Part shown: in pieces, positions 1 through 64,000 of the stretch
Layout: each line of letters opens with the position of its first letter
Position numbering within the stretch: the stretch's first letter is position 1
DNA from: a virus
Lineage: Duplodnaviria; Caudoviricetes
Strand: one strand, 5' to 3'
Length of the DNA stretch: 64,000 nt
Virus record (IMG/VR): IMGVR_UViG_3300013383_000002
Coordinates: 57,437-121,436 of that record
Program-made: the position numbers and the translations under genes
The notes under the pieces: model-generated
What the model was told of the DNA's origin: nothing
What the model saw: the letters and a program-made list of their open reading frames with translations, nothing else
Databases searched by the model: none

Positions 1-336
1 GTAACTCTTTTCTCTATCCCCGTTTTGAATTTCGTAGAAATATTTTAGGGCAAAGTAACACCCCTTATACGTCCCCTTTTTCTCTGATTTGATAAAGGAT
101 TTGAAAAAAGCTTCACATTTGAAAAAATCATATTTGATTTTTAGGTCGTGCGCGAGATAGTCATAAATGCGGTCGCGCCATTGCTCATCTTCATTTAGGT
201 TTGCTTTTTTCCAGTTATCATAACAAGTTTTATGGTAATAATAATTCTTTGCAGGCATCACATAAACGGTGTCCAATCCATCGAGCTGGGCATCAAAATA
301 CTGTCCGCATAGTCGGCATTTGACTTCGTGTTTCAC
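1..336 (-). CDS. hypothetical phage protein with N-terminal CxxC, truncated by window edge
   Basis: GTG at 336 after GGAG RBS; reads MKHEVKCRLCGQYF...HKTCY and stays open to position 1. Confidence 0.7.
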   Translation of the reverse strand, partial: MKHEVKCRLCGQYFDAQLDGLDTVYVMPAKNYYYHKTCYDNWKKANLNEDEQWRDRIYDYLAHDLKIKYDFFKCEAFFKSFIKSEKKGTYKGCYFALKYFYEIQNGDREKSY

Positions 337-441
337 TCTATCAACTCCAATTCTTTTCCTTTCTAATATTATATCATAAATTTCGTAAAAATACAAATTC
401 AGAGGCATAGTTTTACACTATGCCCCTGAACGTATATCTAT

Positions 442-3400
442 TTAGTTCATGCTATCGCGTAGGTCACGAAGGTCGAGAAGGGCCAAGTATAGGAGGTCTA
501 CTTGGTCTTCGGTAACTTCTGAAAGTTTTATCTTTCGGCCAAAAATCATTTCAACCTTCTTAGACATCGTGCGAACGATATCAGCTTTTTCGTCATCCGT
601 TTGTGCTTTATTGACAAGCGAAGTCCAGATTTCACGAGCTTCACTCATAGTGGCGTTGAAGTCATGCTTTTCATTAGTGATAATTGGAGCATTGTCAACA
701 ACTCGCGCACCATTTTGTTCTTCCATGTCAATTGCCTTGGCGAGAGCGTCCTCAAATTCATGAAAACCAAAAGGAATACGTGGAGCAAGATATTTACAGT
801 TTGTTATCATAAAGGCTTTTTATCCTCTATTTCTTATACTTCATTTCGTATAAGCTCAGCATATCTTTTTATCCTTATGGGATATTTGGACTCGTGGGAG
901 TTTTATTCATGAACAAACAAGACTCGAATTTCTCTTTTTTTCTTTTTAGAAAAAGGATTTTTTCATTATAAAAACCATAATATAATTTTACACTATTTGT
1001 TTTATTGAAAGTGAAATAGTAAAGTGGAACAGTTGACCTTTTATCCCATCTTGAATGAATGATCGTTGGAATAATACCTAATTGCTCTTCCAAAATAGAC
1101 ATAATAATAGAAAGATTTTCTTTGGAAACACTTACTAAATTAGTTCTTATCGTATGTCCATCATTCGGTTTATAGACACACCCATTTCCATCAAAATATC
1201 CATGAATAAAATCTAAATAATATTCTTTTGGAAGATTCAATGGAAATTTCATTTCATAGGTTTTTTTATTTGTAATTCCATAATTAGCAAGAAAACTGAC
1301 ATATTTTTTTGAAGAAAAAGTCAAACTAACTGAAGGGTGGCCGTCCTTCAAGTAATGATAAATTGGCCCATCAAACTCTATATACTTTTTGATTTTTTCT
1401 AAAACTTCTTCATCTTTTTCTGCCAAACCAATACTTATTCGATGTAAAGTTTTTCCTTCTGGAGATTTACAAATATAACCATCTGCCGCGATGAACCCCA
1501 TCAGCCAAGCTGTATCGTGGTTGATTTGAATGATTTTATCATCATTTATTTTATACTTTCTATTATCAGTATTTTGTCGAGCTTCTTCGTGAGTTCTTAT
1601 TCTAATGTTGTTTTCTTTCAAGATTTTTTTTAGACAAGCGTCACTTGTTCTATACTTTTTAGAGCATTTTGATAAAGATAGCCCGTTTGAGTAATCTTTG
1701 ATAAAATCCTCAATAACTCCTTCTATTTCAACACGAGGTCTTTTTTTATGAGTTTTTTTTAATTCAAAACCGTTTTCTCTAAAAATTCGTCTAGTTAGGT
1801 CATAGCCATAACCTTCAAGCTTGCCAGCTTCGATAAGAGATAAATCTTTTTCATAGTAATTTGTTTTTATTCTTTGAATTACCTCTTCTGGCACCACTTT
1901 TTTATTTGCCATGTTATTTTCTCCTATGCGTTGCCCCTGACCAGTATTTTACCACTAGCCTTCAGGTCTGATTCCCATCTCAGGGTTCCAGCTTTTTTCC
2001 AAAATTTTATTGATAAATTACTTTACCATAGCTCTATTTCTAAAGCGGCTACCTGCTGTAACAGTGGGCGTTGAGCGCGTTAGAATCCAGCGTTCACTTT
2101 CCCCTTTTTCGTTCCAAGATTGAGTAATAACACCGATGATGTCAACACAATTTGTTATCGTAAAGTTTTTTATCTTTACTTCTTACTCTTGAATTTGAGT
2201 AAGTTCAGCATATCTTTTTTCCTCTACGTTAGAGGAATAGAGTCTCGTGGATTTTATATCATAAAAGGTCTTCATTATTTGATATTTTCTTTCCATATAA
2301 ATGGAATTAGGAACATACAGAATTTCAAAAAGTTTTAGTATAGTTTCTTTTTTATAGACTTGCATTGAATAAAAATGGTCGCCTTGACTCAAAGTTTTTG
2401 TGCTAGTAGACAGGGAAGTAATAATACCATACTTATTCAAAAGAACTTGACGCATCCATTCAATAACTTCTTTTCTGGCACCACAAATATACCAATTATA
2501 TTGATATTTTTTATAATTCGTCCAGATACAACCGTCGCCATCAAAGTATCCTCGGATATAAGAAATAAAATATCGTTCGTCAAGAAAAGTAGGCGGGACC
2601 AAAGTAAAAGTTTTATGAGGAATTATTCCATAATGAGCTAAGTCTTGCTTGATAGTATAGCTACAAACTCTAAGACGACTATACTCATGGCCTGAATTAT
2701 TAGTATAGTGTTCTATCGGTCCTTCATAACTTAGTTCATCTTTTATTTTATATAATATTTCTTCATCAGCTCGTTGGATGTCTATTGAGAAATGGTTTGA
2801 GCTTTTTGAAACGCCTCCATCAGATGCTAAAAAACCAAGAATGTAAGCCATATTGTGGGATTGAACTTTGAAATAATCGTCATTGACATTATGTGCTCGG
2901 CATTCTTTCATGGCCTCTTGTCGATTACGAACTTTTACTCCCCATTTTTTCAGATATCTTTGAATTGTTATTCCTGCGATTCCAACGTCTCGGCCGATAG
3001 CGTTGACCCCTCTTTTCAATACTGCATAATTATATACTATAAACTCTTTTTGTTCATCTGTGAATGAAATAGGTTTACCCACGCTGGGTTCCTCCTTTAT
3101 GTTTATCAATCTATGCGTTGCGCGTGTTAGAGCTTTTGCACCCTAACTTCCGCTCTGATTCCCATCTCAGGGTTCCAGCTTTTTACTCTAATTTAGATAT
3201 TTGTTACCAAATAAATGCCCCATTGAGGCCATTGACAATTTTTAGACAACGGTTATTGAGGTCGGGCTTCGCACTAATAAGCTTGCCCTCCTCGTCATAA
3301 GTCTCTTTCAAGTGACACGTCATGAGAAGGCCATATCTCATCATAGTAATTTTGCGGAGGGAATTTTCAAATTCTTTCGACAGTTGAGCGTAACCTCCAC

Positions 3401-4991
3401 CGAAGGGCACATCTCCGATCTTAGATACTCCATTCTGCGCGCAGATAAACTGCTCACAAAGGTCATAAAGTCAATGTGTTATCGTAAAGGTTTTTTATCC
3501 TTTACTTCTTATACTTCATTTCGTATAAGTTCAGCATATCTTTTTTACCTCATCAAAGGTAATTCAGGCTCTTGGATAATTATTTCATAAGAGATAAGAA
3601 TTTTTTATATTTTCTTTCCATATATAGGGAATCTTTTACATATAAAATATTGAAAATTTGTCTAGCTCTGTCTCCGTAATAAGTAATTTCATACCAGTCT
3701 CTATTATCGGACAATTTCCCTTTTACTGTTCTTAGAACCGTTTGTATATTATACTGGGTACTTAAAAAATCTCTCATCCATTGTATGATGTCTTTAGAAG
3801 CTCCTCCAATAAAAAAGCTAGGAGTATAATTATTTAAAACAATACATCCATCTCCATCAAAATACCCTCTAATATAAGAAATACAATACTCAGGAAGAAG
3901 AAGCTCTGGCGGTTTTAATATAAAAGTTTTATTTGGAACAATTCCGTAGTGAGCTAAATCTTTTTTTATAGTAGAACTCCAAAAAGAAAGCTTCGCTATT
4001 TCTCTTTCTTTTTCTCCTTCTCCTACACAAGAATACACTTTTACTGGACGAGTATTTTTTAGTTCTCTATTTATATCTTCAAGAATTTTTTTATCATCAG
4101 CTTTTAACTGAATAAAGATACCGTTTTCTTTAGAAGAGACACTCCCGTCCGAAGCTAATAGCCCTAGTATATATGCCATATTATGAGATTGTGTTTTAAA
4201 ATAATTATCATCAATAGTATACTTCCGTAAATTATCTTTTGATTCTACATAATTACGGATATAAACACCATTTTCTTGAAGAATAGTTTTTACCGCTCTT
4301 TGACTAAGGCTAAAAGGCTTCCCACTAGGAACAAGTCCTTTTTTTAAGACTGTATAATTATAAATTACTTTTTCTTGTATTTCTTTTGAAACATCTTTTT
4401 TATTTTGATGTTTAGCTTCTCTAATTTCAACATTATGAGATTTTAATAAATTACGGACAGTTTGTCTGTTACAATTATACTCTTTGGCTAAACTCATTAG
4501 AGAGTATTTTTCATTTACATATTTTTTATATATATCTTCCCAAAATTCTTCTAGTTTACTCAACCGAGTCAACCTCCTATGTTTATATTATCTATGCGTT
4601 GCGCGTGTTAGAATTTTTACATTCTAACTTCCGCTCTGATTCCCATCTCAGGGTTCCAGCTTTTTACTGAAATAAAACTAATTTATTACTAAATTAGAGG
4701 ACGCTTTTCCATCCCAATAGTATCAATGCAAATTGTCTGATATAGTTCTTTTGCTTGCGGTTTTTCAAGCTGTCGAAGAACAAGTTTCCACTCGCTCCAA
4801 GTGGTAATTGGCTGAACCATCGCATTGCTTTGAGCGTTGGTTCCAATCTCGGTCGCTATGATGAGAGCTTTGTCGCTTTGACAACAAAACTCCGTTTTAC
4901 CAATCTTAGGCGCGCCTGCGAGAAGCAGATATTTTCCACGTAGATTTCTCGAGATTACATTCGGCTGTAAAGAAAGAATATCAATGCCCAT
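442..4991 (-). CDS. Sak4-like AAA ATPase / recombinase, spliced from exons 4711-4991, 3226-3471, 2043-2147, 442-796 (328 aa)
   Basis: Walker A GAPKIGKT and Walker B ICIDT; joined exons total 987 nt in one frame: IDTIGILYDLCEQF...KIVNGLVDIIG...AGSRFKYLAPRIPF. Confidence 0.85.
797..2042 (-). mobile_element. group I intron 3 in the recombinase gene
   Basis: P1 GCUU/GAGC with U.G at the 5' splice site; terminal G at 797; shared core AAGCTGGAACCCTGAGATGGGAATCAG, ACGCATAG and AAGATATGCTG. Confidence 0.88.
875..1912 (-). CDS. intron-encoded LAGLIDADG homing endonuclease
   Basis: two motifs LMGFIAADGYI and FIHGYFDGNGC; N-terminal HTH-like repeats. Confidence 0.9.
   Translation of the reverse strand: MANKKVVPEEVIQRIKTNYYEKDLSLIEAGKLEGYGYDLTRRIFRENGFELKKTHKKRPRVEIEGVIEDFIKDYSNGLSLSKCSKKYRTSDACLKKILKENNIRIRTHEEARQNTDNRKYKINDDKIIQINHDTAWLMGFIAADGYICKSPEGKTLHRISIGLAEKDEEVLEKIKKYIEFDGPIYHYLKDGHPSVSLTFSSKKYVSFLANYGITNKKTYEMKFPLNLPKEYYLDFIHGYFDGNGCVYKPNDGHTIRTNLVSVSKENLSIIMSILEEQLGIIPTIIHSRWDKRSTVPLYYFTFNKTNSVKLYYGFYNEKILFLKRKKEKFESCLFMNKTPTSPNIP
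2148..3225 (-). mobile_element. group I intron 2 in the recombinase gene
   Basis: P1 GCCU/GGGC; terminal G at 2148; same conserved core; removal restores GL-VDII. Confidence 0.88.
2183..3109 (-). CDS. intron-encoded LAGLIDADG homing endonuclease
   Basis: motifs ILGFLASDGGV and YIRGYFDGDGC; ORF runs into the intron 3' core. Confidence 0.9.
   Translation of the reverse strand: MINIKEEPSVGKPISFTDEQKEFIVYNYAVLKRGVNAIGRDVGIAGITIQRYLKKWGVKVRNRQEAMKECRAHNVNDDYFKVQSHNMAYILGFLASDGGVSKSSNHFSIDIQRADEEILYKIKDELSYEGPIEHYTNNSGHEYSRLRVCSYTIKQDLAHYGIIPHKTFTLVPPTFLDERYFISYIRGYFDGDGCIWTNYKKYQYNWYICGARKEVIEWMRQVLLNKYGIITSLSTSTKTLSQGDHFYSMQVYKKETILKLFEILYVPNSIYMERKYQIMKTFYDIKSTRLYSSNVEEKRYAELTQIQE
3472..4710 (-). 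mobile_element. group I intron 1 in the recombinase gene
   Basis: P1 GGGAU/GUCCU; terminal G at 3472; conserved core; removal gives DTIG-ILYDLC. Confidence 0.88.
3580..4572 (-). CDS. intron-encoded LAGLIDADG homing endonuclease
   Basis: motifs ILGLLASDGSV and YIRGYFDGDGC; clear paralogue of 2183-3109. Confidence 0.9.
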   Translation of the reverse strand: MTRLSKLEEFWEDIYKKYVNEKYSLMSLAKEYNCNRQTVRNLLKSHNVEIREAKHQNKKDVSKEIQEKVIYNYTVLKKGLVPSGKPFSLSQRAVKTILQENGVYIRNYVESKDNLRKYTIDDNYFKTQSHNMAYILGLLASDGSVSSKENGIFIQLKADDKKILEDINRELKNTRPVKVYSCVGEGEKEREIAKLSFWSSTIKKDLAHYGIVPNKTFILKPPELLLPEYCISYIRGYFDGDGCIVLNNYTPSFFIGGASKDIIQWMRDFLSTQYNIQTVLRTVKGKLSDNRDWYEITYYGDRARQIFNILYVKDSLYMERKYKKFLSLMK

Positions 4992-5008
4992 AATCTTCGC
5001 CTCCTAAA

Positions 5009-5926
5009 TTAGAAGCCTAGGTCGGCCCCAACGTTAGAAAGTGAACTGGTCTGCGCGGGCGCCTTGTGCGTGCTCTTCTTACCGGCGTCGGCCTTCATCT
5101 GGTCAAGACGAGCCTTACGTTCGCGCATTGCCTGAACAAGGTCATCCATATCATAAGCTGCGTCACCCTCAAATGGCTCCTGAGAACCAGCGATTACAAC
5201 CAGCTCCCTCACAGAGGTAGTCTTCATGCGCTCCTGCGGCTCACCAAAGCCAATCTGCTCAACAATCTTTTCAGTAACAGAAGAGAAGTTGAGACGAACA
5301 GTTGCCTTGAAAGTCTTATCGGTTTCCCAATATTGTTCAATTGCCGCGACAACATTAGGATTGGTAGCATGTAGCTTCATAATATCTACCTTACCGCCAT
5401 ATTGAGGAACAATAGCAGTAATTTCAAGCTTCTTAGGGTCCAGTTCAATACCCTGCTCATCGACCATTGGCTTGATATTAGAAATAGCAAACATAATGGT
5501 AAATTCACAAGAAGGCTTAAATTCACCAGTTGCCTTGTTTACAAAAGAGGCCTGAACACGGGGAGTGGAGACAAAACGACCATCCTGCGTGTAGAACTCA
5601 TTCATTCTAAGGTTCGCGCCAGTGATACGAACACGATCTGCTTCCTCTCTACCAACAGCGGCGACAGACTTATACTCCTTCATTACAGTTTCGATACTAG
5701 TATAAGCGGGGTTTAGTGCGCCGTCCTTCTTATACTTCTGAGAATAAAGAGAAACTGGAATTTGAAGCGTAACTTGTGCCCCATTGATTTCCTTGTCTAC
5801 TTCAACAATAATTTCGCCGCCGACGGTTTCAACCTTCTGCCCATTCTTATCAAAAGAGCCATACTTTAGATTAGTTTCTAGTAGAATACCCTCAATCTTA
5901 CCTCTATTTTCAGCTTGCTTTAGCAT
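5009..5926 (-). CDS. putative single-stranded DNA-binding protein
   Basis: 305 aa, beta-rich, flexible tail ending DLGF, directly upstream of the recombinase; function inferred from context. Confidence 0.5.
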   Translation of the reverse strand: MLKQAENRGKIEGILLETNLKYGSFDKNGQKVETVGGEIIVEVDKEINGAQVTLQIPVSLYSQKYKKDGALNPAYTSIETVMKEYKSVAAVGREEADRVRITGANLRMNEFYTQDGRFVSTPRVQASFVNKATGEFKPSCEFTIMFAISNIKPMVDEQGIELDPKKLEITAIVPQYGGKVDIMKLHATNPNVVAAIEQYWETDKTFKATVRLNFSSVTEKIVEQIGFGEPQERMKTTSVRELVVIAGSQEPFEGDAAYDMDDLVQAMRERKARLDQMKADAGKKSTHKAPAQTSSLSNVGADLGF

Positions 5927-6010
5927 TTATTTTCTCCTTTTCAAATAAAATTATTTTTGGCTCTTCAAATGGCGAGGCCGATAACGACCTCGCCTATATG
6001 AATTCAATTC

Positions 6011-6262
6011 TTACTCAGCATCCTCAGAGGGAACAAAATTCTTGCCAGCGTCCGTTAGAACGGCGTAAGCAACAGGCTTCTCAGCACCCTCGACCTCTTC
6101 CTTCTCACGAACAACAAGACCCTTCTTCGTTAGGTCAAGAACATTCGCGCCGACAGAGCGAGCAGAACGACCAGTAGCATTAGCAAGCTCCTCAATAGAA
6201 ACCTTGCCGCCGTTATTCTTCAGATACTCAAAAACCTCAGAACTCTTACTTGTTAGAACCAT
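6011..6262 (-). CDS. small winged-helix DNA-binding protein
   Basis: VSIEELANATGRSARSVGANVLDLTKKGLV...LTDAG pattern; own TTGACA/TATAAT promoter. Confidence 0.7.
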   Translation of the reverse strand: MVLTSKSSEVFEYLKNNGGKVSIEELANATGRSARSVGANVLDLTKKGLVVREKEEVEGAEKPVAYAVLTDAGKNFVPSEDAE

Positions 6263-6451
6263 TTCAATTACTCCTTTTATTATAAAAAAATATTTTTATT
6301 ATAAACGAGACGCTGTCTCATTTATTACATTTATATTATACACGATTTTCTTTGTTTTGTCAAAAATTCAATCCAAAGTTTTTCGTGTATCAAAACGAGT
6401 TGTCTTTCAACTCATCTTGTGGTAATATTATACTCAAAATTCAAAGAAAAA

Positions 6452-8800
6452 TCAAGCATTCAAACTCACCAAATTCTGAATTTTTTCTTTATCTTTCAGC
6501 TTCATCGCTTTGATTCCCATCGTCGCGCGCGACAGCAGAGGAATTTCATCCATCTTTAGACGAATTTGGGAGACGTTTGATACGACCAGGACTTCAGTAT
6601 CGTCAGTCAACGGCAAAAAGTCACAAAGTCTATCGGATTGCTGAATTGACTTTCCCTTGGTCGCGCGCCCCGTAACAGAGAACTCACTAATCGAAGTCCG
6701 CTTCGCAAAGCCGTCCTCTGACGTAGATAGAATTTCTTTTGTCCCCTTCGGGATAACTCTCGCACAAACAATATAATCTCCATCATTGAGTTTCATTCCA
6801 GTGACGCCGCGCGCAACACGTCCAATAGCACGGATATCAGAAGTGGAAATCATGATAAAGTTGCCAGAGTGAGACAAGATTCCAATATTTTCATCCCTCA
6901 GAATCAGAACAGAAACAATCGAATCGTTTTTATCAAGTTTTATCGCCTGCGCGCCATTACCTCTTTTCAAATTATATTCAGAGAGCGCGGACTTTTTCAA
7001 AACTCCGTTCTTCGTAATGAAGATAATGTTAGAGGATTGTTGCTCTTTTGAGAGAATGACGCTTGCGCGCACGTATTCATCCGACTGGAAAGAAACAAAA
7101 GTATTGAGATATTGTTTCTCGCCAACTGAGAAATCACCCATTTTCATTGAGTAGAAACGACCTTTGTCAGTAAAGAACAGAATCTCGTCTACATTTTCTC
7201 CCACCAACGTATCAACTACATATTCGCCCTTATCAAGCTTGAACTTTTGGCCGACACCGTTGCGTCGCTGAGAATAGAGGGTTGATGTCTCATTTACAAA
7301 AACCGCACCTTCATTTGTAAAAGAAAGAGCTAATTGCTTTCGCTCAATTGTTTCTTCTTCATTAGAAATATTTAGAATTTTTGTGCGCCGTGCGTCGCCA
7401 AATTTTTCAGCTACTTCGCGCAGACCTTTTTCAATTTCTTTCTTCAGAAGATTTTCATCGGCCAAGATGGCTTCAATGCGCGCGAGTTCCTTTTCTAGTT
7501 CCGCCTTCTCATTTGTTAATTTAGAAACATCAAGATGGGTAAGACGAGAGAGTTTTAGGTCAAGGATTGCCTTTGCTTGGGTTTCATCAATTCCAAGAAG
7601 ATGTTGAAGCCCAATTGAAGCGTTCTTTGTATCAGAAGATTTCTTGATAATTTTGACCACTTCATCAATCATTGAAATAGCTTTGATGAGTGCGTCGAGG
7701 ATATGAAGGCGCGCGCGACACTTCCGGCGATCAAATTGGAAGCCGTTTACATAGACGGTTTTTTCATGGTCAAGATGCGCTTGAAAAAGTTCGCGCAATC
7801 CAAGCACCGCCGGCTTCCTCCCATCCACTAGAACCGTCATGTTTATTCCACTGAAACTTTCAAGAGAAGTCTCCTTATACAAGAGTTTCAAGACTTTTTC
7901 CGGAGAAGCGTTTTTAGTCAAATAAATTTCGTAATCTGGCTTTTTATGGGAAGCATCATTGACATTATCAATTCCACAATTCGGCTCTTTTTCCAGAAGT
8001 TTTTGAATTTGTGCACTAATAGTTTCAGTATAAACCCCATAAGGTAATTCTCTAACGACTAGTGCGCGCTTTGCCTTGTCATATTCAATAACAGAACGGA
8101 GCTTGGCAGCAGCGCCGGTTCCTTCTTCAAGACTTTTCTTCACTTCATCTGCGTTCAAAAGGAGCGCGCCAGTTGCATAGTCCGGCATAACACAAATTTC
8201 TTCAAAAGGGATGTTCGGGTTCCAAAGAAGCTTAATTAGCGCTTTATTTACTTCTTTTAGGTTGAATTGAGGAATAGAACTGCTTAGCGCGATACCAAGG
8301 CCAACTGTTCCATTACAGATATTATAATAACCCTTCGATGGAGCAACTTTTGGATATTTTTCAGTTTCATCAAAATTTTCGCTCCATTCAAAAATTGTCT
8401 CTTTATCAATATCTCCGAAAAGATTATAACCGAGGGGGCTAAGACGAAGCTCAGTATAGCGCATTGAAGCTTCATCTGACGTATTATTCAGAGTACCATT
8501 ATTACCCTGACAATCTTCTAATGGATAACGCATTGCGAAGGGCTTGCTCATTCGCATATAAGTTCCATAGCAACTGCTATCGCCATGTTCATAATAATGT
8601 CCAAGAGCATCGCCGACTACACGAGCGCTTTTTACAAAAGGTTTAGATGGAATATTCTTTGTAACAGCCATCTGACAATACATAAGCATCCGCGCGGATG
8701 GCTTTAGAAGGTCGCGCGCGTCACATATGGCGCGGTTCATAATGACATTGCCAGCATAACGAGTAAAACTATCTTCTACTATTTTCTTGATATCTGCCAT
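6452..8800 (-). CDS. gyrA: DNA gyrase / type IIA topoisomerase subunit A
   Basis: DLLKPS, KSARVVG, HGDSS, catalytic SMRYTE, C-terminal beta-pinwheel repeats, GyrA-box-like QRRNGVG. Confidence 0.93.
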   Translation of the reverse strand: MADIKKIVEDSFTRYAGNVIMNRAICDARDLLKPSARMLMYCQMAVTKNIPSKPFVKSARVVGDALGHYYEHGDSSCYGTYMRMSKPFAMRYPLEDCQGNNGTLNNTSDEASMRYTELRLSPLGYNLFGDIDKETIFEWSENFDETEKYPKVAPSKGYYNICNGTVGLGIALSSSIPQFNLKEVNKALIKLLWNPNIPFEEICVMPDYATGALLLNADEVKKSLEEGTGAAAKLRSVIEYDKAKRALVVRELPYGVYTETISAQIQKLLEKEPNCGIDNVNDASHKKPDYEIYLTKNASPEKVLKLLYKETSLESFSGINMTVLVDGRKPAVLGLRELFQAHLDHEKTVYVNGFQFDRRKCRARLHILDALIKAISMIDEVVKIIKKSSDTKNASIGLQHLLGIDETQAKAILDLKLSRLTHLDVSKLTNEKAELEKELARIEAILADENLLKKEIEKGLREVAEKFGDARRTKILNISNEEETIERKQLALSFTNEGAVFVNETSTLYSQRRNGVGQKFKLDKGEYVVDTLVGENVDEILFFTDKGRFYSMKMGDFSVGEKQYLNTFVSFQSDEYVRASVILSKEQQSSNIIFITKNGVLKKSALSEYNLKRGNGAQAIKLDKNDSIVSVLILRDENIGILSHSGNFIMISTSDIRAIGRVARGVTGMKLNDGDYIVCARVIPKGTKEILSTSEDGFAKRTSISEFSVTGRATKGKSIQQSDRLCDFLPLTDDTEVLVVSNVSQIRLKMDEIPLLSRATMGIKAMKLKDKEKIQNLVSLNA

Positions 8801-10653
8801 TATTCCACCTCAAATTTTGAAAAATCAATATTATTGAATACGAATTCTTTTCTCGGTTCAACATCTTCGCTCATTAGCTCAAGTAGAGTTTGAATACCTT
8901 CCTCACTGTATGTGATGGGTTCCAAATGTTGCCATTCTTTATTAAACATAGAACTTTTCAAATCTTCATCAGTCATCTGACCAAGACCTTTGAAGAAGGT
9001 GATATTGCCCTTTGGATGGTTGCGGAATTCTTCTTCGTTATAATAATAATACGTTTTTGTTTTTGTTTCAACTTTACAGGTTGGTGCGCGAAGCCAAAAG
9101 AGACGATTTTCTTTTAGAAATTGTGGGGCAAGAACTTGCAACATTGCCATTAGAAGAAGTCCAATATGACTACCGTCAAAATCACCATCGACCGCGAGAG
9201 CGACACATCCATATCGAAGTTTCTCGGCATTATAAGGTTTCCCATAAGTAAGTCCTAGCGCCTGAAGAAGTAGTTTGACTTCTTCATTATTCAAACCTTC
9301 TTCAATCGTCGCTTTTAGAAGATTTTTTGCCTTGCCTCTTAGCATTAGTATGCCGTATGTGTTTGGGTCACGACCAATAGACATCGAGCCTCCGGCGGAA
9401 AGACCTTCTACACAAAGAAGGATACTATCTTTGCCAAGTTTTCGCGCGTCACGGAGTTTATCATAATTTAGAAGCTTTTTCTTCTCATTGGCTTTTTGCT
9501 CTTTTTCGTGGTTGAGGATTGCCTGACGCGCACGTTCCGCGGCCATTTCGGCTTTGTTGATTTTTGTAAGAATTTCAACAATTTTATCAAAATCTGCTTT
9601 TCTTCGTTTAAAGAAATCCTTTAAACAATTACTAATGGCAGCGGAAGTGGCTGTTCCAGCCTCCTTATTGGCTAAAGCTGTTTTGGCTTGGTTAGAGAAT
9701 TGTCCAGTATGGACTTTTACTGATACAAACCCCTCGAGGCACTCTCGAATTTGTTCTCCAGAAAATTTAGTTTTTGCTAAAGAATTAAAAGTTCTAGTTA
9801 GAGAAGTTTTAAAGGAGCTAATAAATGCACCACCATCTGGCATATAAAGACCATTTGCATAGCCTCTAATATTTCCCTTTTTCGTGACCCATTGTAAAGC
9901 CAATTCTACTTGGCAACTATCTTCTTCATAAAAGTAATTGAAAGGTTTGCTTATTACATTTTCATTTTGAAGTCCATCAATAAGTCCATTTTTAGATAAG
10001 AAATATTCTTCTTTATTATCTATAATAAGTATAATTTTTAATTCTTTAGTAAAAAAAGACATTTCTTTCAACATAATTTTTAAAGCATCTATATCAATAA
10101 AGACATCCCCATAAACTTTCTCGTCTGGAACATAAGTGATAATAGTGCCAGTTCCGGTGCCTAAGTCTTTTGAAACTTGAACTTCTGATATTGGATAAGC
10201 GCCTTCGTCATTACTTTCAAAACGCTGAAAATAAATATTTCCTTCTCGATGAACTTCTACTTCAAGCCATTTGGCGGTATGGCAAACCACTTTATTCCCT
10301 TCACCGTTAATACCGACCGAACTTACATAAGAACCCTCTTTATGTTTTGCTCCTGAATGAGGCAAAAGAAAAGCGGCAGTTAGTGAGTTTATTCCATCAT
10401 TGCGAACAGCACAAGGTATTCCTCTCATATTGTCAGAAACTCGGATTTCTCGTTTTTGCGTAAATAACTCAATTTTTAGAAACGGATTAGAAGGTTTATA
10501 TACTTCATATTCATCTTGGACATTTACAATAAGTTCACGCAGGCCAAGGTTTATTGCCTCTTGACGGTCGGCACTGAGGTACATACCAATTTTTTCTCTG
10601 AAGGCCCGGCCTGGAGATAAAGTTGTTAAATCATTAGCATCATAATTGCTCAT
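8800..10653 (-). CDS. gyrB: DNA gyrase / type IIA topoisomerase subunit B
   Basis: GHKL motifs (ELIVN, DNMRGIP, GINGEG), TOPRIM EGLSA, LRGK, DGDFDG, FKGLG; ATG at 10653 with GGAGG RBS. Confidence 0.93.
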   Translation of the reverse strand: MSNYDANDLTTLSPGRAFREKIGMYLSADRQEAINLGLRELIVNVQDEYEVYKPSNPFLKIELFTQKREIRVSDNMRGIPCAVRNDGINSLTAAFLLPHSGAKHKEGSYVSSVGINGEGNKVVCHTAKWLEVEVHREGNIYFQRFESNDEGAYPISEVQVSKDLGTGTGTIITYVPDEKVYGDVFIDIDALKIMLKEMSFFTKELKIILIIDNKEEYFLSKNGLIDGLQNENVISKPFNYFYEEDSCQVELALQWVTKKGNIRGYANGLYMPDGGAFISSFKTSLTRTFNSLAKTKFSGEQIRECLEGFVSVKVHTGQFSNQAKTALANKEAGTATSAAISNCLKDFFKRRKADFDKIVEILTKINKAEMAAERARQAILNHEKEQKANEKKKLLNYDKLRDARKLGKDSILLCVEGLSAGGSMSIGRDPNTYGILMLRGKAKNLLKATIEEGLNNEEVKLLLQALGLTYGKPYNAEKLRYGCVALAVDGDFDGSHIGLLLMAMLQVLAPQFLKENRLFWLRAPTCKVETKTKTYYYYNEEEFRNHPKGNITFFKGLGQMTDEDLKSSMFNKEWQHLEPITYSEEGIQTLLELMSEDVEPRKEFVFNNIDFSKFEVE

Positions 10654-11557
10654 TCTGTACCTCCCAAATGAATTTAGAAATTTTTTCTTCAAAAATTTGT
10701 CTAGTATTTTCTTGTCTACCTTCTGAATAATCCAATAATAAAAGAGGAATATTTTTTTCTTTACAAAATTCCCTTTTTATTCTATCATGTTTTATCAAAG
10801 TTTCTGACCAAAATAAAAGGTCTGAATTAAAATGCTGTTTCCCCTGTACTTCTATTAAACCGATTTGATTTTGTATAAATATAGCAAAATCAAAAGGGGG
10901 TTTTGTCTTATCTTTACATTCTTCAGTTTTATACTGTCTTTTATAAAGAATTTTCTTTTCTTCAAGGATTTGTCTCACACATTCTTCACCAAAGGAAGCT
11001 AGGCAGCCACAAGATTGAGTATGCCCAGAAGCCAAATGTCGATATTGTACTTCACAAATATTTCCACAATCACATTGACAAATTCTATATGAGTGTTTTC
11101 CATTTTTATCTAATTTTTTACTATCTCCAATAACAACAAGTTTGCCAAAACGTTGCCCAATACAATTGGTATACTTAGAAAAGCCTTCGCCGAAAGAGCA
11201 ACCACAGTTTTTCTTTTTTCCTATCATATCAGTTGGCAATATAATTTCATTTCCGCAATCACAGATACATTTATATTGCTCAATAAAATTACCATGTCTA
11301 TTAGTTAATCTTTCTATTGGAGTGATTTTTCCATACTTTTTCCCTAAATCAATTTTCTTATTAAGACAATTTACACAACCACAACTCTTTGATTTTCCAT
11401 TACGTAAATCAGAAATTCTTACGGGTCTTATTGTTCCGCAATCGCATTTAGCAAGCCATGCCAGATTTTTATTTTCTTTTGTTCTTTCATCTGGTGGGAT
11501 GTATCTTAGAATATTCCATTTGCCATATCGATTATTGGTTTCATCCCTTATATTCAT
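10640..11557 (-). CDS. free-standing homing endonuclease-like protein (three CxCxCG...SCGC repeats plus PD-(D/E)XK-like C-terminus)
   Basis: repeats such as WLAKCDCG...SKSCGC; C-terminal PFDFAI...IEVQGKQH; overlaps the gyrB start. Confidence 0.75.
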   Translation of the reverse strand: MNIRDETNNRYGKWNILRYIPPDERTKENKNLAWLAKCDCGTIRPVRISDLRNGKSKSCGCVNCLNKKIDLGKKYGKITPIERLTNRHGNFIEQYKCICDCGNEIILPTDMIGKKKNCGCSFGEGFSKYTNCIGQRFGKLVVIGDSKKLDKNGKHSYRICQCDCGNICEVQYRHLASGHTQSCGCLASFGEECVRQILEEKKILYKRQYKTEECKDKTKPPFDFAIFIQNQIGLIEVQGKQHFNSDLLFWSETLIKHDRIKREFCKEKNIPLLLLDYSEGRQENTRQIFEEKISKFIWEVQNEQL

Positions 11558-11759
11558 TCAAATCTCCTTTCTATTCATTTTCTTTTAGTATAACATATTT
11601 TAGAGAAAAATTCAAATTCCCTTATATTCATTATAAATGCGCGCGACGCGCCCGAGTGTAATCTAAATTCACTCAAAAGTCAAATTTCTATTATGAAAAT
11701 TTGAAAAGTTCTCAGAAATAGGGTATAATATAGTTAGAAATTAGAAAGAAGGTGAAAAT

Positions 11760-11912
11760 GTGAAGAAAGATATGGTAATTCGTTTTATGCTTGACGCAGA
11801 GCTGGATGAACAAATTCGTAACTATTGTGAAGAAAACGATATGAAGATTAGCTACTTTTTGAGAGTGGCCGCGCGAGAGTATATGAAAAACCATCCGACA
11901 GAAGAGGAGTAA
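11760..11912 (+). CDS. ribbon-helix-helix (CopG-like) protein, 50 aa
   Basis: GTG start; MKKDMVIRFMLDAELDEQIRNYCEENDMKISYFLRVAAREY; promoter TTGAAA-17-TATAAT at 11701. Confidence 0.65.
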   Translation: MKKDMVIRFMLDAELDEQIRNYCEENDMKISYFLRVAAREYMKNHPTEEE

Positions 11913-11914
11913 GT

Positions 11915-12190
11915 ATGGACACTATAAATCAGCAAGTTTACGACAAAATTATGCGTCAATTGGGCGATGAAGAAGGCAATGAACTAAAGTTAATGTTTGT
12001 TTTTCTTAGTCTGCCTGGAGACGGACGGGTCTGTTAGAATTGAGGAAGATAAATCTGCCAAAAATTAAATATGTCAAGACAAGAGTATCATGAAGCAATG
12101 AAAAACTTGTCGGCGCAAGGCTGGATTGATACAACTTCAAGAGATGCGATTATTCTTTCTTTTGAGGGTATTATGAGAGAAGAATGGTAG
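11915..12190 (+). pseudogene. disrupted HTH protein
   Basis: N-terminal part stops near 12037; another frame continues KLNMSRQEYHEAMKNLSAQGWI. Confidence 0.5.
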
Positions 12191-12315
12191 ATAATCTATC
12201 AGAGATAAATAAAAAAATTTCATTTTGATTTATAAACAAGAACATAAACAAAATAAACGAATGTGAGTGTGCCAATATGAATTATACTTATTCAAATAAT
12301 AAGAAGGAGATATCA

Positions 12316-12492
12316 ATGAAGAAAATTCGTATTTACAAACTACGTTTCGCGATTTTTCTTCAAGAGCGCGGCTTCCATATTGTAGATTGTGTTCAAGATT
12401 TACAAAATCCGTATTATAAAAATTGGTATTTTGAAGACACACCAGAACTACGAAAAGCTATGACAGACTATACCTCCGAAATTAGAAGATAA
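12316..12492 (+). CDS. DUF5659-like small protein
   Basis: KIRIYKLRFAIFL..RGF...NPYYKNWYFEDTPEL pattern; paralogue at 54647-54820. Confidence 0.6.
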   Translation: MKKIRIYKLRFAIFLQERGFHIVDCVQDLQNPYYKNWYFEDTPELRKAMTDYTSEIRR

Positions 12493-12508
12493 AGCGAGGT
12501 ATATCAAA

Positions 12509-12868
12509 ATGTCCGAAAATACTAATTTTTATCCGAATCAAAGAAGAATAACAAGCCATAAGGAGCTTGATGATAAAGGGCAGCTAATAAGCGCGCCTGG
12601 TCCAAAACTCATTGTAAGTTGGCGAGAAATTTGTCAGGTGGCTTTTCATACAAAAAATTCAAATAGTGTATTACTTTGGCAATATTTCTATAAAAATGCC
12701 GATGAATACACTGTAGGTTTTAGTCCCGAAGAAATTGAGAAGACGCTAGGTATAGGGAAAAAGGCGTGTCGAAGTGCTTTTGATACACTTGCTCAATTAG
12801 GATATCTCAAATTGCGAGAAGGAACAAAAAATCATTACGATTTTATCCCCCACCCCAAAAATTTTTGA
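12509..12868 (+). CDS. winged-helix protein, possible replication initiator
   Basis: SPEEIEKTLGIGKKACRSAFDTLAQLGYL; paralogue at 54277-54636; followed by repeats. Confidence 0.6.
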   Translation: MSENTNFYPNQRRITSHKELDDKGQLISAPGPKLIVSWREICQVAFHTKNSNSVLLWQYFYKNADEYTVGFSPEEIEKTLGIGKKACRSAFDTLAQLGYLKLREGTKNHYDFIPHPKNF

Positions 12869-12951
12869 CCGTTTTTACTTTTTTTATTTTCCCTTTTTCT
12901 TTTTATATTTTATTTTCTTTTATTTTCTTTTACTTTTTCTTTACCTCGGAG

Positions 12952-13066
12952 GGCACTTTTAAAATCTACCAAATGGCACTTTTAAAATCTACCCGAGGGA
13001 ACTTTTAAAAGTTCCAAAACGGCACTTTTAAAATCTACCAAATGGCACTTTTAAAATCTACCGAGC
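12952..13066 (+). repeat. 5 x 23-bp tandem iteron-like repeats
   Basis: GGCACTTTTAAAATCTACC-N4 units at 12952, 12975, 12998 (perfect palindrome variant), 13021, 13044; preceded by a T-rich tract 12870-12943. Confidence 0.9.
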
Positions 13067-13134
13067 GGGATTTTTACAATGGGCACAGCATCATGATGTG
13101 TCCGCAAATGCGAACTCGAAAGGAGCAAAAAAAA

Positions 13135-13368
13135 ATGGAAGATATTGAAAAGCGCGAACAACTAATAAAAGGCTATGAAGGCCAAATTCGCTATCTCCAA
13201 AAGCGAATTCAAAAGAATGCAAATAATAAAGCAAAGAATCGGCGCACTAAGCGCGACCCCGACAAGGATACCGCGCACTGCTACTTACTCATCGAAAAAT
13301 GGCAGGAACGCATCGACAAATGTAAAAATGGAGAACCACTCGATTTTCTAGGTAAATCTCTACTCTAA
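13135..13368 (+). CDS. hypothetical protein
   Basis: ATG after AAGGAG. Confidence 0.6.
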   Translation: MEDIEKREQLIKGYEGQIRYLQKRIQKNANNKAKNRRTKRDPDKDTAHCYLLIEKWQERIDKCKNGEPLDFLGKSLL

Positions 13369-13378
13369 GGAGGAAAAT

Positions 13379-13735
13379 ATGACAAAATTTGAAATTTATG
13401 ATACTATTATTTCGCGTGGAGTTATCAACCTTATCAGCCTCGCGCGCCGAAACAATAATACAATTATTCTAAAGGATTTCAACCCTCATGACACAACTCA
13501 TCTTCTAATGTTTGAAATGGCAACTATTGTTACTAATTCTTACTCAGAGAACTTCGTGCTAAAAATTGAAATGCCATGGTATCGAAGAATTATCGCTCCT
13601 CGGCGCATTCGTAAAGTTTCAAGAGCACTCTCTAAAGAAAATGGTATCAACATTCAGGAATTTATGGACTTTACGCGCGAAGGGTTTGAGGTCGTTTCTT
13701 GTGAAGAAATTTGGAAGGAGTATTATGCACGATGA
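13379..13735 (+). CDS. hypothetical protein
   Basis: ORF with AGGAGG RBS. Confidence 0.7.
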   Translation: MTKFEIYDTIISRGVINLISLARRNNNTIILKDFNPHDTTHLLMFEMATIVTNSYSENFVLKIEMPWYRRIIAPRRIRKVSRALSKENGINIQEFMDFTREGFEVVSCEEIWKEYYAR

Positions 13736-14220
13736 ACTACTCTATCTACACCGATGGGGCTTGCTCTAATAATGGAGCAAAGGATGCGCGAGGTGGCTTT
13801 GCTTTTGTTGTTCTTGATGATAAAGGCAATCATAGGTATGAATATAGTAAACATGTAGAAAACGCTACCAATAATATTTGTGAACTTTCAGCCGTTTTTG
13901 GTGCTTGTTCATTTTTTGATGCTTATTCTCCCGAAGGAAATATGGCAACCATTTATAGTGATAGTGCTTACATTATCAATTGTATTACTCAAAAGTGGTA
14001 TAAGAAGTGGCAAACCAATGGTTGGCGCAACGCCAAGAAAGAGCCGGTCGCAAATCGTGAACTTTGGGAGCGTCTTATTCCTTATTTTGAAAATCCACGT
14101 TTTTCTTTTGAGAAAGTAAAAGGCCACTCCGGAGAGAAGGATTGGAATGATTATGTTGATAAACTTGCTGTAGAAGCGAAGGAGGAAAAGTGTGATTACA
14201 GTGGGCATCCCTATCTATAA
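13732..14220 (+). CDS. rnhA: ribonuclease HI
   Basis: IYTDGACSNN, TNNICEL, SDSAY, KVKGHSG, NDYVDKLA. Confidence 0.93.
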   Translation: MNYSIYTDGACSNNGAKDARGGFAFVVLDDKGNHRYEYSKHVENATNNICELSAVFGACSFFDAYSPEGNMATIYSDSAYIINCITQKWYKKWQTNGWRNAKKEPVANRELWERLIPYFENPRFSFEKVKGHSGEKDWNDYVDKLAVEAKEEKCDYSGHPYL

Positions 14221-15157
14221 GGCGCGCGAGACTCTCCCATATTGTCTCGATGCGCTCGTTGCGCAAACTCGTAAAATGTTTCTAGTTACTCTTTGTCAGG
14301 ATTGTGATGGTGAAGATTATAGCGATATTATTGAAGAATATCGCGCGCGTGGTCTGCATATTCGTCTAATTTCTACACCAGAAAATGGCGGCCCAGGCGT
14401 CGCGCGCCAAACAATTATTGATAACGAAAACCAAAGCGACTACATTATGTTTTGTGATAGTGACGATATGCTATTCCCTCGGGCAGTTGAGCAACTTTAT
14501 CGAGAAGCTAAGCGGAATAACGCCGATCTTGTTACAGCCTCTTTTATTCATGAAGAAAACTTCGGTCCAGGGCACCACCTTCCTTCATCAACCACTAGCT
14601 CTACTTGGTGTCACACTAAGCTCTATCGTATCAAATATTTGAAGGATAATAATATTCGTTTTCTTCCAGAGCTTCGCCTAAATGAGGACAGCTACTTCAA
14701 TTTGGTTGCTTGTAATTGTACTGATAAAATTTATAGGCTCGATGAATATCTTTATTTGTGGCGCGCAAATCCCAACTCACTAACTCGAAAAGATAGTGAT
14801 AGTTTTTTCCAGCGAAGCAATGGCTCTTATATTTATGGCCAAGCAAAAGGACTGAAGAAGATTTATGAAGTTCGTGGTGAGATACCTGGCTCAGTTCTCT
14901 GCCAGACTCTCATTAATATTTACGAAGCTATGATGGAGCAGGTTTATCGAAAGGTCGACGACTATTCCTATATGGATGAACTTCTTTCTTTGAAGAAGAA
15001 TTCTTTTATTCAAGAGTTTTTGAAAGATGGGAATAATTGGCCTTATTTTGTCAATAACGTAAAAGCAGCACGAATTTATGATAATGATGTGGTTTATTTT
15101 TATAAACTAAGATTTGTCGATTTTATTACTAACTATATTATGGAGGATAAAAAATGA
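14192..15157 (+). CDS. glycosyltransferase family 2
   Basis: ITVGIPIY, NGGPGVARQ, YIMFCDSDD (DxD), NEDSYFN. Confidence 0.88.
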   Translation: MITVGIPIYKARETLPYCLDALVAQTRKMFLVTLCQDCDGEDYSDIIEEYRARGLHIRLISTPENGGPGVARQTIIDNENQSDYIMFCDSDDMLFPRAVEQLYREAKRNNADLVTASFIHEENFGPGHHLPSSTTSSTWCHTKLYRIKYLKDNNIRFLPELRLNEDSYFNLVACNCTDKIYRLDEYLYLWRANPNSLTRKDSDSFFQRSNGSYIYGQAKGLKKIYEVRGEIPGSVLCQTLINIYEAMMEQVYRKVDDYSYMDELLSLKKNSFIQEFLKDGNNWPYFVNNVKAARIYDNDVVYFYKLRFVDFITNYIMEDKK

Positions 15158-15750
15158 TTTATGTCGTCAACGGTAGCGCCCGATCCGGCAAGGACACTTT
15201 TTGTTCAATGGTGTCTAAATTTATGGGCGAAAATTACACGAAAGTTTTTTCTACCGTAAATTATGTGAAAAAGGTCGCGCGAGACTTTGGCTGGAATGGT
15301 GAAAAGACACCTCGCGCGCGTAAATTCCTTAGCGACCTCAAAGACCTTCTAACAGAGTGGGATGATATTCCTTTTAAGGATGTCCAAAGAAAGAGTCGTG
15401 AAGCCCTTGAAGATTGGGATTGTTATGGGGTCGATAGCAATAACTGTGCTATCTTTATTATGTGTAGGGAACCAGAGGAAATCAAGAAAATTGTTAGGAG
15501 GCTGGGCGCGCGCACCATTCTTGTTAGACGAAAAGAGGCGGAAGACGCAAGTACCTCCAATCATGCCGACGCTGAGGTCCTCAACTACAACTATGATATT
15601 GAAATTGAAAATAATGGTTCGCTAAAGGATCTAGCTTTTGAGGCTTTGAAGTTTATCGAGAATGAAAATTTGACTTTTAGACATTGGGTTACTTTCCATG
15701 TCAAAGATAGTGGCGAAATTATTGAAGTACAAAAGGAAGTAAAATTTTGA
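15154..15750 (+). CDS. P-loop kinase, dNMP kinase-like
   Basis: NGSARSGKDT, CREPEE, NNGSL. Confidence 0.7.
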   Translation: MIYVVNGSARSGKDTFCSMVSKFMGENYTKVFSTVNYVKKVARDFGWNGEKTPRARKFLSDLKDLLTEWDDIPFKDVQRKSREALEDWDCYGVDSNNCAIFIMCREPEEIKKIVRRLGARTILVRRKEAEDASTSNHADAEVLNYNYDIEIENNGSLKDLAFEALKFIENENLTFRHWVTFHVKDSGEIIEVQKEVKF

Positions 15751-16019
15751 CAAATCGAGATTTTTTGAAAAATTTTTCTGAAAGAGAATTTGTGAAATGG
15801 CTTGCTAGTTTTCAACTAGTTGAAAATGCGCCATGGCTTCAGTGGCTTGACAAGAAATATTGTCGCAATTGTCCTCCGATTATGGGACGTATGGAGGGTC
15901 ATGATTATGTTCAGCCGTTCGCGCTGTGTGAAGTAGATGAATGTCCCTATGATGTGGCAGATTTGACAGATGAAGAAATGATTGAATTGTGGCTTGATGG
16001 TGAAAGAGAAGAAATTTGA
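15747..16019 (+). CDS. hypothetical protein
   Basis: 90 aa, translationally coupled. Confidence 0.6.
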   Translation: MTNRDFLKNFSEREFVKWLASFQLVENAPWLQWLDKKYCRNCPPIMGRMEGHDYVQPFALCEVDECPYDVADLTDEEMIELWLDGEREEI

Positions 16020-16072
16020 TTTTCCTCCTTTTCTGTGATATGATATAAAAAAGAAAGGAAGTGAAATGAAAT

Positions 16073-17128
16073 TTGGAATTAAGTCAAACACAAAAAGAGA
16101 TTTTAGCTTCACCCGCATCTGTCGTGTTCGTTCAGTCAGCCCCTGCTTCAGGCAAAACAACACTACTAATCGAGAAAATCCGACAATCCATTTCGCGCGC
16201 GAAGAAGCTGGTCGCTTTTACTTTTACAAATATGGCCGCGGCCGAAATTCGTAGTAGATTGAACATTGAAAATAATGAAGTAATTTGGGTCGGTACTATC
16301 CATTCCTATTGCGCTAGATGTTTATTGCGCGCGGGCATTCGAGAAGCGGGAAGATATTTGAGTAATGAAAATTTTGATGGTCTTTTTGACCTCGCACGAG
16401 CTCACCCAGAAGCATTCCCTAATCTTGACATTTGTCTTCTGGATGAAGCACAGGATAGTAATGAAGACCAGTTCAACTTTATTTTTTCAATTATCAAAAG
16501 TGCGGAATACTTTATTGTCTACGATGAGCGACAATGTATTTATCGATGGAATGGGAGCAGGCCCGACCTTTTGAAATATTGGGCTAATGAGTTAGATGCT
16601 TCTATTTATTCAATGGATGAAAACTATCGTAATGGTAGTGATATTTTAGATTTCGCGCGAAAGATTATCAGGAAGAATAAAATGGGCGACTTATCTATTC
16701 CGATGCGCGGAGTGCGCGGAAAGGTCGTAGAACTTCCCTTTTCTATCAAGTATCTTATTGATGAAATTGAATCTACTTCAAATTTTGGCGATTGGATGGT
16801 GCTTGCGCGCACAAATGCAGAGGTAGATAATATTTTTGATAAATTGATTGGTGCTGGAATCCCATGCGACACTTTCAAGCAGGGTGATTTATCAAAGGAT
16901 GAGCTAAGTGAAAAGATGAAGGCAAACACTGTAAAGGTTCTTACTGGACATAGTGGAAAAGGTTTGGAAGCTCGTTTTGTTGCAGTTTATGATGCACGGA
17001 TGTGGAATGAAGAAGAAGTTTGTATCTCATATGTTATGGCAACTCGCGCGCGAGACCGTCTGATTTGGTTTACCAAGCCGCCTGTAAAAAAGAAACCTCG
17101 AAGAAATTCTATGGTAGGCTGGGAGTAA
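16073..17128 (+). CDS. short UvrD/Rep-family SF1 helicase
   Basis: APASGKTT, TFTNMAA, DEAQD, QCIYRW, NYRN, VLARTN, HSGKGLE, YVMATRA. Confidence 0.88.
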   Translation: MELSQTQKEILASPASVVFVQSAPASGKTTLLIEKIRQSISRAKKLVAFTFTNMAAAEIRSRLNIENNEVIWVGTIHSYCARCLLRAGIREAGRYLSNENFDGLFDLARAHPEAFPNLDICLLDEAQDSNEDQFNFIFSIIKSAEYFIVYDERQCIYRWNGSRPDLLKYWANELDASIYSMDENYRNGSDILDFARKIIRKNKMGDLSIPMRGVRGKVVELPFSIKYLIDEIESTSNFGDWMVLARTNAEVDNIFDKLIGAGIPCDTFKQGDLSKDELSEKMKANTVKVLTGHSGKGLEARFVAVYDARMWNEEEVCISYVMATRARDRLIWFTKPPVKKKPRRNSMVGWE

Positions 17129-17131
17129 TAT

Positions 17132-17857
17132 ATGATAACTTTATTTCTTATCTTTTTCTTCCGATGGAGAAAACAAAAACAAAGAAACTTAGAACTCCAA
17201 CAAGAGATAGAACAAAATACTGAAAACGCAGTTCATTGGCTTCAAGGACAATATAAATCTCATTTAGATAAACTGAATGAATTAGAAAAAGAAGAAGAAC
17301 GACGTCGCGCCGTTTTAAAAGAAGGACAAAAAGAATTTTCTGACTTTCAAGCAAAAAGAAAGGCTGTTCATGAAGCAATTCTTCACGAACGCGAGATTGA
17401 AGAAAAAGAAGATTTCTATCGCGTTTGTCTTTCAGAAGATGACATTGAAGATATTTCTGAGCTGAAAAAGTTAGTTCCGAAGCTTCGACATCGTGAGGTT
17501 CTTCCAAAGCTAATGTGGGATACAATGGTTTCGCGCGCGACAAAGGAAATGATAAAGAGGGTAACGGGTGGTCGTGCGGTTGGTGGCATTTACAAAATCA
17601 CTTACATTCCAACCGGTGAATCTTACATTGGGAAAACAACTGATTTTGGGACTCGCTGGCAATCACACGTCCAAACGGCTCTCGGAATGGATAAAGTTGC
17701 TCGTTCAACTCTTCACGTTCATATGGCTTCTCATGGTATTCAGAATTATACTTTTGAAATTTTGGAAGAAGTCGCGCGTGAGAAACAGACTGAAAGAGAA
17801 AAATTTTATATTGAGCTTTATGGAACACAAAAGCAACTGAATATGAGGATTGGGTAA
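17132..17857 (+). CDS. membrane anchor / coiled-coil / GIY-YIG domain protein
   Basis: hydrophobic N-terminus, E/K-rich middle, GIYKITY...YIGKT at the C-terminus. Confidence 0.7.
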   Translation: MITLFLIFFFRWRKQKQRNLELQQEIEQNTENAVHWLQGQYKSHLDKLNELEKEEERRRAVLKEGQKEFSDFQAKRKAVHEAILHEREIEEKEDFYRVCLSEDDIEDISELKKLVPKLRHREVLPKLMWDTMVSRATKEMIKRVTGGRAVGGIYKITYIPTGESYIGKTTDFGTRWQSHVQTALGMDKVARSTLHVHMASHGIQNYTFEILEEVAREKQTEREKFYIELYGTQKQLNMRIG

Positions 17858-17859
17858 AT

Positions 17860-18087
17860 ATGAGTAACGAATATAAAGATTATTATATGGAGGTAAACAA
17901 AATGAATGAACGTATTATCCAGCAGTTAAAGCACAGTGAGGCTATTGTTACATTAGAAGAGCTTGAGCAGTTTCTTCCTGAAGTTGAGAGACAACAGATT
18001 GCTAGTCTAATTGTAAATCAGCTAGACAAGGATTATTTCGTAATTGACGTTGACCCGCGAACTAGAATGAGGTGGCAAGCCGAGTGA
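17860..18087 (+). CDS. hypothetical protein
   Basis: small ORF in operon. Confidence 0.5.
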   Translation: MSNEYKDYYMEVNKMNERIIQQLKHSEAIVTLEELEQFLPEVERQQIASLIVNQLDKDYFVIDVDPRTRMRWQAE

Positions 18088-18314
18088 AGAAGATAATTTG
18101 TGATCTTTGTAAAAGTGAGGTAAAGGAAGAAAAAAACCTTTGGTACGTTCAATTTCCTGCCATTCAGAAGGAAAACGTTTATGCGAATGGGAAAAAAGTT
18201 GGTAATTTTGGAAGCTATCTTGGATATAAGATACTAGAAATCTGTCCAAATTGCGCCTATGAAGTTGCCAATAGTTTAAAGCCCATAGCTAAAGAGATTG
18301 GGATAGAAATTTGA
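18072..18314 (+). CDS. small zinc-finger protein
   Basis: CDLC...CPNC. Confidence 0.55.
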   Translation: MASRVKKIICDLCKSEVKEEKNLWYVQFPAIQKENVYANGKKVGNFGSYLGYKILEICPNCAYEVANSLKPIAKEIGIEI

Positions 18315-18366
18315 TTTCTATCCCTTTTTCGTATATAATAAAAGAAAAAGAAAAGGAGCTTTTATA

Positions 18367-19470
18367 ATGCTTGGATACATTGATGGGTATAATTTCAAAG
18401 AGATGAACCCAATGAAGTATTGGGCCGCGCCATCTTCTTGGGACACAGAAAAAAAGAAGACTACTCTTATCAATAGAATTTACAGCGGTGAATGGTGCGC
18501 CTCTGAAAAGAAAGATGGGTACTTTTCAAAGTTTGTAAAGGATGAGGATGGAAATATTCTTCTTTATAGTAGAAGTCGAAATGTGAAAGGCGAATATCCA
18601 GAAAAGCATGAATGGGTTCCTCAACTTCAGTCTTTCTTTGAAGCACTTCCAAATGGAACTTGTATCCTCGGCGAGCTATATCTCCCTTCAAAGCCGGGTT
18701 CTTCTAATATTACTACTCTTTTAGGTTGTCTAAAAGAGAAGTGCATCGCGCGCCAGGAAAAAGGGGAAAAACTTCACTTCTATGCTTTTGATATTCTGGC
18801 CTATGATGGTGTTAGCTATATGAAGAAGCCCGCCGATGAGCGTTTCTCCAAAATTGAAGAACTAGGAAAAAATTACACAAGTGACTTTGTTTCTTTTGCC
18901 ACCTATTATCATGGGGAGGAGCTTTGGAATAAACTCCAAGAAATCTTGGCAAATGGCGGCGAAGGAATGGTCATTATTCGTGATGGTTCTTTATATCAGC
19001 CAGATAAGCGCCCCAGTAAAGACACTCAAAAAGCCAAAAAAGAACTTCAGGAAACTCTTGACGTCTTTATCTATGGCGCGAACCCTCCAACTCGTCTTTA
19101 TTCCGGAAAGGAGATTGAAAGTTGGCAGTATTGGCAGAATACTATTACCAATGAATTCCTTTGCGGCGACCACTATAAGGAATACTTTGATGGTGATACA
19201 ATTGAGCCTGTTACAAAAATGTATTATATGCGTGGTGCGGGTAGCCTAAAAATTGGCGCGTATAAGGACGGAAAGCCGGTTCAGATTGGGAGTCTTAGTG
19301 GACTTGATGATGAAATTTTACTCCATTGGAAGGATTATATTGGAAAGGTAGCAGAAGTTACTTGTATGGAAATCATGCCCACTGGTGGCCTAAGGCATCC
19401 TCGTTTTCTATCTTTCCGCGAAGATAAAACTCCGCGCGACTGTCAGTGGGAGACAATTTTCGGAGGATAA
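18367..19470 (+). CDS. ATP-dependent DNA ligase
   Basis: motif I EKKDG, GELY, FDIL, EGMV, C-terminal LRHPRF..FREDK. Confidence 0.9.
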   Translation: MLGYIDGYNFKEMNPMKYWAAPSSWDTEKKKTTLINRIYSGEWCASEKKDGYFSKFVKDEDGNILLYSRSRNVKGEYPEKHEWVPQLQSFFEALPNGTCILGELYLPSKPGSSNITTLLGCLKEKCIARQEKGEKLHFYAFDILAYDGVSYMKKPADERFSKIEELGKNYTSDFVSFATYYHGEELWNKLQEILANGGEGMVIIRDGSLYQPDKRPSKDTQKAKKELQETLDVFIYGANPPTRLYSGKEIESWQYWQNTITNEFLCGDHYKEYFDGDTIEPVTKMYYMRGAGSLKIGAYKDGKPVQIGSLSGLDDEILLHWKDYIGKVAEVTCMEIMPTGGLRHPRFLSFREDKTPRDCQWETIFGG

Positions 19471-20319
19471 ATGAGTAGAAAAGCTATAGATGAAACAGGA
19501 AAACGGTATAATCATTTGACTGTAATAAGAGAAGCCACCGAAGAAGAATTTGAACGAGGAGGCGGAAAAGGTAGAAAATGGCTTTGTCGTTGTGATTGCG
19601 GAGCTTTGACTTTTGCTGATGGAAGAGAGCTTCGCAATGGAAGACGAATATCTTGTGGGTGCGTCGGGAGAGAAAAGGCTAAGGAATTAGCAAGGAAGTT
19701 GGGACTTAATCGTCGGCTAGAACTTACTGGGAAAAAATTTGGAATGTTGACTGTAATTGAATTAGACCCCGAATGGGATAGGCAAGTAAAACAAACCCCT
19801 ATTTGGATATGTAAATGCGATTGTGGTAGTATTTCAAAGGTTCGGTCGGGTAATTTAGTAAGTGGACACGCAACTTCTTGTGGATGCCGAAGAGGTTTGA
19901 TGGCAGGTTCTTCTGGGGAGCAAAAAATCGTTGAAATATTGAATAAAGGTAAAATTATTTTTGAAAGAGAAAAAACTTTTTCGGATTTGAAAGGCTTTGG
20001 CACAGTAAAACTTCGATACGATTTTTATTTGCCTGATTATAATGGAAAAGAAGTTTTGATAGAATTTCAGGGGATAGAACATTATAAACGAACTGCTTAT
20101 TTCCAAAAAGAAGAAGCTGATTTTAAAAGAAGACAAATTTACGATGAAAAGAAGATAAGTTATAGTTTAGCTAATAAAATATCTTTATACTGTATTCCTT
20201 ATTGGGTTCAGAATGACTTGAATGAAGTAAATGATTTATTTCGAGAGGATTTTTTGGCGAAGACGAAGGACCATAATTATACTGCTTATAGATTATTTTT
20301 ACAGCAAAAACAAAAATAA
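19471..20319 (+). CDS. free-standing homing endonuclease-like protein
   Basis: two CxCDCG...SCGC repeats plus RYDFYL...IEFQG..H; paralogue of 10640-11557. Confidence 0.75.
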   Translation: MSRKAIDETGKRYNHLTVIREATEEEFERGGGKGRKWLCRCDCGALTFADGRELRNGRRISCGCVGREKAKELARKLGLNRRLELTGKKFGMLTVIELDPEWDRQVKQTPIWICKCDCGSISKVRSGNLVSGHATSCGCRRGLMAGSSGEQKIVEILNKGKIIFEREKTFSDLKGFGTVKLRYDFYLPDYNGKEVLIEFQGIEHYKRTAYFQKEEADFKRRQIYDEKKISYSLANKISLYCIPYWVQNDLNEVNDLFREDFLAKTKDHNYTAYRLFLQQKQK

Positions 20320-20412
20320 TGACGACGTTTATCGAGAATATCGCAAAAGAATGAAGGAAGCTAAGTGACTCTCGACTTCTCTTCGGGAAGAAGCAAGCGG
20401 GAGGAGTTCCAA

Positions 20413-20871
20413 TTGAATTTTTCTAGTATTGCCAGCGCGGTTGGCGGGTTCCTCGTTCTAGTTTATTTGGTATGGCAAGTTGTTGTAAAATTCTGCGGAG
20501 ATAAGGAATGGTTCAATAAGCGCCGTAGAGAGCGTCAAAAACAGAAGGAAGAAGAAGAAAAGAAACAGCTCAAAGAAACCATAAAAGAGGTTATTGAGCC
20601 AATACTTTCAGAGATCAAAGAGAGAGACAGTGAACAAGATAAAAAGCTGACTTGTCTCATTCATTCTTCCAATGATATGATGCGCGCGGAAATAGTAAAA
20701 ATTTATTATCGTTATCTTCCATATAAGAAAATGTTACAATATAGTCGTGAACTTTTGAATAAGCTATTCCATGACTATCATGACCAAGGTGGTAATAGTT
20801 TCATTGAAGATATGTATAATGAAATGAAAACTTGGCCCGTAGTCAATACAGAGAAGGATTTACGAGGATAA
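20413..20871 (+). CDS. single-pass membrane protein, lysis-associated family suspected
   Basis: N-terminal TM segment, coiled coil, C-terminal YHDQGGNSF. Confidence 0.55.
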   Translation: MNFSSIASAVGGFLVLVYLVWQVVVKFCGDKEWFNKRRRERQKQKEEEEKKQLKETIKEVIEPILSEIKERDSEQDKKLTCLIHSSNDMMRAEIVKIYYRYLPYKKMLQYSRELLNKLFHDYHDQGGNSFIEDMYNEMKTWPVVNTEKDLRG

Positions 20872-20874
20872 ACA

Positions 20875-20906
20875 GAAAAGGACACATCGAAAGACGTGTC
20901 CTTTTC
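20875..20906. terminator. bidirectional intrinsic terminator
   Basis: GAAAAGGACAC...GTGTCCTTTTC between convergent genes. Confidence 0.75.
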
Positions 20907-20909
20907 TAT

Positions 20910-21194
20910 TTACTTACCTTTTACGCGCTCGATAATTTCAGCTACCGCACTGGAACCGGACATTAGAACTAGGCCAGTTATAATTTTGCCAGCAATAGTC
21001 GTCGCTTCAACAAGACCACACGCGAGAATAAGGTCAAGATTGAAAGAGAAGACAAGAGCAAAAGCAAATATTGCGGAAACACCAATAGTAATCCATTTGC
21101 TGAAAGAGAATTTGCCCCAAATTTCGTCTTTTCCTCTTTGAATCAAATACCACATAACACTAGAAAGCGCAATAATAAGTGTTAAAACATTCAT
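20910..21194 (-). CDS. holin-like membrane protein
   Basis: three hydrophobic segments and a basic C-terminus. Confidence 0.55.
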   Translation of the reverse strand: MNVLTLIIALSSVMWYLIQRGKDEIWGKFSFSKWITIGVSAIFAFALVFSFNLDLILACGLVEATTIAGKIITGLVLMSGSSAVAEIIERVKGK

Positions 21195-21195
21195 T

Positions 21196-21830
21196 TTATT
21201 TTCCTCCATTTTTCCAAGTATATCCACCAGCCGTTAGACGTTTTCCACGGCAGACTTCGCTAATATGATTATACCAAATCCCAGTAGCTAATTGTGCGTC
21301 TTTATATGAAGTATATGAAGCTATAAAATTTCCTTGTAAGTCATACTGCTCTACAATATGCTTTTGTTTTGCAGTGCGAATAGCATAGCCTCTTTTCTTA
21401 ATATCTTCTTCTGAAAGTTTTAATTCTTGTTTTATATAAAAAGAAATTGTTTCTATAGTTGAATTGGTTAATTTTCGAATATCTCTAATACAATATCCGT
21501 TTTGATATAAATCAATTATAGTTGAAATTTCTTTTTGGGTTAGGAAGCGAGTTCCTTCGCCGCCTCTAGTTGAATTATAACCTTCTTCATAAGAATTATA
21601 AAAATCAATCCAATAAATTTCTCGTTCATTGATAATATCATTAGAACATTCTTCAATTGATTCAATAGAAAATTTTTTACTCCATATTTTCTAAAGGCCC
21701 GATAGATTTTGAAATCTTTATCTTCAATACTAGTAAGATGTTCTTTCCATCGTTCTTCAATAGTTCTGGTTGTTTTTCCAATGTAAACTTTATCATTTAT
21801 AGTATTTGTAATTTTATAAATAAATCCCAT
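21196..21830 (-). pseudogene. GIY-YIG endonuclease with NUMOD-type tail, frameshifted near 21670
   Basis: GFIYKITN...YIGKT; adding one T restores NFSIESIEEC...REIYWI...GYNSTRGG...VEQYDLQG...AGGYTW. Confidence 0.75.
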
Positions 21831-22016
21831 AAGTCCTCCACCTTATAATAAATGATGACGCTTATCCTGGAGGGGATATTGCTCCATAAGTAGCTAATTT
21901 ATGGCTCCCGTCATATTTCTAAAGAAAAGAGGTCTCACATATTCCATAATCTATAAATTTGAAACTTCCTGAAATTTCTGATATAATATTTATAGAAAAT
22001 GAAGGAGGCAGAAAGA

Positions 22017-22307
22017 ATGGCTCGTGTAACACAAGAGGATATAATTCATATCAATGATGTTTATTATAAGTGTCGAACTTATGCAGAAACTGCGCGGCAG
22101 ACTGGTTTTTCTGCCTCTACAGTAAAGAAGTATGTTATTTCAGGTTATGAGCCAGCAGAGACAGTCAAAGTAGAAAAATTTGATAGACCTTTGCCTAAGT
22201 TTGACCCAATGATTTTTGTTCAAAAAGAGGATTGGGCTTCATTCTGTGAATATACGGTAGAAGAGGCCGCGCGCATTGAAGAGCTTTGGAAGGAGATGGC
22301 GTTATAA
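22017..22307 (+). CDS. HTH-containing hypothetical protein
   Basis: TYAETARQTGFSASTVKKYV; sigmaA promoter upstream. Confidence 0.6.
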   Translation: MARVTQEDIIHINDVYYKCRTYAETARQTGFSASTVKKYVISGYEPAETVKVEKFDRPLPKFDPMIFVQKEDWASFCEYTVEEAARIEELWKEMAL

Positions 22308-22678
22308 TGGAGAAGTATTTTTATCTTGAGGAAAGTCCCTATCTTCCTACTTACTGTATGCTTTATACCAATATTGAGAAGATGCCTTTTCCAAATGGAA
22401 TTAGAGGCTCTTATTCAATGATGGCTGCGCGGGTTCTTGGATTAGATTATGCAGACTTCTTGAGGTTCGCGCGTGACGTCCTCGAAGCAAAGATTATGGG
22501 CAAAGGTGAATGCTATCCTCGCGCATATTTTAGAAAAACTCCTGAAGTCCTTCAGATGATAAAGCTATTGAATAAGCGAATGGAATTGATTATGGATATG
22601 CGCGCGAAGCCATATAATTTAGAAAAAAGAATTGATGGGTCAATCATAAAGGAGAATTTTGATGTATCTAACAGCTGA
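22307..22678 (+). CDS. hypothetical protein
   Basis: coupled ORF. Confidence 0.6.
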   Translation: MEKYFYLEESPYLPTYCMLYTNIEKMPFPNGIRGSYSMMAARVLGLDYADFLRFARDVLEAKIMGKGECYPRAYFRKTPEVLQMIKLLNKRMELIMDMRAKPYNLEKRIDGSIIKENFDVSNS

Positions 22679-23570
22679 GTTGCTACGGAAATGTGGCGCA
22701 GAGAAAATTCAAGAATTTGTTGGAAGATTTCCAAATGGTGTTGAAGCGCTAGACTTTCTTGAAGAAATTGGCCCTGAAGCAATTGCTGGTAACTATAGTC
22801 CATGGCTTGAGGCATTATACTGGGGTTACCGAATGCTGCCCTGGACCACCAAAGAAAAAGAGAAATACTGTGAAGTTTTGAATATTGATAGTTCTTCTAG
22901 CGTCTATGAAAGTTATGATGTAGAAGAAAGTGAAAAAGTTATTCATTCTGATCACATTTATCTGAGCGGAAACATTGACAACTGTAGTAATATTAGAAAT
23001 AGTAATTACGTTGCTTCTAGTGCTACAGTTGAAGGAAGTGACGGCGTCCTAAAGTCAGAATATATTGTGAATAGTAGTCTAATTGATACTGGAATGGACA
23101 TTCAAAGTTCAAAAGAAATTTATAAAGCATCGCATGTGAAGAAAAGTCAGAAGTGCGCGCGAGTTGATAGTATTGAGAATTGCGTCGGAATTTTCAGTTC
23201 TTCTGGATGTGAAGAAGTCTATTACTCTTCTTTTATGAAGAATTGTCATCATTGCCTTTTCTGTGATGATATTGAGGATGCTTCTTTTAGAATCTTCAAC
23301 CAACCAGTGCCTGAGAAGGATTTCTTCGTAATTCTTTCGATGGTTGAAAGCTATTTTGATAACAAGCTTGAACCTTTGATTGAAACCATAGTAAATGACG
23401 AATTTTATTTTGGCCTTGATTGGCATGTTTCGACGCACTTTACAAAGATTTATAGGAGCCTGTCGCAGGAGGTCTTCAATCAACTTTATAGACTACCTGG
23501 TTATAATGACTGGCTGATGTATCAGATTACATTGAATACTCGAAGTTTTCGAGATTTGAAAAATAGCTAA
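22659..23570 (+). CDS. hypothetical protein with Ser/Cys-rich hexapeptide repeats (beta-solenoid-like)
   Basis: repeats such as NCSNIRNSNYV, SKEIYKASHV, NCHHCLFC. Confidence 0.6.
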   Translation: MMYLTAELLRKCGAEKIQEFVGRFPNGVEALDFLEEIGPEAIAGNYSPWLEALYWGYRMLPWTTKEKEKYCEVLNIDSSSSVYESYDVEESEKVIHSDHIYLSGNIDNCSNIRNSNYVASSATVEGSDGVLKSEYIVNSSLIDTGMDIQSSKEIYKASHVKKSQKCARVDSIENCVGIFSSSGCEEVYYSSFMKNCHHCLFCDDIEDASFRIFNQPVPEKDFFVILSMVESYFDNKLEPLIETIVNDEFYFGLDWHVSTHFTKIYRSLSQEVFNQLYRLPGYNDWLMYQITLNTRSFRDLKNS

Positions 23571-23924
23571 ATTTCGAGTATAATATTTATACAAAATGGT
23601 TGAGGAAAGGAAAAAGAAATGACTTATCATTGGAAGGCAGAAGTAGCAATTCTTGAAAATCGCATCCATCTTCTTGAACAGCGCGGAGATAATGCATCAA
23701 TTCTCGCAAAGCTCAAGCGAAGACTTAGAAAGCTATTATCTAGCTCTTATTGAGCTATTTGGCGCACGACGGAAACTTACCGTGAATGTCCGAAGTGGCC
23801 TCAGTTGGGAAGGCTTACCAGCTTTATAAAAACCGAGCAATCAAGACAAAGTGCTAGCCATACTTTGAGGAAGCAAATAGGTGGGCGGGAACCGGCTCTC
23901 CCGTGGCTAGAAACCGAGATAGAC

Positions 23925-23999
23925 GCAAGTATCGTATAATGGCTAGTATAGTAGCCCTCCAAGCTATGGGTGCGGGTTCGATTCCCGCTACTTGCTCCA
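23925..23999 (+). tRNA. tRNA-Gly (TCC), atypical C33
   Basis: acceptor GCAAGTA/TACTTGC, loop CCTCCAA, GGTTCGATTCC, encoded CCA. Confidence 0.8.
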
Positions 24000-24580
24000 G
24001 GCGATGAAGTGGTTCTGTCACCAGTAGGAACCATGGAGCCTCTTCCAAGGTTTTGCGGTTACGTTCATAAGAACGGGAAAAATCCGTCTGGTTCTATCGA
24101 AAAACCGTTAGGAAAAAAGGTTATGGCCGTCCCGATATTTCGAGGCGAGTGCGCACGAAGCCGTTACCTTTTAAGTGGGCCATTGCTTCGTCTCTCAACG
24201 AAGTGGGTTATGAAAATCCTAGCATTGGCTAGGTGGACTAGGCGCGAGACGTTTAGCCCAAGCGATGATACTATGTCACCGGGGCAATATCGGCGGTGTA
24301 GTGGAGCTTTTGTCGAGGGTTTGTAGATTTCCCACAGATTGCCTAGGGGCTACCTTGTAGGAGACTGCCGAAAGAAAATCTACTATTGATTATCCTGCGC
24401 GCCTCTGTTTTTCGCATAATAAGCGCCTCAGCAGGCTTTTGGAAAAAGTAAGGTCCTTCTTTTATAGGAATTTGACTGATAGTTTGGTCACTGGAGGTCT
24501 ATTCTGATTTTGGCTGAAATGCGAATAGTTCGCGCGGACTTCTTCGCTGACCACTTAGTGGTTCGCGCGAACGTTTATAT

Positions 24581-24674
24581 GCTCCCATAGTGTAATGGCA
24601 ACACACCCGGCTTATACCCGGCATTGGCTCCAGATTAGAGCACGTTCTTGGTTCGAGTCCAAGTGGGAGTACCA
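24581..24674 (+). tRNA. tRNA-Ile (TAT) with long variable arm
   Basis: GCTCCCA/TGGGAGT, loop CTTATAC, variable hairpin GCTC..GAGC, GGTTCGAGTCC, CCA. Confidence 0.8.
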
Positions 24675-24887
24675 TGGCGCCCAACCGCCAATAAGAGTTG
24701 GTTATAACCGTGTCTTACGCGCAAACTAGATACGGCTCCCACTGGGAGTAAGGTGATTGCGCGACGGTCCCGCTCCGTCAAAGTTAGCGTGAAGGGCGAC
24801 GGCAGTCCAGAATAGTGAAGCGAGGTTCGATTCCTCAAACTGAACTGGTTCGACTCCAGCAGTGCGTGGGCAAAACTATTCACGATA

Positions 24888-24958
24888 TCCTCTATTGGTG
24901 TAATGGTAGCACACTCCCCGTCAAGGGAGAAGAGCGGGTTCGAGACCGTGCGGAGGAC
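24888..24958 (+). tRNA. degenerate tRNA-Asp (GTC)
   Basis: D arm GGTGTAATGGTAGCAC and T loop present; 6-nt anticodon loop and imperfect acceptor stem. Confidence 0.5.
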
Positions 24959-25146
24959 GGCTTGACACAGTCGGAGTGTTATCTCTGGTATACAGATTAG
25001 CGTATACAAAGCAATCATCTTCAAAGGCTCTAGATTGTGAGGAGAAACAGCCCCTTGGGTTCTCCACTACATACATCCCCAGCGGTTGTTATGCTGAGAC
25101 CGATGGCGCGACGGTCGTTTATAATATCGCGCCACTTGTCTAAAAT

Positions 25147-25221
25147 GCGGGTGTAGTATAATGGTTATTATGTCTGCCTTCCAAGCAGAAGATGGGGCTT
25201 CGATTGCCTTCACTCGTTCCA
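25147..25221 (+). tRNA. tRNA-Gly (TCC)
   Basis: GCGGGTG/CACTCGT, TCTGC-CTTCCAA-GCAGA, CCA. Confidence 0.85.
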
Positions 25222-25305
25222 CCGCCCCATGGGAAGTTTGCCTCCAATAAGTCTCATGACCACTACTAGATTGCACTAGTTGACTGAATAAAGGTGGTTT
25301 TATAT

Positions 25306-25382
25306 GCACTTGTAGCTCAGTTGGTAGTAGCAATTGCCTTTTAAGCAATGGGTCGGGCATTCGAGTTGCCCCAAGTGCACCA
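25306..25382 (+). tRNA. tRNA-Lys (TTT)
   Basis: GCACTTG/CAAGTGC, ATTGC-CTTTTAA-GCAAT, CCA. Confidence 0.88.
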
Positions 25383-25768
25383 TTTTATTTGGAATCAATA
25401 GCTTGTCCACCTTTGGGCGGCCCGTAATAGCCGGACATTTGAAAATTTCTTCTCGTAAATGTTTGAAATTTTTCTGATTTTTTGATATAATATTTACAGA
25501 AAGTGAGGGAAACGAAAATGGAAACTGAAACTCCGAGGAAGCCCGAAGAAAAGAAAATGTCTCCCGAACAACTTGAGAAGTGGACGGCGCTCCGTAAGAA
25601 ATGTCAGGTCTTTCCTTCTCGGAAGCCTTATACCAGAAAAGTCAAGCACAAAAATCGTGAAAAAGAAAACTCTGAAACTTGAAAACCTCCTAAATTTTTG
25701 ATATAATATTTATACAGAATGAGAGAGGAACTGGTCTTTTCCTTTCTACCAGTTCCTCTCTCGCTAAA

Positions 25769-25900
25769 AGTCCTAATGTGGCTTACTTAAACCATCCGAT
25801 GTAGTTCAACTGGATAGAATACCGCATTGATAAAGCGGAGCTTCCGGCCTTCGGGTGGTTGGTAAGCAGTCCCAAGCCTGCGTAAACACAGAGGGAGACT
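25769..25900 (+). ncRNA. twister ribozyme (type P1) with large P3 insertion
   Basis: AGUCC-UAA-UGUG-GC-[P3]-GCAG-UCCCAAGC-CUGC-GUAAA-CACA-GAGGG-AGACU matches the twister core; predicted cut at 25774/25775. Confidence 0.8.
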
Positions 25901-26049
25901 AATAGCGACGTTATGGTTGCAAACATAGCGTTCAAAACTTCGAGACAGGCAAGTCTTCAGCAGTGGATGTCTGATGAAACAACGACGGCGAAGGAGTCGC
26001 GACCTTCGGAGGAGCCGAGATAAACCTACGGGTGGAACCGCCATCGGAG
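25795..26049 (+). ncRNA. tRNA-like RNA with ~180-nt expansion
   Basis: TCCGATG/CATCGGA stem, D arm GTTCAACTGGATAGAAT, anticodon-like arm CCGC..GAT..GCGG; no canonical T loop. Confidence 0.5.
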
Positions 26050-26269
26050 AAAAAGGAGTTTGTTAGTCACACCAGTTTCGTGGTTCTGGAACAAAACCGC
26101 CTGGCGCAACTCCTATGGCGCTATATAAGTAGAATAGGCGTAGTCTGACATGACGAGACGTTCAGAAGTTTCGATGCGTGGGCTTATCTATAAAACTCAT
26201 GCTGGGTCTTTGGGCCTTTTACCTCCTGTGTGAAACAAAAGGCTCAGACTTTTATAATTGGTGTATTGA

Positions 26270-26866
26270 ATGAAGAAATGGGAGAATTTTTCTAGAGAAG
26301 AAATTGAAAATTTTGTAAAAGAAAGTCGTAGCTATCGTGATTTGGCACTAAAATTAGGTTATGGCAGCGCGATTGCTATTATAAAGTCAATGACTCAAGA
26401 ACTAAATTTAGACACTTCTCATTTCACTGGTCAAGGTTGGAATAAGGATAATTTTGATTATTCAAGATTTCAATATGGAAAGAAAATTCGTGGAGCCACT
26501 ATGATTCAAGCATTGACAGCTTTGAAAGGTTGGAAATGTGAGAATTGTGGATTGACAGAATGGCAGGGACAGAAAGCACCTCTTGAAGTTCATCACATAG
26601 ATGGCGATGAACTGAATTCTGTTTTAGAAAATCTTCAAGTCCTTTGTCCTAATTGCCATGCTTTGACTGATAATTATAAAGGGAGAAATCAAAAGAAGCA
26701 AGGCGGTTTGAAAGTGTCCGAAGAAGTTCTAGTAGAAGCTTTACGCGAAGCTCCAAATATTCGTCAGGCGCTACTTCGAGTAGGACTAACAGCAAAAGGC
26801 GCCAATTATATTAGAGCAAATGAACTTATTATAAAATATCAAATAGAAAAGCATCTGAAAAAGTGA
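26270..26866 (+). CDS. HNH endonuclease in tRNA cluster
   Basis: CENC...LEVHHIDGD..N...NLQVLCPNCH. Confidence 0.9.
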   Translation: MKKWENFSREEIENFVKESRSYRDLALKLGYGSAIAIIKSMTQELNLDTSHFTGQGWNKDNFDYSRFQYGKKIRGATMIQALTALKGWKCENCGLTEWQGQKAPLEVHHIDGDELNSVLENLQVLCPNCHALTDNYKGRNQKKQGGLKVSEEVLVEALREAPNIRQALLRVGLTAKGANYIRANELIIKYQIEKHLKK

Positions 26867-26869
26867 TAT

Positions 26870-26954
26870 CTGCGCGTGGTGGAAATGGCATACACATCTG
26901 GTTCAAGCCCAGATGCCTTAGGGATTAAGAGTTCGACTCTCTTCGCGCAGACCA
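26870..26954 (+). tRNA. tRNA-Leu (CAA)
   Basis: CTGCGCG/CGCGCAG, TCTGG-TTCAAGC-CCAGA, variable arm, CCA. Confidence 0.85.
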
Positions 26955-27034
26955 ACCAGTATTATTGCTGGTGGGAATGCTACCAAAAGTGCATCCTTGG
27001 TCATGGGAGGTTGTAGGATAAATGACCTAATATT

Positions 27035-27103
27035 GCGCTGGTCGTCTAAAGGTAGGACATCGGACTCATTATCCGAAGACAACGTTCGATTCGTTCGGGC
27101 GCA
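27035..27103 (+). tRNA. tRNA with CAT anticodon (Met or Ile2), no encoded CCA
   Basis: TCGGA-CTCATTA-TCCGA, D arm GTCT..GGAC, AACG-TTCGATT-CGTT; one acceptor mismatch. Confidence 0.7.
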
Positions 27104-27104
27104 A

Positions 27105-27162
27105 GACATCTAAAAGAGAATACCTCCACGTGGTAGATGTCGGGTAACGCTAAATTCTCTTT
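27105..27162 (+). ncRNA. HDV-like (theta) ribozyme at tRNA 3' end
   Basis: P1 GACATCT/AGATGTC, P2 AAAGAGAAT/ATTCTCTTT, P3 ACC/GGT with loop TCCACGT, J4/2 GCTAA. Confidence 0.85.
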
Positions 27163-27765
27163 GTACCTTGAAAATAAAATACTTTAGAACTCGATGATAA
27201 ACACTCCGCGACTAGGAGTGTCGAGGCGTCTTGGAAAGAGGATGGCAGACAACGAGCAAGGATACTTGCAGATACTGACCAGTGCGCGCGACGTGAGTTG
27301 CGTGCCATAGAGGATGAACTCCCAATCCCACGAGACGGCATTGGGGTCAACGCAAGTAAAGGTAGGACGCGCGTCGCTAACGTAATAGAGGCTCTCAAGA
27401 TAATTGAGGCTGAATCCTAATCTCCCTTAGCTGGTGACTGTGGGCGGAGCAATTTGGTTAGGAAATAACCACAAGTTAGTTTGCTGTGAAGCGAAGAAAT
27501 TCGTGTATAAGACGTGTATGAGAACTCTGAGTAGCCAAAGGCAAGCTCGTATATTATTTTTACAGCTATTATTATTGGAAAATGCTGAATGGTTGGTGAA
27601 AGGTTCTGGTAATCAATCCAGAAAAGACTATGCGCACGAAAGTGCGGCTATGAGAAGTATGCGCGGGACGCTGTGTATGCTCAGCCTCATGGTGCTTTTG
27701 ACTGAATATGCTTGAAGTTGATTTCGGTAGGTTGAAGAACCCAAAGTATTTTATTTTCAGGGTAT
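27163..27765 (+). ncRNA. large structured RNA, ROOL-like
   Basis: ~600 nt without a credible ORF, closed by a 23-bp terminal stem GTACCTTGAAAATAAAATACTTT/AAAGTATTTTATTTTCAGGGTAT, many internal hairpins; family call rests on size and tRNA-cluster context. Confidence 0.7.
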
Positions 27766-27823
27766 AAGCCCTTTCGACGGACAGGAACGTTGGAAATTTT
27801 GAAATGATAGGAGAGGAACTATT

Positions 27824-28114
27824 ATGGCAAGATTTTATAGTGATATTACAAACAAGCTTTATGACACCATGGCTGACCTAGAAGGAGCTGAAAAGTCTTT
27901 TATCGAGGCTAAGGAAGAGAAGAAGAGAAAGGAGCAGCAGAAGGCTGACGAGCGTAAGGCTCGCGCGCAGGAAGTTGAGGAGCTTCGTAAGGCATATATT
28001 GATGCCCGAAAGAATTACACTGATGCCCTTCAGCATTTTTGTGATGATTATGGAACTTTCCACACTTCCGTTTCTTCTGATAATCTTTTTGATTTTCTTT
28101 GGAGCTGGATGTAA
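27824..28114 (+). CDS. hypothetical coiled-coil protein
   Basis: RBS upstream, hairpin terminator downstream. Confidence 0.7.
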   Translation: MARFYSDITNKLYDTMADLEGAEKSFIEAKEEKKRKEQQKADERKARAQEVEELRKAYIDARKNYTDALQHFCDDYGTFHTSVSSDNLFDFLWSWM

Positions 28115-28172
28115 GATTGAATGGCGCCCTTAGATGGGCGCTTTTCTTTTATAAAGAAAGAGAGGAAATATT

Positions 28173-28373
28173 ATGACACTTTATTTTGACAATGGATTTG
28201 AGCCAAGACGCCCCCTGGGACATCCGAGCACTAAGCAAAACGCGTATCGTTTGATTTATGAATTTTTAGAGAAGAATAATTATAAGGCGCCGTATACAAG
28301 AGAGTGGACAAATGACATCAATGAAACTTGGATTGATGTTGGGAGCCATACCGAGTTTTTTATTTGGTGCTAA
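28173..28373 (+). CDS. hypothetical protein
   Basis: GAGG RBS; C-terminal IDVGSHTEFF. Confidence 0.6.
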   Translation: MTLYFDNGFEPRRPLGHPSTKQNAYRLIYEFLEKNNYKAPYTREWTNDINETWIDVGSHTEFFIWC

Positions 28374-28445
28374 ATTGATTGAGTTTTTATGGTACGTGAC
28401 CACTTAGAAACAGAAAGGAAATATATCCCAGAAAAGGAGAATAAA

Positions 28446-29084
28446 ATGAAAAGAAATGAAGACCTCGGACTACTTCCGCTAGTCCAAATTCCGGAAAGCG
28501 CGAATTATTCACTCCCCGATGATAATCTCCTGTCGTTCTACAATGATTTGGAAGAACGATTACTTTGGGTGACAGATGGAATTGATAGCTGCTCTTTGAA
28601 TATTATCCATTATATTTTGAAGTGGAATCGTGAAGATAAAGGAATTGAAGTTTCCGCGCGGAAGCCTATCAGACTTCTTATTTTTAGTCCCGGAGGCGAA
28701 TTAGATGTTTTTACTGCCATTGGCAACATTATTCGTCTTTCAAAAACTCCTGTCATTGGTATCAACATTTCTTGTGCTTATAGCGCCGCGGCGATGATAC
28801 TTCTAATGTGCCATAAGAGATACGCTTTGAGTAATGATGTTTCTGTTCTTTTCCATCAGGGAAGTTGTTCTGGTATTCAGGGAACTTATGACCAGATTGC
28901 TAACTTTATGAAGGAATATGATGAGCAGGTTGCTCGTCTTTCTCAGGTTATTCTTGATAGAACTTCGTTTACAAAAGAAGAAGTAGATGAAAAGATGAAA
29001 AGTGACTGGTATGTGTCCGCGCGCGAAGGAGTCGAGCGTGGTGTATATGATGGTATCATTTCTTCTATTGATGAACTAATCTGA
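28446..29084 (+). CDS. clpP: ClpP-like serine protease
   Basis: PIRLLIFSPGG, AYSAAA (Ser), LFHQ (His), DWYVSAREG..G..DGI. Confidence 0.82.
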   Translation: MKRNEDLGLLPLVQIPESANYSLPDDNLLSFYNDLEERLLWVTDGIDSCSLNIIHYILKWNREDKGIEVSARKPIRLLIFSPGGELDVFTAIGNIIRLSKTPVIGINISCAYSAAAMILLMCHKRYALSNDVSVLFHQGSCSGIQGTYDQIANFMKEYDEQVARLSQVILDRTSFTKEEVDEKMKSDWYVSAREGVERGVYDGIISSIDELI

Positions 29085-29094
29085 GGAGGTCTAA

Positions 29095-29925
29095 ATGGAC
29101 TATACAGGAATTAGAGAAGTTTCGCTTAGTCAAGAAGAGTTAGCGCAATTTTATCAAGGGGAGTATCCAATTCCCAACTTATTGGAGAACCAATACGTTT
29201 TTCTTCGTGGTGAAACGGGGGAAGTTGTGGATAAGCTCTTCTGGCGCGCAGGAAAACTTGAAAGAGTTCCTTATACTGTTTTTTCTTCTGATTTTATGGG
29301 AAAAATAAAGCCACGCAATCCAGAACAAGAGTGCGCCTTTCACCTTTTACACAGTCAAAACATTAGAGTAAAGTTGATTACTGGCCGATTTGGTTCTGGC
29401 AAATCCATGAGTATGATTGCGCAAGCTGTTGAAGCATTAGATAAGGGTGTAGTTGATAAAATAGTCTATGTTCGCAACAATATTGCTGTGCGCGACACCA
29501 CTGAGCTAGGGGCACTTCCTGGATCAGAAATAGACAAATTATTACCATATTTGATGCAGTTCGCAGACCACGTCGGCGGCAAAGAAGCTCTTATAAGAAT
29601 GATTTCTGAGGAGAAATTAGAACCAATTCATCTAGGATATTTGCGCGGACGAGACATCAGAAATTCGATTATTTATGTTACAGAAGCACAAAATCTAACA
29701 GTAGACCATATCAAATTACTCCTTGGGCGAGTTGGAGAAGGGTCTTATCTTTATCTTGATGGAGATTTTCACGCGCAAATTGACCGTTCTGTTTTTGAAC
29801 GTTCTCCCGGCCTGAAGAGACTAATCGAGGTTTTAGCGGGTAATAAACTGTTTGGTTATGTAAATCTAGTAAAGTCAGAGCGTTCTGAGGTTTCTGCCTT
29901 GGCTGATTTACTAGATGAGAATTGA
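29095..29925 (+). CDS. phoH: PhoH family ATPase
   Basis: PRNPEQ, GRFGSGKS, LGALPG, YLRGRDI, EAQN, GRVGEGS, ERS. Confidence 0.9.
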   Translation: MDYTGIREVSLSQEELAQFYQGEYPIPNLLENQYVFLRGETGEVVDKLFWRAGKLERVPYTVFSSDFMGKIKPRNPEQECAFHLLHSQNIRVKLITGRFGSGKSMSMIAQAVEALDKGVVDKIVYVRNNIAVRDTTELGALPGSEIDKLLPYLMQFADHVGGKEALIRMISEEKLEPIHLGYLRGRDIRNSIIYVTEAQNLTVDHIKLLLGRVGEGSYLYLDGDFHAQIDRSVFERSPGLKRLIEVLAGNKLFGYVNLVKSERSEVSALADLLDEN

Positions 29926-30013
29926 AAAACCAGCACCGAACTTCCTGCGGCGCTGTTTTCATATGTCGTAGGGAGAGGGCGTAAGTCCTCTCCTTATTTT
30001 ATGGAGTGATACA

Positions 30014-31687
30014 ATGGCAAGTCAATCCGTTTACTGGAAGAAATATGATAGGTCAAAAATTTTTTCTCAAATGGATGTTTTCTATAATTATCTTGGAGAC
30101 GACCCCGCGCGCCCAAAATTGGCAGCTCTAAAATGGATGGCGGAAGATAGTTTTGGACGTCATTTGAATCAAATAAGGACAATCTCAAAGAACGTTGAGC
30201 CGTATCGGCGCATCGCTGAGGCAGAAAAAGAAAAAGAATTAGCGCTTTTGCGCGAAGTGTTCGGTCAAGACCTTCATATAAATCTTCAAGATAAAAATGA
30301 TGTGAAGATGCTGATTGACGCTTTGAATAGCGTTCTGAACATAAAAGATGTATATGAAAGAAATTTGAGGACTTTAGAACTTTCAAAGGGTGGCGCAAAA
30401 AGCGTTATTTCTTTTTTCCCTACTTATTTTCTTCAAGTGTGGGGCGAACAATGGGAAGACATATACTCCGCTACCTGCGAAACCTTTTCAAAGGGTGGAA
30501 TAACAGTAGAAAACGCATTGAAAAAGGAAATCAACAGTAGGATAGATGGTATTACTATTGAGGCCATTGAGAGAATGTTGAGTGCCAAAGCTGAGATGAA
30601 AGGAATGCGCGAATATGATAAATACAATGGGGCTTACCGTGAGCTTTTAGAAGCAATAAGAAGTGTTCCAAAATATCGTAATGAAATTTTAGAAAGAATT
30701 CGTTCTATTTATCAATTAGACAAGATAAGTGAAGATATTTCAAATCAATTGAAAGGAAAAGGCAAAGCAGTAACACGAAGTCAAATTAGTAAAAAGCTGA
30801 AGACTTCAACCAAAAAGCCAATATCAGTCCAATCAGCCTCGCGTGGAGGATTGACATTGGAGGCTATTGAGAAGATGATTTTCAATCTGGTAGGAGATAG
30901 AGTTGAGGTAGGTCGTGCGGTTCATACCGGCCAAATAGGAAATATGAAAGCGGACAATATTCTTACCATTGGAATCGATAGCGGAATTATTGAAGAATGG
31001 CTAGAAGAAATGGCTTATACTTCTGGCTCATCGCGCGCGGATAATATTGAAAGAATTCGGCAGCTCCAAGAATTGACACAGCACGCCGATCGAGGATTTA
31101 TTGTCTATTCTAGTGATAAGAATTATACATTGAACCAAAGATTTCGTGATCAATTTGGTTTTTCAGCTGGTTCTGCGATATCCGCCCAGTCATTTTATGA
31201 TGTTACGCGCAACATAAACAAAAATGCGCGCACTTTCACTGGACTTCTTGTCAATACCATCAGTGGTGCTATCATGGATAATGAAGGAGTGCGCGATCAT
31301 CTGGCCAATACTATCGCAGAAGACATTGCCGCAATGCTTTTTGATGATTACCAGACAATTGGTGATTTTAGAGGGAATACCGGTGCGCGCGCTATACACA
31401 TAATGAATTTGGGTAATATAATGATACCACTTTCGGTTTTTCTAACAATGTTTGCTAACGCAGTCGAGCGGGCGAAAAGTGACCCAGAAGACTTCGTAAA
31501 GGTTGCTATCATGATACCTGAAATTGAATTCAAAACATATTCACAGCAGTTGGAGTGGCAAATAAGAAAAGGAGCCACACCATCCGATGCTTGGAGCTAT
31601 CAGCGCACTCAGGCTCTCCAAAAAACTCGTATTTCTATAAATTTCTTCCGCGAATTTCGCTCATTTCTTCTAAGTCTAGGACAATAA
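30014..31687 (+). CDS. hypothetical protein, 557 aa
   Basis: long ORF; no motif recognised. Confidence 0.75.
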   Translation: MASQSVYWKKYDRSKIFSQMDVFYNYLGDDPARPKLAALKWMAEDSFGRHLNQIRTISKNVEPYRRIAEAEKEKELALLREVFGQDLHINLQDKNDVKMLIDALNSVLNIKDVYERNLRTLELSKGGAKSVISFFPTYFLQVWGEQWEDIYSATCETFSKGGITVENALKKEINSRIDGITIEAIERMLSAKAEMKGMREYDKYNGAYRELLEAIRSVPKYRNEILERIRSIYQLDKISEDISNQLKGKGKAVTRSQISKKLKTSTKKPISVQSASRGGLTLEAIEKMIFNLVGDRVEVGRAVHTGQIGNMKADNILTIGIDSGIIEEWLEEMAYTSGSSRADNIERIRQLQELTQHADRGFIVYSSDKNYTLNQRFRDQFGFSAGSAISAQSFYDVTRNINKNARTFTGLLVNTISGAIMDNEGVRDHLANTIAEDIAAMLFDDYQTIGDFRGNTGARAIHIMNLGNIMIPLSVFLTMFANAVERAKSDPEDFVKVAIMIPEIEFKTYSQQLEWQIRKGATPSDAWSYQRTQALQKTRISINFFREFRSFLLSLGQ

Positions 31688-31748
31688 TTTGAAATTCAAA
31701 AAAATTTGTGGTATAATATTTCCAGAAAATAAAAAGGAGAAAAGTACC

Positions 31749-32405
31749 ATGAAGCCTTCTTTTGAATTAGTTCGTTCTATTATTGAAGAGTTAGAAGAAG
31801 AGACCGAATTTGGACGTCTTTATGATTATGCGCTTCTTGGCGCGACTGATATTAGCAGTTGGATTTATGAAGTCGAAGATTTCTCTGATCTTGTACTAAA
31901 ACATGGCTGTACTAAGATTGTTGTAGAAAGTCCGAAAATTAGCGAATGGGTTTTGAAAATCCCTAGAATTACAAAGACTGATGAAAATTATTGCGAGACT
32001 GAAGTAAATAATTACAAGTTGGCTTGTAAAATGGGGCTTGAGAAATTTTTTGCGCCAACTTTTTTCTTTTGTAATGTTGATAATATTCCTATTTATATTC
32101 AGAAGAAAGTTTTTTGTTGTGAAGGGGATGTTAGTGAAAGTTTCTATCTCTGGATGGAGAAGCAAATGATCGAAGAACGATACAACTATGAGACAGATGA
32201 TGAATTTGATGATGCTGTCTATAGTGCTTCGCAAGAGCTTAGTCTTCAGGAAACACTGCGCGCGATGTTTGAAGAGACCGATGAATGGAATACTATTGAT
32301 GATCTTTTCTGTTTTTGTAATCGATATCATATCAATGACCTTCATTCCGGAAATTTTGGATATGATAACGGGCGCGCGATTATTATCGACTTTTCTGGAT
32401 TTTAA
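31749..32405 (+). CDS. protein kinase-like fold protein
   Basis: VLKIP, conserved Glu, DLHSGN, IIDF. Confidence 0.65.
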   Translation: MKPSFELVRSIIEELEEETEFGRLYDYALLGATDISSWIYEVEDFSDLVLKHGCTKIVVESPKISEWVLKIPRITKTDENYCETEVNNYKLACKMGLEKFFAPTFFFCNVDNIPIYIQKKVFCCEGDVSESFYLWMEKQMIEERYNYETDDEFDDAVYSASQELSLQETLRAMFEETDEWNTIDDLFCFCNRYHINDLHSGNFGYDNGRAIIIDFSGF

Positions 32406-32483
32406 TTCTTTTGAGAGACTTAATCCTAAAACTACTTTAGACTAGGCTCTACCATCTCGCAAAAAAAAGAAAAAGGAGGAAAA

Positions 32484-33035
32484 ATGAAAGTAAGAAAGTT
32501 TTTTATTGCTTTTCTACTTTCTTTTCTTCTCTTCTCTAATGTACACGCGTTCAATCTCAATAGCTTTGATAAGGTTGGCGCGCGTCTCGCAGTTACGCAA
32601 TATGAACTATTAAAAGTTTCTAACGAAGTTATTTTGAAAACTTTTCAAATCCCCAGCGTCCCTGCGAATGGAGAAATGCCAAAGAGCGGGGAAGAAATAG
32701 AGAAAGAAGAAAGTGAAATTGAAATTCTAGCAAAATTACTGTTTTGTGAAGCTGGCGCGACATCTTGGGATTGTCAGGTTTATGTTTGCTCGGCCATTCT
32801 AAATTTGGTCGACTACACGGGTCGCTCAATTTGGGATATCGCGCACGATATCAACACAATGGCAGTTGCGCCATATGTTGATTATGTATCACCACTTCCA
32901 ACGCAGTATAATGTAATTGATTATGTTATGGACGAAGGAAGAATTGAAGGAGTAACATTCTTTAGAACAGATTATTACCATCCTTTTGGGACTCCAGTCT
33001 GTTCAATTGAAAATGTTTATTTTTCTGCTCCTTGA
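32484..33035 (+). CDS. SleB-like cell wall hydrolase with signal peptide
   Basis: ILAKLLFCEAG...SAILN pattern; hydrophobic N-terminus. Confidence 0.65.
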   Translation: MKVRKFFIAFLLSFLLFSNVHAFNLNSFDKVGARLAVTQYELLKVSNEVILKTFQIPSVPANGEMPKSGEEIEKEESEIEILAKLLFCEAGATSWDCQVYVCSAILNLVDYTGRSIWDIAHDINTMAVAPYVDYVSPLPTQYNVIDYVMDEGRIEGVTFFRTDYYHPFGTPVCSIENVYFSAP

Positions 33036-33046
33036 GAGGAGGGATA

Positions 33047-33796
33047 ATGAATACAATAATTTTGCCACATGGTAATGGCGCACCCTCTTTGGCTAATTTG
33101 CCAAATTATGGATTAGGAGTGGATACAAAAAATTATCTACTTTACTATCGTAATAATAATGTAATAGTTCCAATCAGCGCTCCTACACAAATTTTTGTTT
33201 CTGGTAGTGAACCTACCAGTGATAAAGATATGATTTGGTTTGATGATAGCGCGCAAGAAGAAGTTTATTTTATGAAAATAAAGAAAGCCGGTAGTTCTGA
33301 TTGGTATACCCCGCTAACCCACCTGGATACTGGAACGACCGGCATTCTGAAGACAAACAAGGGCGGAACTGGCAAAAGTTCTTGGACGGCTAGTCAGCTA
33401 GTCTATGCCCCAAACGCTAATTCTCTTGGTCAAATTACAAATGCTGTTGGTGCTCTTTATTATGATGGCAGTGGGACACCAAAATTTGGGACTTTACCTT
33501 TGACAAAAGGTGGTACCGGCGCAACTTCTAAGAGTGGAGCACAGAAGAGCTTGGGTATCCAATATGGTACGGCTAGTATTACTACTAGAACTTCTGGTGC
33601 GAATTCAACAGTGAATGTAACCTTCCCGACTGCGTATTCTTCTGTACCAAAAGTAATCGTCAGCCAAGTATTCAATGATAAGAATATTGTGGTGTTGAAA
33701 GAAAACGTGAGCGCAACTGGTTTCACTGCTACTCTTGAAAGCGGTTTTTCAAGTGTAGTTACAAGAGAATTTGATTGGATTGCTATTTCTAGCTAA
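33047..33796 (+). CDS. tail fibre-like protein
   Basis: KGGTG repeats; C-terminal VTFPTAYSSVPKV...TGFT...WIAI (H-lectin/gp53-like). Confidence 0.7.
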   Translation: MNTIILPHGNGAPSLANLPNYGLGVDTKNYLLYYRNNNVIVPISAPTQIFVSGSEPTSDKDMIWFDDSAQEEVYFMKIKKAGSSDWYTPLTHLDTGTTGILKTNKGGTGKSSWTASQLVYAPNANSLGQITNAVGALYYDGSGTPKFGTLPLTKGGTGATSKSGAQKSLGIQYGTASITTRTSGANSTVNVTFPTAYSSVPKVIVSQVFNDKNIVVLKENVSATGFTATLESGFSSVVTREFDWIAISS

Positions 33797-33844
33797 AAGG
33801 AGGCGAGAACAATTTCTACTACAACTACTACTTCTAATTTTGTT

Positions 33845-34927
33845 GTGAATAAGTTTCCAGATAGAGATACTTATCAGAAGATAAAGGATAAACATTTATT
33901 GGGCGCAGATGACATCAACGTCTTGGAAGATTATCCGGGATTAGAATGGAAGGGTGAATACTCTGAGACAGTAACTTATTATAAGGGCGCGATTATCTTT
34001 TATGAGAATGGCCTTTATGTAATGACCAGTTATGGCGCTACCGGTGCTATTCCTGGTTTTGATGAAGAGTGGGAACTTTTTGGTAAATATGGTGTTACAG
34101 AGGATGATATAAAGACAGGACTTGGATATACTCCGGCTGATAGCACAAAATATCTTCCACTAATTGGAGGCACTCTTACTGGTAATTTGACTGGTAAATA
34201 TATTACCGGAACTTGGCTTCAAGCAACAGGAGCTGGCCATCTGGCTACTGTGCCTGAAAAAATTCCTGTTTTTGATAGTGCAGGCTGGATTTATTATAGA
34301 ACCCCATCTGAGCTTTTGAGCGATATCGGTGGGAGTTCGGGATATACCTTGACGGAAGATGATAAGACAGAAATAGCGGGGAAAGTTGCCGAAGACGGTG
34401 TTGAATTTACTTTAGTTGATATGCCTACCGGATCAGGACTCCCGACTAGTACAACGAGCGATGCGGGGAAGCTGCTGCAGGTCGGCGCGGACGGCACGGC
34501 CGAGTGGGGCGACAAGCTGCCGACGGCGCTGAAAAACCCAAAGACACTGACATTTACGGGGGCGGCGACGGGGACCTACGACGGCTCTGCGGCGCTGACG
34601 GTAAACATTCCGACGGGCGGGTCTTCCGGCGGCTCCGGCGGGTCGCTGAAGGCGTTGAGCCGCGTGTCCTCGTACATCGGCATCCCGGCGGCGGACCTGC
34701 CGGAAAACGGCGTTGTGTGGGTGAGCTTCGGGGCGGGCGAAAACATGGAGCTGTACACCGGCACGATCACGATACAGGACGCCGGAATCGCGACGAGCGA
34801 CATGCTTGCGATCACAAACGGGACGGTAAACCCGCTCAATCAGGTCGCGTGGGTCAGCGACGGAATCGCATTTTACGGGATGACGACGTCGAACTACCGC
34901 GGCGTGTACATGGTCGTAAGCGGATAG
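33845..34927 (+). CDS. tail fibre-like protein, chimeric in base composition
   Basis: WKGEYS, LGYTP, YLPLIGGTLTG, LKNP...YDGS motifs; GC jump near 34455. Confidence 0.7.
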   Translation: MNKFPDRDTYQKIKDKHLLGADDINVLEDYPGLEWKGEYSETVTYYKGAIIFYENGLYVMTSYGATGAIPGFDEEWELFGKYGVTEDDIKTGLGYTPADSTKYLPLIGGTLTGNLTGKYITGTWLQATGAGHLATVPEKIPVFDSAGWIYYRTPSELLSDIGGSSGYTLTEDDKTEIAGKVAEDGVEFTLVDMPTGSGLPTSTTSDAGKLLQVGADGTAEWGDKLPTALKNPKTLTFTGAATGTYDGSAALTVNIPTGGSSGGSGGSLKALSRVSSYIGIPAADLPENGVVWVSFGAGENMELYTGTITIQDAGIATSDMLAITNGTVNPLNQVAWVSDGIAFYGMTTSNYRGVYMVVSG

Positions 34928-34935
34928 GAGGGCAT

Positions 34936-35475
34936 ATGGGCATCACAAAACTCAAGGATATCGACACGAGCGGCCTGAGCGAGGCCGACCTGCAGACGCT
35001 GCAGGCGACGGAGGCGCGATACGAGGCTGCAGAAAAGCACCGGCCGCTGACGGTCGGCGAGGTTGCCGGGATGCTGATCCGGCAGCAGATCAACACGCTG
35101 GCGGTGGACGACCAGACGGCGCTGCGGATGATCGAGTTTTATCCGGCGTGGAAGAGCGGCAAGGCCTACGCAGCGGGCGACAAGTTTGTCTCCGGCGGCA
35201 AGCTCTACAAGGTGCTGCAGGCGCACACGTCGCAGGAGACGTGGGTGCCGGGCGCAGCGGGGACGGAGAGTCTGTACGAGCGCATCGACGAGGAGCACGA
35301 CGGTACAAAGTACGATCCGATCCCCTACGACGGAAACATGGCGCTCGAAAACGGCAAGTATTACACGCAGGGCGGCGTGCTGTACCACTGCACGCGCGAC
35401 ACCGGTAATCCCGTCTACAACGCGCTGAGCGAGCTTGTGGGCATCTACGTGGAGGTGGTCAGCGATGGCGACTAA
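34936..35475 (+). CDS. protein with carbohydrate-binding (CBM5/12-like) module
   Basis: YPAWKSGKAYAAGD...GKLYKVLQAHTSQ..W; ATG after GGAGG. Confidence 0.7.
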   Translation: MGITKLKDIDTSGLSEADLQTLQATEARYEAAEKHRPLTVGEVAGMLIRQQINTLAVDDQTALRMIEFYPAWKSGKAYAAGDKFVSGGKLYKVLQAHTSQETWVPGAAGTESLYERIDEEHDGTKYDPIPYDGNMALENGKYYTQGGVLYHCTRDTGNPVYNALSELVGIYVEVVSDGD

Positions 35476-36478
35476 GGTGCTGGTCAAGGACGGGAAGCTT
35501 GCGACGTATGGGGGTAAGGTCGTGGAGGTGGAGGCCGGGGCAGATATCGGCCTCGGGATCACAGGCGCAGCAGCCGGGAAGCTGGTAAAAATTGTAACAG
35601 TCGACGAAAACGGCGTCCCGACAAAGCTGGGCACGGGGAGCGCAGTGCTCGCCGCCGCTCCGGCGTTTGCCGCAAGCGTCGCGGCGATGACGGACACGAG
35701 CAAGGTGTACATCGGGGCCAATGGGCATCTGTGGGCCTATCAGCAGTCGACCGAGCAGCAGGCAGCTGCAGAGAATGTTTTTTCAAAGTCCGGCGTGCAG
35801 CTCAACATGCGGCTAAAGACAAACGGCGTAGCTACTGGCGCGCAGGACGGCATGGCGATCTCCGACTTTATTCCGGTGGACCTCAGCACAGACCCGTTCT
35901 GGGTCTGGTTCAAGGGTTGGAATCTGAAGGCTTCGGAAGGATGGAGCTTATACACCAAGGTGTATTATTACGATTCTAGTAAAGCGTGCCTCGGTGGCTA
36001 CGACATGAGCGTCCCGCCCGCGACGCTGAATTACATCAACATGATCGACGATGGGGATTACAAAAAGTTTAAGGCGGGGTATGCGGAGACAACTGCTATG
36101 GATGCGTCCACTGAGGCAAAACTGAGCTTTTACTCCAATATCAAGTACATCCGTTTTAACATGCTCGTGGTCCCCGGCAGCACCAGTCCCGCAGCGGCGA
36201 CGGAGTCGAATCTGGATGGGATCGGAATCTATCTCAACCAGAACCCGAACGAGACGTCCGAAGTGGTGACGAACGCATGGGCAGATACCGGCATTACCTA
36301 CGCGCAGACGGCGCTGACGCAGGCGGACAAGGAAGCGATTGCCGAGATCGTGCTGGAGCAGCTGGGCAGTCCTTACGTCACGGCCGCCAATGTGTTGGGA
36401 ATGCCGGAGAGCGGGACAATCGTGTATGCGGATGCAAGCGGTGTGCTCCCCGATGCGGAGCCGATCGGGGAGGTATAG
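35465..36478 (+). CDS. hypothetical structural/fibre-like protein
   Basis: coupled ORF in the GC island. Confidence 0.65.
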   Translation: MATKVLVKDGKLATYGGKVVEVEAGADIGLGITGAAAGKLVKIVTVDENGVPTKLGTGSAVLAAAPAFAASVAAMTDTSKVYIGANGHLWAYQQSTEQQAAAENVFSKSGVQLNMRLKTNGVATGAQDGMAISDFIPVDLSTDPFWVWFKGWNLKASEGWSLYTKVYYYDSSKACLGGYDMSVPPATLNYINMIDDGDYKKFKAGYAETTAMDASTEAKLSFYSNIKYIRFNMLVVPGSTSPAAATESNLDGIGIYLNQNPNETSEVVTNAWADTGITYAQTALTQADKEAIAEIVLEQLGSPYVTAANVLGMPESGTIVYADASGVLPDAEPIGEV

Positions 36479-36479
36479 C

Positions 36480-37604
36480 ATGGCGTATGTGTACAAAGGC
36501 CTTATCCCAGAAAATATAGCCCCGCCGGGGGCGACGGGGCTGCGGCTTACGAACAAGCGGGGGACTGCGGTCGCCTCGTCGAAGCTGCCGCAGCGGATGA
36601 AATATCCAAGCAGCGGACGGCAGTATAGCTTCCTCGCGTTGTCGGATGTGCATATCACATACAACACAGCGGCAGAGGACTTCCAACGCGCGCTGCAATT
36701 CGCGGAAAACAACGACGTCAAATTTACCTGCATCTGCGGGGACCTGACTGACTATGGAACACCGGCCCAAATGAGCCAATACAAGGCGATCGTCGACGCA
36801 AACGCGCCAACAAAGCCGGTGTATGCGATCGCTGGGAACCACGAAACAATCAACGCGGCAGTTGTGGACAGTTATATCCAGCAATATACCGGTAAACCTC
36901 TGTACTACTCCTTCGGCGTCGGTGCGGACGGTGCGCTGAAAGAAAATGACTTTTCGCACGCCGTGAAAACCTACGGTGATACCGTGCAGGATGTTTTTGT
37001 GATGGTCGGAAATTACGCCTGCTATGACCAGACGGTAAAGGATTTCCTGCCGGGGGAACAGTTTTCAACGGCGGAACTGCAATGGCTGTACGAGACGCTG
37101 GAGGCAAATAGGAGCAAGCGCTGCATCGTGTTTCAGCACATCTTCCCATGGGGCGGAGTCGGGAATGCCGGGGGCTATTACAAGTCCAATTTCTGGCGGG
37201 GGAGCACCGAGGGTACACAAAAACAAGCGAATTGTTTCGAAGCACTCATGAAGCACTACAAGAACGTGATCTGGTTCCACGGGCATTCCCACCTGAAATT
37301 TTATCTGCAGGAGATCGACAAAAGGGCAAATTATTCCGCCGAAGATGGCTACCGCTCCGTACACATCCCGTCACTGTCCGTACCGCGGGATATCCAGAGC
37401 GGCGCGCTTACGACGATCTACGCAGACTCCGAGGGTTATCAGATCGATGTTTTTGCGGGCAATCTGGTGCTGCGGGGACGAGACTTTATCGACAACGGCA
37501 ACGACGGGACATGGCTGCCGATCGCGACGTACAAGATCGATACGCCAATCACAGAGGTATCCGCCGGAACCTTTACAGACCCGTCTGGGATCATCACGAC
37601 ATAG
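36480..37604 (+). CDS. calcineurin-like metallophosphoesterase
   Basis: SDVH, GDLTD, GNHE, FQH, HGHSH. Confidence 0.85.
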   Translation: MAYVYKGLIPENIAPPGATGLRLTNKRGTAVASSKLPQRMKYPSSGRQYSFLALSDVHITYNTAAEDFQRALQFAENNDVKFTCICGDLTDYGTPAQMSQYKAIVDANAPTKPVYAIAGNHETINAAVVDSYIQQYTGKPLYYSFGVGADGALKENDFSHAVKTYGDTVQDVFVMVGNYACYDQTVKDFLPGEQFSTAELQWLYETLEANRSKRCIVFQHIFPWGGVGNAGGYYKSNFWRGSTEGTQKQANCFEALMKHYKNVIWFHGHSHLKFYLQEIDKRANYSAEDGYRSVHIPSLSVPRDIQSGALTTIYADSEGYQIDVFAGNLVLRGRDFIDNGNDGTWLPIATYKIDTPITEVSAGTFTDPSGIITT

Positions 37605-37860
37605 GAGGCCAAGCATGATCTACTTTGTACCGGGGATGTACATCGAGGAGGGGATGCGGTACACCGATGGGGTGCGGCGGTATATCGCGATCCGGTCTGG
37701 GCAGGCGGAGAGCCTTACACCTTTCAATGAGTGTAGCAGGTGCCGTAACTATTGATAGTTCTTCAATCGTACCAGCTAGTTCTCTTTCAATTGTTGCAAG
37801 CGCAACGAATGAATAAAATCACTTATTTCTTATAGAATAATTTTGAAGGAGTTGAAAATT

Positions 37861-38736
37861 TTGGAACTCGAAAATAAAGAAATTATCAATTTTGCAGAGC
37901 GCAATAATTTCAAAGCATCTCCCCTGGTTTTGGATACAGTGATAAACCAAAATTCTTTGGGGGGGGGCGCGGATTGGCTAGAAAATAACCCGGAAGCGAA
38001 AAGTTATATAAAAAATAGAACACATTGGAAAGAGCATGAAGATAGGATTCTAATTGAGGACGAAGAGGTGGTTTTTACTCCTATGCCAGATGAGGACTGG
38101 GAAAAAAAACCAGAAAGAGGGCGATATATAACTTGTTATCTTTCTTTTTCCGCCACTGAAATTGACTTCCGTTATTCTGATTTTGAAATTGCGGTAGATG
38201 GAGTTATTTGTTATACCGAAGAAAAAGAAAGGAGTTCTGGTCAAATCAAATTGAGGGTCCTTCTACCAACTGAAGAGATGGTACAAGTTATCATTTACAA
38301 GGCGCCCTGCGGCGGCGGGTATGGGATAAACATCGACCGCTATAATAACCTTTCAGGAAATTTTACTATTACCATAAAAGAAAAAATTCCTATCTATTTC
38401 CCAATTGATGATAATTATTTGGTTTCAAAACTTTCCGTTTTCACGGTTGAGCTAGATGATTCTGATATAATAAACGTACCTTTGAACTTTCGTAATGGTA
38501 TTATTTTTTGTGTCACAAAAAAAAATCCTAATAATTATCACTGCGCCAGTATCTATGCAATCCATTTTGGCTCAGACGTGTACAATGACCCGCCGCGATC
38601 CCTGTGCTCTTTATCAGATGGAAAGATTATTGAAAGTACCTCAGTTCTATTTCCCACCTGTGCTCTTATCTATGTGGATGGTAATCGAACATGTTATCTA
38701 ATAAATCCGCTTCAGGATGCGTCATCTACTACCTAA
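37861..38736 (+). CDS. fibre-like hypothetical protein with internal G9 tract
   Basis: DWLENNPEAKSYIKNR motif shared with 49095-50120; G9 at 37959-37967. Confidence 0.6.
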   Translation: MELENKEIINFAERNNFKASPLVLDTVINQNSLGGGADWLENNPEAKSYIKNRTHWKEHEDRILIEDEEVVFTPMPDEDWEKKPERGRYITCYLSFSATEIDFRYSDFEIAVDGVICYTEEKERSSGQIKLRVLLPTEEMVQVIIYKAPCGGGYGINIDRYNNLSGNFTITIKEKIPIYFPIDDNYLVSKLSVFTVELDDSDIINVPLNFRNGIIFCVTKKNPNNYHCASIYAIHFGSDVYNDPPRSLCSLSDGKIIESTSVLFPTCALIYVDGNRTCYLINPLQDASSTT

Positions 38737-39326
38737 TGGCTACACCAGCTCGCGCGAAAAATGTCACTTTTCTAACATCCCAGATCCCAGAAATGAATGT
38801 GGTTTGGGATGATCGTCCCAATGGAGGAGATGCCATGTATACCGCGCGAAAGGCTTGGTTGGCGCCATTCCAAGAGGATGAGACTCATCGCCTAGTTCTT
38901 CAAGATGACGTTATCCTTTGTAGGAACTTTAAATCTATTATCAATAAAATAATAGAAGCTCAACCAGAATATCCAATAACTCTTTTGAGTTTCTATAACA
39001 ATCCAGTAAAATTCCAGACTTCGCCTTATTATCGCACCAATCATCTTCATGGGCCGGGAATTATTCTTCCAAGAAAGTTTATAAAACCATGCTTTGATTG
39101 GATAGATACTCAAACTAATGAAGTTCTTTTACCTCATGATGATTTGATGATAACTGAATATTTTCGGTCCCATCATATTCCAATGCTAACCGTATTTCCA
39201 AATATTATTCAGCATCCCGATAATGATACTTTACTCCCATATACTTATAGTTGGAAAAGAACCACCCCATGGTTTGAGGAAGAACCAATAGCTAATTGGG
39301 AGACAAAAGAAATCCAGAAAATTTGA
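38691..39326 (+). CDS. glycosyltransferase-like protein
   Basis: HRLVLQDDVILC, DDLMI, PNIIQH. Confidence 0.6.
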   Translation: MLSNKSASGCVIYYLMATPARAKNVTFLTSQIPEMNVVWDDRPNGGDAMYTARKAWLAPFQEDETHRLVLQDDVILCRNFKSIINKIIEAQPEYPITLLSFYNNPVKFQTSPYYRTNHLHGPGIILPRKFIKPCFDWIDTQTNEVLLPHDDLMITEYFRSHHIPMLTVFPNIIQHPDNDTLLPYTYSWKRTTPWFEEEPIANWETKEIQKI

Positions 39327-39379
39327 AAAATCCCCAAATCTATGATATACTATTTATAGAAAAATGAAAAGAAAGGAGT

Positions 39380-40144
39380 GTGAAAAACTTGGCAAAAGCT
39401 AATGAGATCATCGCTCTAGCAAAAACTTATGTTGGGACAAAAGAAAATCCAGCTAATTCCAACAATGTAATCTTCAATACCCACTACTACGGACGCGAAG
39501 TTTACGATGGCCTTTGGGGTTGCCAATTTCCTTGGTGCGCGACCTTTGTTTGGGATATTTTCCGAATGGCCGGAGCGTCAGACCTCTTTTACTATGGAAA
39601 AAAGACTGCTAGTTGCTTTGCTATTCAATCGTGGGGTCAGCAGCAGAAACTCCAAGTAAGCCGAGATAGCGGCCAATGCGGTGACATCGTTCTTTTTGAT
39701 TGGAACGCGAACGCGCAACCTGACCATGTTGGACTAATCATCGCGCGCAATGATGATGGAAGTTATCAGACTATTGAGGGTAATACTTCAGTTAGTAGCA
39801 ACTCCAATGGCGGAGAAGTTCAAATTAGAACTCGCCCAAAGTCCTCAATTATGATGATCATTCGGCCAAAGTATGAGGTGGAAACCGCCCCAACTCCAAC
39901 ACCCGTAAAGGAGGAGACAGTAAAAGTGGAACTACCAATTCTAAAGAAGGGCAGTAAGAGCAAGTCCGTTCACGCTGCTATGGTTCTGATGAAGGATAAG
40001 GGATACTATCCGTATACAATTCCAGCCTGGGACAATTTGTTTGGCGACAAAATGGAAGAGGGCGTAAAGAAGATGCAAAAGGAACATAATCTTGGCGTTG
40101 ATGGTATCATCGGCGCGAACTCCTGGAATTTCCTTCTAAAGTAA
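39380..40144 (+). CDS. endolysin: CHAP amidase plus peptidoglycan-binding domain
   Basis: PWCATFV, GDIVLF, HVGLI, IEGNT; C-terminal LKKGS...VDGIIG..SW. Confidence 0.88.
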   Translation: MKNLAKANEIIALAKTYVGTKENPANSNNVIFNTHYYGREVYDGLWGCQFPWCATFVWDIFRMAGASDLFYYGKKTASCFAIQSWGQQQKLQVSRDSGQCGDIVLFDWNANAQPDHVGLIIARNDDGSYQTIEGNTSVSSNSNGGEVQIRTRPKSSIMMIIRPKYEVETAPTPTPVKEETVKVELPILKKGSKSKSVHAAMVLMKDKGYYPYTIPAWDNLFGDKMEEGVKKMQKEHNLGVDGIIGANSWNFLLK

Positions 40145-40153
40145 ATATAAGAA

Positions 40154-40185
40154 AAGCCCCGAAGACTTAGTTGTCTTCGGGGTTT
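40154..40185. terminator. bidirectional terminator
   Basis: CCCCGAAGAC/GTCTTCGGGG hairpin between convergent genes. Confidence 0.7.
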
Positions 40186-40430
40186 ATTTTATTCCATAAC
40201 TCATCCATTTTATCTACGGAGCAATAATCAACCCAAAACCAATGAAAGATGAGGTCAATTGCGCGCTCTGTGTCTGGAAAATTCTCAGCAACTCGGCGCA
40301 CCATTTGATCAGCGAATTCTTCGATGGGTGTTTCGTAGAGGTTTAGGTGGGTTTCGTTTGCTACACATTCTATCCAGAGATAAAAGGAGTAGATATCTTG
40401 GATGATGGAGAAAAATTTGTCTTTTGTCAT
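40167..40430 (-). CDS. hypothetical protein
   Basis: coupled to upstream gene. Confidence 0.55.
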   Translation of the reverse strand: MTKDKFFSIIQDIYSFYLWIECVANETHLNLYETPIEEFADQMVRRVAENFPDTERAIDLIFHWFWVDYCSVDKMDELWNKINPEDN

Positions 40431-41122
40431 TCGTTCCCTTCGGTTTCTTCAGTAGAAGAAGATTGGGTTGGAATTTCAATCACAATATTTTTTGGGCCTT
40501 CTGAACGATGAGCGAATGGGGTAAATGTATAAGTTTGTTCTCCGACCTTTATTGTCAAAGTATTGGTGTCGGGTACTGCGCTAGAAGATATGCTAGGATA
40601 CGTTCCTTTAACCCACTTGTCATCCTCAAGAGTGTGGATTGTGTACATAACTCCCCAATCATTTAAGCCATGAATGAAATGAAGTTTCCAAATTTTATAG
40701 TGCATAAAATTGAAACCGCCTGTTCCAAGTTCATATTGGTTCTCTTGAATATCAACAAAAACCCACCAATAATCAAGACGATCGGGCCCCCCTAGAAAGC
40801 CCATTCTAGATAGATTACTAGTAGCCATAGGATCTTCATCAACAGGAGAGCCATCTTCTGGAGTATTTTTCAAAAAGATTTGATAGAGACGGATAGGCGG
40901 GTCAAAGTGGAGACGGTAAAGACCACTGTGCTGGAATAATTCCGGATAAATTGCGTAACGACCACCAACGACCTTATTTGGGTCTGAACTCCAAGTCATT
41001 ATATTCCCCAAAGGAACATCCATTTCATAAATCCCAACGTCTTCAATCAAATTTTTCAAAATCGTGGGGTTTGTATTTTCAGGAGTTTTCATTACATAAT
41101 CAATAATATCTTGTGTTGCCAT
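40427..41122 (-). CDS. hypothetical protein, QDIxDYVMxTPxNTN family
   Basis: N-terminus MATQDIIDYVMKTPENTN. Confidence 0.7.
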   Translation of the reverse strand: MATQDIIDYVMKTPENTNPTILKNLIEDVGIYEMDVPLGNIMTWSSDPNKVVGGRYAIYPELFQHSGLYRLHFDPPIRLYQIFLKNTPEDGSPVDEDPMATSNLSRMGFLGGPDRLDYWWVFVDIQENQYELGTGGFNFMHYKIWKLHFIHGLNDWGVMYTIHTLEDDKWVKGTYPSISSSAVPDTNTLTIKVGEQTYTFTPFAHRSEGPKNIVIEIPTQSSSTEETEGNE

Positions 41123-41595
41123 TACGTTGCATCGGCCTCCGTCCAAGTTTTTATTGTAATTGTCGCGCCGCCTCCACTAGAGGAACCGGGCGCAGTATAG
41201 AGTAGACCATTAGCATCTACTCCAACCGATTGTGTCATAGCACTTGTCTTTTCTACTGGTTTTACTCCTCCAAGAATTGTCGCTGAAGCAGCTGGAAGAG
41301 TATAGTCTGTTGGGACTTTTGTTATTTGGTCAAGGATAGATTTATTAGAGTGAGAGTGGCGCGCGGTGGTGTTCGCACTAACTTCGGTTGTCGTTGGAAT
41401 AGTTACTGTTTTTTCTTCACTACCGTCATAAGAAGTCGTGGTTGAACCTTGGACTATTTTTAGGGAATTTGGATTTTTTAGAGAAGTTGGCGCTTGGGTA
41501 TTTTCTAGATCAATAATTGCGTCTTGAATATCATTTAGATTTTGCGCGGTGATTGAGGTTTCGCGCGAAACATATGTCCGTTTTGTAAGTGCCAT
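41122..41595 (-). CDS. fibre-like structural protein
   Basis: ITAQNLN, LKNP..YDGS, HSHSNK, YTLPAAS...LGGVK. Confidence 0.65.
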   Translation of the reverse strand: MALTKRTYVSRETSITAQNLNDIQDAIIDLENTQAPTSLKNPNSLKIVQGSTTTSYDGSEEKTVTIPTTTEVSANTTARHSHSNKSILDQITKVPTDYTLPAASATILGGVKPVEKTSAMTQSVGVDANGLLYTAPGSSSGGGATITIKTWTEADAT

Positions 41596-41663
41596 TTAGA
41601 TAAAATCACCTCACAGGCAGTTCTTTCTTTTTGGAAGTAGAAAATTGCCTGTGAGGCTCGACA

Positions 41664-42974
41664 TTATTCGGTTTCGGTGACTTCAGTGGCGGTTAGAGCG
41701 CCAGTATCGTCAACGGTTATTTTGAATTTTTTGGTGGAGTCCGGTGTTGAAGAGGAGATTAGAACACCGTCGTAGACATGTTCTGCGGTAATATAGTTAC
41801 TATCATTTTCAAGGTCTGAAGTTTTTAGAGTTATATCACCTCTTTCCCCGTTGATTGAATTTACAATTGGAATGAAGTTGGTATTGGAGTTGGTAAAATT
41901 AACTTCACCATTTGGCTCGATGTATATTTGGGTGGAATATATTTTACCATCAGTAGAGTTCAGCAAGTGCTCTGCAAATACTACATATTCCGTGCTTGGA
42001 TTTACAATAATAGTTAGATAAGGAAATATATGTTTTTTATTACCATATACAGAGCCTGAATCGTAAATACAATAAGGAATTTGTCCATTACTAACTGCTG
42101 TAGAAATTTCATCATAGGTTTTATCACAAACGTAAGGGTTGGCTTCGGTTCCAGAACCCGTGATTGTGCACATTAGACTTCTGGCGCCAATATTCTCACA
42201 TGCTAGTTCCTTTTGAGCGGTGGTTAGAGTTTGGGTAGTCTCAAAAGATACAAAACTATTTTCCATAGCTCCTACTACTTCATCCGGGGTAAGGGATATG
42301 GGGAAAGAATCAAACCTCATGCTGTCGGGAGTAATAATAAGCATTAAAATAAATCCATCGTTGCCGTCCAGGCTTATGAAGATATACTCGTTAGTTTTCT
42401 CTGATATATTTGTTTGATATAAATACATGTCTGGTGCATTATTATTATGGAGAAGACGTATTACCGCCAGTTGACCATCAGAAACTAGCTGACGAATTTC
42501 ATCACATGGATTAGTGCCAGTAATTTGATTTGTAGAGAGGTTATAACTTAGTTCAAAAATTTTAGAATCAATATGATACTTATAATTTTCAGTCCACCTT
42601 TCGCTATAAGTAGGACTCACATCCTTTACAGAAAGTGATGCTACACAAATATTATTATAGTTGTTAACCTTATACGTTCCCGAAAAACTGATCGTATAGA
42701 GGTCATCAAAACATTTAACAGAAGTAAGAGGAAACAAACAGCTGTCATTCTCTAAATAAACATATTTTCCAGCATTATAAGCATCATATATCTCTTTTGG
42801 TGTTTTATCAAGATATGGTATTCCATAAATTCTTCTCATGGTTACTTTAAATGGCTTAAAACTCAATTGAACTAGACTTTCTTCAATTGCACTGTCTACT
42901 AAACCCTCTAATACTGTCTTATTAGTATTTTGAGGAGTTTCCATTACATAATCTACGATGTCTTGTTTTGACAT
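41664..42974 (-). CDS. fibre/adhesin-like protein, QDIxDYVMxTPxNTN family
   Basis: MSKQDIVDYVMETPQNTNK; repeated DKTxxEI units; SDLENDS; KKFKITVDDTG. Confidence 0.7.
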   Translation of the reverse strand: MSKQDIVDYVMETPQNTNKTVLEGLVDSAIEESLVQLSFKPFKVTMRRIYGIPYLDKTPKEIYDAYNAGKYVYLENDSCLFPLTSVKCFDDLYTISFSGTYKVNNYNNICVASLSVKDVSPTYSERWTENYKYHIDSKIFELSYNLSTNQITGTNPCDEIRQLVSDGQLAVIRLLHNNNAPDMYLYQTNISEKTNEYIFISLDGNDGFILMLIITPDSMRFDSFPISLTPDEVVGAMENSFVSFETTQTLTTAQKELACENIGARSLMCTITGSGTEANPYVCDKTYDEISTAVSNGQIPYCIYDSGSVYGNKKHIFPYLTIIVNPSTEYVVFAEHLLNSTDGKIYSTQIYIEPNGEVNFTNSNTNFIPIVNSINGERGDITLKTSDLENDSNYITAEHVYDGVLISSSTPDSTKKFKITVDDTGALTATEVTETE

Positions 42975-43040
42975 ATTTTACCTCCTAAACGTGATACTTC
43001 TATTAGAAAGGTGGGGGGGGGTGTCTAGTAACTCGACAAA

Positions 43041-43069
43041 TTTGAAAAACAGTCAAAAATCTGATATAA
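43041..43069 (+). promoter_or_regulatory. representative sigmaA-type early promoter TTGAAA-N17-TATAAT
   Basis: similar copies near 11701, 21959, 25463, 25679, 31689, 39323, 45903, 47213, 50183, 51039, 52426. Confidence 0.75.
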
Positions 43070-43102
43070 TATCTATAGAAAATAAAAGGAGGAAAAAATA
43101 AA

Positions 43103-43363
43103 ATGGGCATCTTCAAGAAAATCTCCCAAGAACTGGAGTATGCGAAGATGAAGAATGCAACAATTACCCCGAAGGGGATTTGCTTCCGTGAGTATTGTCA
43201 AAAAATCCGTGACCATAAATGGACGCCTGCCGATACTATTGAAGCATACGAAGAGGAGATTAGCACCGTGCGCGACCTCTTTGAACAGGGAAAACATGTA
43301 ATTTATCGAGAAGACGTGGCGGACTATTTGTTCCAACTTCTCTGCGAAGTAAAGGAGAGATAA
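43103..43363 (+). CDS. hypothetical early protein
   Basis: sigmaA promoter and AGGAGG. Confidence 0.7.
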   Translation: MGIFKKISQELEYAKMKNATITPKGICFREYCQKIRDHKWTPADTIEAYEEEISTVRDLFEQGKHVIYREDVADYLFQLLCEVKER

Positions 43364-43364
43364 A

Positions 43365-43619
43365 ATGAGATATAAGAATTATGAGCTAAGAAAAACAGAA
43401 GACCATAGGTGGGAAATTGTTCAGTGGTTTCCTAATAATCTAGTTGAGAGCTGCACTGTTGTAATGATTCTTAGATGGGATACACGAAGTGGTTCTCTGA
43501 AGATCGACCCGGTGGTTTCGCGCATTATTCACACATATAGTGTAAAGAATTTTGATAGATGGTTTGATATCTGTCTAAAGTTTATTGAACTTACGGAAGA
43601 GGAGGAAAATGAGGAATGA
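43365..43619 (+). CDS. hypothetical protein
   Basis: AGGAG RBS. Confidence 0.65.
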   Translation: MRYKNYELRKTEDHRWEIVQWFPNNLVESCTVVMILRWDTRSGSLKIDPVVSRIIHTYSVKNFDRWFDICLKFIELTEEEENEE

Positions 43620-43983
43620 AGATGCTAATTTTTGGAATTCTTGGGTATCTTGGCGCAGTATTCGGTTGGAATGCGTGGGCGGTTATCAACAATTACCCGT
43701 ATTGGCTTATTTATGTTGTTGAGTTCACGATGCTTGGTACTTATATGTTTGCTTGCTGGAAAGGAGATAAGAGCGATGACGACTAAGGAAATTTGTGCAA
43801 ACCTTGATAAAATTATCGATAGCGTTCCGGACACTGATATTCAGAGAATCGCGCGTAAAGCTCTTACTAGACTGCGCCATCAAGAAGAGGAATTGCGCAC
43901 GATGCGCGAGGTGTCGATCGCGCACAAAGAACTAATCGGCGCACTCTATCATCAGATTGATACAATTGAAAGGGGTCTTTGAT

Positions 43984-44235
43984 ATGAAGCCTAATAGTTT
44001 TGTCCTTGACCGCAGTAATTTCAAGACGAAGGAAGAGTTCAATTCTACTGTTGGTAATGCCATTCGGATGTTCACGGACGCGGGATACCAGACAAAGGCT
44101 TACTGGGATGATATCGGCGTCGGTATCTTTGTAATTGAGTATGACCACGCAAGCCCCGAATTCGGCATTACTCTTGAATGGCACGACGAGATGGAAGATA
44201 TGGCCATGAATAATAGAGAAGAGGACTGCGACTAA
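43984..44235 (+). CDS. hypothetical protein
   Basis: paralogue of 50822-51037. Confidence 0.7.
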   Translation: MKPNSFVLDRSNFKTKEEFNSTVGNAIRMFTDAGYQTKAYWDDIGVGIFVIEYDHASPEFGITLEWHDEMEDMAMNNREEDCD

Positions 44236-44300
44236 TTTGAATTTCTGGTAAAATTATAGTATAATTTTAGTAGAAAATGAGATAAGAAAGGATTGATACT

Positions 44301-44555
44301 ATGGCTGGATATCGTAGAACTTCGAAGTACTCTGTGGAGGATACACAGAAGTGGACTATTGAAGCAATGCTGACGCTTTCCGAGGAGAGGCGCGCGATGA
44401 CATGCGAAGAACTGCGCTCGACCAATATCCAGCTAGTATCAGTCACTCCGCAGAAGCTCGCGCGATGTCTTAGTTCTCTTTGTGATCTGGGAACGGTTCG
44501 CAAGGAAAAAGGCAAGGATGGACGCATGCGCTATTGGTTTGCGGAGGTTATGTAA
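44301..44555 (+). CDS. winged-helix-like protein
   Basis: VTPQKLARCLSSLCDLGTV...RYW. Confidence 0.6.
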   Translation: MAGYRRTSKYSVEDTQKWTIEAMLTLSEERRAMTCEELRSTNIQLVSVTPQKLARCLSSLCDLGTVRKEKGKDGRMRYWFAEVM

Positions 44556-44779
44556 TGGAAGTAAAAGAAGTAGTTAGAAAAACACTGGAAGCAAGCGGAT
44601 GCCAGTCGTCTAAATCGATTAGTGCAATGGCAATGCGCAAATTTGGGGTTGAAGTAACTCCGGCGCAAGTTTCTGGTGTGTTGCGCGCGATGATGGCGCG
44701 CGGAGATGCTGCGTGTTCCAGTGATGGAAGTAATCAGAGAGTGTATTGGCTCGTAAAACATGAATGGGAGGAGAAGTAA
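44555..44779 (+). CDS. winged-helix-like protein
   Basis: VTPAQVSGVLRAM..RG...VYW. Confidence 0.6.
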   Translation: MEVKEVVRKTLEASGCQSSKSISAMAMRKFGVEVTPAQVSGVLRAMMARGDAACSSDGSNQRVYWLVKHEWEEK

Positions 44780-45032
44780 AATGGTTCGTTATAAAGTAAC
44801 AATTGGATGGTGGAATACCCCGTAAGTAGTATCAAACCTGTATATACAGAAAAAACCTATCGAGGTCTTGCTGTTGGCCCCTCTACAAACGAAGCCCTTA
44901 CTCAGATTGAAGAAGCCTATGGCGGGGACATTGCCAGTCTGACCTTAGAGTATACTGATGATATGGATTGCATCATTTATGATGACACGAATGAAGAAGA
45001 AATGCCTTGGTTGACGAAGAAGGAGGACTAAT

Positions 45033-45482
45033 ATGAGTATTGATTACACTTTCTATATGAAGACGACTAACAAGGAGTTCTATCCGATTGCTTCTTTTGG
45101 TAGTAGTTCAATGGTTGGTGAGGCGATGAACATCCAGTTTGGGAGTAGTAATTTCGACAATCGGCGCGCACTTCATGAGGAAGAGGTGCGTCAGATGATT
45201 TCCGAGAGAAACGTCCGCACGCGCGAACACAAGGCTACTATTCGTAAGTATCAGAACCGGCAGAAGGAAATTGGCGGTTGGAATAATTCCACCGATGAAA
45301 AGTATGGTCTGATTACTGATCTCGATGATATGATTGATGAAGAAAAGTGTGATATGGACTACTGCGCGCGCAGTGCTAATTTCTTTGAATTCCTTCTGGA
45401 GTTCATTGAGATGGCAAAATACACTTCTCCGGATGACCCTAAAGTTGACCCTGAAAACTACCTTTATTGGGAGATGAATTGA
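45033..45482 (+). CDS. hypothetical protein
   Basis: paralogue of 51518-51976. Confidence 0.7.
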   Translation: MSIDYTFYMKTTNKEFYPIASFGSSSMVGEAMNIQFGSSNFDNRRALHEEEVRQMISERNVRTREHKATIRKYQNRQKEIGGWNNSTDEKYGLITDLDDMIDEEKCDMDYCARSANFFEFLLEFIEMAKYTSPDDPKVDPENYLYWEMN

Positions 45483-45874
45483 TGAAGAGGCAGCCTGTTT
45501 CCCACCTGACTTGGGGTCTTTTTATGAGCTGGCGCCCATCCATCTTCTTCAAAGACCTCTGCATTTGGTTTAGAAGACTTATTTTTCTTCTAAGACATGG
45601 ATATTGCCCGCAAGCTAGATGGGAAATGTTTGAATGGCACCGCGAAGTTATGAAAGAGCTTCTTACTTATTTCCGCAATCATCATTGTGGAGTTCCTTTT
45701 CTCATTGATGAAGAAGAAGATGGAAAGAATGAGGAAACGTGGAATAATATTATTGACCAGATGTCATTGGCACTTAGTGAGATGGGTGATTGCTCTGACT
45801 ATCGCGCGCGCGAACATGCCAAGAAGAGGTTCTTCCGTCTCTTTTCTGAATACTACTTCTACCTGTGGGACTAA
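45482..45874 (+). CDS. hypothetical protein
   Basis: paralogue of 51976-52398; ends FYLWD. Confidence 0.7.
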   Translation: MKRQPVSHLTWGLFMSWRPSIFFKDLCIWFRRLIFLLRHGYCPQARWEMFEWHREVMKELLTYFRNHHCGVPFLIDEEEDGKNEETWNNIIDQMSLALSEMGDCSDYRAREHAKKRFFRLFSEYYFYLWD

Positions 45875-46721
45875 GCTCTCACAGGTTTTTTATATTAGTA
45901 ATTTGAATTTTGGCCATAAAAATGATATAATATAGGTACAAAATGAGGAAAGGAAAAAATAAAAATGGTAGCTACTTTCAAGACTAATTCGGATATTACG
46001 CTGGATCGCCACGATTTTTCTAAGAGACAGTGGCGCAAGATTTGTAAGGCACTCGGCGCGGACAGGAGAGATGAAGTTCTTTGGATTGAAGTCCCGGCAA
46101 ATAGTATCGAGCTGGTTTGTAGACCGACAAAGGAAGAAATTAGAGAATGGAAGAAGCAGCATAAAACTAATTCTTGAGGATATACGACCCACTGTAAGGA
46201 AAATCCGGTGGCTTTTGAGCTAGATGTTCAGGAGACAAGAATCCCGGAAGAAGAATGGAAGTTTCTCGGTGGCGGCGTTTATTGATGTCTGCTTTGGCTA
46301 TCGTACTTATGGTTTTTGCGATTGAAAATCTGACAAAGACTCCGCGCACTTGACACGAGGTTTCTTTTGATGAGAATTATCCCGTAAGTGAGTTGATTGA
46401 GAACTATGAGATTGTTAGTCAGCGTGGAGATATTCTGATTGTAGGGAAAAAAGCGAATGAGTATTACGATTTGGGATGTTGGAATTATTGATGAAGCAGG
46501 ACATATCTTTCAGCACGTATACTTCTTTACTCGTAAAAGCGCTAAGAGATATGTAGAAAAACATATGAAAGAATGGGAAGCAAGTGGCTGGTCTTGGTGC
46601 ACAGGCGGCGAGCCTCTATATTTGGGGAAGATTAAAGACTGATGACAAAGGTAGAGAGTGGGCGCGGAGATTTGTGGGTCTTTGGAAGATAATGATGAAG
46701 TGTCAAAGGAGGAAAAAAGTA

Positions 46722-47197
46722 ATGGAAAATTATATTATGCTCGATGGTGAGGAATTTGAAATGAATGATTCTCTCGTTGAACTTCTGCGCGGGGTCGTCA
46801 AAGAGAAAGAAAAGGCTTCTCCTTTCGCGCGAGAAGATGGGCAAATTTATTATTCTATAAGTGATTCGGGTTCTGTATTTTTTTCTACTGAAAGTAAAAT
46901 GGGAACAGATGATCGTCGTTATAAAGTTGGAAACTATTGCACAGATGAAAAACTAATGGAACAGCGAGCACCCCATGAAACACTAGAACGACTTCTATGA
47001 GGTTTTCTGAGGAAACTGGTGGAAGAGGAGTGAGAACCCACTGGTATATTCGGTTTGACAGTAGTTTTCGTGTAGACTTTATTTGTAGTGGAAAAACACA
47101 GGGTGTTGTTTATTTTTCTTCCTCATCAGCAGCGCGCAGAGCTATTGATGAGATTATACTTCCGTTTATGCGCAAACATCCTGAGTTTGTGTGGTAA
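46722..47197 (+). pseudogene. frameshifted paralogue of 53552-54037
   Basis: ERLL|RFSEETGG versus ERILWRYSEEHGG; one base missing near 46998. Confidence 0.6.
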
Positions 47198-47876
47198 ATA
47201 TAGATTAGAAAGTTGAAAAATAGCCAAATTTTTGATATAATATAGGTACAAAATGAAGGGAGTATAGAGAAATGAATATCTATAAAATCTGGGTTGACAA
47301 ACCACTTGGGTGGGATACCTATGATAGCGCGATCGTTGTGGCGTCAAACGAAGAAGCTGCACGACATATTCATCCAGCTTCTAGTTATAATAGCCCGATT
47401 AGAGGCTATAATAAAGAAACAGGTTATTTTGATATCCCTTAGTATGAAGATCTTTCTCTTACCAATAGCGAGTGGACAGCGCCGGAGAATGTAAATGTGG
47501 AGCTGGTTGGAACGACAGATTTTTATGAAGAAGGAGTCGTGCTGTGCGCGAGCTATAATGCGGGGTAAGCGAGTTGGATGAATATAAATTCGAAACGTGG
47601 GATATAATTTGGACGAATTGCCCAAGATGTTTTGCTCCACTCAGACGAATAACCGTGGGCTGGAGTTGTACAAATCCTAATTGTAGATGTCAGCTCGATG
47701 ACTATGGAAATCAATATACCAATACAATTTATAACAAAGAGACTCATCAATGAATGTAGAAGTAAAGAAGAATTCTGAAATGATGGTACTGGAGCAGAAG
47801 TTTAGAGAGCTTGACGACCGGCATGAATATATGAAGGAAGCTTGGGTAGCTAAAAATTGAGAAAGGAAATTGAAAG

Positions 47877-48377
47877 ATGAAAAAGTTTATTTGTGTTTTT
47901 ATTTGCCTACTGATGATTATGAGCTGTGCTTATGGGTGCGCGCGTCCCCCGGTTGAGGACATTCCGGAGACAACTGTCTCTGAGCCAGAGACGGCCGCGC
48001 CCACTGAGCCGGAGACGGAAGCGGAGGTCGTGACAGAAGCTAGTGAAACAATGGTCGCGCGCGAGGATGAGGTAAAAGAGCTGGAAGAAACCTTTATTGA
48101 GAGTTTTGGTGAAGATAATGTTTCTTTCTGGTGGTCTGATGAAGGCGATGCTTACTTCATTACAATCTGGTGCGATGTTTCCTATGATGCGTTCTATGCG
48201 GTTGACGTCAACAGAGAAACTCGCAATAATCTTGATTTTCTTTGCCTGATGGGCTATCTGGCTACGAACGTCGATAGTTTTCTGACGCTTTACGATAGAA
48301 CAGAAGGAGTTGTTTATGCCTCCTATAACGGTACTGATTTCACAAGAGAAGCACTACTAATGCAGGGAGCAAGCTAA
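47877..48377 (+). CDS. putative lipoprotein
   Basis: signal peptide ending AYGC; acidic P/E/T linker. Confidence 0.65.
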   Translation: MKKFICVFICLLMIMSCAYGCARPPVEDIPETTVSEPETAAPTEPETEAEVVTEASETMVAREDEVKELEETFIESFGEDNVSFWWSDEGDAYFITIWCDVSYDAFYAVDVNRETRNNLDFLCLMGYLATNVDSFLTLYDRTEGVVYASYNGTDFTREALLMQGAS

Positions 48378-48487
48378 TGAATTGGTGGCAGACGATTCTT
48401 TGTGGAGTTGGTGTTCTTGGTGTAGGAATTCTACTTCTCTATCTAACTTGGGCTATTTATGGTTGGATTACGAAAGAAGGTGAGTAA

Positions 48488-49057
48488 ATGGCGATTCGTT
48501 ATATTAGCGACCTCCATTTCGGCCATTCAAGCATTATCAAATTTGATATGAGACCTTTTGAGACAGTCGAAGAGATGGATAGAGAACTAGTGAGACGCTG
48601 GAATGAGGTTGTTGATAAAGATGATCAGGTCTATGTGTTGGGCGATATGTTCTGGAAGAAAGCAGACGAAGCTATTCCTATCCTCAGACAGTTGAAAGGC
48701 AATAAGTTTCTCGTGCGCGGGAATCATGATAGAATTGGGAATCGAGAGTTTGACAAGTGCTTCGCGCGCATCGCAGATTATATTGACGTGAAAGATGAGG
48801 GACGTCATGTAATTCTTTGCCATTATCCTATCTTCGCTTTCAAGAACCATTATTATGAAGGTAATTACCATCTCTATGGCCATGTTCATGATACGTGGGA
48901 AGAACGAATTTGTGATGATATCCGCGCGCGGATGGCAGAAGCTGGTGTGAGTTGTCGGATGAGGAATGTTGGGTGTATGATGCCATGGATGGACTACGCG
49001 CCGAGAACGTTGGATGAAATTTTTGGTTGGGAACCAAAAGAACCAGAATGGATATAA
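48488..49057 (+). CDS. calcineurin-like phosphoesterase
   Basis: SDLHFGH, LGD, GNHD, CHYP, GHVH, NVG. Confidence 0.88.
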   Translation: MAIRYISDLHFGHSSIIKFDMRPFETVEEMDRELVRRWNEVVDKDDQVYVLGDMFWKKADEAIPILRQLKGNKFLVRGNHDRIGNREFDKCFARIADYIDVKDEGRHVILCHYPIFAFKNHYYEGNYHLYGHVHDTWEERICDDIRARMAEAGVSCRMRNVGCMMPWMDYAPRTLDEIFGWEPKEPEWI

Positions 49058-49094
49058 AAAGAACCGAGGAAGGCTTATTCTTCCTCGGTTTTTC

Positions 49095-50120
49095 TTATTC
49101 AAAATAATAAAAAACTACGCAAGTGAACCAAGATTCATTGTCGCCAAGTGTTTCTTGTAAAGATAATTTTATATAGGGTCTTAGGCGTTCGTTAAATAGA
49201 TTAAAACGCCAGGCGTCAACAGGAACGTGGTACTGGAAGGATGAGAACGGGTACGTATATGTATCATATTTTCTGTCATCACTTGTCATGGACAAAGATT
49301 CACTAAAATACCCAATTGTATCTTTATTTATGGTAAAAGCATCACTTATTAATTTCGTCTCACTGTTACCATCACTATTATGGGACAGACCCACTTTAGT
49401 CGACTTGTTAGAGAAAACTTCTATTTTATAGACCTTGTGATTTGGTAGGTAAGCGAATTTTTGGTTGTCTGAGATTGTGTCCCCTGCAATGGTTTTGATA
49501 TTTGGAGTATAGATTTCCGGTTTATTTTTTATAAAAGTTTTTTCATGACCGTCTTTTTCATTCCAGTCACTTTGATAAAAATTGATACATTTATCTGGAA
49601 TTTTTTTTATTTGAACATTTTTCTTCCAGGAAAGCCCTTCTATCTTTAGAATCTTAGATTGGGGAATATTATCACCACTAATTGTAACATAGAGTTTCTT
49701 AGGATTTGTATATGTGGATACATAAAATTGAAAAGGATAGTTAAATCCTGTTTCTGAACCAAAATTCATGCCAACGATTAAAAACCTATTAGAAAATTGG
49801 TTAGAAGCACGACAGGTCAACTCATATTCTTGGTCGCCATAAATTATTTTATAGTCTCCTCCTTCTATTAGAGGGGTTTCATCAAATTCAACGGCTATTG
49901 TTTGAGTTAAGTCGCCTCCATCAAAAAAGTTATCGTGAAGTTCATAGGTATAGTATCCGATCCTATTTTTTATATAATCTTTAGCCTCTGGGTTATTTTG
50001 GTTCCAATCTGGCTGAACTTGACTTTCCTCTAATGCGCTGTCCACCAGGCTTTCTAACACCGCTTTATTCGTGTTTTGCGGCGTCTCCATCACATAATCC
50101 ACAATGTCTTGTTTTGACAT
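49095..50120 (-). CDS. fibre/adhesin-like protein, QDIxDYVMxTPxNTN family
   Basis: MSKQDIVDYVMETPQNTNK; QPDWNQNNPEAKDYIKNR; QSDWNE...FIKNKP. Confidence 0.72.
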   Translation of the reverse strand: MSKQDIVDYVMETPQNTNKAVLESLVDSALEESQVQPDWNQNNPEAKDYIKNRIGYYTYELHDNFFDGGDLTQTIAVEFDETPLIEGGDYKIIYGDQEYELTCRASNQFSNRFLIVGMNFGSETGFNYPFQFYVSTYTNPKKLYVTISGDNIPQSKILKIEGLSWKKNVQIKKIPDKCINFYQSDWNEKDGHEKTFIKNKPEIYTPNIKTIAGDTISDNQKFAYLPNHKVYKIEVFSNKSTKVGLSHNSDGNSETKLISDAFTINKDTIGYFSESLSMTSDDRKYDTYTYPFSSFQYHVPVDAWRFNLFNERLRPYIKLSLQETLGDNESWFTCVVFYYFE

Positions 50121-50247
50121 CTATTTTCACCTCTTATACTATTCTATTCAAAAGTCGGGGGGGTTACTTTTACTCGACATATTTGAAATTTCATCGTTTT
50201 TTGATATAATATTTATACAAGATGAGGAAAGAAAGGAAGGAATCAAT

Positions 50248-50835
50248 ATGACTGATAACGAAATTCAACGTACACTCCATGAAAGACTAGAAGACGCGCG
50301 AAAAAAATATCCTGGCCAAGTCCTCGCTGTCGCATTATTCGGCTCTCAAAATTATGGTATTTCCCATGCGGGAAGTGATATCGACACAAAAACAATTCTC
50401 CTGCCGTCCCACGCGGACATCATCAATGGCGCGCACATATCTGTCTCCGAGAGAGTTTATCCGAACGGCATCAACCAGTATAAGGATTTTCGAGACGTTC
50501 TCAATCACATTATGACAAAAGGTAGTGTTAGTTTTCTCGAATGTTTTTCTACTCGTTTTTATGAAGCACCAATTTATAATACAGATATTTGGGAGCGTCT
50601 TCGCAATAAAATGCCTATGGTGTCGTATTATGCGCATGGCCATATCCTTCATTGCGCGCGAGGCATGGCAAAGAGTTACTACGAACAAATTCGTAAAAGT
50701 AATAGTCTAAAATCTAAAATTCACTTCCTTTGGATTTACAATTTTATTCTAAGATTTACTGAGGGAGAGAGCTTCCCGAAGGCACTTTTCTTCGATAACA
50801 ACTATGTGGGAGCGATGACTAATGGAAATCAATAA
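50248..50835 (+). CDS. nucleotidyltransferase (Pol beta superfamily)
   Basis: LFGSQNYG....SDIDTK. Confidence 0.75.
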   Translation: MTDNEIQRTLHERLEDARKKYPGQVLAVALFGSQNYGISHAGSDIDTKTILLPSHADIINGAHISVSERVYPNGINQYKDFRDVLNHIMTKGSVSFLECFSTRFYEAPIYNTDIWERLRNKMPMVSYYAHGHILHCARGMAKSYYEQIRKSNSLKSKIHFLWIYNFILRFTEGESFPKALFFDNNYVGAMTNGNQ

Positions 50836-51037
50836 GTTTGTTCTTGAACGAGGAAATTTTTCTTCTGATGAAGCGTTCGCGCAAGAAGTCGGGCGCGCGA
50901 CCATGATGTTTGCTAATGCGGGATACCAGATGAAGACTTACTGGGATGACAAAGGCGTGGGAATTTTTGTCATCGAGCATGCTTGGTGCGACCCTCAATT
51001 TGGAATTGGCCTTGACTGGCACGAGGATGATTTCTAA
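50822..51037 (+). CDS. hypothetical protein
   Basis: paralogue of 43984-44235. Confidence 0.7.
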   Translation: MEINKFVLERGNFSSDEAFAQEVGRATMMFANAGYQMKTYWDDKGVGIFVIEHAWCDPQFGIGLDWHEDDF

Positions 51038-51288
51038 TTTGAAATTTAGCCCATTTTCTGGTATAATATATATAGAAAATGAGAGAAAGGGCTGATAGAA
51101 TGGCCGGTTATCGTAAGTCGAAGTATAGTGCGGAGGATACTCAGCGCTGGACGGTTGAAGCAATGGTAACTCTGGGTGAAGAGAAGCGCGCGATGACGTG
51201 CGCAGAGAAGTAGCTAGTTCGGATGATGGCGCTGGTCAGAAACTTTATTGGTTGACGCGACGTGAGTTTGATAGAAAGGAGAATTGAT

Positions 51289-51516
51289 ATGGTTCGTTTT
51301 GAGGTAACTATTGGTTGGTGGGATGATTCTAATTATCAGGAGAAAATTGAACGAGGCATTGCTTGTGGCCCGACTGCAAAGGATGCTCTCGCGCAAATTG
51401 AAGAATATTATGGAGAAGATATTCAGGACGTGAAGATTGTTTATTCTGACGATATGGCAGATAATGTCTATATTGGTGAATGGGATGATTCCAATTGGTT
51501 GACGAAGGAGGACTAA
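51289..51516 (+). CDS. hypothetical acidic protein
   Basis: intact paralogue of frameshifted 44781-45031. Confidence 0.65.
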   Translation: MVRFEVTIGWWDDSNYQEKIERGIACGPTAKDALAQIEEYYGEDIQDVKIVYSDDMADNVYIGEWDDSNWLTKED

Positions 51517-51517
51517 T

Positions 51518-51976
51518 ATGAGTACCACTTATTCTTTCTATTTCAAAGGTAACGACGGCAAATTCTATCCTTTCGATAGCTTCGGTGGCGGTTCTAAGGT
51601 CGCTGAAGGAATGGATGCACAGTTTGGAAGGAATTACGCCTACGAAGTTCCCAAGCCTCTTGCCAAGGCTGACCTAAAAGATATTATTGTTTTTGAAGAA
51701 GACCGTGTACGATCGTCTGAGAAACGAATTGAAGAATATCGTCAGCGACAGAAAGACATTGGAACTTGGGACAATAGCGTTAATGATAAGATTCAGGCAA
51801 TTTCTGACCTCGATGAAACAATCGACGAAGAGAAGTGCGACCTTTCTTATTACAGACGCGCGGTTTACTTCTTCGAGTTTCTTGCTGGAATTTTGGACGA
51901 AGCAGAGTATTCATATGCTGATGACAGTAATGCCAATGTCGATGCGAATAACTATATCTATTGGGAGGTTTCGTAA
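51518..51976 (+). CDS. hypothetical protein
   Basis: paralogue of 45033-45482. Confidence 0.7.
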   Translation: MSTTYSFYFKGNDGKFYPFDSFGGGSKVAEGMDAQFGRNYAYEVPKPLAKADLKDIIVFEEDRVRSSEKRIEEYRQRQKDIGTWDNSVNDKIQAISDLDETIDEEKCDLSYYRRAVYFFEFLAGILDEAEYSYADDSNANVDANNYIYWEVS

Positions 51977-52398
51977 TGCGGAAGCCAATTACCAGAATTT
52001 CCTTCGGCCTTTTCTATGGCTCTTTTTGGATGAAGCTGAAAGACATTCCTATTCTTCTAAAGAGAGTCGTTTATACGTTGCGCCATGGATACCCTCCGCA
52101 GGCTACTTGGGAAATTTACGAGTGGCATCGGCGTGTGATGCTTGAAACACTTTCGGAGTTTAGGAAGAATCTTCACGGTTATCCGGCTTTCCCCGACAAT
52201 GAGGAAGCTAGTCCAGAAGAACAATATGATAAGTGGGGCGCAATCATTGACGAAATGTGTCAGTATCTGGACACTATGAATGAGGACAATTATGACCTCT
52301 CCATTGAGAATTTTGAAAAAAGCGACCTCGCGCGCGAAGAAGCAAAAGACAAGTTTTTTGAGCTATTCTCTAAATACTACTTTCACCTGTGGGATTGA
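51976..52398 (+). CDS. hypothetical protein
   Basis: paralogue of 45482-45874. Confidence 0.7.
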   Translation: MRKPITRISFGLFYGSFWMKLKDIPILLKRVVYTLRHGYPPQATWEIYEWHRRVMLETLSEFRKNLHGYPAFPDNEEASPEEQYDKWGAIIDEMCQYLDTMNEDNYDLSIENFEKSDLAREEAKDKFFELFSKYYFHLWD

Positions 52399-52697
52399 GT
52401 TCTCACAGGGTTTTTATATTAGTAATTTGAATTTTGACCATAAAAATGATATAATATTTATACAAAATGAGGAAAGGAAAAAGAACCAATATGACTAGAA
52501 AGTGTTACATCAAGAAAGCTCGCTATCTCCTTTGGCGCCTAGCTTCCCGCAAATAAGAATACTGACCATAGAGATTTTTATTGGAGTATTTGGCAGAAGG
52601 ACGTTCCAACGCCTTCTGAGCTGAGATGCTCCTATGACGAAGCGTGGGCTAATGTAGTAAAGACTGTGAGAAATATCGAAGGAATGGAGGACATTGA

Positions 52698-53024
52698 ATG
52701 AGACTTTGGATTGATGATGTAAGGCCTGCTCCGGAAGGTTTTATTTGGGTTCAGACCGTCAAAGACGCTGAGGCGATGATTAGGTGCTATGAGAGAACTT
52801 TCTCTCACGACACTCTCGTGATTAGTTTTGACCATGATGCAGGCGAGTTCGCGCGGAATGGTAGGGATTATATTGAGATTTTGAATTGGCTTGAAACCGA
52901 AGGTATTGTTGATACTGGTTACTTCTTCCACCTCCATTCGATGAACCCGGTTGGAGTGGAGAATATGAGAAGAATTATTCAAAAGAATAGTTGGAGAGAA
53001 ATTCGTTGGTTGGAGGTAATTTGA
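52698..53024 (+). CDS. cyclic-phosphate processing receiver-like domain protein
   Basis: LWIDDVRPAP, ISFDHD, HSMNPVG. Confidence 0.72.
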   Translation: MRLWIDDVRPAPEGFIWVQTVKDAEAMIRCYERTFSHDTLVISFDHDAGEFARNGRDYIEILNWLETEGIVDTGYFFHLHSMNPVGVENMRRIIQKNSWREIRWLEVI

Positions 53025-53551
53025 TGGGTAGAGCATTGATACTTCAGAATTATGACGAGTTTTGCGTCTATCTTGAAAGTCTTTACTTTTATAGAAAAAG
53101 ATTTGATAGCTTGCGCAAGTTCTTTTCGGCCATGATGTTCGCGCACATCGAGGAATTTGAAGTGCGTACTTTGGACTATATGTTCGTGAAAGATAATAAA
53201 GAAAGAGAAATCTTTGAAAAAATTTTTTGTGATAAAGTGATGTCAGCGCAGGAATTGAGCGAAGGTTGGGTTTTGCTTTGGGAATCAAAAAGCGCCCATG
53301 AAGGTTTTAATGAAATTTTTGAATGAAAAAGGAGAGAAAGAAAATGAAGGTGTACATGATTGGTGAATATATGTTTGACGGTGGCGAAACCGCCTATCGC
53401 GCTTTCTATGAAGAAGCTGATGCCAAGCGTTTCGCGCGCGAACTGATTGAGGAATGTGTCGAAGAAGATTATGTAGAGAAAGATTGGGAAGAATTCCTAG
53501 AGACATGGAACTGCGTTGAATGTTTTATGGAAGAACTGGAGGTAGAGTGAA

Positions 53552-54037
53552 GTGGAGAGTTATCTAGTCGTTGATGGGCAGAAATTTGATCTGACGAAAG
53601 AAGAGTTTGAAAAGATTAGCGCGACGGTCGATTTCCAGAAGAAAAAAGTCTTTAATATCGAAAGGGGTAAGGAATACTATTATATTGACGATAGAGGAGG
53701 GCTATATCTTTCCAGAAAGATAAAACATGAAGGAGATGACATAGACAAGGCAAGAGCCCTGGTCGGTAATATGTGCGCGAACTATGAGATAATGAAGAAG
53801 CGCGCGAATTATGAAGCTTTTGAGCGCATTCTTTGGCGTTACTCGGAGGAACATGGTGGGTGCGGAAAATTTTATCCATGCTGGACTTTTGAACATGGTT
53901 GGGATTATTATTATACTACAGAGGCTCATTGTCTGGGACCATCTTTTGTTTCTGCGAAAGTTGTGAGGGATGCTATTGAGTGCGGGAAGAAATGGCTTCA
54001 GTCGGTTGGGTTGACAGAGAATGACATTTTTTATTGA
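53552..54037 (+). CDS. hypothetical protein
   Basis: 161 aa; terminator hairpin at 54036-54063. Confidence 0.65.
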   Translation: MESYLVVDGQKFDLTKEEFEKISATVDFQKKKVFNIERGKEYYYIDDRGGLYLSRKIKHEGDDIDKARALVGNMCANYEIMKKRANYEAFERILWRYSEEHGGCGKFYPCWTFEHGWDYYYTTEAHCLGPSFVSAKVVRDAIECGKKWLQSVGLTENDIFY

Positions 54038-54089
54038 GAGCTAGAGAAATCTAGCTCTCTTTTATTGTAAACCGTAAAAACCATTCTTC

Positions 54090-54191
54090 CTGACTTTTAA
54101 AAGTCAGTTTCCCTGATTTTTATGGTGTGATTACAAAAATCAGTCTGACTGACTTTTAAAAGTCAGTCCGCATGGTTTTTAAAAGTCAGTC
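54090..54191. repeat. palindromic repeats with ACTTTTAAAAGT core
   Basis: CTGACTTTTAAAAGTCAG at 54090 and 54149, partial copy at 54174, related inverted repeat at 54113-54143. Confidence 0.85.
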
Positions 54192-54276
54192 GGCCTGATG
54201 AGAAAAATAAAAGAAATAAATAAAATAAATAAAAGGGGAAACGAAAAAAAGAAAAAAAGGAGCGCAAAGCGCTCCC

Positions 54277-54636
54277 TCAAGAAGGATAGGGAATGAAATC
54301 ATAATGAACCTTTGAGCCTTCACGTAATTTGAGATAGCCAGCAGCAATTAGAAGATTGAAAGCTGTTTGGTAAGCAGTTTTCTTTACTCCTAATGTGGCA
54401 GAAAGCTCTTCTGGACTCAATCCTATCGTATATCCATCTTCATTTTTGAAAAAGTATTCCCAAAGCAATCCACATAAAGGATTACCTGTGCGCTTGACGA
54501 CGAGACAAACATCCGCCCAATAGGCAATAATCATAGAGCCTCCCGCGCCATCAATTCGGCCTTCTTTCATTTTCTTATGATTGGTGACTCGGCGCTGATT
54601 TGGGTAAAAATTCTGATTCTGATTCTGATTTGGCAT
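54277..54636 (-). CDS. winged-helix protein, paralogue of 12509-12868
   Basis: shared NFYPNQRR, LWxYFxKNxDxYT, SPEE, GYLKLREG, HYDFIP. Confidence 0.75.
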   Translation of the reverse strand: MPNQNQNQNFYPNQRRVTNHKKMKEGRIDGAGGSMIIAYWADVCLVVKRTGNPLCGLLWEYFFKNEDGYTIGLSPEELSATLGVKKTAYQTAFNLLIAAGYLKLREGSKVHYDFIPYPS

Positions 54637-54646
54637 TTGAATTACC

Positions 54647-54820
54647 TCATTTTTTCCCTTGAGAGTATTCGCGCATTACTTCTCTCAATTCAAAAGTATC
54701 TTCAAATATCCAGTTAGAAAAGTTTGGACGAGAAATGTCTTGGATAACTTTGAGTATTTTGAAGTCGCGTGCGGTCAAATACTCAGCAAGGCGCTTACTA
54801 TAGATGCGTATGGTTTTCAT
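54647..54820 (-). CDS. DUF5659-like small protein, 57 aa (not in ORF track)
   Basis: MKTIRIYSKRLAEYL...NWIFEDTFELRE; GGAGG RBS. Confidence 0.7.
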   Translation of the reverse strand: MKTIRIYSKRLAEYLTARDFKILKVIQDISRPNFSNWIFEDTFELREVMREYSQGKK

Positions 54821-54875
54821 TCTAACCTCCGATATTTATTTTCTATTTTTATTATACTTCTTTTTAGTCGGAAAC

Positions 54876-55244
54876 TCAAGTTTCTTTGAATTCCTTCTGC
54901 TCAATCGCCATCGCCAGCCAATCCCGAAACTGGGCGTAGCTCATGGAGCGCGCCACGTCATCTTCAATTATGACGAGTCCTAGCTGGTGGTCGCGCGCGA
55001 ACTCCTCTTTCAACACGTAGTTTTTCTTTGTGTGTTCTTTTGCGTTCTCGTAATGGATATCAATTAGGAGAAGTAGTTGATAGGGGACATAGCTCGTGTC
55101 TAGAATCCCAAAGGAATAACCAGTCGGCGCCCCGTGAGCTGAGCGCAACTCCTTGAAGGTGTAGAACATTACATAATGAAAGCCCCATTCATCTAGGGCT
55201 TTTGCGACCATGTTTTCGGTATATGTTTTGTGGTAACGAAGCAT
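54876..55244 (-). CDS. hypothetical protein
   Basis: AGGAGG RBS; weak resemblance to endonuclease C-termini. Confidence 0.6.
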   Translation of the reverse strand: MLRYHKTYTENMVAKALDEWGFHYVMFYTFKELRSAHGAPTGYSFGILDTSYVPYQLLLLIDIHYENAKEHTKKNYVLKEEFARDHQLGLVIIEDDVARSMSYAQFRDWLAMAIEQKEFKET

Positions 55245-55269
55245 GCGCGCCTCCTTTAGTAAGTTTTCT

Positions 55270-55897
55270 TCTGTTAGAAAGAGGGAAGAAAATTTGAGGA
55301 CTCAAAATTTTTGAGAGGAATACAAGAAAAACCTCTTATAACTGGAAATAAAAAAATCTGTTAGAGAAAACGGATAAGAATATTTTTGTAAGAAATAGAG
55401 CGTACAAGATAATGGTTTAGAAGTAAGGGAGTATAGAAGAAAGAAAAAAAGTAGAAAATATAGAGGAAGAAAAATAATATGGGAAAATAAAAGAGGAAGA
55501 AAAGAAAAAAAAATTAGAAGAAGGGTATAAATAGAAGGGCGTAAAAGAAGGAAGACAAAAGAAGGGGAGAAAGAAAAAAAGAGAAACGAAGGAAATAGAG
55601 AAGAAAGAAAAGAAAAGGGCGTAATCAATAGAACTAATAAGAGGGGAAAAGTAAAATTGGAGAAAAGAAAAAAGTAGAATAGAGGGAAGGAAGAGAAAAA
55701 ATCGTAGAAAAAGAGGGAGAAAAGAAAAAAAAATTCCAAAAAAGAGGGAGAAAAGAAAAAAAATAGAAGAAGGGAAGAGAAAAGAGGGAAGGAAGAGAAA
55801 AGAGGGGAGAAAGGAAAGGGGATAAAATGGGAGAAGTAGAAGAAGCAATGGTTTAGAAGCAATGGCTTAGAAGCAATGGCTTAGAAGCAATGGCTTA
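55270..55897 (+). repeat. purine-rich low-complexity tract ending in ~4 x 14-bp AGAAGCAATGG(C/T)TT
   Basis: strong A/G strand bias; tandem units from about 55841 to 55896. Confidence 0.85.
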
Positions 55898-56241
55898 TAT
55901 ATAGTAGGGATGGCACAGTTCCCCACGTGGGAGGGGTAGAGTGCGTGTCCGGACGATGGCGATCAATGGTTGTGGCCATTGGCAGATTGAGATAGGTATA
56001 GATATGTTGAGATAGATAGATTTCTCGCACAAAATTCAAATTATTTCAAAAATTCATTTCATTTTAAAATTATCTTCTGTTAAAGATTCAATCCATTTCA
56101 AAATTATTATTATTTATACGATATCGCGACAGCAAAATTTGACATCACATAACATGACATCAGAAGATAAAGAATAAGCCCCAGCGAAGAAGCCAGGGCT
56201 TATGAGCTATAGCTTATAATCTTTCTATAGGGGTAGAGAGC

Positions 56242-56610
56242 TTAGGAAAGTTTATATCCCTTCTGGGTTCCCTTCTTACCCTCAATCTTCATATCAATCT
56301 TCTCAAGCGTTCCGTTCTCAACAAGGAGTTTCAGAAGAGAAGGCACCGACTGGGGCTTCACAGTTTCAGTCAGTCCCGCTGCTTCAATTAGCATAGTGGC
56401 AGTCTGCGGTTCATTCGTCATAACGTCCATCAGAGCGTTACGAATAGGTTCCTTCTCGGCGTCCTTCGCGGCTCGCTTCTCAGCTGTCTTCGCACGGTTC
56501 TTCTCATTCGCAGCGTCCATCAGTTCCAGCTCGTGTGCGGCGAATTCAACCAGTTCAGCGGGCATGTCTTCAGCGGTAGCGATAGTGTTCAGAAATTCTC
56601 TCTTAGTCAT
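56242..56610 (-). CDS. hypothetical DNA-binding-like protein
   Basis: MTKREF...KGYKL; paralogue of 58714-59091. Confidence 0.7.
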   Translation of the reverse strand: MTKREFLNTIATAEDMPAELVEFAAHELELMDAANEKNRAKTAEKRAAKDAEKEPIRNALMDVMTNEPQTATMLIEAAGLTETVKPQSVPSLLKLLVENGTLEKIDMKIEGKKGTQKGYKLS

Positions 56611-57228
56611 ACTAGTATCCTTCTTTCAATTTTCTAATAGATGGGTTTATATCCCCGATTTTAGAAATGGAAGAAGATAATCGAACGTAAGTCGCAGCTT
56701 ATGCGCGGTTCCACTATGTGGAGGTTTCGTTTCTTCTTTCCCTCAGTTTCTATATATATTATACCAGTTTTTTGCTGCGAAATCAAAATTGCGCCAGTCA
56801 CGTAACATGACATTTTAGTGCGCGCTGTCATGTAACATTGCAATTCGCCGTGTCAAATTTACAGTCGCAAAAAATGTTTTTTATTTTTTAAGAGGAAATT
56901 TCCATTGGTGCCTCTACAAATTTCATATAAGCCAGCTTATATAAGCCCAGCTTATGCGTCCGAAATTTGACTTTTTATTGAAGTCCCAGCTTATTCGCAG
57001 CTTATACGATGCCGCGCTGCGAAATTTGACAAGAAGGCGAACGTTCGCGCGGACACGACATATTATACGTAGGGCGGCAAATGTAATGTTACGTGACAGG
57101 AAGCGCAGTAAAGTGATATGTTATGTAAGACGTAAAATTTGACAAAAAGTGGAATTTAGACGAAGAACGTCTAAATACGGCAAGAAAGAAAAAAAGGACA
57201 CATAACGCGTCCTTTTTCTCTCTATACG

Positions 57229-57975
57229 TCAACGCACTACAAACTTATTTTTTGTCTTATAATACGTCGCGCGCGTTCCTCTCACGATGAAACGGCCTTC
57301 CGGAATGTCAATTGTAAAGTCGCGCATCACTTTGCGCTCAATGGAACGAAATGCTTGATAGTCCCCTTCTAAATCCGCGCCCCGGTCAAGACAACTAAAC
57401 AGAATTTCGGACTCAATTTCACTATCAGAAAGCGCGGTGTGATCTTCGACAAATGAAGTGTCAGAACGGATGTAACGCGTCAATGTTTCGGCAGTCGTAG
57501 AATAGTGCCCGCTTTCGGTAAAAGCCCCGTTTTCTTCGCACCATGCGCGGAAAGTATCATCAATCATAAAGTGATGAACGAATCCGCGAATGTCGGAAAT
57601 TGGAACATTGTCAAAAGGATTGATAACTTTAAACCAATCACAATTGAAGTCAAAAACTTTTTCATCGAAAGAGGAATTATATGCGAATGCGCGTTCAACT
57701 TCATAATTTCGGAAGTCGCGGAGCATCTGTTGTGTCACGTAACCGAACTTTTCCATTCGGATGGCGCGCGCTCTCAAAGCTCCGACATAAATAGAACGTT
57801 TGTTTGCGTAGTATGCTGTATTGAAAAGTGGGAGATTGTGCCAAATTTGCTCAATGACAAACTCACGCTTTACAAGGCAAGCGCGGGTTTCTGTATCAAG
57901 AATCAAATAACCGACGTTATAACAATAGGGTTTCTCTAGGCTTGTCGTTTCCGTGTCGAATACACAAATGTTCAT
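57229..57975 (-). CDS. DEDDh 3'-5' exonuclease
   Basis: VFDTETT, AYNSSFD, HTALSD. Confidence 0.85.
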   Translation of the reverse strand: MNICVFDTETTSLEKPYCYNVGYLILDTETRACLVKREFVIEQIWHNLPLFNTAYYANKRSIYVGALRARAIRMEKFGYVTQQMLRDFRNYEVERAFAYNSSFDEKVFDFNCDWFKVINPFDNVPISDIRGFVHHFMIDDTFRAWCEENGAFTESGHYSTTAETLTRYIRSDTSFVEDHTALSDSEIESEILFSCLDRGADLEGDYQAFRSIERKVMRDFTIDIPEGRFIVRGTRATYYKTKNKFVVR

Positions 57976-58146
57976 TTTCAAAATCCTTTCATATTTCATT
58001 GAGGGGTCATTCATCCTCTCTCAACGTGCTCATATTATACCATAGGAATTTGAAAAAGTCAAGAACTTTTTTTGACGTGTTACATTGCGCGCGACTCTTA
58101 GTTTTAGACGTTTTTCGTCTAAAAAAAGAAAAAAGAGAATGACGCT

Positions 58147-58530
58147 TTACGCGTCATCCTCCTGCTTTTCCTTTTCGCGTTCCTCTCGCTTGCGCTTTGC
58201 CTCTGCGCGATTCTTTTCATCACGTGCAATTTTTTCGGCTTTCTTTGCGTCGGCCTCCGCCTTTTTCGCGCGCTTTGCCTCGGTTTCTTGCGCGTAATTC
58301 TGCGCCTCCTCGTAACCGTCATAAGGAATATAACATTTATTTGCCTTATCGCGCTCACCCTTAGGAATACTAAAAGCAATATTCAAATATCCCTCGTCAT
58401 CGCCGCGCACCCACGGAATCGAAATAGTTCCGCTCTTGACCTGTAACACATCTTCGCCTTTACTCTCGAACAGTTCGCGCACTGCGGACATAAACTCTTC
58501 GCGGATTGCAGTTTCAATTTTACTTGCCAT
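58147..58530 (-). CDS. hypothetical protein with basic coiled-coil tail
   Basis: own promoter; ends DA-stop. Confidence 0.7.
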   Translation of the reverse strand: MASKIETAIREEFMSAVRELFESKGEDVLQVKSGTISIPWVRGDDEGYLNIAFSIPKGERDKANKCYIPYDGYEEAQNYAQETEAKRAKKAEADAKKAEKIARDEKNRAEAKRKREEREKEKQEDDA

Positions 58531-58713
58531 ACTTTTTGACTTCCTTTCTTTCATTTGGTAACTAGATTATAGCATAAATTTTTGAAAAAGTCAAGATTTA
58601 TTTTTTTCAAATTTGACGTTTAACATGGCACTCGCGCGAAAACTTTTAGACGATGGACGTCTAATTCCTTTGATAAAAAAAGGGACGTCATATTATGTGA
58701 CGTCCCATTACGT

Positions 58714-59091
58714 TTACTCGGCATCGCTCGGTTCGGTGCCTGCGAGGGTGTAACCCTTCGCCTTGCCCTTCCCCTTTACCTTGACTTCAGCAGAAGTCAC
58801 TTCACCAGACTTCTCAAGAATACGGAGCAGGGAAGAACACTTCTGAACACTCTTCAGTTCCGACTTTGCCTCAAAGAGGTCAGAGGCGGTAATGGGATGG
58901 TCGGCAGTTGCGAGAACTTCGCGCACGATGGGCAGAAGTGCTTCGTTTTCCTTCTGCGCCTTGGTCGGCTTTGACGAACGTTCGGCGTTCTTCTTATCCA
59001 TTGCAGACAGAAGCGCGGACGCCTTTTCGGAAATTTCGGCAGGGATGTTTCCCATAGACAGAACGGCGTTGTAGAATTCACGAGTAGTCAT
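58714..59091 (-). CDS. hypothetical DNA-binding-like protein
   Basis: MTTREF...SVQKCSSLLR...KGYTL. Confidence 0.7.
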   Translation of the reverse strand: MTTREFYNAVLSMGNIPAEISEKASALLSAMDKKNAERSSKPTKAQKENEALLPIVREVLATADHPITASDLFEAKSELKSVQKCSSLLRILEKSGEVTSAEVKVKGKGKAKGYTLAGTEPSDAE

Positions 59092-59423
59092 AATTTTTCC
59101 TTCCATTTTTAGCGTTGGTCGCAACCCTATTTTTTATATTCAAGAGGTTTCCTCTCTTGATTACGCCCTTATTATATCATAGATTTTTGAATTTGTCAAG
59201 AGGAAAATTTATTTTTCAAACATTTTTGGATTGGTTCTGTATTGGTTTACCTTAGTGTTATTCCCTCTTGACATTATGAATTATATCATAATCCGCGCGG
59301 AAAATCAAGAAGAAAATTTAGAAATTCTGTCATGTAAGATGACTTCGCGCGAGAAATTTTAGACGAAGAACGTCTAATTGAAAATATAAGAAAAGCCCCA
59401 TAAAGGGGCAATTCTTTTTTTAT

Positions 59424-59672
59424 TCAACGTTTTTTCCATTCGACACGGCGTTCCATATCAATAAAAGTAATAGCGACTGTACAGAAAGATCTTTTCCCCT
59501 CTCCTTCATAATCCCACCTAGCAACATAAGCAAGGCCATTTTTGCGCTTTCTCCATGCGGTGACTGATCTTTCCGGGGCGTGCTCCTTGACAATCGCTTC
59601 GGCATAGTCCATGGCACGCTGAAGATTGCAAAAATATTCGCCGTTTACTCTGTAAATAGTCTGCATAGTCAA
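59424..59672 (-). CDS. hypothetical protein
   Basis: AGGAG RBS; own promoter. Confidence 0.6.
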   Translation of the reverse strand: MTMQTIYRVNGEYFCNLQRAMDYAEAIVKEHAPERSVTAWRKRKNGLAYVARWDYEGEGKRSFCTVAITFIDMERRVEWKKR

Positions 59673-59829
59673 TTCTCCTTTTTGTGGTAAGTCACAACCT
59701 ATTTTATTTTGTTGAGTTCCTGTCTCAACCTTGTAACTAGATTATAACATACAGATTTGATTTTGTCAATAGTTTTTTGAAATTTTTTTAGACGGTCTAC
59801 GTCTAATAAAAACAAAAAAAGGTGACGCC

Positions 59830-60288
59830 TTATGCGTCACCAATCGAACGGAGAAAATCAAAAATTTCTGTCACGTCATATGCCTGTCCGCCTGCTTCGC
59901 TCCATTCGTCGCGATTCTGTTTTTCATCGTCGAAAAGAAAACCCCCGCGCAACGTTCCGACTTTGCTTTTTGGCGTGCCATACTGGACAACGCAAATTTC
60001 ATCAAATCGAACGCTTTTCAAATGACGCGTAAGCCATTCAATTTTTGCGCGGCGAACTTCTTCTAAAAATTTTTCGTCGCGGTCTTTACTCCCCCACGAT
60101 ACAACACGGATTTTCCATCCATTACGCTGAAGAGTATTCAAACGTCGCGCAAGTCTTGACAGATTGAGAAGTGCGCGCGCGTCTTTATAGGGGCTTGCGT
60201 CGTATGCACGGATTTTGGGGAGCCAATCTTTGACGCCGTAAAAATCGACGATTGTTCCGTCCATATCCAAACTAATAATTTTTTCCAT
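59830..60288 (-). CDS. HAD-family 5'(3')-deoxyribonucleotidase-like protein
   Basis: LDMDGTIVD, K..WL..H, LFDD. Confidence 0.78.
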   Translation of the reverse strand: MEKIISLDMDGTIVDFYGVKDWLPKIRAYDASPYKDARALLNLSRLARRLNTLQRNGWKIRVVSWGSKDRDEKFLEEVRRAKIEWLTRHLKSVRFDEICVVQYGTPKSKVGTLRGGFLFDDEKQNRDEWSEAGGQAYDVTEIFDFLRSIGDA

Positions 60289-60440
60289 TTCAAAAACTCC
60301 TTTCTTTTTGTATCTAAATTATATCATAGTTTTCTTTTTTTGTCAATAAGAATTTTAGAAAATTTTGTCATATAAGATAACATCGGTTTAGAAACTTTTA
60401 GACGACTGACGTCTAAGAGAAATGGAAAAAGAGGGACGCT

Positions 60441-60806
60441 TTACGCGTCCTCTCCTACGATTTCCCGAATATCATCAGGAAGTAGTTCACAAATTCTTGC
60501 CATAATGTCAACCGCAGTCAGCCACCCTTCGACATCATCACCAACTTCTTCTTTATTGACAAGTGGCGCACCCATTGCTTCAATCAGTCCACGCTCGTGT
60601 CCATAACTTCCGCCATGGCAAACGCAATCGGCCACTCGTTCACCCGTGCGAACGTCCATAAAGATAACTTGCGGGCGTCCAAAACATTCTGTTACAGAAT
60701 AAATATACTTTTCCGGTGGGCAAATCTTCAAGTAGTCAATGAGTTTGTCCATTTCGGTCTTTTCAGGAATACCGCCATACATTTCTTCGAATGCTTTATA
60801 ATCCAT
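60441..60806 (-). CDS. hypothetical protein
   Basis: CHGGSYGHERGLIE...VEGWLTA; own promoter. Confidence 0.72.
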   Translation of the reverse strand: MDYKAFEEMYGGIPEKTEMDKLIDYLKICPPEKYIYSVTECFGRPQVIFMDVRTGERVADCVCHGGSYGHERGLIEAMGAPLVNKEEVGDDVEGWLTAVDIMARICELLPDDIREIVGEDA

Positions 60807-61182
60807 TTTAGAATCTCCTTTTCTTTTATTTAGTAACTAAATTATAACACAAAAAAATAAAAAAGTCAAGAACTTTTTTATTAGACGAATCACGTCTAAT
60901 TTCCCACTAGAAGAAACGCGCGGTGATGGTTGCCCGCGCATTTCAATGTAAACAAAACAAAGACACAAAAGAAAGGAAGCACTATTTTCTCCAACCATCA
61001 GGAGGAAACAGTATCAATAAAGAAGATTTTTCCTAACCCACCCACAACCATCTTCTTTTTGATTTAGTAAAATTTTCTGAAAATCTTTCCCTTGACTATT
61101 TATATTATACTATATTTTCTGAAAAAGTCAAGAAGAATATTTAGACGGAAGACGTCTAAACTAAAAAGAAAAGGCGACGCTT

Positions 61183-61573
61183 TATGCATCAACCCCATAC
61201 TTTTTTCATTACTTCTTTCAATTCTTCAATTCTATCGGCGGGCGGTACCAATAGAACAAGGCCTTATCATAAACAAAAAGACCTTTTTCTCTTTTATTAC
61301 AACTTCCGTCGCTACTCCAAGGAGAAATAATTCCCATGAAACCAAAAAATTCGTCAATAATTGGAATTGCTCTAACATCATCAACAAAAATTCCCCAAAT
61401 TTCAGTGCCATAAATTACGCGGTCAACAGGAACTACTTCTCTATCTTTACCGAAAAAAACCATATCTTGAGTATAACCGCCAATCTTTTCAAAGATTTTG
61501 TGCTTTTGACACCCAAATTCAGTATCAAAAACTTCTCCGCAAAGGTCACAAATTATTTACTAACAATAGTCAT
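61183..61573 (-). pseudogene. frameshifted small gene
   Basis: ATG at 61573 stops after 6 codons; the shifted frame reads ICDLCGEVF... into the 61218-61463 ORF. Confidence 0.5.
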
Positions 61574-62296
61574 TTTTATTATTCCCTTCCTTTCATTTCG
61601 TAATTATATTATATCATAGGAATTTCTTTTTGTCAAGATTTTTTTAGACGAAAAACGTCTAATACCCCACTAAAAAAAGAGGATTGACGCATTACACGTC
61701 AATCCTCTCACATTCTTCTAAAATTAGAATATATCTATCTTCAATGTTGATTTTATTCAAAACATCTTCAAGTGAAGAAATTGCCTCATCTAATTCATAG
61801 GCGTCCGGTGTAAGCCTGGCGGCAGTTTTCAGATATTGATACGCATTTTGAATTATCTTAAATTCGATATCTTCAAGAACAATTTGTTATCTTTCTATGA
61901 TTTTGTTTTCAATCTTCATTTCAAAGAACCCCCATAAAAATTTTGAAAAAATTCCAGTTAGCAATATTTGGCCGGGTAAAAATTGCATTGAAATAAGAAA
62001 AGATGAACCAAAGAACGATTAGAACACCAATCCCACCAAGGAAATTTCCAAAAAATTTTTTAGTCTTCATATACTTGCGCATAACAAATCCACTCCCCGA
62101 TACAAAGATTAGCGCGCCGCATTGCGTCTACAAAAGTCAAGCCAAAAATTGTTGAGTATTCAAAAGTTTCTAAGTTTTTGATGAAGTAAGTATTCATTGC
62201 TTTCCCCTTTCTTTAGCTCTATTATATCATACTTTCGAAAAAAGTCAAGAAGTTTTTTTAGACGAAGAACGTCTAAGAAGTTGGAGCTGAGCTGAT

Positions 62297-62470
62297 TCAA
62301 GTCCAGCTCTCTCCTTCTCGATTAGGCAGGATCGTCAGCTTATAGACACAGCTTCCAGCTTGGATGTAGCTTTCTATAAGGCGTGGCAAGTCCTCTAACG
62401 TGGCAATAGTGTCCTCACTCATTCCGCGCCGGCCATTGATGCCATTGTCGTGTTCAACTAAAACTGTCAT
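62297..62470 (-). CDS. hypothetical protein, 57 aa
   Basis: GGGAG RBS; promoter TTGACT/TATAAT. Confidence 0.55.
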   Translation of the reverse strand: MTVLVEHDNGINGRRGMSEDTIATLEDLPRLIESYIQAGSCVYKLTILPNREGESWT

Positions 62471-62711
62471 GTTATATATCTCCCTTCGCGGCCTGTATAA
62501 TATCCATTTCTCACCGGCTTGTCTATATTATATCACATAAGGACGAAAAGTCAAGTCTTGTAACATGGCAAAGTGACGTCTAATAGTTAGACGTATTCCG
62601 TCTAAAAATGAATAAAAGTTACATAAAACGACTTAGACGGGTCACGTCTAATTTAGACGTGACCGGGAGATGACATGTAAGATGACATCAATAGATAAAA
62701 GAAAAGACGCT

Positions 62712-62966
62712 TTATGCGTCTTTTCCTACGTAAACGATAATTTCATGCCGGTTTGTCAAGTCAAGTCCTTTTACATACCATCGTTCAATCTCTTCCGGAA
62801 AGAGGGCTTCACCCGTAGCAGAGTTGATATAATGCCCGCATCCGTCATTATCAAAATTGCTGTTACTGAAAATCCATTCCGCGCCCGTTTCGTCATCATA
62901 GATATAATCGGGATATGCATAAGCGACATAGTCGCAGAAGTCCGCTAAGGTAATAGTTTTTTTCAT
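62712..62966 (-). CDS. hypothetical acidic protein
   Basis: AAGGA RBS; ends DA-stop. Confidence 0.65.
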   Translation of the reverse strand: MKKTITLADFCDYVAYAYPDYIYDDETGAEWIFSNSNFDNDGCGHYINSATGEALFPEEIERWYVKGLDLTNRHEIIVYVGKDA

Positions 62967-63113
62967 TTTATATTCCTTTTCTGCCCGTCATGCCGATAGC
63001 TCAGCGTCATGTCATTTTAGGTTACGCACTCCATTCTTCTGTCATGTCATAGCGCACAATCAGTCTAAAATTCATTTCCATGTTACATAGCTCTTTTTCT
63101 AGGTGATGGACGC

Positions 63114-63626
63114 TTAAAGCGTCCACCCATTTTTCAGCCATTCGGCAAACTCCATAGCCTGCCCACACTTGATGCAAGCATTCAACGCGTCAACCAGCTT
63201 GAAATACTTCTTTCCGTGCGGCGCGTTTAGCTTATTATTCCAAAATGTTTGAATAGTGATTTTCCGTTGTCCGTTGGTAGAAGTTTTTTCACGGAGTAGT
63301 CCAACCTCAGCCAGCACTAACAAAAAGGTTTCGCGCGTCATGATATAGGCGTTCTGTCCGTCTAGCTCTCTATTTCCGTCAACTTTCGGACAGTAAATAA
63401 CCCTGCTAGAGCCTTTAACAAGCTTTTCGCCGTCATTACCCAGTTCACCCGCTCCGGTTTTTACCTCATGATATACACCCGTCCGGCGCAGGTCAGCACG
63501 CCCCGCCCGCGCGACTTTCGACATCATATGCAAGTGCTCTTTGCAAGCGCGTTCGAACGCTTTGCCCGTCGCGCCCGTATCCGTGGACAGATAACCATAC
63601 TTTGCAACGTAATCGTTCATATTCAT
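63114..63626 (-). CDS. hypothetical protein, possible PD-(D/E)XK fold
   Basis: G..FE...ADL......EVKTG. Confidence 0.55.
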   Translation of the reverse strand: MNMNDYVAKYGYLSTDTGATGKAFERACKEHLHMMSKVARAGRADLRRTGVYHEVKTGAGELGNDGEKLVKGSSRVIYCPKVDGNRELDGQNAYIMTRETFLLVLAEVGLLREKTSTNGQRKITIQTFWNNKLNAPHGKKYFKLVDALNACIKCGQAMEFAEWLKNGWTL

Positions 63627-63923
63627 TTTTCAAATCTCACTTTCTCGTGGTCTATCCCGCGCGTCATTTGTTTTTGTTTACGTCCTTATTATAGCGCCAA
63701 CGTCTAGCATTGTCAACGACTTTTTTCTTTTCGTTGTCATTTTACATTCCGTCAAATCCACCAAAGTGAGCGACGTATAACGTGTCTTTGTTTGTGCAGA
63801 ATGACGAAGCCTCGCGATGACGTATAACGGGGTAGGTTTTGTCATCTGACACGATAAAATACAGACCGGGGTCCATTTAGTAATTTTACTTTTTCTATGA
63901 CGCGTTACATTTCGGGGCCTCGC

Positions 63924-64000
63924 AACTTTTCTCACTGAAATTAGAAACTTTTCTCACTGAAATTAGAAACTTTTCTCACTGAAATTAGAAACTTTTCTCA
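63924..64000 (+). repeat. 22-bp perfect tandem repeat AACTTTTCTCACTGAAATTAGA, 3.5 copies to window end
   Basis: units at 63924, 63946, 63968, 63990. Confidence 0.92.

Follow-up and report, generated by a model that had tools for sequence, protein, structure and literature searches.

A predicted type-P1 twister ribozyme with a tRNA-Ile(GAU)-derived P3 arm at the head of a phage tRNA and non-coding RNA operon

The question raised by this locus is what kind of RNA is encoded where the motif of a small self-cleaving ribozyme and the arms of a tRNA share the same short stretch of phage DNA. The window analyzed here, that is, the whole stretch of 64,000 nucleotides, covers the right-hand 64 kb of an IMG/VR phage genome that is complete at 121,436 bp and carries direct terminal repeats. 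Between approximately 23.9 and 27.8 kb, it contains a non-coding island with six tRNAs, a drum RNA and a ROOL RNA. A first-pass annotation of this island proposed a twister ribozyme interlocked with a tRNA-shaped RNA of about 255 nt, the two possibly forming a switch. As discussed below, the locus is best read, with a probability of roughly 0.6, as a ribozyme-plus-tRNA processing module that heads a phage tRNA and non-coding RNA operon. Its interest lies in this architecture and in the operon context, not in the proposed switch.

The beginning of the operon is marked by two elements, the first of which confirms the earlier suggestion of a promoter upstream of the ribozyme:

25679-25707, + strand: sigma-70-type promoter, with TTGAAA, a 17-nt spacer and TATAAT, and TG before the -10 element (11 of 12 consensus matches)
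25721-25762, + strand: leader hairpin of 15 bp with a 12-nt pyrimidine loop, CUUUUCCUUUCU, in the minimum free energy fold

The twister starts 62 nt downstream of this strong consensus promoter, which has six more related copies across the phage genome. The leader hairpin is nearly invariant, with a pairwise difference of 0.5% over 12 phages, and it is thus preserved although the predicted twister cut would remove it.

Some other characteristics of the surroundings were also observed. An ORF at 25503-25682, with its own consensus promoter at 25463-25491, would encode a small basic protein of 59 aa with the C-terminal sequence RKPYTRKVKHKNREKE; this C-terminal end is also conserved ahead of the promoter in L032, and the match of the ORF to Pfam DUF7230 is weak (18.3 bits, cut-off 27). 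The tRNA-Ile(UAU) at 24581-24674 has an additional hairpin of about 20 nt in its variable region, and the relatives keep this tRNA at 92-95 nt. Just 3′ of the island, at 28389-29925, there are genes for a ClpP-like protease (PF00574) and a PhoH-like ATPase (PF02562). The sets of tRNAs vary among close phages, as seen by comparing L010, L014, L018 and L025 with the window; relatives add tRNA-Asn(GTT) or tRNA-Ser(GCT), and their tRNA-Leu occurs in two forms, of 74 and 83 nt. In general, the island is rapidly reshuffled among relatives, while the twister core stays fixed.

The first step in answering the question is to establish whether a whole ribozyme is present. Twisters are a class of ribozymes reportedly described by Roth et al. 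in 2014. The first-pass annotation had named the elements of a full twister core, and each of them was found where it had been placed:

25769-25900, + strand: type-P1 twister ribozyme, whole span (positions 1-68 of 68 in the covariance model R1)
25769-73 with 25896-900, + strand: P1, four pairs and one C/A mismatch
U25774/A25775-A25776, + strand: cut site in the conserved core, with predicted cleavage between U25774 and A25775
25777-80 with 25887-90, + strand: P2, UGUG with CACA
25781-82, + strand: the GC that follows P2
25866-69 with 25878-81, + strand: P4, GCAG with CUGC, with the loop UCCCAAGC at 25870-77
25883-86 and 25891-95, + strand: UAAA and GAGGG

All of the conserved core nucleotides are present, namely UAA at 25774-76, GC at 25781-82, the loop GUCCCAAGC at 25869-77, UAAA and GAGGG, and an alignment comparison shows that they coincide with the invariant columns of 21 unrelated twisters. 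The junction reads GCU instead of GCC, a variant that is shared with two unrelated twisters. From these 21 aligned twisters, which were gathered by a core-pattern scan of viral and bacterial collections and include none of the phage group, the covariance model R1 was built; it holds P1, P2, the base of P3 and P4. R1 matches 25769-25900 with 56.2 bits (E 4e-15 for the region and 5e-13 for the 64-kb window), which is its sole match in the window, and its alignment treats about 75 nt within P3 as an insert. In the pairing scheme that we take to be that of the published structures, the pseudoknot strands (the GC after P2 with the GC of the P4 loop, and the loop CCC with the GGG of GAGGG) are invariant and 100% paired in 12 of 12 sequences. 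P1, P2 and P4 are also 100% paired in the 12 family members, and they show no variation, hence no covariation. Judged by its sequence, the ribozyme architecture is complete, and by architecture the element is a genuine type-P1 twister.

A search with the Rfam twister-P1 model (RF03160), which had been suggested as a check, gave a divided outcome: the 3′ half alone was aligned correctly, but the score of 25.7 bits lies below the gathering threshold of 67.2. This sub-threshold score says little, because the Rfam threshold is a strict one, reached by only 2 of 10 plain twisters from the core-pattern search, taken as a control. In addition, the Rfam model misses the window twister owing to the roughly 75 additional bases in its P3 arm. 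P3 tolerates such cargo, since other natural twisters carry inserts of approximately 40-80 nt in this arm.

The second step is to identify what the P3 arm contains. The elements of the arm are the following:

25783-25865, + strand: P3 arm, with basal UUAC 25783-86 and GUAA 25862-65, an internal loop and then 5 bp
25790-94 with 25856-60, + strand: P3 extension helix, AACCA with UGGUU, continuous with the tRNA acceptor stem
25795-25856, + strand: tRNA-Ile(GAU)-derived insert, recognized with the Rfam tRNA model and from relatives
25795-801 with 25849-55, + strand: acceptor stem of the insert
25804-20, + strand: D-arm sequence
25822-38, + strand: anticodon arm, with GAU at 25829-31

It had been noted at first pass that the arm encloses a D arm and an anticodon-like arm. 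Both are indeed present, and the relatives carry a full tRNA at the same place. In the window, AACCA and UCCGA (25790-99) pair with UCGGG and UGGUU (25851-60), so that the discriminator base and the trailer of the tRNA are paired with its 5′ leader in the P3 extension. The acceptor stem has one U/U mismatch and one G-U pair, the T loop and one strand of the T stem are deleted, and no CCA is encoded. According to the alignment, the deletion comprises 11-12 nt with respect to the relatives and lies between two TCCGG repeats; P3 is about 83 nt long in the window and about 95 nt long in the relatives. Because of the loss of the T loop and the T-stem strand, the Rfam tRNA model RF00005 gives the insert only 23.2 bits, skipping the T arm (threshold 29), and ARAGORN calls no tRNA in the P3 insert of the window. 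In its lowest-energy fold, the arm forms a rod that ends in the anticodon hairpin. The nested tRNA lacks an encoded CCA, which is encoded in five of the six other tRNAs of the island. Read from these features, the P3 arm is a tRNA-Ile gene whose T loop has disappeared in the window phage, and the module is a twister in its architecture and, by its origin, a tRNA derivative. Most likely, the tRNA part has ceased to function as a tRNA and has been retained as a long, branched P3 arm by which the ribozyme stays closed. Since there is no second tRNA-Ile(GAU) in the phage genome, the tRNA seems to be dispensable while the ribozyme is kept.

The relatives help to understand how this arrangement is maintained. 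Pattern scans of viral and metagenome contigs provided twelve further sequences with the same architecture, from phage contigs of about 90-120 kb. The tRNA-like insert is conserved in these homologues: 10 of 12 relatives carry a complete, compact tRNA-Ile(GAU), in which the T arm is followed immediately by the nearby 3′ acceptor strand. These intact copies have a full cloverleaf, a canonical T loop, G18G19, U33 and the GAU anticodon. ARAGORN places a tRNA-Ile(GAT) exactly within P3 in six of the seven relatives scanned, and the Rfam tRNA model scores 42.1-54.9 bits at the nested locus in 10 of 11 relatives, the exception being L010, for which it finds no match. The T loops of the family include the canonical UUCGAAU, UUCAAAU and UUCGAGU, an 8-nt loop (UUUGAGAU), a non-tRNA hairpin in L010 and the deletion in the window. 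L010 combines its non-canonical T loop with a weak acceptor stem, yet it shows a compensatory change in the anticodon stem. This pattern hints that the arm is selected for something besides decoding.

Covariation was assessed in an alignment of 12 sequences, as the first-pass annotation had suggested, and it separates the two pairings under discussion. The structure that joins the twister with the local cloverleaf is 94% paired with four compensatory pairs, a result reached by 0 of 500 shuffles, while the pairing with the strand at 26042 fared poorly (see below). Two pairs of the P3 extension helix show compensatory changes (AACCA/UGGUU, AACUA/UAGUU and AGCCA/UGGCU). The phage group is narrow and this covariation rests on few events; an all-against-all analysis of column covariation is too noisy with 12 close relatives. 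Pairwise, the family differs by 0-1% in the strands of the twister core, 3-4% in the D and anticodon arms, 20-26% in the T arm and 7-33% in the RNA that follows the ribozyme, and a neighboring protein of 557 aa is about 79% identical between the window phage and the others. From these values, the RNA core appears strongly constrained and the T arm does not. As judged from the alignment, the ribozyme core is under strong purifying selection, much above its surroundings, and the T arm is relaxed or diversifying.

The family seems to be confined to this group of phages in the collections that were searched. The 557-aa neighbor, used as a query both as a single sequence and as an alignment, retrieved the same phage group only and no more distant relatives, and blastn of 25690-26270 against GenBank phages gave no match. 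The twister pattern found 20 twisters over the GTDB species genomes, with no member of the family among them and no tRNA in any of those with a large P3. No other tRNA in P3 was seen among 43 twister hits from viral and bacterial genome collections. A pattern that joins a T loop with a twister found only family members in viral contigs, besides one chance hit (L081). The sequences L031, L033-36 and similar ones, which were retrieved with an anticodon-plus-twister pattern, were rejected as chance matches in coding DNA.

The ribozyme is followed by several other elements of the operon:

25901-26250, + strand: X, an uncatalogued structured RNA formed by a chain of hairpins, several of them covarying (RNAalifold)
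26270-26866, + strand: HNH endonuclease gene between X and tRNA-Leu (Pfam PF01844, 27.1 bits, cut-off 21.4)
26870-27161, + strand: tRNA-Leu(CAA), tRNA-Met(CAT) and an HDV-like candidate, in this order
27035-27103, + strand: tRNA-Met(CAT), with no encoded CCA
27105-27161, + strand: HDV-like (theta-like) ribozyme candidate (RF02682, 25.9 bits, E 0.006, threshold 44 bits)
27166-27761, + strand: ROOL RNA

Over the full alignment, RNAalifold identifies compensatory changes at 13 pairs, and the covarying hairpins of X include 25906-35 and alignment columns 488-512. X matches no Rfam family, even at E<=10. Its end adjoins tRNA-Leu directly in most relatives. In L010, L025, L045 and L046, the 3′ part of X is replaced by another sequence with a terminator-like hairpin and a U run. 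The HNH gene is present only in the window phage and L018 within the alignment, an insertion pattern typical of a mobile, free-standing homing endonuclease. The HDV-like candidate begins one base past tRNA-Met and ends 4 nt before ROOL. Two further candidates in this region were rejected: a hammerhead in X near 25970 (CUGAUGA...GAAA), whose essential G is an A in five relatives, and a short ORF after 26059, which in the relatives meets a stop after 10 codons.

The following element bears on the proposed switch:

26042-26048, + strand: CAUCGGA, distal partner of the acceptor 5′ strand by complementarity

In this proposal, the 5′ strand of the acceptor stem has two alternative partners: the nearby strand, which would leave the ribozyme competent, and the distal CAUCGGA, which would give a tRNA-shaped RNA of about 255 nt that contains the 3′ half of the ribozyme. 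The complementarity itself stands, as UCCGAUG at 25795-801 and CAUCGGA at 26042-48 are perfect complements and the match of 7 bp is kept in 11 of 12 sequences. In addition, the nearby acceptor pairing is the weaker of the two 7-bp helices owing to its U/U mismatch and G-U pair, and in L011 a G-to-A change at acceptor position 7 is accompanied by a C-to-U change opposite. Nevertheless, a functional pairing has weak backing. Of 7-mer complements that join the ribozyme/tRNA part to the downstream 343 nt, this is the sole one against a chance expectation of 2.9. The distal helix is 98.8% paired with a single compensatory cell, the one in L011, and 76 of 500 shuffles of the 12-sequence alignment reach the same; moreover, L010 has the same G-to-A change without compensation. 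By contrast, a rival local helix between CCGA 26015-18 and UCGG 26044-47 is 100% paired, which only 2 of 500 shuffles reach, and the C/U variation at 26045, the other variable base of the distal strand, has its exact counterpart there in G/A at 26017 (G-C to A-U in four sequences). The UCGG core at 26044-47 is thus better supported as a partner of CCGA than of the acceptor strand. Enforcing the distal helix costs 7.6 kcal/mol, with the tertiary contacts of the twister not counted, while the P3 extension helix, which belongs to the local fold, covaries. The complete, compact tRNA of the relatives uses the nearby strand, so the window version is a tRNA with its T loop deleted and not half of a giant tRNA. 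Finally, the distal strand is transcribed about 150 nt after completion of the ribozyme and therefore cannot gate the cut. The interlock and the tRNA-shaped RNA of about 255 nt are not supported, and the switch is regarded as very improbable.

Other explanations differ in what they make of the ribozyme and of its arm. The twister might be an inactive relic, its likeness among the phages reflecting recent common descent only; no helix of the catalytic core covaries, P1 is short and has its C/A mismatch beside the core, and the Rfam threshold is missed. However, most control twisters miss this threshold too, the conserved twister nucleotides are all intact, and the core diverges by 0-1%, against about 21% (amino acid) in the neighboring protein and 20-26% in the T arm, which makes a relic highly improbable. 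The conservation could also be attributed to a protein gene on the opposite strand, ORF 25787-26044 of 85 aa, as open stretches of 53-100 aa occur there in all 12 sequences. Their frame and limits vary between phages, however, the length differences of 10-13 nt are not multiples of three, several frames are open together, as expected from a low content of stop codons and not from a gene, and conservation tracks the RNA helices. The ORF was thus rejected as a gene, and this explanation has a practically negligible probability. A more serious competitor, which we still consider unlikely, is that the arm is a working, non-decoding module on a composite RNA with a 5′-OH. It would mimic the anticodon arm of tRNA-Ile and bind or distract a host or defense factor (an anticodon nuclease, a modification enzyme or a synthetase), with the twister only trimming the leader. 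In its favor, all 12 sequences retain the D and anticodon arms (the loop UUGAUAA included), which diverge by 3-4%, and the T arm can change or vanish freely. L010 preserves its anticodon stem by a compensatory change in spite of a T loop and an acceptor stem that have ceased to resemble those of a tRNA; the window phage retains the arm without a T loop; and the helix that runs through the acceptor end would be expected to disfavor excision. On the other hand, most relatives have a canonical T loop and pass the tRNA model, as for a decoding tRNA, no binding partner is encoded nearby, and the conservation of the arm may only reflect the need to avoid misfolding of the ribozyme. Moreover, we know of no nuclease that targets tRNA-Ile(GAU).

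The preferred reading, a processing module at the head of the operon, can be laid out as a series of steps, in which catalysis by the twister, the benefit of the cut and the cleavages by RNase P and RNase Z are all inferred. Transcription from the promoter at 25679-25707 would produce the stable hairpin first and then the type-P1 twister. Once the 3′ strand of the ribozyme is made, the RNA would be cut co-transcriptionally between U25774 and A25775. This would free the hairpin leader, together with any RNA read through from upstream, with a 2′,3′-cyclic phosphate end. The remaining RNA would receive a 5′-OH and consist of a 20-nt leader, the tRNA arm, the 3′ half of the ribozyme and X, of about 350 nt. 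Neither RtcB nor an RNA ligase, both possible users of such ends, is encoded by the phage. As the predicted cut lies 20 nt upstream of the tRNA, it would make no mature tRNA end. In the sister phages, the intact tRNA could be excised by host RNase P and RNase Z, which is possible because the nested tRNA is complete and CCA-less there; a tRNA without an encoded CCA fits the RNase Z route of Bacillus tRNA processing. On excision of the nested tRNA, the ribozyme would be divided in two and X would gain its 5′ end; the 3′ end of X would come from the action of RNase P on the tRNA-Leu that follows. The helix through the acceptor end may, however, hinder both enzymes. In the window phage, the arm would merely close P3.

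A bolder version of these ideas, which is best taken as speculative, considers the ribozyme-tRNA chimera as a single unit. Either the ribozyme would be taken apart by the host tRNA enzymes, which would set free three RNAs one after another in a fixed order, or the arm would stay on a composite RNA of about 480 nt with a 5′-OH. In the latter case, it would act as a mimic of the tRNA-Ile anticodon arm directed at a host factor, and the 26042 strand might serve as its alternative partner once the RNA has been cut.

To our knowledge, the biological roles of bacterial and phage twisters are largely unknown. Here, a twister is fused to a tRNA gene at the head of an operon that also comprises tRNAs and several large RNAs yet to be explained (drum, ROOL, X and a probable theta-like ribozyme). 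This offers a concrete, testable setting in which phages may pair small ribozymes with host tRNA-processing enzymes in order to cut polycistronic non-coding transcripts. It also indicates that standard annotation misses ribozymes with large inserts, as Rfam called neither the window twister nor the nested tRNA. Furthermore, the natural series of intact tRNA, altered T loops and deleted T loop beside an invariant ribozyme core is a ready-made test of the role of the arm.

In comparison with known systems, the element shares with the type-P1 twisters of RF03160 the core, the order of P1, P2, P3 and P4, the complementary segments of the two predicted pseudoknots and the expected cut before a conserved A. 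It differs from them in that its P3 is a tRNA gene joined through the acceptor stem, which the Rfam model cannot span. With respect to tRNA-Ile(GAU) as modeled in RF00005, the window copy differs in that the T loop and one strand of the T stem are absent, no CCA is encoded, and the acceptor stem, with its U/U mismatch, runs into a ribozyme helix. No publication on a twister with a tRNA inside it emerged from the literature searches. As far as the sequences indicate, a tRNA gene nested in a ribozyme arm appears to be a new combination of a ribozyme class and a tRNA that are each known.

A parallel is offered by the theta ribozymes, which are minimal HDV-like ribozymes that adjoin phage tRNAs; they lie directly 3′ of the tRNA and trim its trailer (PMC10879173). 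As in these systems, a small self-cleaving ribozyme is coupled here to a CCA-less phage tRNA within a tRNA cluster. Unlike in theta, however, a different ribozyme class wraps the tRNA, and the predicted cut falls 20 nt upstream of it. Within this operon, the theta-like candidate lies 1.2 kb further downstream, immediately behind the tRNA-Met without a CCA, and resembles the published arrangement (PMC10879173). The setting is also shared with the large RNAs ROOL, GOLLD and drum (PMC5737381), as ROOL and drum are interleaved with tRNAs in the island. X matches none of the three, and no self-cleaving ribozyme or nested tRNA is known in them.

Finally, the architecture can be compared with engineered RNAs, as in both a tRNA body and a functional RNA share a continuous helix and their folds coexist. 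Engineered tRNA scaffolds and tRNA-ribozyme fusions serve to stabilize or process recombinant RNAs, and the passenger is placed in the anticodon arm. In contrast to these designs, the phage element is natural and its arrangement is reversed: the tRNA is the passenger, within the arm of a ribozyme.

Follow-up and report, generated by a model that had tools for sequence, protein, structure and literature searches.

Small genes delimited by repeated transcription signals are known from T4-type phages, in which promoter/stem-loop elements (PeSLs) repeatedly combine a strong sigma-70-type early promoter with AT-rich upstream DNA and a stem-loop terminator (PMC2839356; PMC4122927). In hypervariable regions, PeSLs precede small genes whose function is unknown (Arbiol et al. 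2010, PMC2839356; Comeau et al. 2014, PMC4122927). PeSL-bounded insertions, deletions and replacements in close relatives have been attributed to homologous recombination, and PeSL mini-circles have been demonstrated experimentally (PMC2839356; PMC4122927). The locus analysed here lies in a window of 64,000 nucleotides (IMGVR_UViG_3300013383_000002:57437-121436; positions below are those of the window), whose source is a 121-kb gut/rumen phage. It resembles PeSLs in having a strong early promoter per repeat, a joined stem-loop terminator and motif-bounded changes between close relatives. However, PeSL stem-loops vary in sequence and position and lack an invariant, sequence-specific palindrome, whereas the present locus has, apart from its stem-loops, a 19-bp dyad whose sequence is fixed, which stands at a fixed distance from the -35 hexamer and which changes as a whole between lineages. 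Since the replication genes include a DnaE Pol III alpha subunit with inteins and gyrase A/B, and the nearest named record is uncultured phage phAss-1, we consider these phages unrelated to T4 and the array an analogue of PeSLs, not a member of that group. The hosts of these phages are probably Clostridia. We found no paper in the literature describing this phage architecture.

Three other systems are comparable. In phi29, the small phage protein p4 binds dyad sites upstream of the sigma-A promoters A2c, A2b and A3, in helix register, and contacts RNA polymerase, which turns the early promoters off. The sites described here are also dyads upstream of sigma-A promoters, but phi29 has a handful in one control region, whereas the early units of this phage carry 12, one each, and those of its relatives as many as about 35, for candidate binders. 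Stoperators, as bound by L5 gp71, are asymmetric, orientation-dependent, monomer-bound and located inside the transcribed DNA of temperate phages. In Cluster A mycobacteriophages, stoperators are reported to block transcription beyond the primary operator (PMC9283540), and a study of the evolution of immune specificities in these phages reports a repressor that discriminates between the stoperators of related phages (PMC6550527). Our sites share with stoperators the many copies of one repressor-type site over the intergenic gaps of a phage genome; unlike them, they are symmetric, lie in an untranscribed gap beside the -35 and occur in the early array only, in a phage that lacks an integrase. 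Finally, integron attC cassettes are likewise single-gene units between perfect or imperfect inverted repeats, with variable gene content, but they are promoterless and depend on one common promoter, while each unit here has its own consensus promoter and terminator; neither an integrase nor a fixed crossover point is found, and the site is invariant in sequence rather than recognizable by structure only.

Results

The palindrome array and its transcription units

A pattern search for TTAGACG-N5-CGTCTAA returned 12 exact copies in the window, all within 57156-62651 (Table 1), against no match in 100 of 100 shuffles of the sequence. The complete 121,436-bp phage genome contains no further copy, in agreement with the sequence-only reading, which had reported 12 copies with fixed arms and a variable spacer and none in the first 57 kb of the window. 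The centres of the AGACG and CGTCT cores are separated by 10 bp (about one helical turn), and the spacer is free. All array genes lie on the minus strand, and the unit layout with leftward promoters that had been proposed is borne out by 11 minus-strand promoters, each matching 11-12 of 12 consensus positions and most carrying TG before the -10. Most array genes are followed, on the same strand, by a hairpin and a T-run. Each 19-bp site occupies untranscribed DNA, flanked on one side by the terminator of a minus-strand unit and on the other by the sigma-A promoter of the following unit; with the T-run before it and the promoter after it, the site is outside normal transcripts. Genome-wide, 9 of 15 exact-consensus promoters have a site within 90 nt upstream, and only 4 of the 15 fall outside the 115.5-121.2 kb region of the genome. 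The same 19-base palindrome tags almost every strong early promoter of the phage. Only 4 of the 12 sites in the window are 7-11 nt from the -35, the others being 18, 32, 41 or 50-51 nt away, so direct contact with the polymerase cannot be identical at every unit.

Table 1. Sites, transcription units and genes of the array, in the order of minus-strand transcription.
Feature	Position	Strand	Remarks
First unit, without palindrome	62699..63716	-	promoter 63716-63688; terminator 62727-62699
Genes of first unit	63114-63626; 62712-62966	-	170 aa; 84 aa
Extra half-sites beside site 1	62571-62581, 62653-62659	.	read from sequence
Site 1	62633..62651	.	exact match; distal member of double site
Site 2	62587..62605	.	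exact match; 32 nt before -35 at 62554
Unit	62297..62554	-	promoter 62554-62527; 57-aa gene 62297-62470
Site 3	62258..62276	.	exact match; 9 nt before -35
Unit	61677..62248	-	promoter 62248-62221; terminator 61709-61677; two short overlapping frames 61921-62197, probably a broken small gene
Site 4	61644..61662	.	exact match; 7 nt before -35
Unit	61175..61636	-	promoter 61636-61608; decayed gene; terminator 61191-61175
Site 5	61141..61159	.	exact match; 9 nt before -35
Unit	60915..61131	-	promoter 61131-61104; 32-aa frame (very short); GC hairpin ~60920-60945
Site 6	60881..60899	.	exact match; 11 nt before -35
Unit	60434..60869	-	promoter 60869-60841; 121-aa gene 60441-60806; terminator 60450-60434, TAA in loop
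Site 7	60398..60416	.	51 nt before -35; second dyad 60366-60382 in between
Unit	59821..60346	-	promoter 60346-60318; terminator 59841-59821
HAD/NT5C 5'-deoxynucleotidase, 152 aa	59830-60288	-	Pfam NT5C E 1.4e-5; PHROG 5'-3' deoxyribonucleotidase E 7e-10
Site 8	59788..59806	.	exact match; 18 nt before -35
Unit	59395..59769	-	promoter 59769-59741; 82-aa gene 59424-59672; terminator 59409-59395
Site 9	59359..59377	.	50 nt before TTGATT -35; second dyad 59328-59344 in between
Unit	58682..59308	-	promoters 59308-59280 and 59199-59171; winged-helix protein a 58714-59091; terminator 58706-58682
Site 10	58646..58664	.	exact match; 51 nt before -35
Unit	58133..58594	-	promoter 58594-58566; 127-135-aa protein 58147-58554; terminator 58163-58133
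Site 11	58104..58122	.	exact match; 41 nt before -35
Unit	57195..58062	-	promoter 58062-58034; terminator ~57195-57215
DEDDh 3'-5' exonuclease	57229-58014	-	PHROG 20187 E 3e-25
Site 12, last of array	57156..57174	.	after exonuclease terminator; no close consensus promoter after it
Past array	56242..56812	-	promoter 56786-56758 drives winged-helix paralog b 56242-56610; second dyad 56796-56812, 9 nt before this promoter

The 170-aa family of the first unit is common to ACG- and CGTACG-type relatives. The decayed gene stops after 6 codons, and relatives encode the intact 132-aa protein. The deoxynucleotidase has a DMDGT motif, and the exonuclease motifs D20/E22, N113/D117 and H192/D197 are invariant. 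The 127-135-aa protein is predicted to have a globular head and a 55-residue charged helix (AF2 pLDDT 93) for which fold searches gave no clear match; its family occurs in 41 of 44 loci with arrays versus 9 of 36 without.

The neighbouring palindrome belongs to the terminators

A second palindrome with the same core had been noticed at or near stop codons. GACGC-N5-GCGTC with at most one mismatch does occur 11 times in the window versus 0.69 expected, and we recovered the positions listed for it (57197, 58141, 59824, 60435, 61176, 61686, 62706 and 63109), as well as four unrelated proteins ending in Asp-Ala-stop (QEDDA, SIGDA, VGEDA and VGKDA). The distance between the two palindromes, previously put at 33-40 bp, measured 35-42 bp, apart from a single 73-bp case. 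Although present, this element forms the stem of intrinsic terminators of the ordinary kind, whose loop holds the stop codon, and the GACG core common to terminator and site is restricted to this clade. Of 479 sites, 455 have a hairpin in the 80 nt upstream, with the T-run at -19 to -11, and the gap from terminator to site is broad (4-19 nt).

Arms are conserved within phages and replaced between lineages

In 57 related arrays with 506 sites, all 14 arm bases were exact in 489; 15 sites had one mismatch and 2 had two, none of them compensatory, and a reversed pattern used as control gave 0 matches. Spacers vary between copies, and also between sites heading the same gene in different relatives. 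Exact arms, uncompensated mismatches and varying spacers mean that selection acts on the sequence of the arms; neither gene conversion nor mere pairing would account for them. The distance from site end to -35 was 9 nt in 110 of 381 cases, the largest class, and 7-12 nt in 203 of 381, with minor classes near 19, 32, 42 and 51 nt; in the 9-nt class the palindrome spans about -63 to -45.

Relatives retrieved via the exonuclease carry other palindromes at the same position, namely TTAGGTGG, TTAGGTGT, TTAGATGT, TTTCGTACGT and GTAGTCTG; further types are TATCTGTT and TTAGACG arms with an N6 spacer. The modal gap to the -35 is 9 nt for TTAGACG, TTAGGTG and TTAGATG and 7-8 nt for CGTACG and GTAGTCT; the N6-spacer phage has no modal gap, and the TATCTG type has too few sites for a mode. 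The palindrome type differs even between close relatives, with exonucleases ~80% identical. One contig (3300028888_000066) carries TTAG[A/G]TGT-N3-ACA[T/C]CTAA in all four combinations, A/C and G/T hybrids among them, and in its 7 A/C hybrid sites pairing in a hairpin is impossible. These hybrid sites suggest that half-sites are read independently, so that the palindrome appears to unite dyad symmetry, a fixed promoter position and independent half-sites, as an operator would.

These data bear on whether the palindrome acts as a hairpin or cruciform, be it a second terminator, a processing or stability signal in the RNA of read-through transcripts, or an N4-like extruded DNA hairpin promoter, which we consider very unlikely. 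The palindrome does stand directly after a terminator and is a perfect 7-9 bp inverted repeat, which as single-stranded DNA folds into a weak hairpin of -5.5 to -7.6 kcal/mol, more stable than that of shuffled sequence (z -3.4 to -4.8). But all copies in a genome have one sequence in common, which structure alone does not need; the 17 variant sites have uncompensated single-arm changes; one phage has A/C hybrid half-sites; and no T-run follows the palindrome, which normal transcripts do not include. A search with PF00940 (T7/N4-type polymerase) gave no match, its controls being silent too, and the largest proteins are tail proteins and DnaE.

It is also quite unlikely that the palindrome serves another DNA transaction requiring a sequence-specific phage protein (a pause or anchor in stepwise genome entry, a nicking or nuclease site, or a marker protecting or targeting early DNA), with the promoter link being secondary. 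In T5, a deoxynucleotidase (dmp) is one of the pre-early genes carried by the DNA that enters first, and the placement of a 5'-deoxynucleotidase, together with an exonuclease, inside the array is alike. Moreover, the arms are fully exact at 97% of sites whereas the -10 hexamer is exact in 70%, a strictness unusual for operators. However, all four palindrome types retain the sharp 9-nt gap to the -35, and this speaks for the promoter. Contigs from four runs continue past the 22-bp repeats at the genome ends, which are therefore not physical ends, so that a first-entering end is hypothetical.

A borrowed host transcription factor or nucleoid protein could time the early promoters through the palindrome, and differences between palindromes would then reflect different hosts. 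Phages do carry sites for host regulators, an example being the CtrA sites reported in Alphaproteobacteria phages (PMC9437464), and the winged-helix phage proteins remain candidates as binders. We nevertheless regard a host factor as unlikely, since close relatives (exonuclease ~80% identical) differ in palindrome and one phage mixes two half-site versions. We also scanned one genome per species for 185,579 species for the palindrome followed by 7-12 nt and TTGAC, a pattern that misses other geometries: multi-site matches were found on short phage-like contigs only, with no host regulon seen, and the other matches were about nine singles, approximately the chance expectation by our own estimate.

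Candidate binding proteins

The best candidate binders are the winged-helix proteins a and b, which belong to one family. Protein a is predicted to form a helix-turn-helix with a beta wing (AF2 pLDDT 85), with profile matches to MarR/Lrp/CodY winged helices and Foldseek matches to those of PadR/Fur/Orc1. The helix of paralog b is KPQSVPSLLKLL, and among relatives this recognition helix is as invariant as the palindrome itself. Among ACG-type loci, 14 of 21 have a helix of the type K[PV][QA]S[IV]PSLL[KR]; the counts are 1 of 5 for CGTACG loci, 0 of 16 for the remaining types and 1 of 39 for loci lacking an array. Paralog b is missing from 5 ACG-type loci with enough flank, and the in-array paralog has a variable recognition helix. 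In the ATGT/GTGT lineages, a paralog fusing the head to a winged helix changes from ..LVMQ[IV]G.. to ..TVMAVG.. at the start of the recognition helix, in step with the A-to-G change of the half-site (6 versus 10 loci), while two other winged-helix paralogs of the same phages show no such split by site type. Exceptions are one GTGT phage with a Q-type paralog and an N-type paralog that occurs with either site type, and the covariation may rest on a single evolutionary switch.

Cassette turnover

The suggestion that the array gains and shuffles genes is confirmed by cassette maps of relatives, which differ by whole units: cassettes are gained, lost and moved, one and the same cassette can take another position in another phage, and the blocks of an alignment stop at sites or promoters. 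As to circular recombination products such as mini-circles, one study provided contigs from four runs, which are collinear and have no joints, though contigs drop rare forms. The site bounds single-gene units of variable position, as it would if a site-specific recombinase crossed over there to take up and excise cassettes in the manner of integrons. We find this highly improbable. The observation that no recombinase was visible holds for the complete genome, in which neither a tyrosine (PF00589; control genomes positive 14/14) nor a serine recombinase (PF00239) was detected; no cassette lacks a promoter of its own; moved cassettes are joined at the ribosome-binding site, within the promoter or to the left or right of the spacer, hence at no single point of the palindrome; and the palindrome holds a constant distance to the -35, for which recombination has no need. 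Variable joints and the lack of a recombinase make the shuffling resemble T4 PeSL recombination, not an integron.

Discussion

The sequence-only reading had offered two explanations, a regulon of a dimeric phage protein controlling first-expressed genes and an integron-like cassette system. The first fits the invariant arms with a free spacer, the fixed position relative to the -35, the lineage-specific palindromes and the hybrid half-sites, whereas the second is not supported. The presence of the palindrome at nearly every strong early promoter, and of other palindromes there in relatives, makes it most likely a docking site for a regulator made by the phage, and not an integron-like recombination site. 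We therefore favour, with a probability of roughly 0.6, a protein-binding operator within an early-promoter module, bound by a phage-encoded two-fold symmetric protein; invariant arms, lineage-specific palindromes and hybrid half-sites fit such a protein and not a hairpin. The anatomy, the selection on arms, the fixed geometry, the lineage-specific palindromes, the hybrid half-sites and the cassette turnover are observed, and from them we infer protein binding, the identity of the binder and the direction of control.

On the minus strand, each unit consists of a sigma-A promoter, one small gene and an intrinsic terminator whose loop contains the stop codon, followed by 4-19 nt and the palindrome; A-rich DNA, typically 9 nt long, then leads to the -35 hexamer of the next unit. 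In the 9-nt class, the palindrome occupies the region normally touched by the alpha subunit of RNA polymerase. In the model that we propose, the palindrome is an operator. A symmetric phage protein reading both half-sites (TTAGACG, often TTAGACGT) could place all tagged early promoters under joint control. Either repression or activation is conceivable; because the promoters are already of consensus strength, the likeliest action would be to limit or shut off early transcription and to stop polymerases that run past the terminators. Separately, every joint repeats ~100 bp that are nearly identical in terminator, palindrome, promoter and ribosome-binding site, and these offer places for homologous recombination, through which relatives gain, lose and move single-gene cassettes.

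Organization of the palindrome array

The window comprises the final 64 kb of a complete virus record of 121,436 bp. The pattern TTAGACG-N5-CGTCTAA occurs 12 times in the window, every copy lying inside 57156-62651, and a search of the whole 121,436-bp genome found no further copy; 100 shuffles gave no match. Genes of this stretch are exclusively on the minus strand, along which each unit comprises, in order, a promoter, a single small gene, a G+C hairpin with a T-run, a few bases, the palindrome and the next promoter. The promoters match TTGACA-17-TATAAT at 11-12 of the 12 positions, and TG usually precedes the -10 hexamer. The sequence-only reading had counted the same 12 palindromes, with none noticed in the first 57 kb, and had described a second palindrome at or near gene stop codons and unrelated proteins ending in Asp-Ala-stop. 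All three observations hold. Eight of the 11 window matches to GACGC-N5-GCGTC are these second palindromes and form terminator stems, with the stop codon TAA in the loop; because the GAC-GCN of the 5' stem is translated as Asp-Ala before that TAA, the proteins share their ...DA ends. A core common to terminator stem and palindrome was rejected outside the ACG type (relatives with the window's palindrome): GACGC stems form 26 of 159 ACG-type terminators, and terminators of the other palindrome types contain no matching stems.

In the window, palindromes and -35 hexamers are separated by 7, 9, 9, 11, 18, 32, 41, 50, 51 and 51 nt. One of the 12 sites is the distal half of a double site, and the last has no strong promoter behind it. 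Two units look decayed, the first by a stop after six codons (the relatives' protein is intact, with 132 aa) and the second by breakage into two short overlapping frames, which fits dispensable cargo.

Coordinates of features in the window and, where stated, elsewhere in the genome
Feature	Coordinates	Strand	Remark
Winged-helix paralog 'a'	58714-59091	-	in array; helix SVQKCSSLLRIL
Winged-helix paralog 'b'	56242-56610	-	just beyond last site; helix KPQSVPSLLKLL
Third winged-helix paralog	6011-6262		weak match
Head-plus-helix protein	58147-58554
Exonuclease	57229-58014
First decayed unit	61218-61570		stop after six codons
Second decayed unit	61921-62197		two short overlapping frames
Second dyad	56796-56812
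Second dyad	56826-56842
Second dyad	57082-57098
Second dyad	59328-59344
Second dyad	60366-60382
Second dyad	62554-62570
Second dyad	62671-62687
Second dyad	63840-63856
Degenerate tandem repeats	55302-55897		~600 bp, purine-rich (A/G-rich plus strand), periods 14-31
Repeat AGAAGCAATGGCTT	55841-55897		four near-perfect copies
22-bp tandem repeat AACTTTTCTCACTGAAATTAGA	63924-64000		3.5 copies at window end; also at genome start
DnaE-type DNA polymerase III alpha gene	L118:8269-13278 (genome 45268-50277)		outside window; intein and LAGLIDADG domains

Other features of the genome

The record's 69-bp 'direct terminal repeat' is built from copies of a 22-bp tandem repeat (Table). Contigs of four public runs extend beyond it into a TTGACT...TATAAT promoter, so the ends of the record are assembly ends and not physical ends. 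TTCGCGCGAR and its near variants number 48 in the window against 8.6 expected; they are spread throughout and belong to a genome-wide excess of CG words that is not linked to the array. The purine-rich repeat region contains no credible gene. Apart from the DNA polymerase, the phage encodes gyrase A, gyrase B and a class of ribonucleotide reductase.

Selection on the palindrome and its position at promoters

An exact-pattern scan of viral contigs matched at least 111 stretches. Among the matches listed, many contigs of 90-139 kb carry 5-24 sites apiece, with the same architecture as in the window. The array statistics are based on the 57 stretches that have four or more sites; in these, the median site spacing is 471 bp and orientation relative to the promoters is uniform within every array. 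The arms are exact at 14 of 14 bases in 489 sites, with one mismatch in 15 and two in 2, and none of the variants is compensatory; the reversed pattern, used as a control, matched nothing. The five spacer bases differ among copies, and also among sites heading one gene in different phages. Exact arms around a variable spacer indicate that selection acts on the arm sequence itself; gene conversion is disfavoured because it would have homogenised the spacer too, and selection for pairing alone because different copies could then have different arms. The promoter hexamers are conserved less strictly than the arms, TATAAT being exact in 264 of 376 cases.

Among 381 cases, 110 have exactly 9 nt between the end of the site and the -35 hexamer and 203 have 7-12 nt, with minor classes near 19, 32, 42 and 51 nt. 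The terminator stem lies 4-19 nt away from the site, with distances evenly spread over that range. The sharp gap on one side and the broad gap on the other therefore assign the site to the promoter and not to the terminator. Strict 10.5-bp phasing of the longer gaps was considered and not confirmed, as the periodicity statistic is spread over 10-12 bp and the observations are not independent. In the main class, the site spans approximately -63 to -45 and is followed by an A-rich 9-mer. The UP element and the alpha C-terminal domain occupy this region in sigma-70-type promoters. Located past the T-run and ahead of the start point, the site lies outside normal transcripts.

Replacement of the palindrome among related phages

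We gathered 80 loci via the exonuclease gene, with identities from 90% down to 28%. The window's type, TTAGACGT/A-N3, is accompanied in this set by TTAGGTGG-N3, TTAGGTGT-N3, TTAGATGT-N3, TTTCGTACGT-N3, GTAGTCTG-N3 and TATCTGTT; one phage carries TTAGACGT-N4 (ACG6 in the scan, where it was counted as seven-base arms with N6), and some loci are without any array. Two further scans added numerous arrays of the ATGT and GTGT types. On the exonuclease tree, palindrome types differ between close relatives, revealing type switches, although this was a quick tree with two paralogs mixed, from which independent switches were not counted. The promoter geometry is maintained through these replacements: the palindrome types with enough sites end 7-9 nt before the -35 hexamer, and the gap is exactly 9 nt in 56 of 106 TTAGGTG sites and 56 of 88 TTAGATG sites with a nearby promoter. 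The phage with the N4 spacer shows no modal gap.

Contig IMGVR_UViG_3300028888_000066 (loci L176, L261, L266 and L314) contains both TTAGATGT and TTAGGTGT half-sites, asymmetric hybrids included. Its sites follow TTAG[A/G]TGT-N3-ACA[T/C]CTAA in all four combinations (14 A/T, 12 G/C, 7 A/C and 4 G/T in one 20-kb locus), so the two halves vary independently. This bears on whether the palindrome acts as a hairpin, which we consider very unlikely, since A and C cannot pair at the A/C hybrid sites. Taken together, the type replacements, the constant geometry and the independent halves call for a sequence-specific reader that is itself two-fold symmetric and differs among phage lineages, most simply a phage-encoded protein.

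The reader could instead be a host factor. We searched 185,579 bacterial and archaeal species, each represented by one genome, for the palindrome followed by 7-12 nt and TTGAC, and found no host regulon, which makes this explanation unlikely. The multi-site matches were only short phage-like contigs binned into MAGs, and the others were some nine singles, roughly the chance number by our own estimate. The bins are mainly Acutalibacteraceae, Ruminococcus, Eubacteriales and other Clostridia. The contigs inside them are phage contigs and hint weakly at the host. Short contigs packed with palindrome-tagged promoters (L371-L393) include a few binned to Nanosyncoccus, Dehalococcoidales and Muribaculaceae, all unlikely taxa.

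Candidate binding proteins

One winged-helix family supplies the only DNA-binding fold that could be recognised in the arrays (AF2 model pLDDT 85), with profile matches to MarR, Lrp and CodY domains (E 6e-4 and weaker) and Foldseek matches to PadR, Fur and Orc1 winged helices (E ~1e-2). Each phage has two to four paralogs, and the window's genome has three (Table). The 'b'-type helix, K[PV][QA]S[IV]PSLL[KR], is almost as invariant as the palindrome. It is present in 14 of the 21 ACG-type loci and in one of the 5 CGTACG loci, which have an ACGT core in common with the ACG type; none of the 16 loci with other types and one of the 39 that lack an array contain it. Five ACG-type loci with sufficient flank do not have it. 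A homodimer prediction for the in-array paralog scored 0.17 against a mark of 0.42 and was not used as evidence. As the winged-helix alignment lacked a sufficiently conserved stretch, relatives were gathered with the exonuclease alignment.

The head-plus-helix protein, whose head is acidic, is present in 41 of 44 loci with arrays versus 9 of 36 without. It has no convincing fold match (Foldseek E >0.5, VIA-align matches to the long helix only), falls into no Pfam or PHROG family and lacks an informative Atlas neighbour. In the GTGG, GTGT, ATGT and TATCTG lineages the head is fused to a winged helix in paralogs of 160-190 aa (e.g. L159:6338-6836, L168:3680-4193, L179:18965-19448 and L161:18894-19428), and the two families are therefore functionally linked; the window's genome has no homologue of this fusion. 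The fusion paralog has an orthologous group in which six ATGT loci show ..LVMQ[IV]G.. at the start of the recognition helix and ten GTGT loci show ..TVMAVG.. there, a split absent in two other winged-helix paralogs of those phages. The contig with mixed half-sites has a single fusion copy, of the Ala type. We take this covariation of helix and half-site as a lead; it has exceptions and may stem from a single evolutionary event. The GKIVYGL group, a winged-helix paralog beside the head-plus-helix gene of ATGT and GTGT phages, was rejected as type-matched, as it shows no split by palindrome.

A second, looser dyad, TGTCATGT-N-ACATGACA (TGTCATGTAAGATGACA), occurs eight times around the array with up to three mismatches (Table). 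It is found only in the window's phage and its closest relatives, with 6-11 copies per locus (66 matches versus 1 in the control). Its gaps to the -35 hexamer cluster at -1, 9, 19, 29 and 39 nt. Of 58 copies, 16 follow a TTAGACG palindrome at a distance of 14-16 nt. At 59359 and 60398 such copies explain the 50-51-nt gap; in the remaining unit of this class, with 51 nt at 58646, nothing matches the dyad. The copy at 56796-56812 lies 9 nt before the promoter of the gene for paralog 'b'. Judging from this arrangement, a two-step circuit is possible, in which one winged-helix protein would act at the second dyad before the gene of the other, and the latter would then shut all the palindrome-tagged promoters.

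Cassette turnover without a recombinase

The relatives have 408 single-gene units, whose proteins form 177 clusters. Four backbone genes keep a constant order (HAD/NT5C 5'-deoxynucleotidase, winged-helix protein, protein with globular head and long charged helix, DEDDh exonuclease), with variable units between them. The same cassette can occupy differing places in different phages, as clusters 36, 26, 9 and 4 exemplify. On the 3' side of the exonuclease, an identical terminator, palindrome, promoter and leader run into three different genes, with the seam at the ribosome-binding site; a single gene occurs downstream of three different promoters; and where a cassette is absent from two phages, the remaining seams lie on opposite sides of the spacer.

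The integron-like recombination-site system offered as an alternative by the sequence-only reading is not supported: gene gain, loss and movement are real, but the comparison of gene order revealed no fixed joints, the seams being scattered over ribosome-binding sites, promoters and both sides of the spacer. The recombinase that was not visible in the window is missing from the complete genome too, which encodes neither a tyrosine nor a serine recombinase. Contigs of four public runs with this stretch show no joints and no circles, bearing in mind that contigs drop rare forms. Given the scattered seams and the missing recombinase, site-specific recombination at the palindrome is extremely improbable. 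Promoter-early stem-loop (PeSL) cassettes of T4-type phages undergo the same turnover, there by homologous recombination (PMC2839356, PMC4122927), but PeSLs lack an invariant dyad, which the array has. In its cassette behaviour the array is unlike an integron, and integron-like cassette arrays in phages can come from repeated regulatory modules without a recombinase.

Discussion

The palindrome is probably the operator of a phage-encoded regulator, a reading to which we assign a probability of about 0.6. This alternative had also been raised from the sequence; selection on the arms, promoter geometry, type replacement and half-sites support it, while the binder is a predicted candidate. A phage-encoded dimer, presumably from the winged-helix family, would bind around -54 and would limit or shut off early transcription and block read-through. 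We infer repression because the promoters are already of consensus strength. That the palindrome serves some other DNA transaction seems quite improbable to us.

Stoperators of Cluster A mycobacteriophages are asymmetric, bound by monomers and located inside transcribed DNA. In having a putative regulator site in many copies, the array resembles them (PMC9283540, PMC6550527). A literature search with both half-site words returned only primers and unrelated sequences, no paper was found on palindromes at early promoters of these phages, and the phAss-1 paper does not mention promoters or palindromes. The novel elements are a series of palindrome replacements in relatives that a single gene connects, half-sites in hybrid combinations, the scan of host genomes and the candidate proteins named above.

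To our knowledge, nothing is known about the control of early genes, which decide host takeover, in the abundant uncultured Clostridia phages of gut and rumen. An invariant site one helical step before each early promoter, swapped wholesale by lineage, is a direct handle on the regulator. With the palindrome, early genes and their promoters can also be annotated from sequence alone across hundreds of metagenomic phage genomes, and the lineage palindromes with their proteins form a natural series of matched variants for changes in DNA-binding specificity. It is a doubtful but conceivable extension that palindrome and regulator form a fast-evolving specificity pair, an early-promoter 'barcode' in a large clade of virulent gut and rumen Clostridia phages. 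If true, lytic phages would have a counterpart to the immunity groups known from temperate phages: each lineage's regulator would switch only promoters carrying its own palindrome, and co-infecting relatives could silence or escape each other's early programme.
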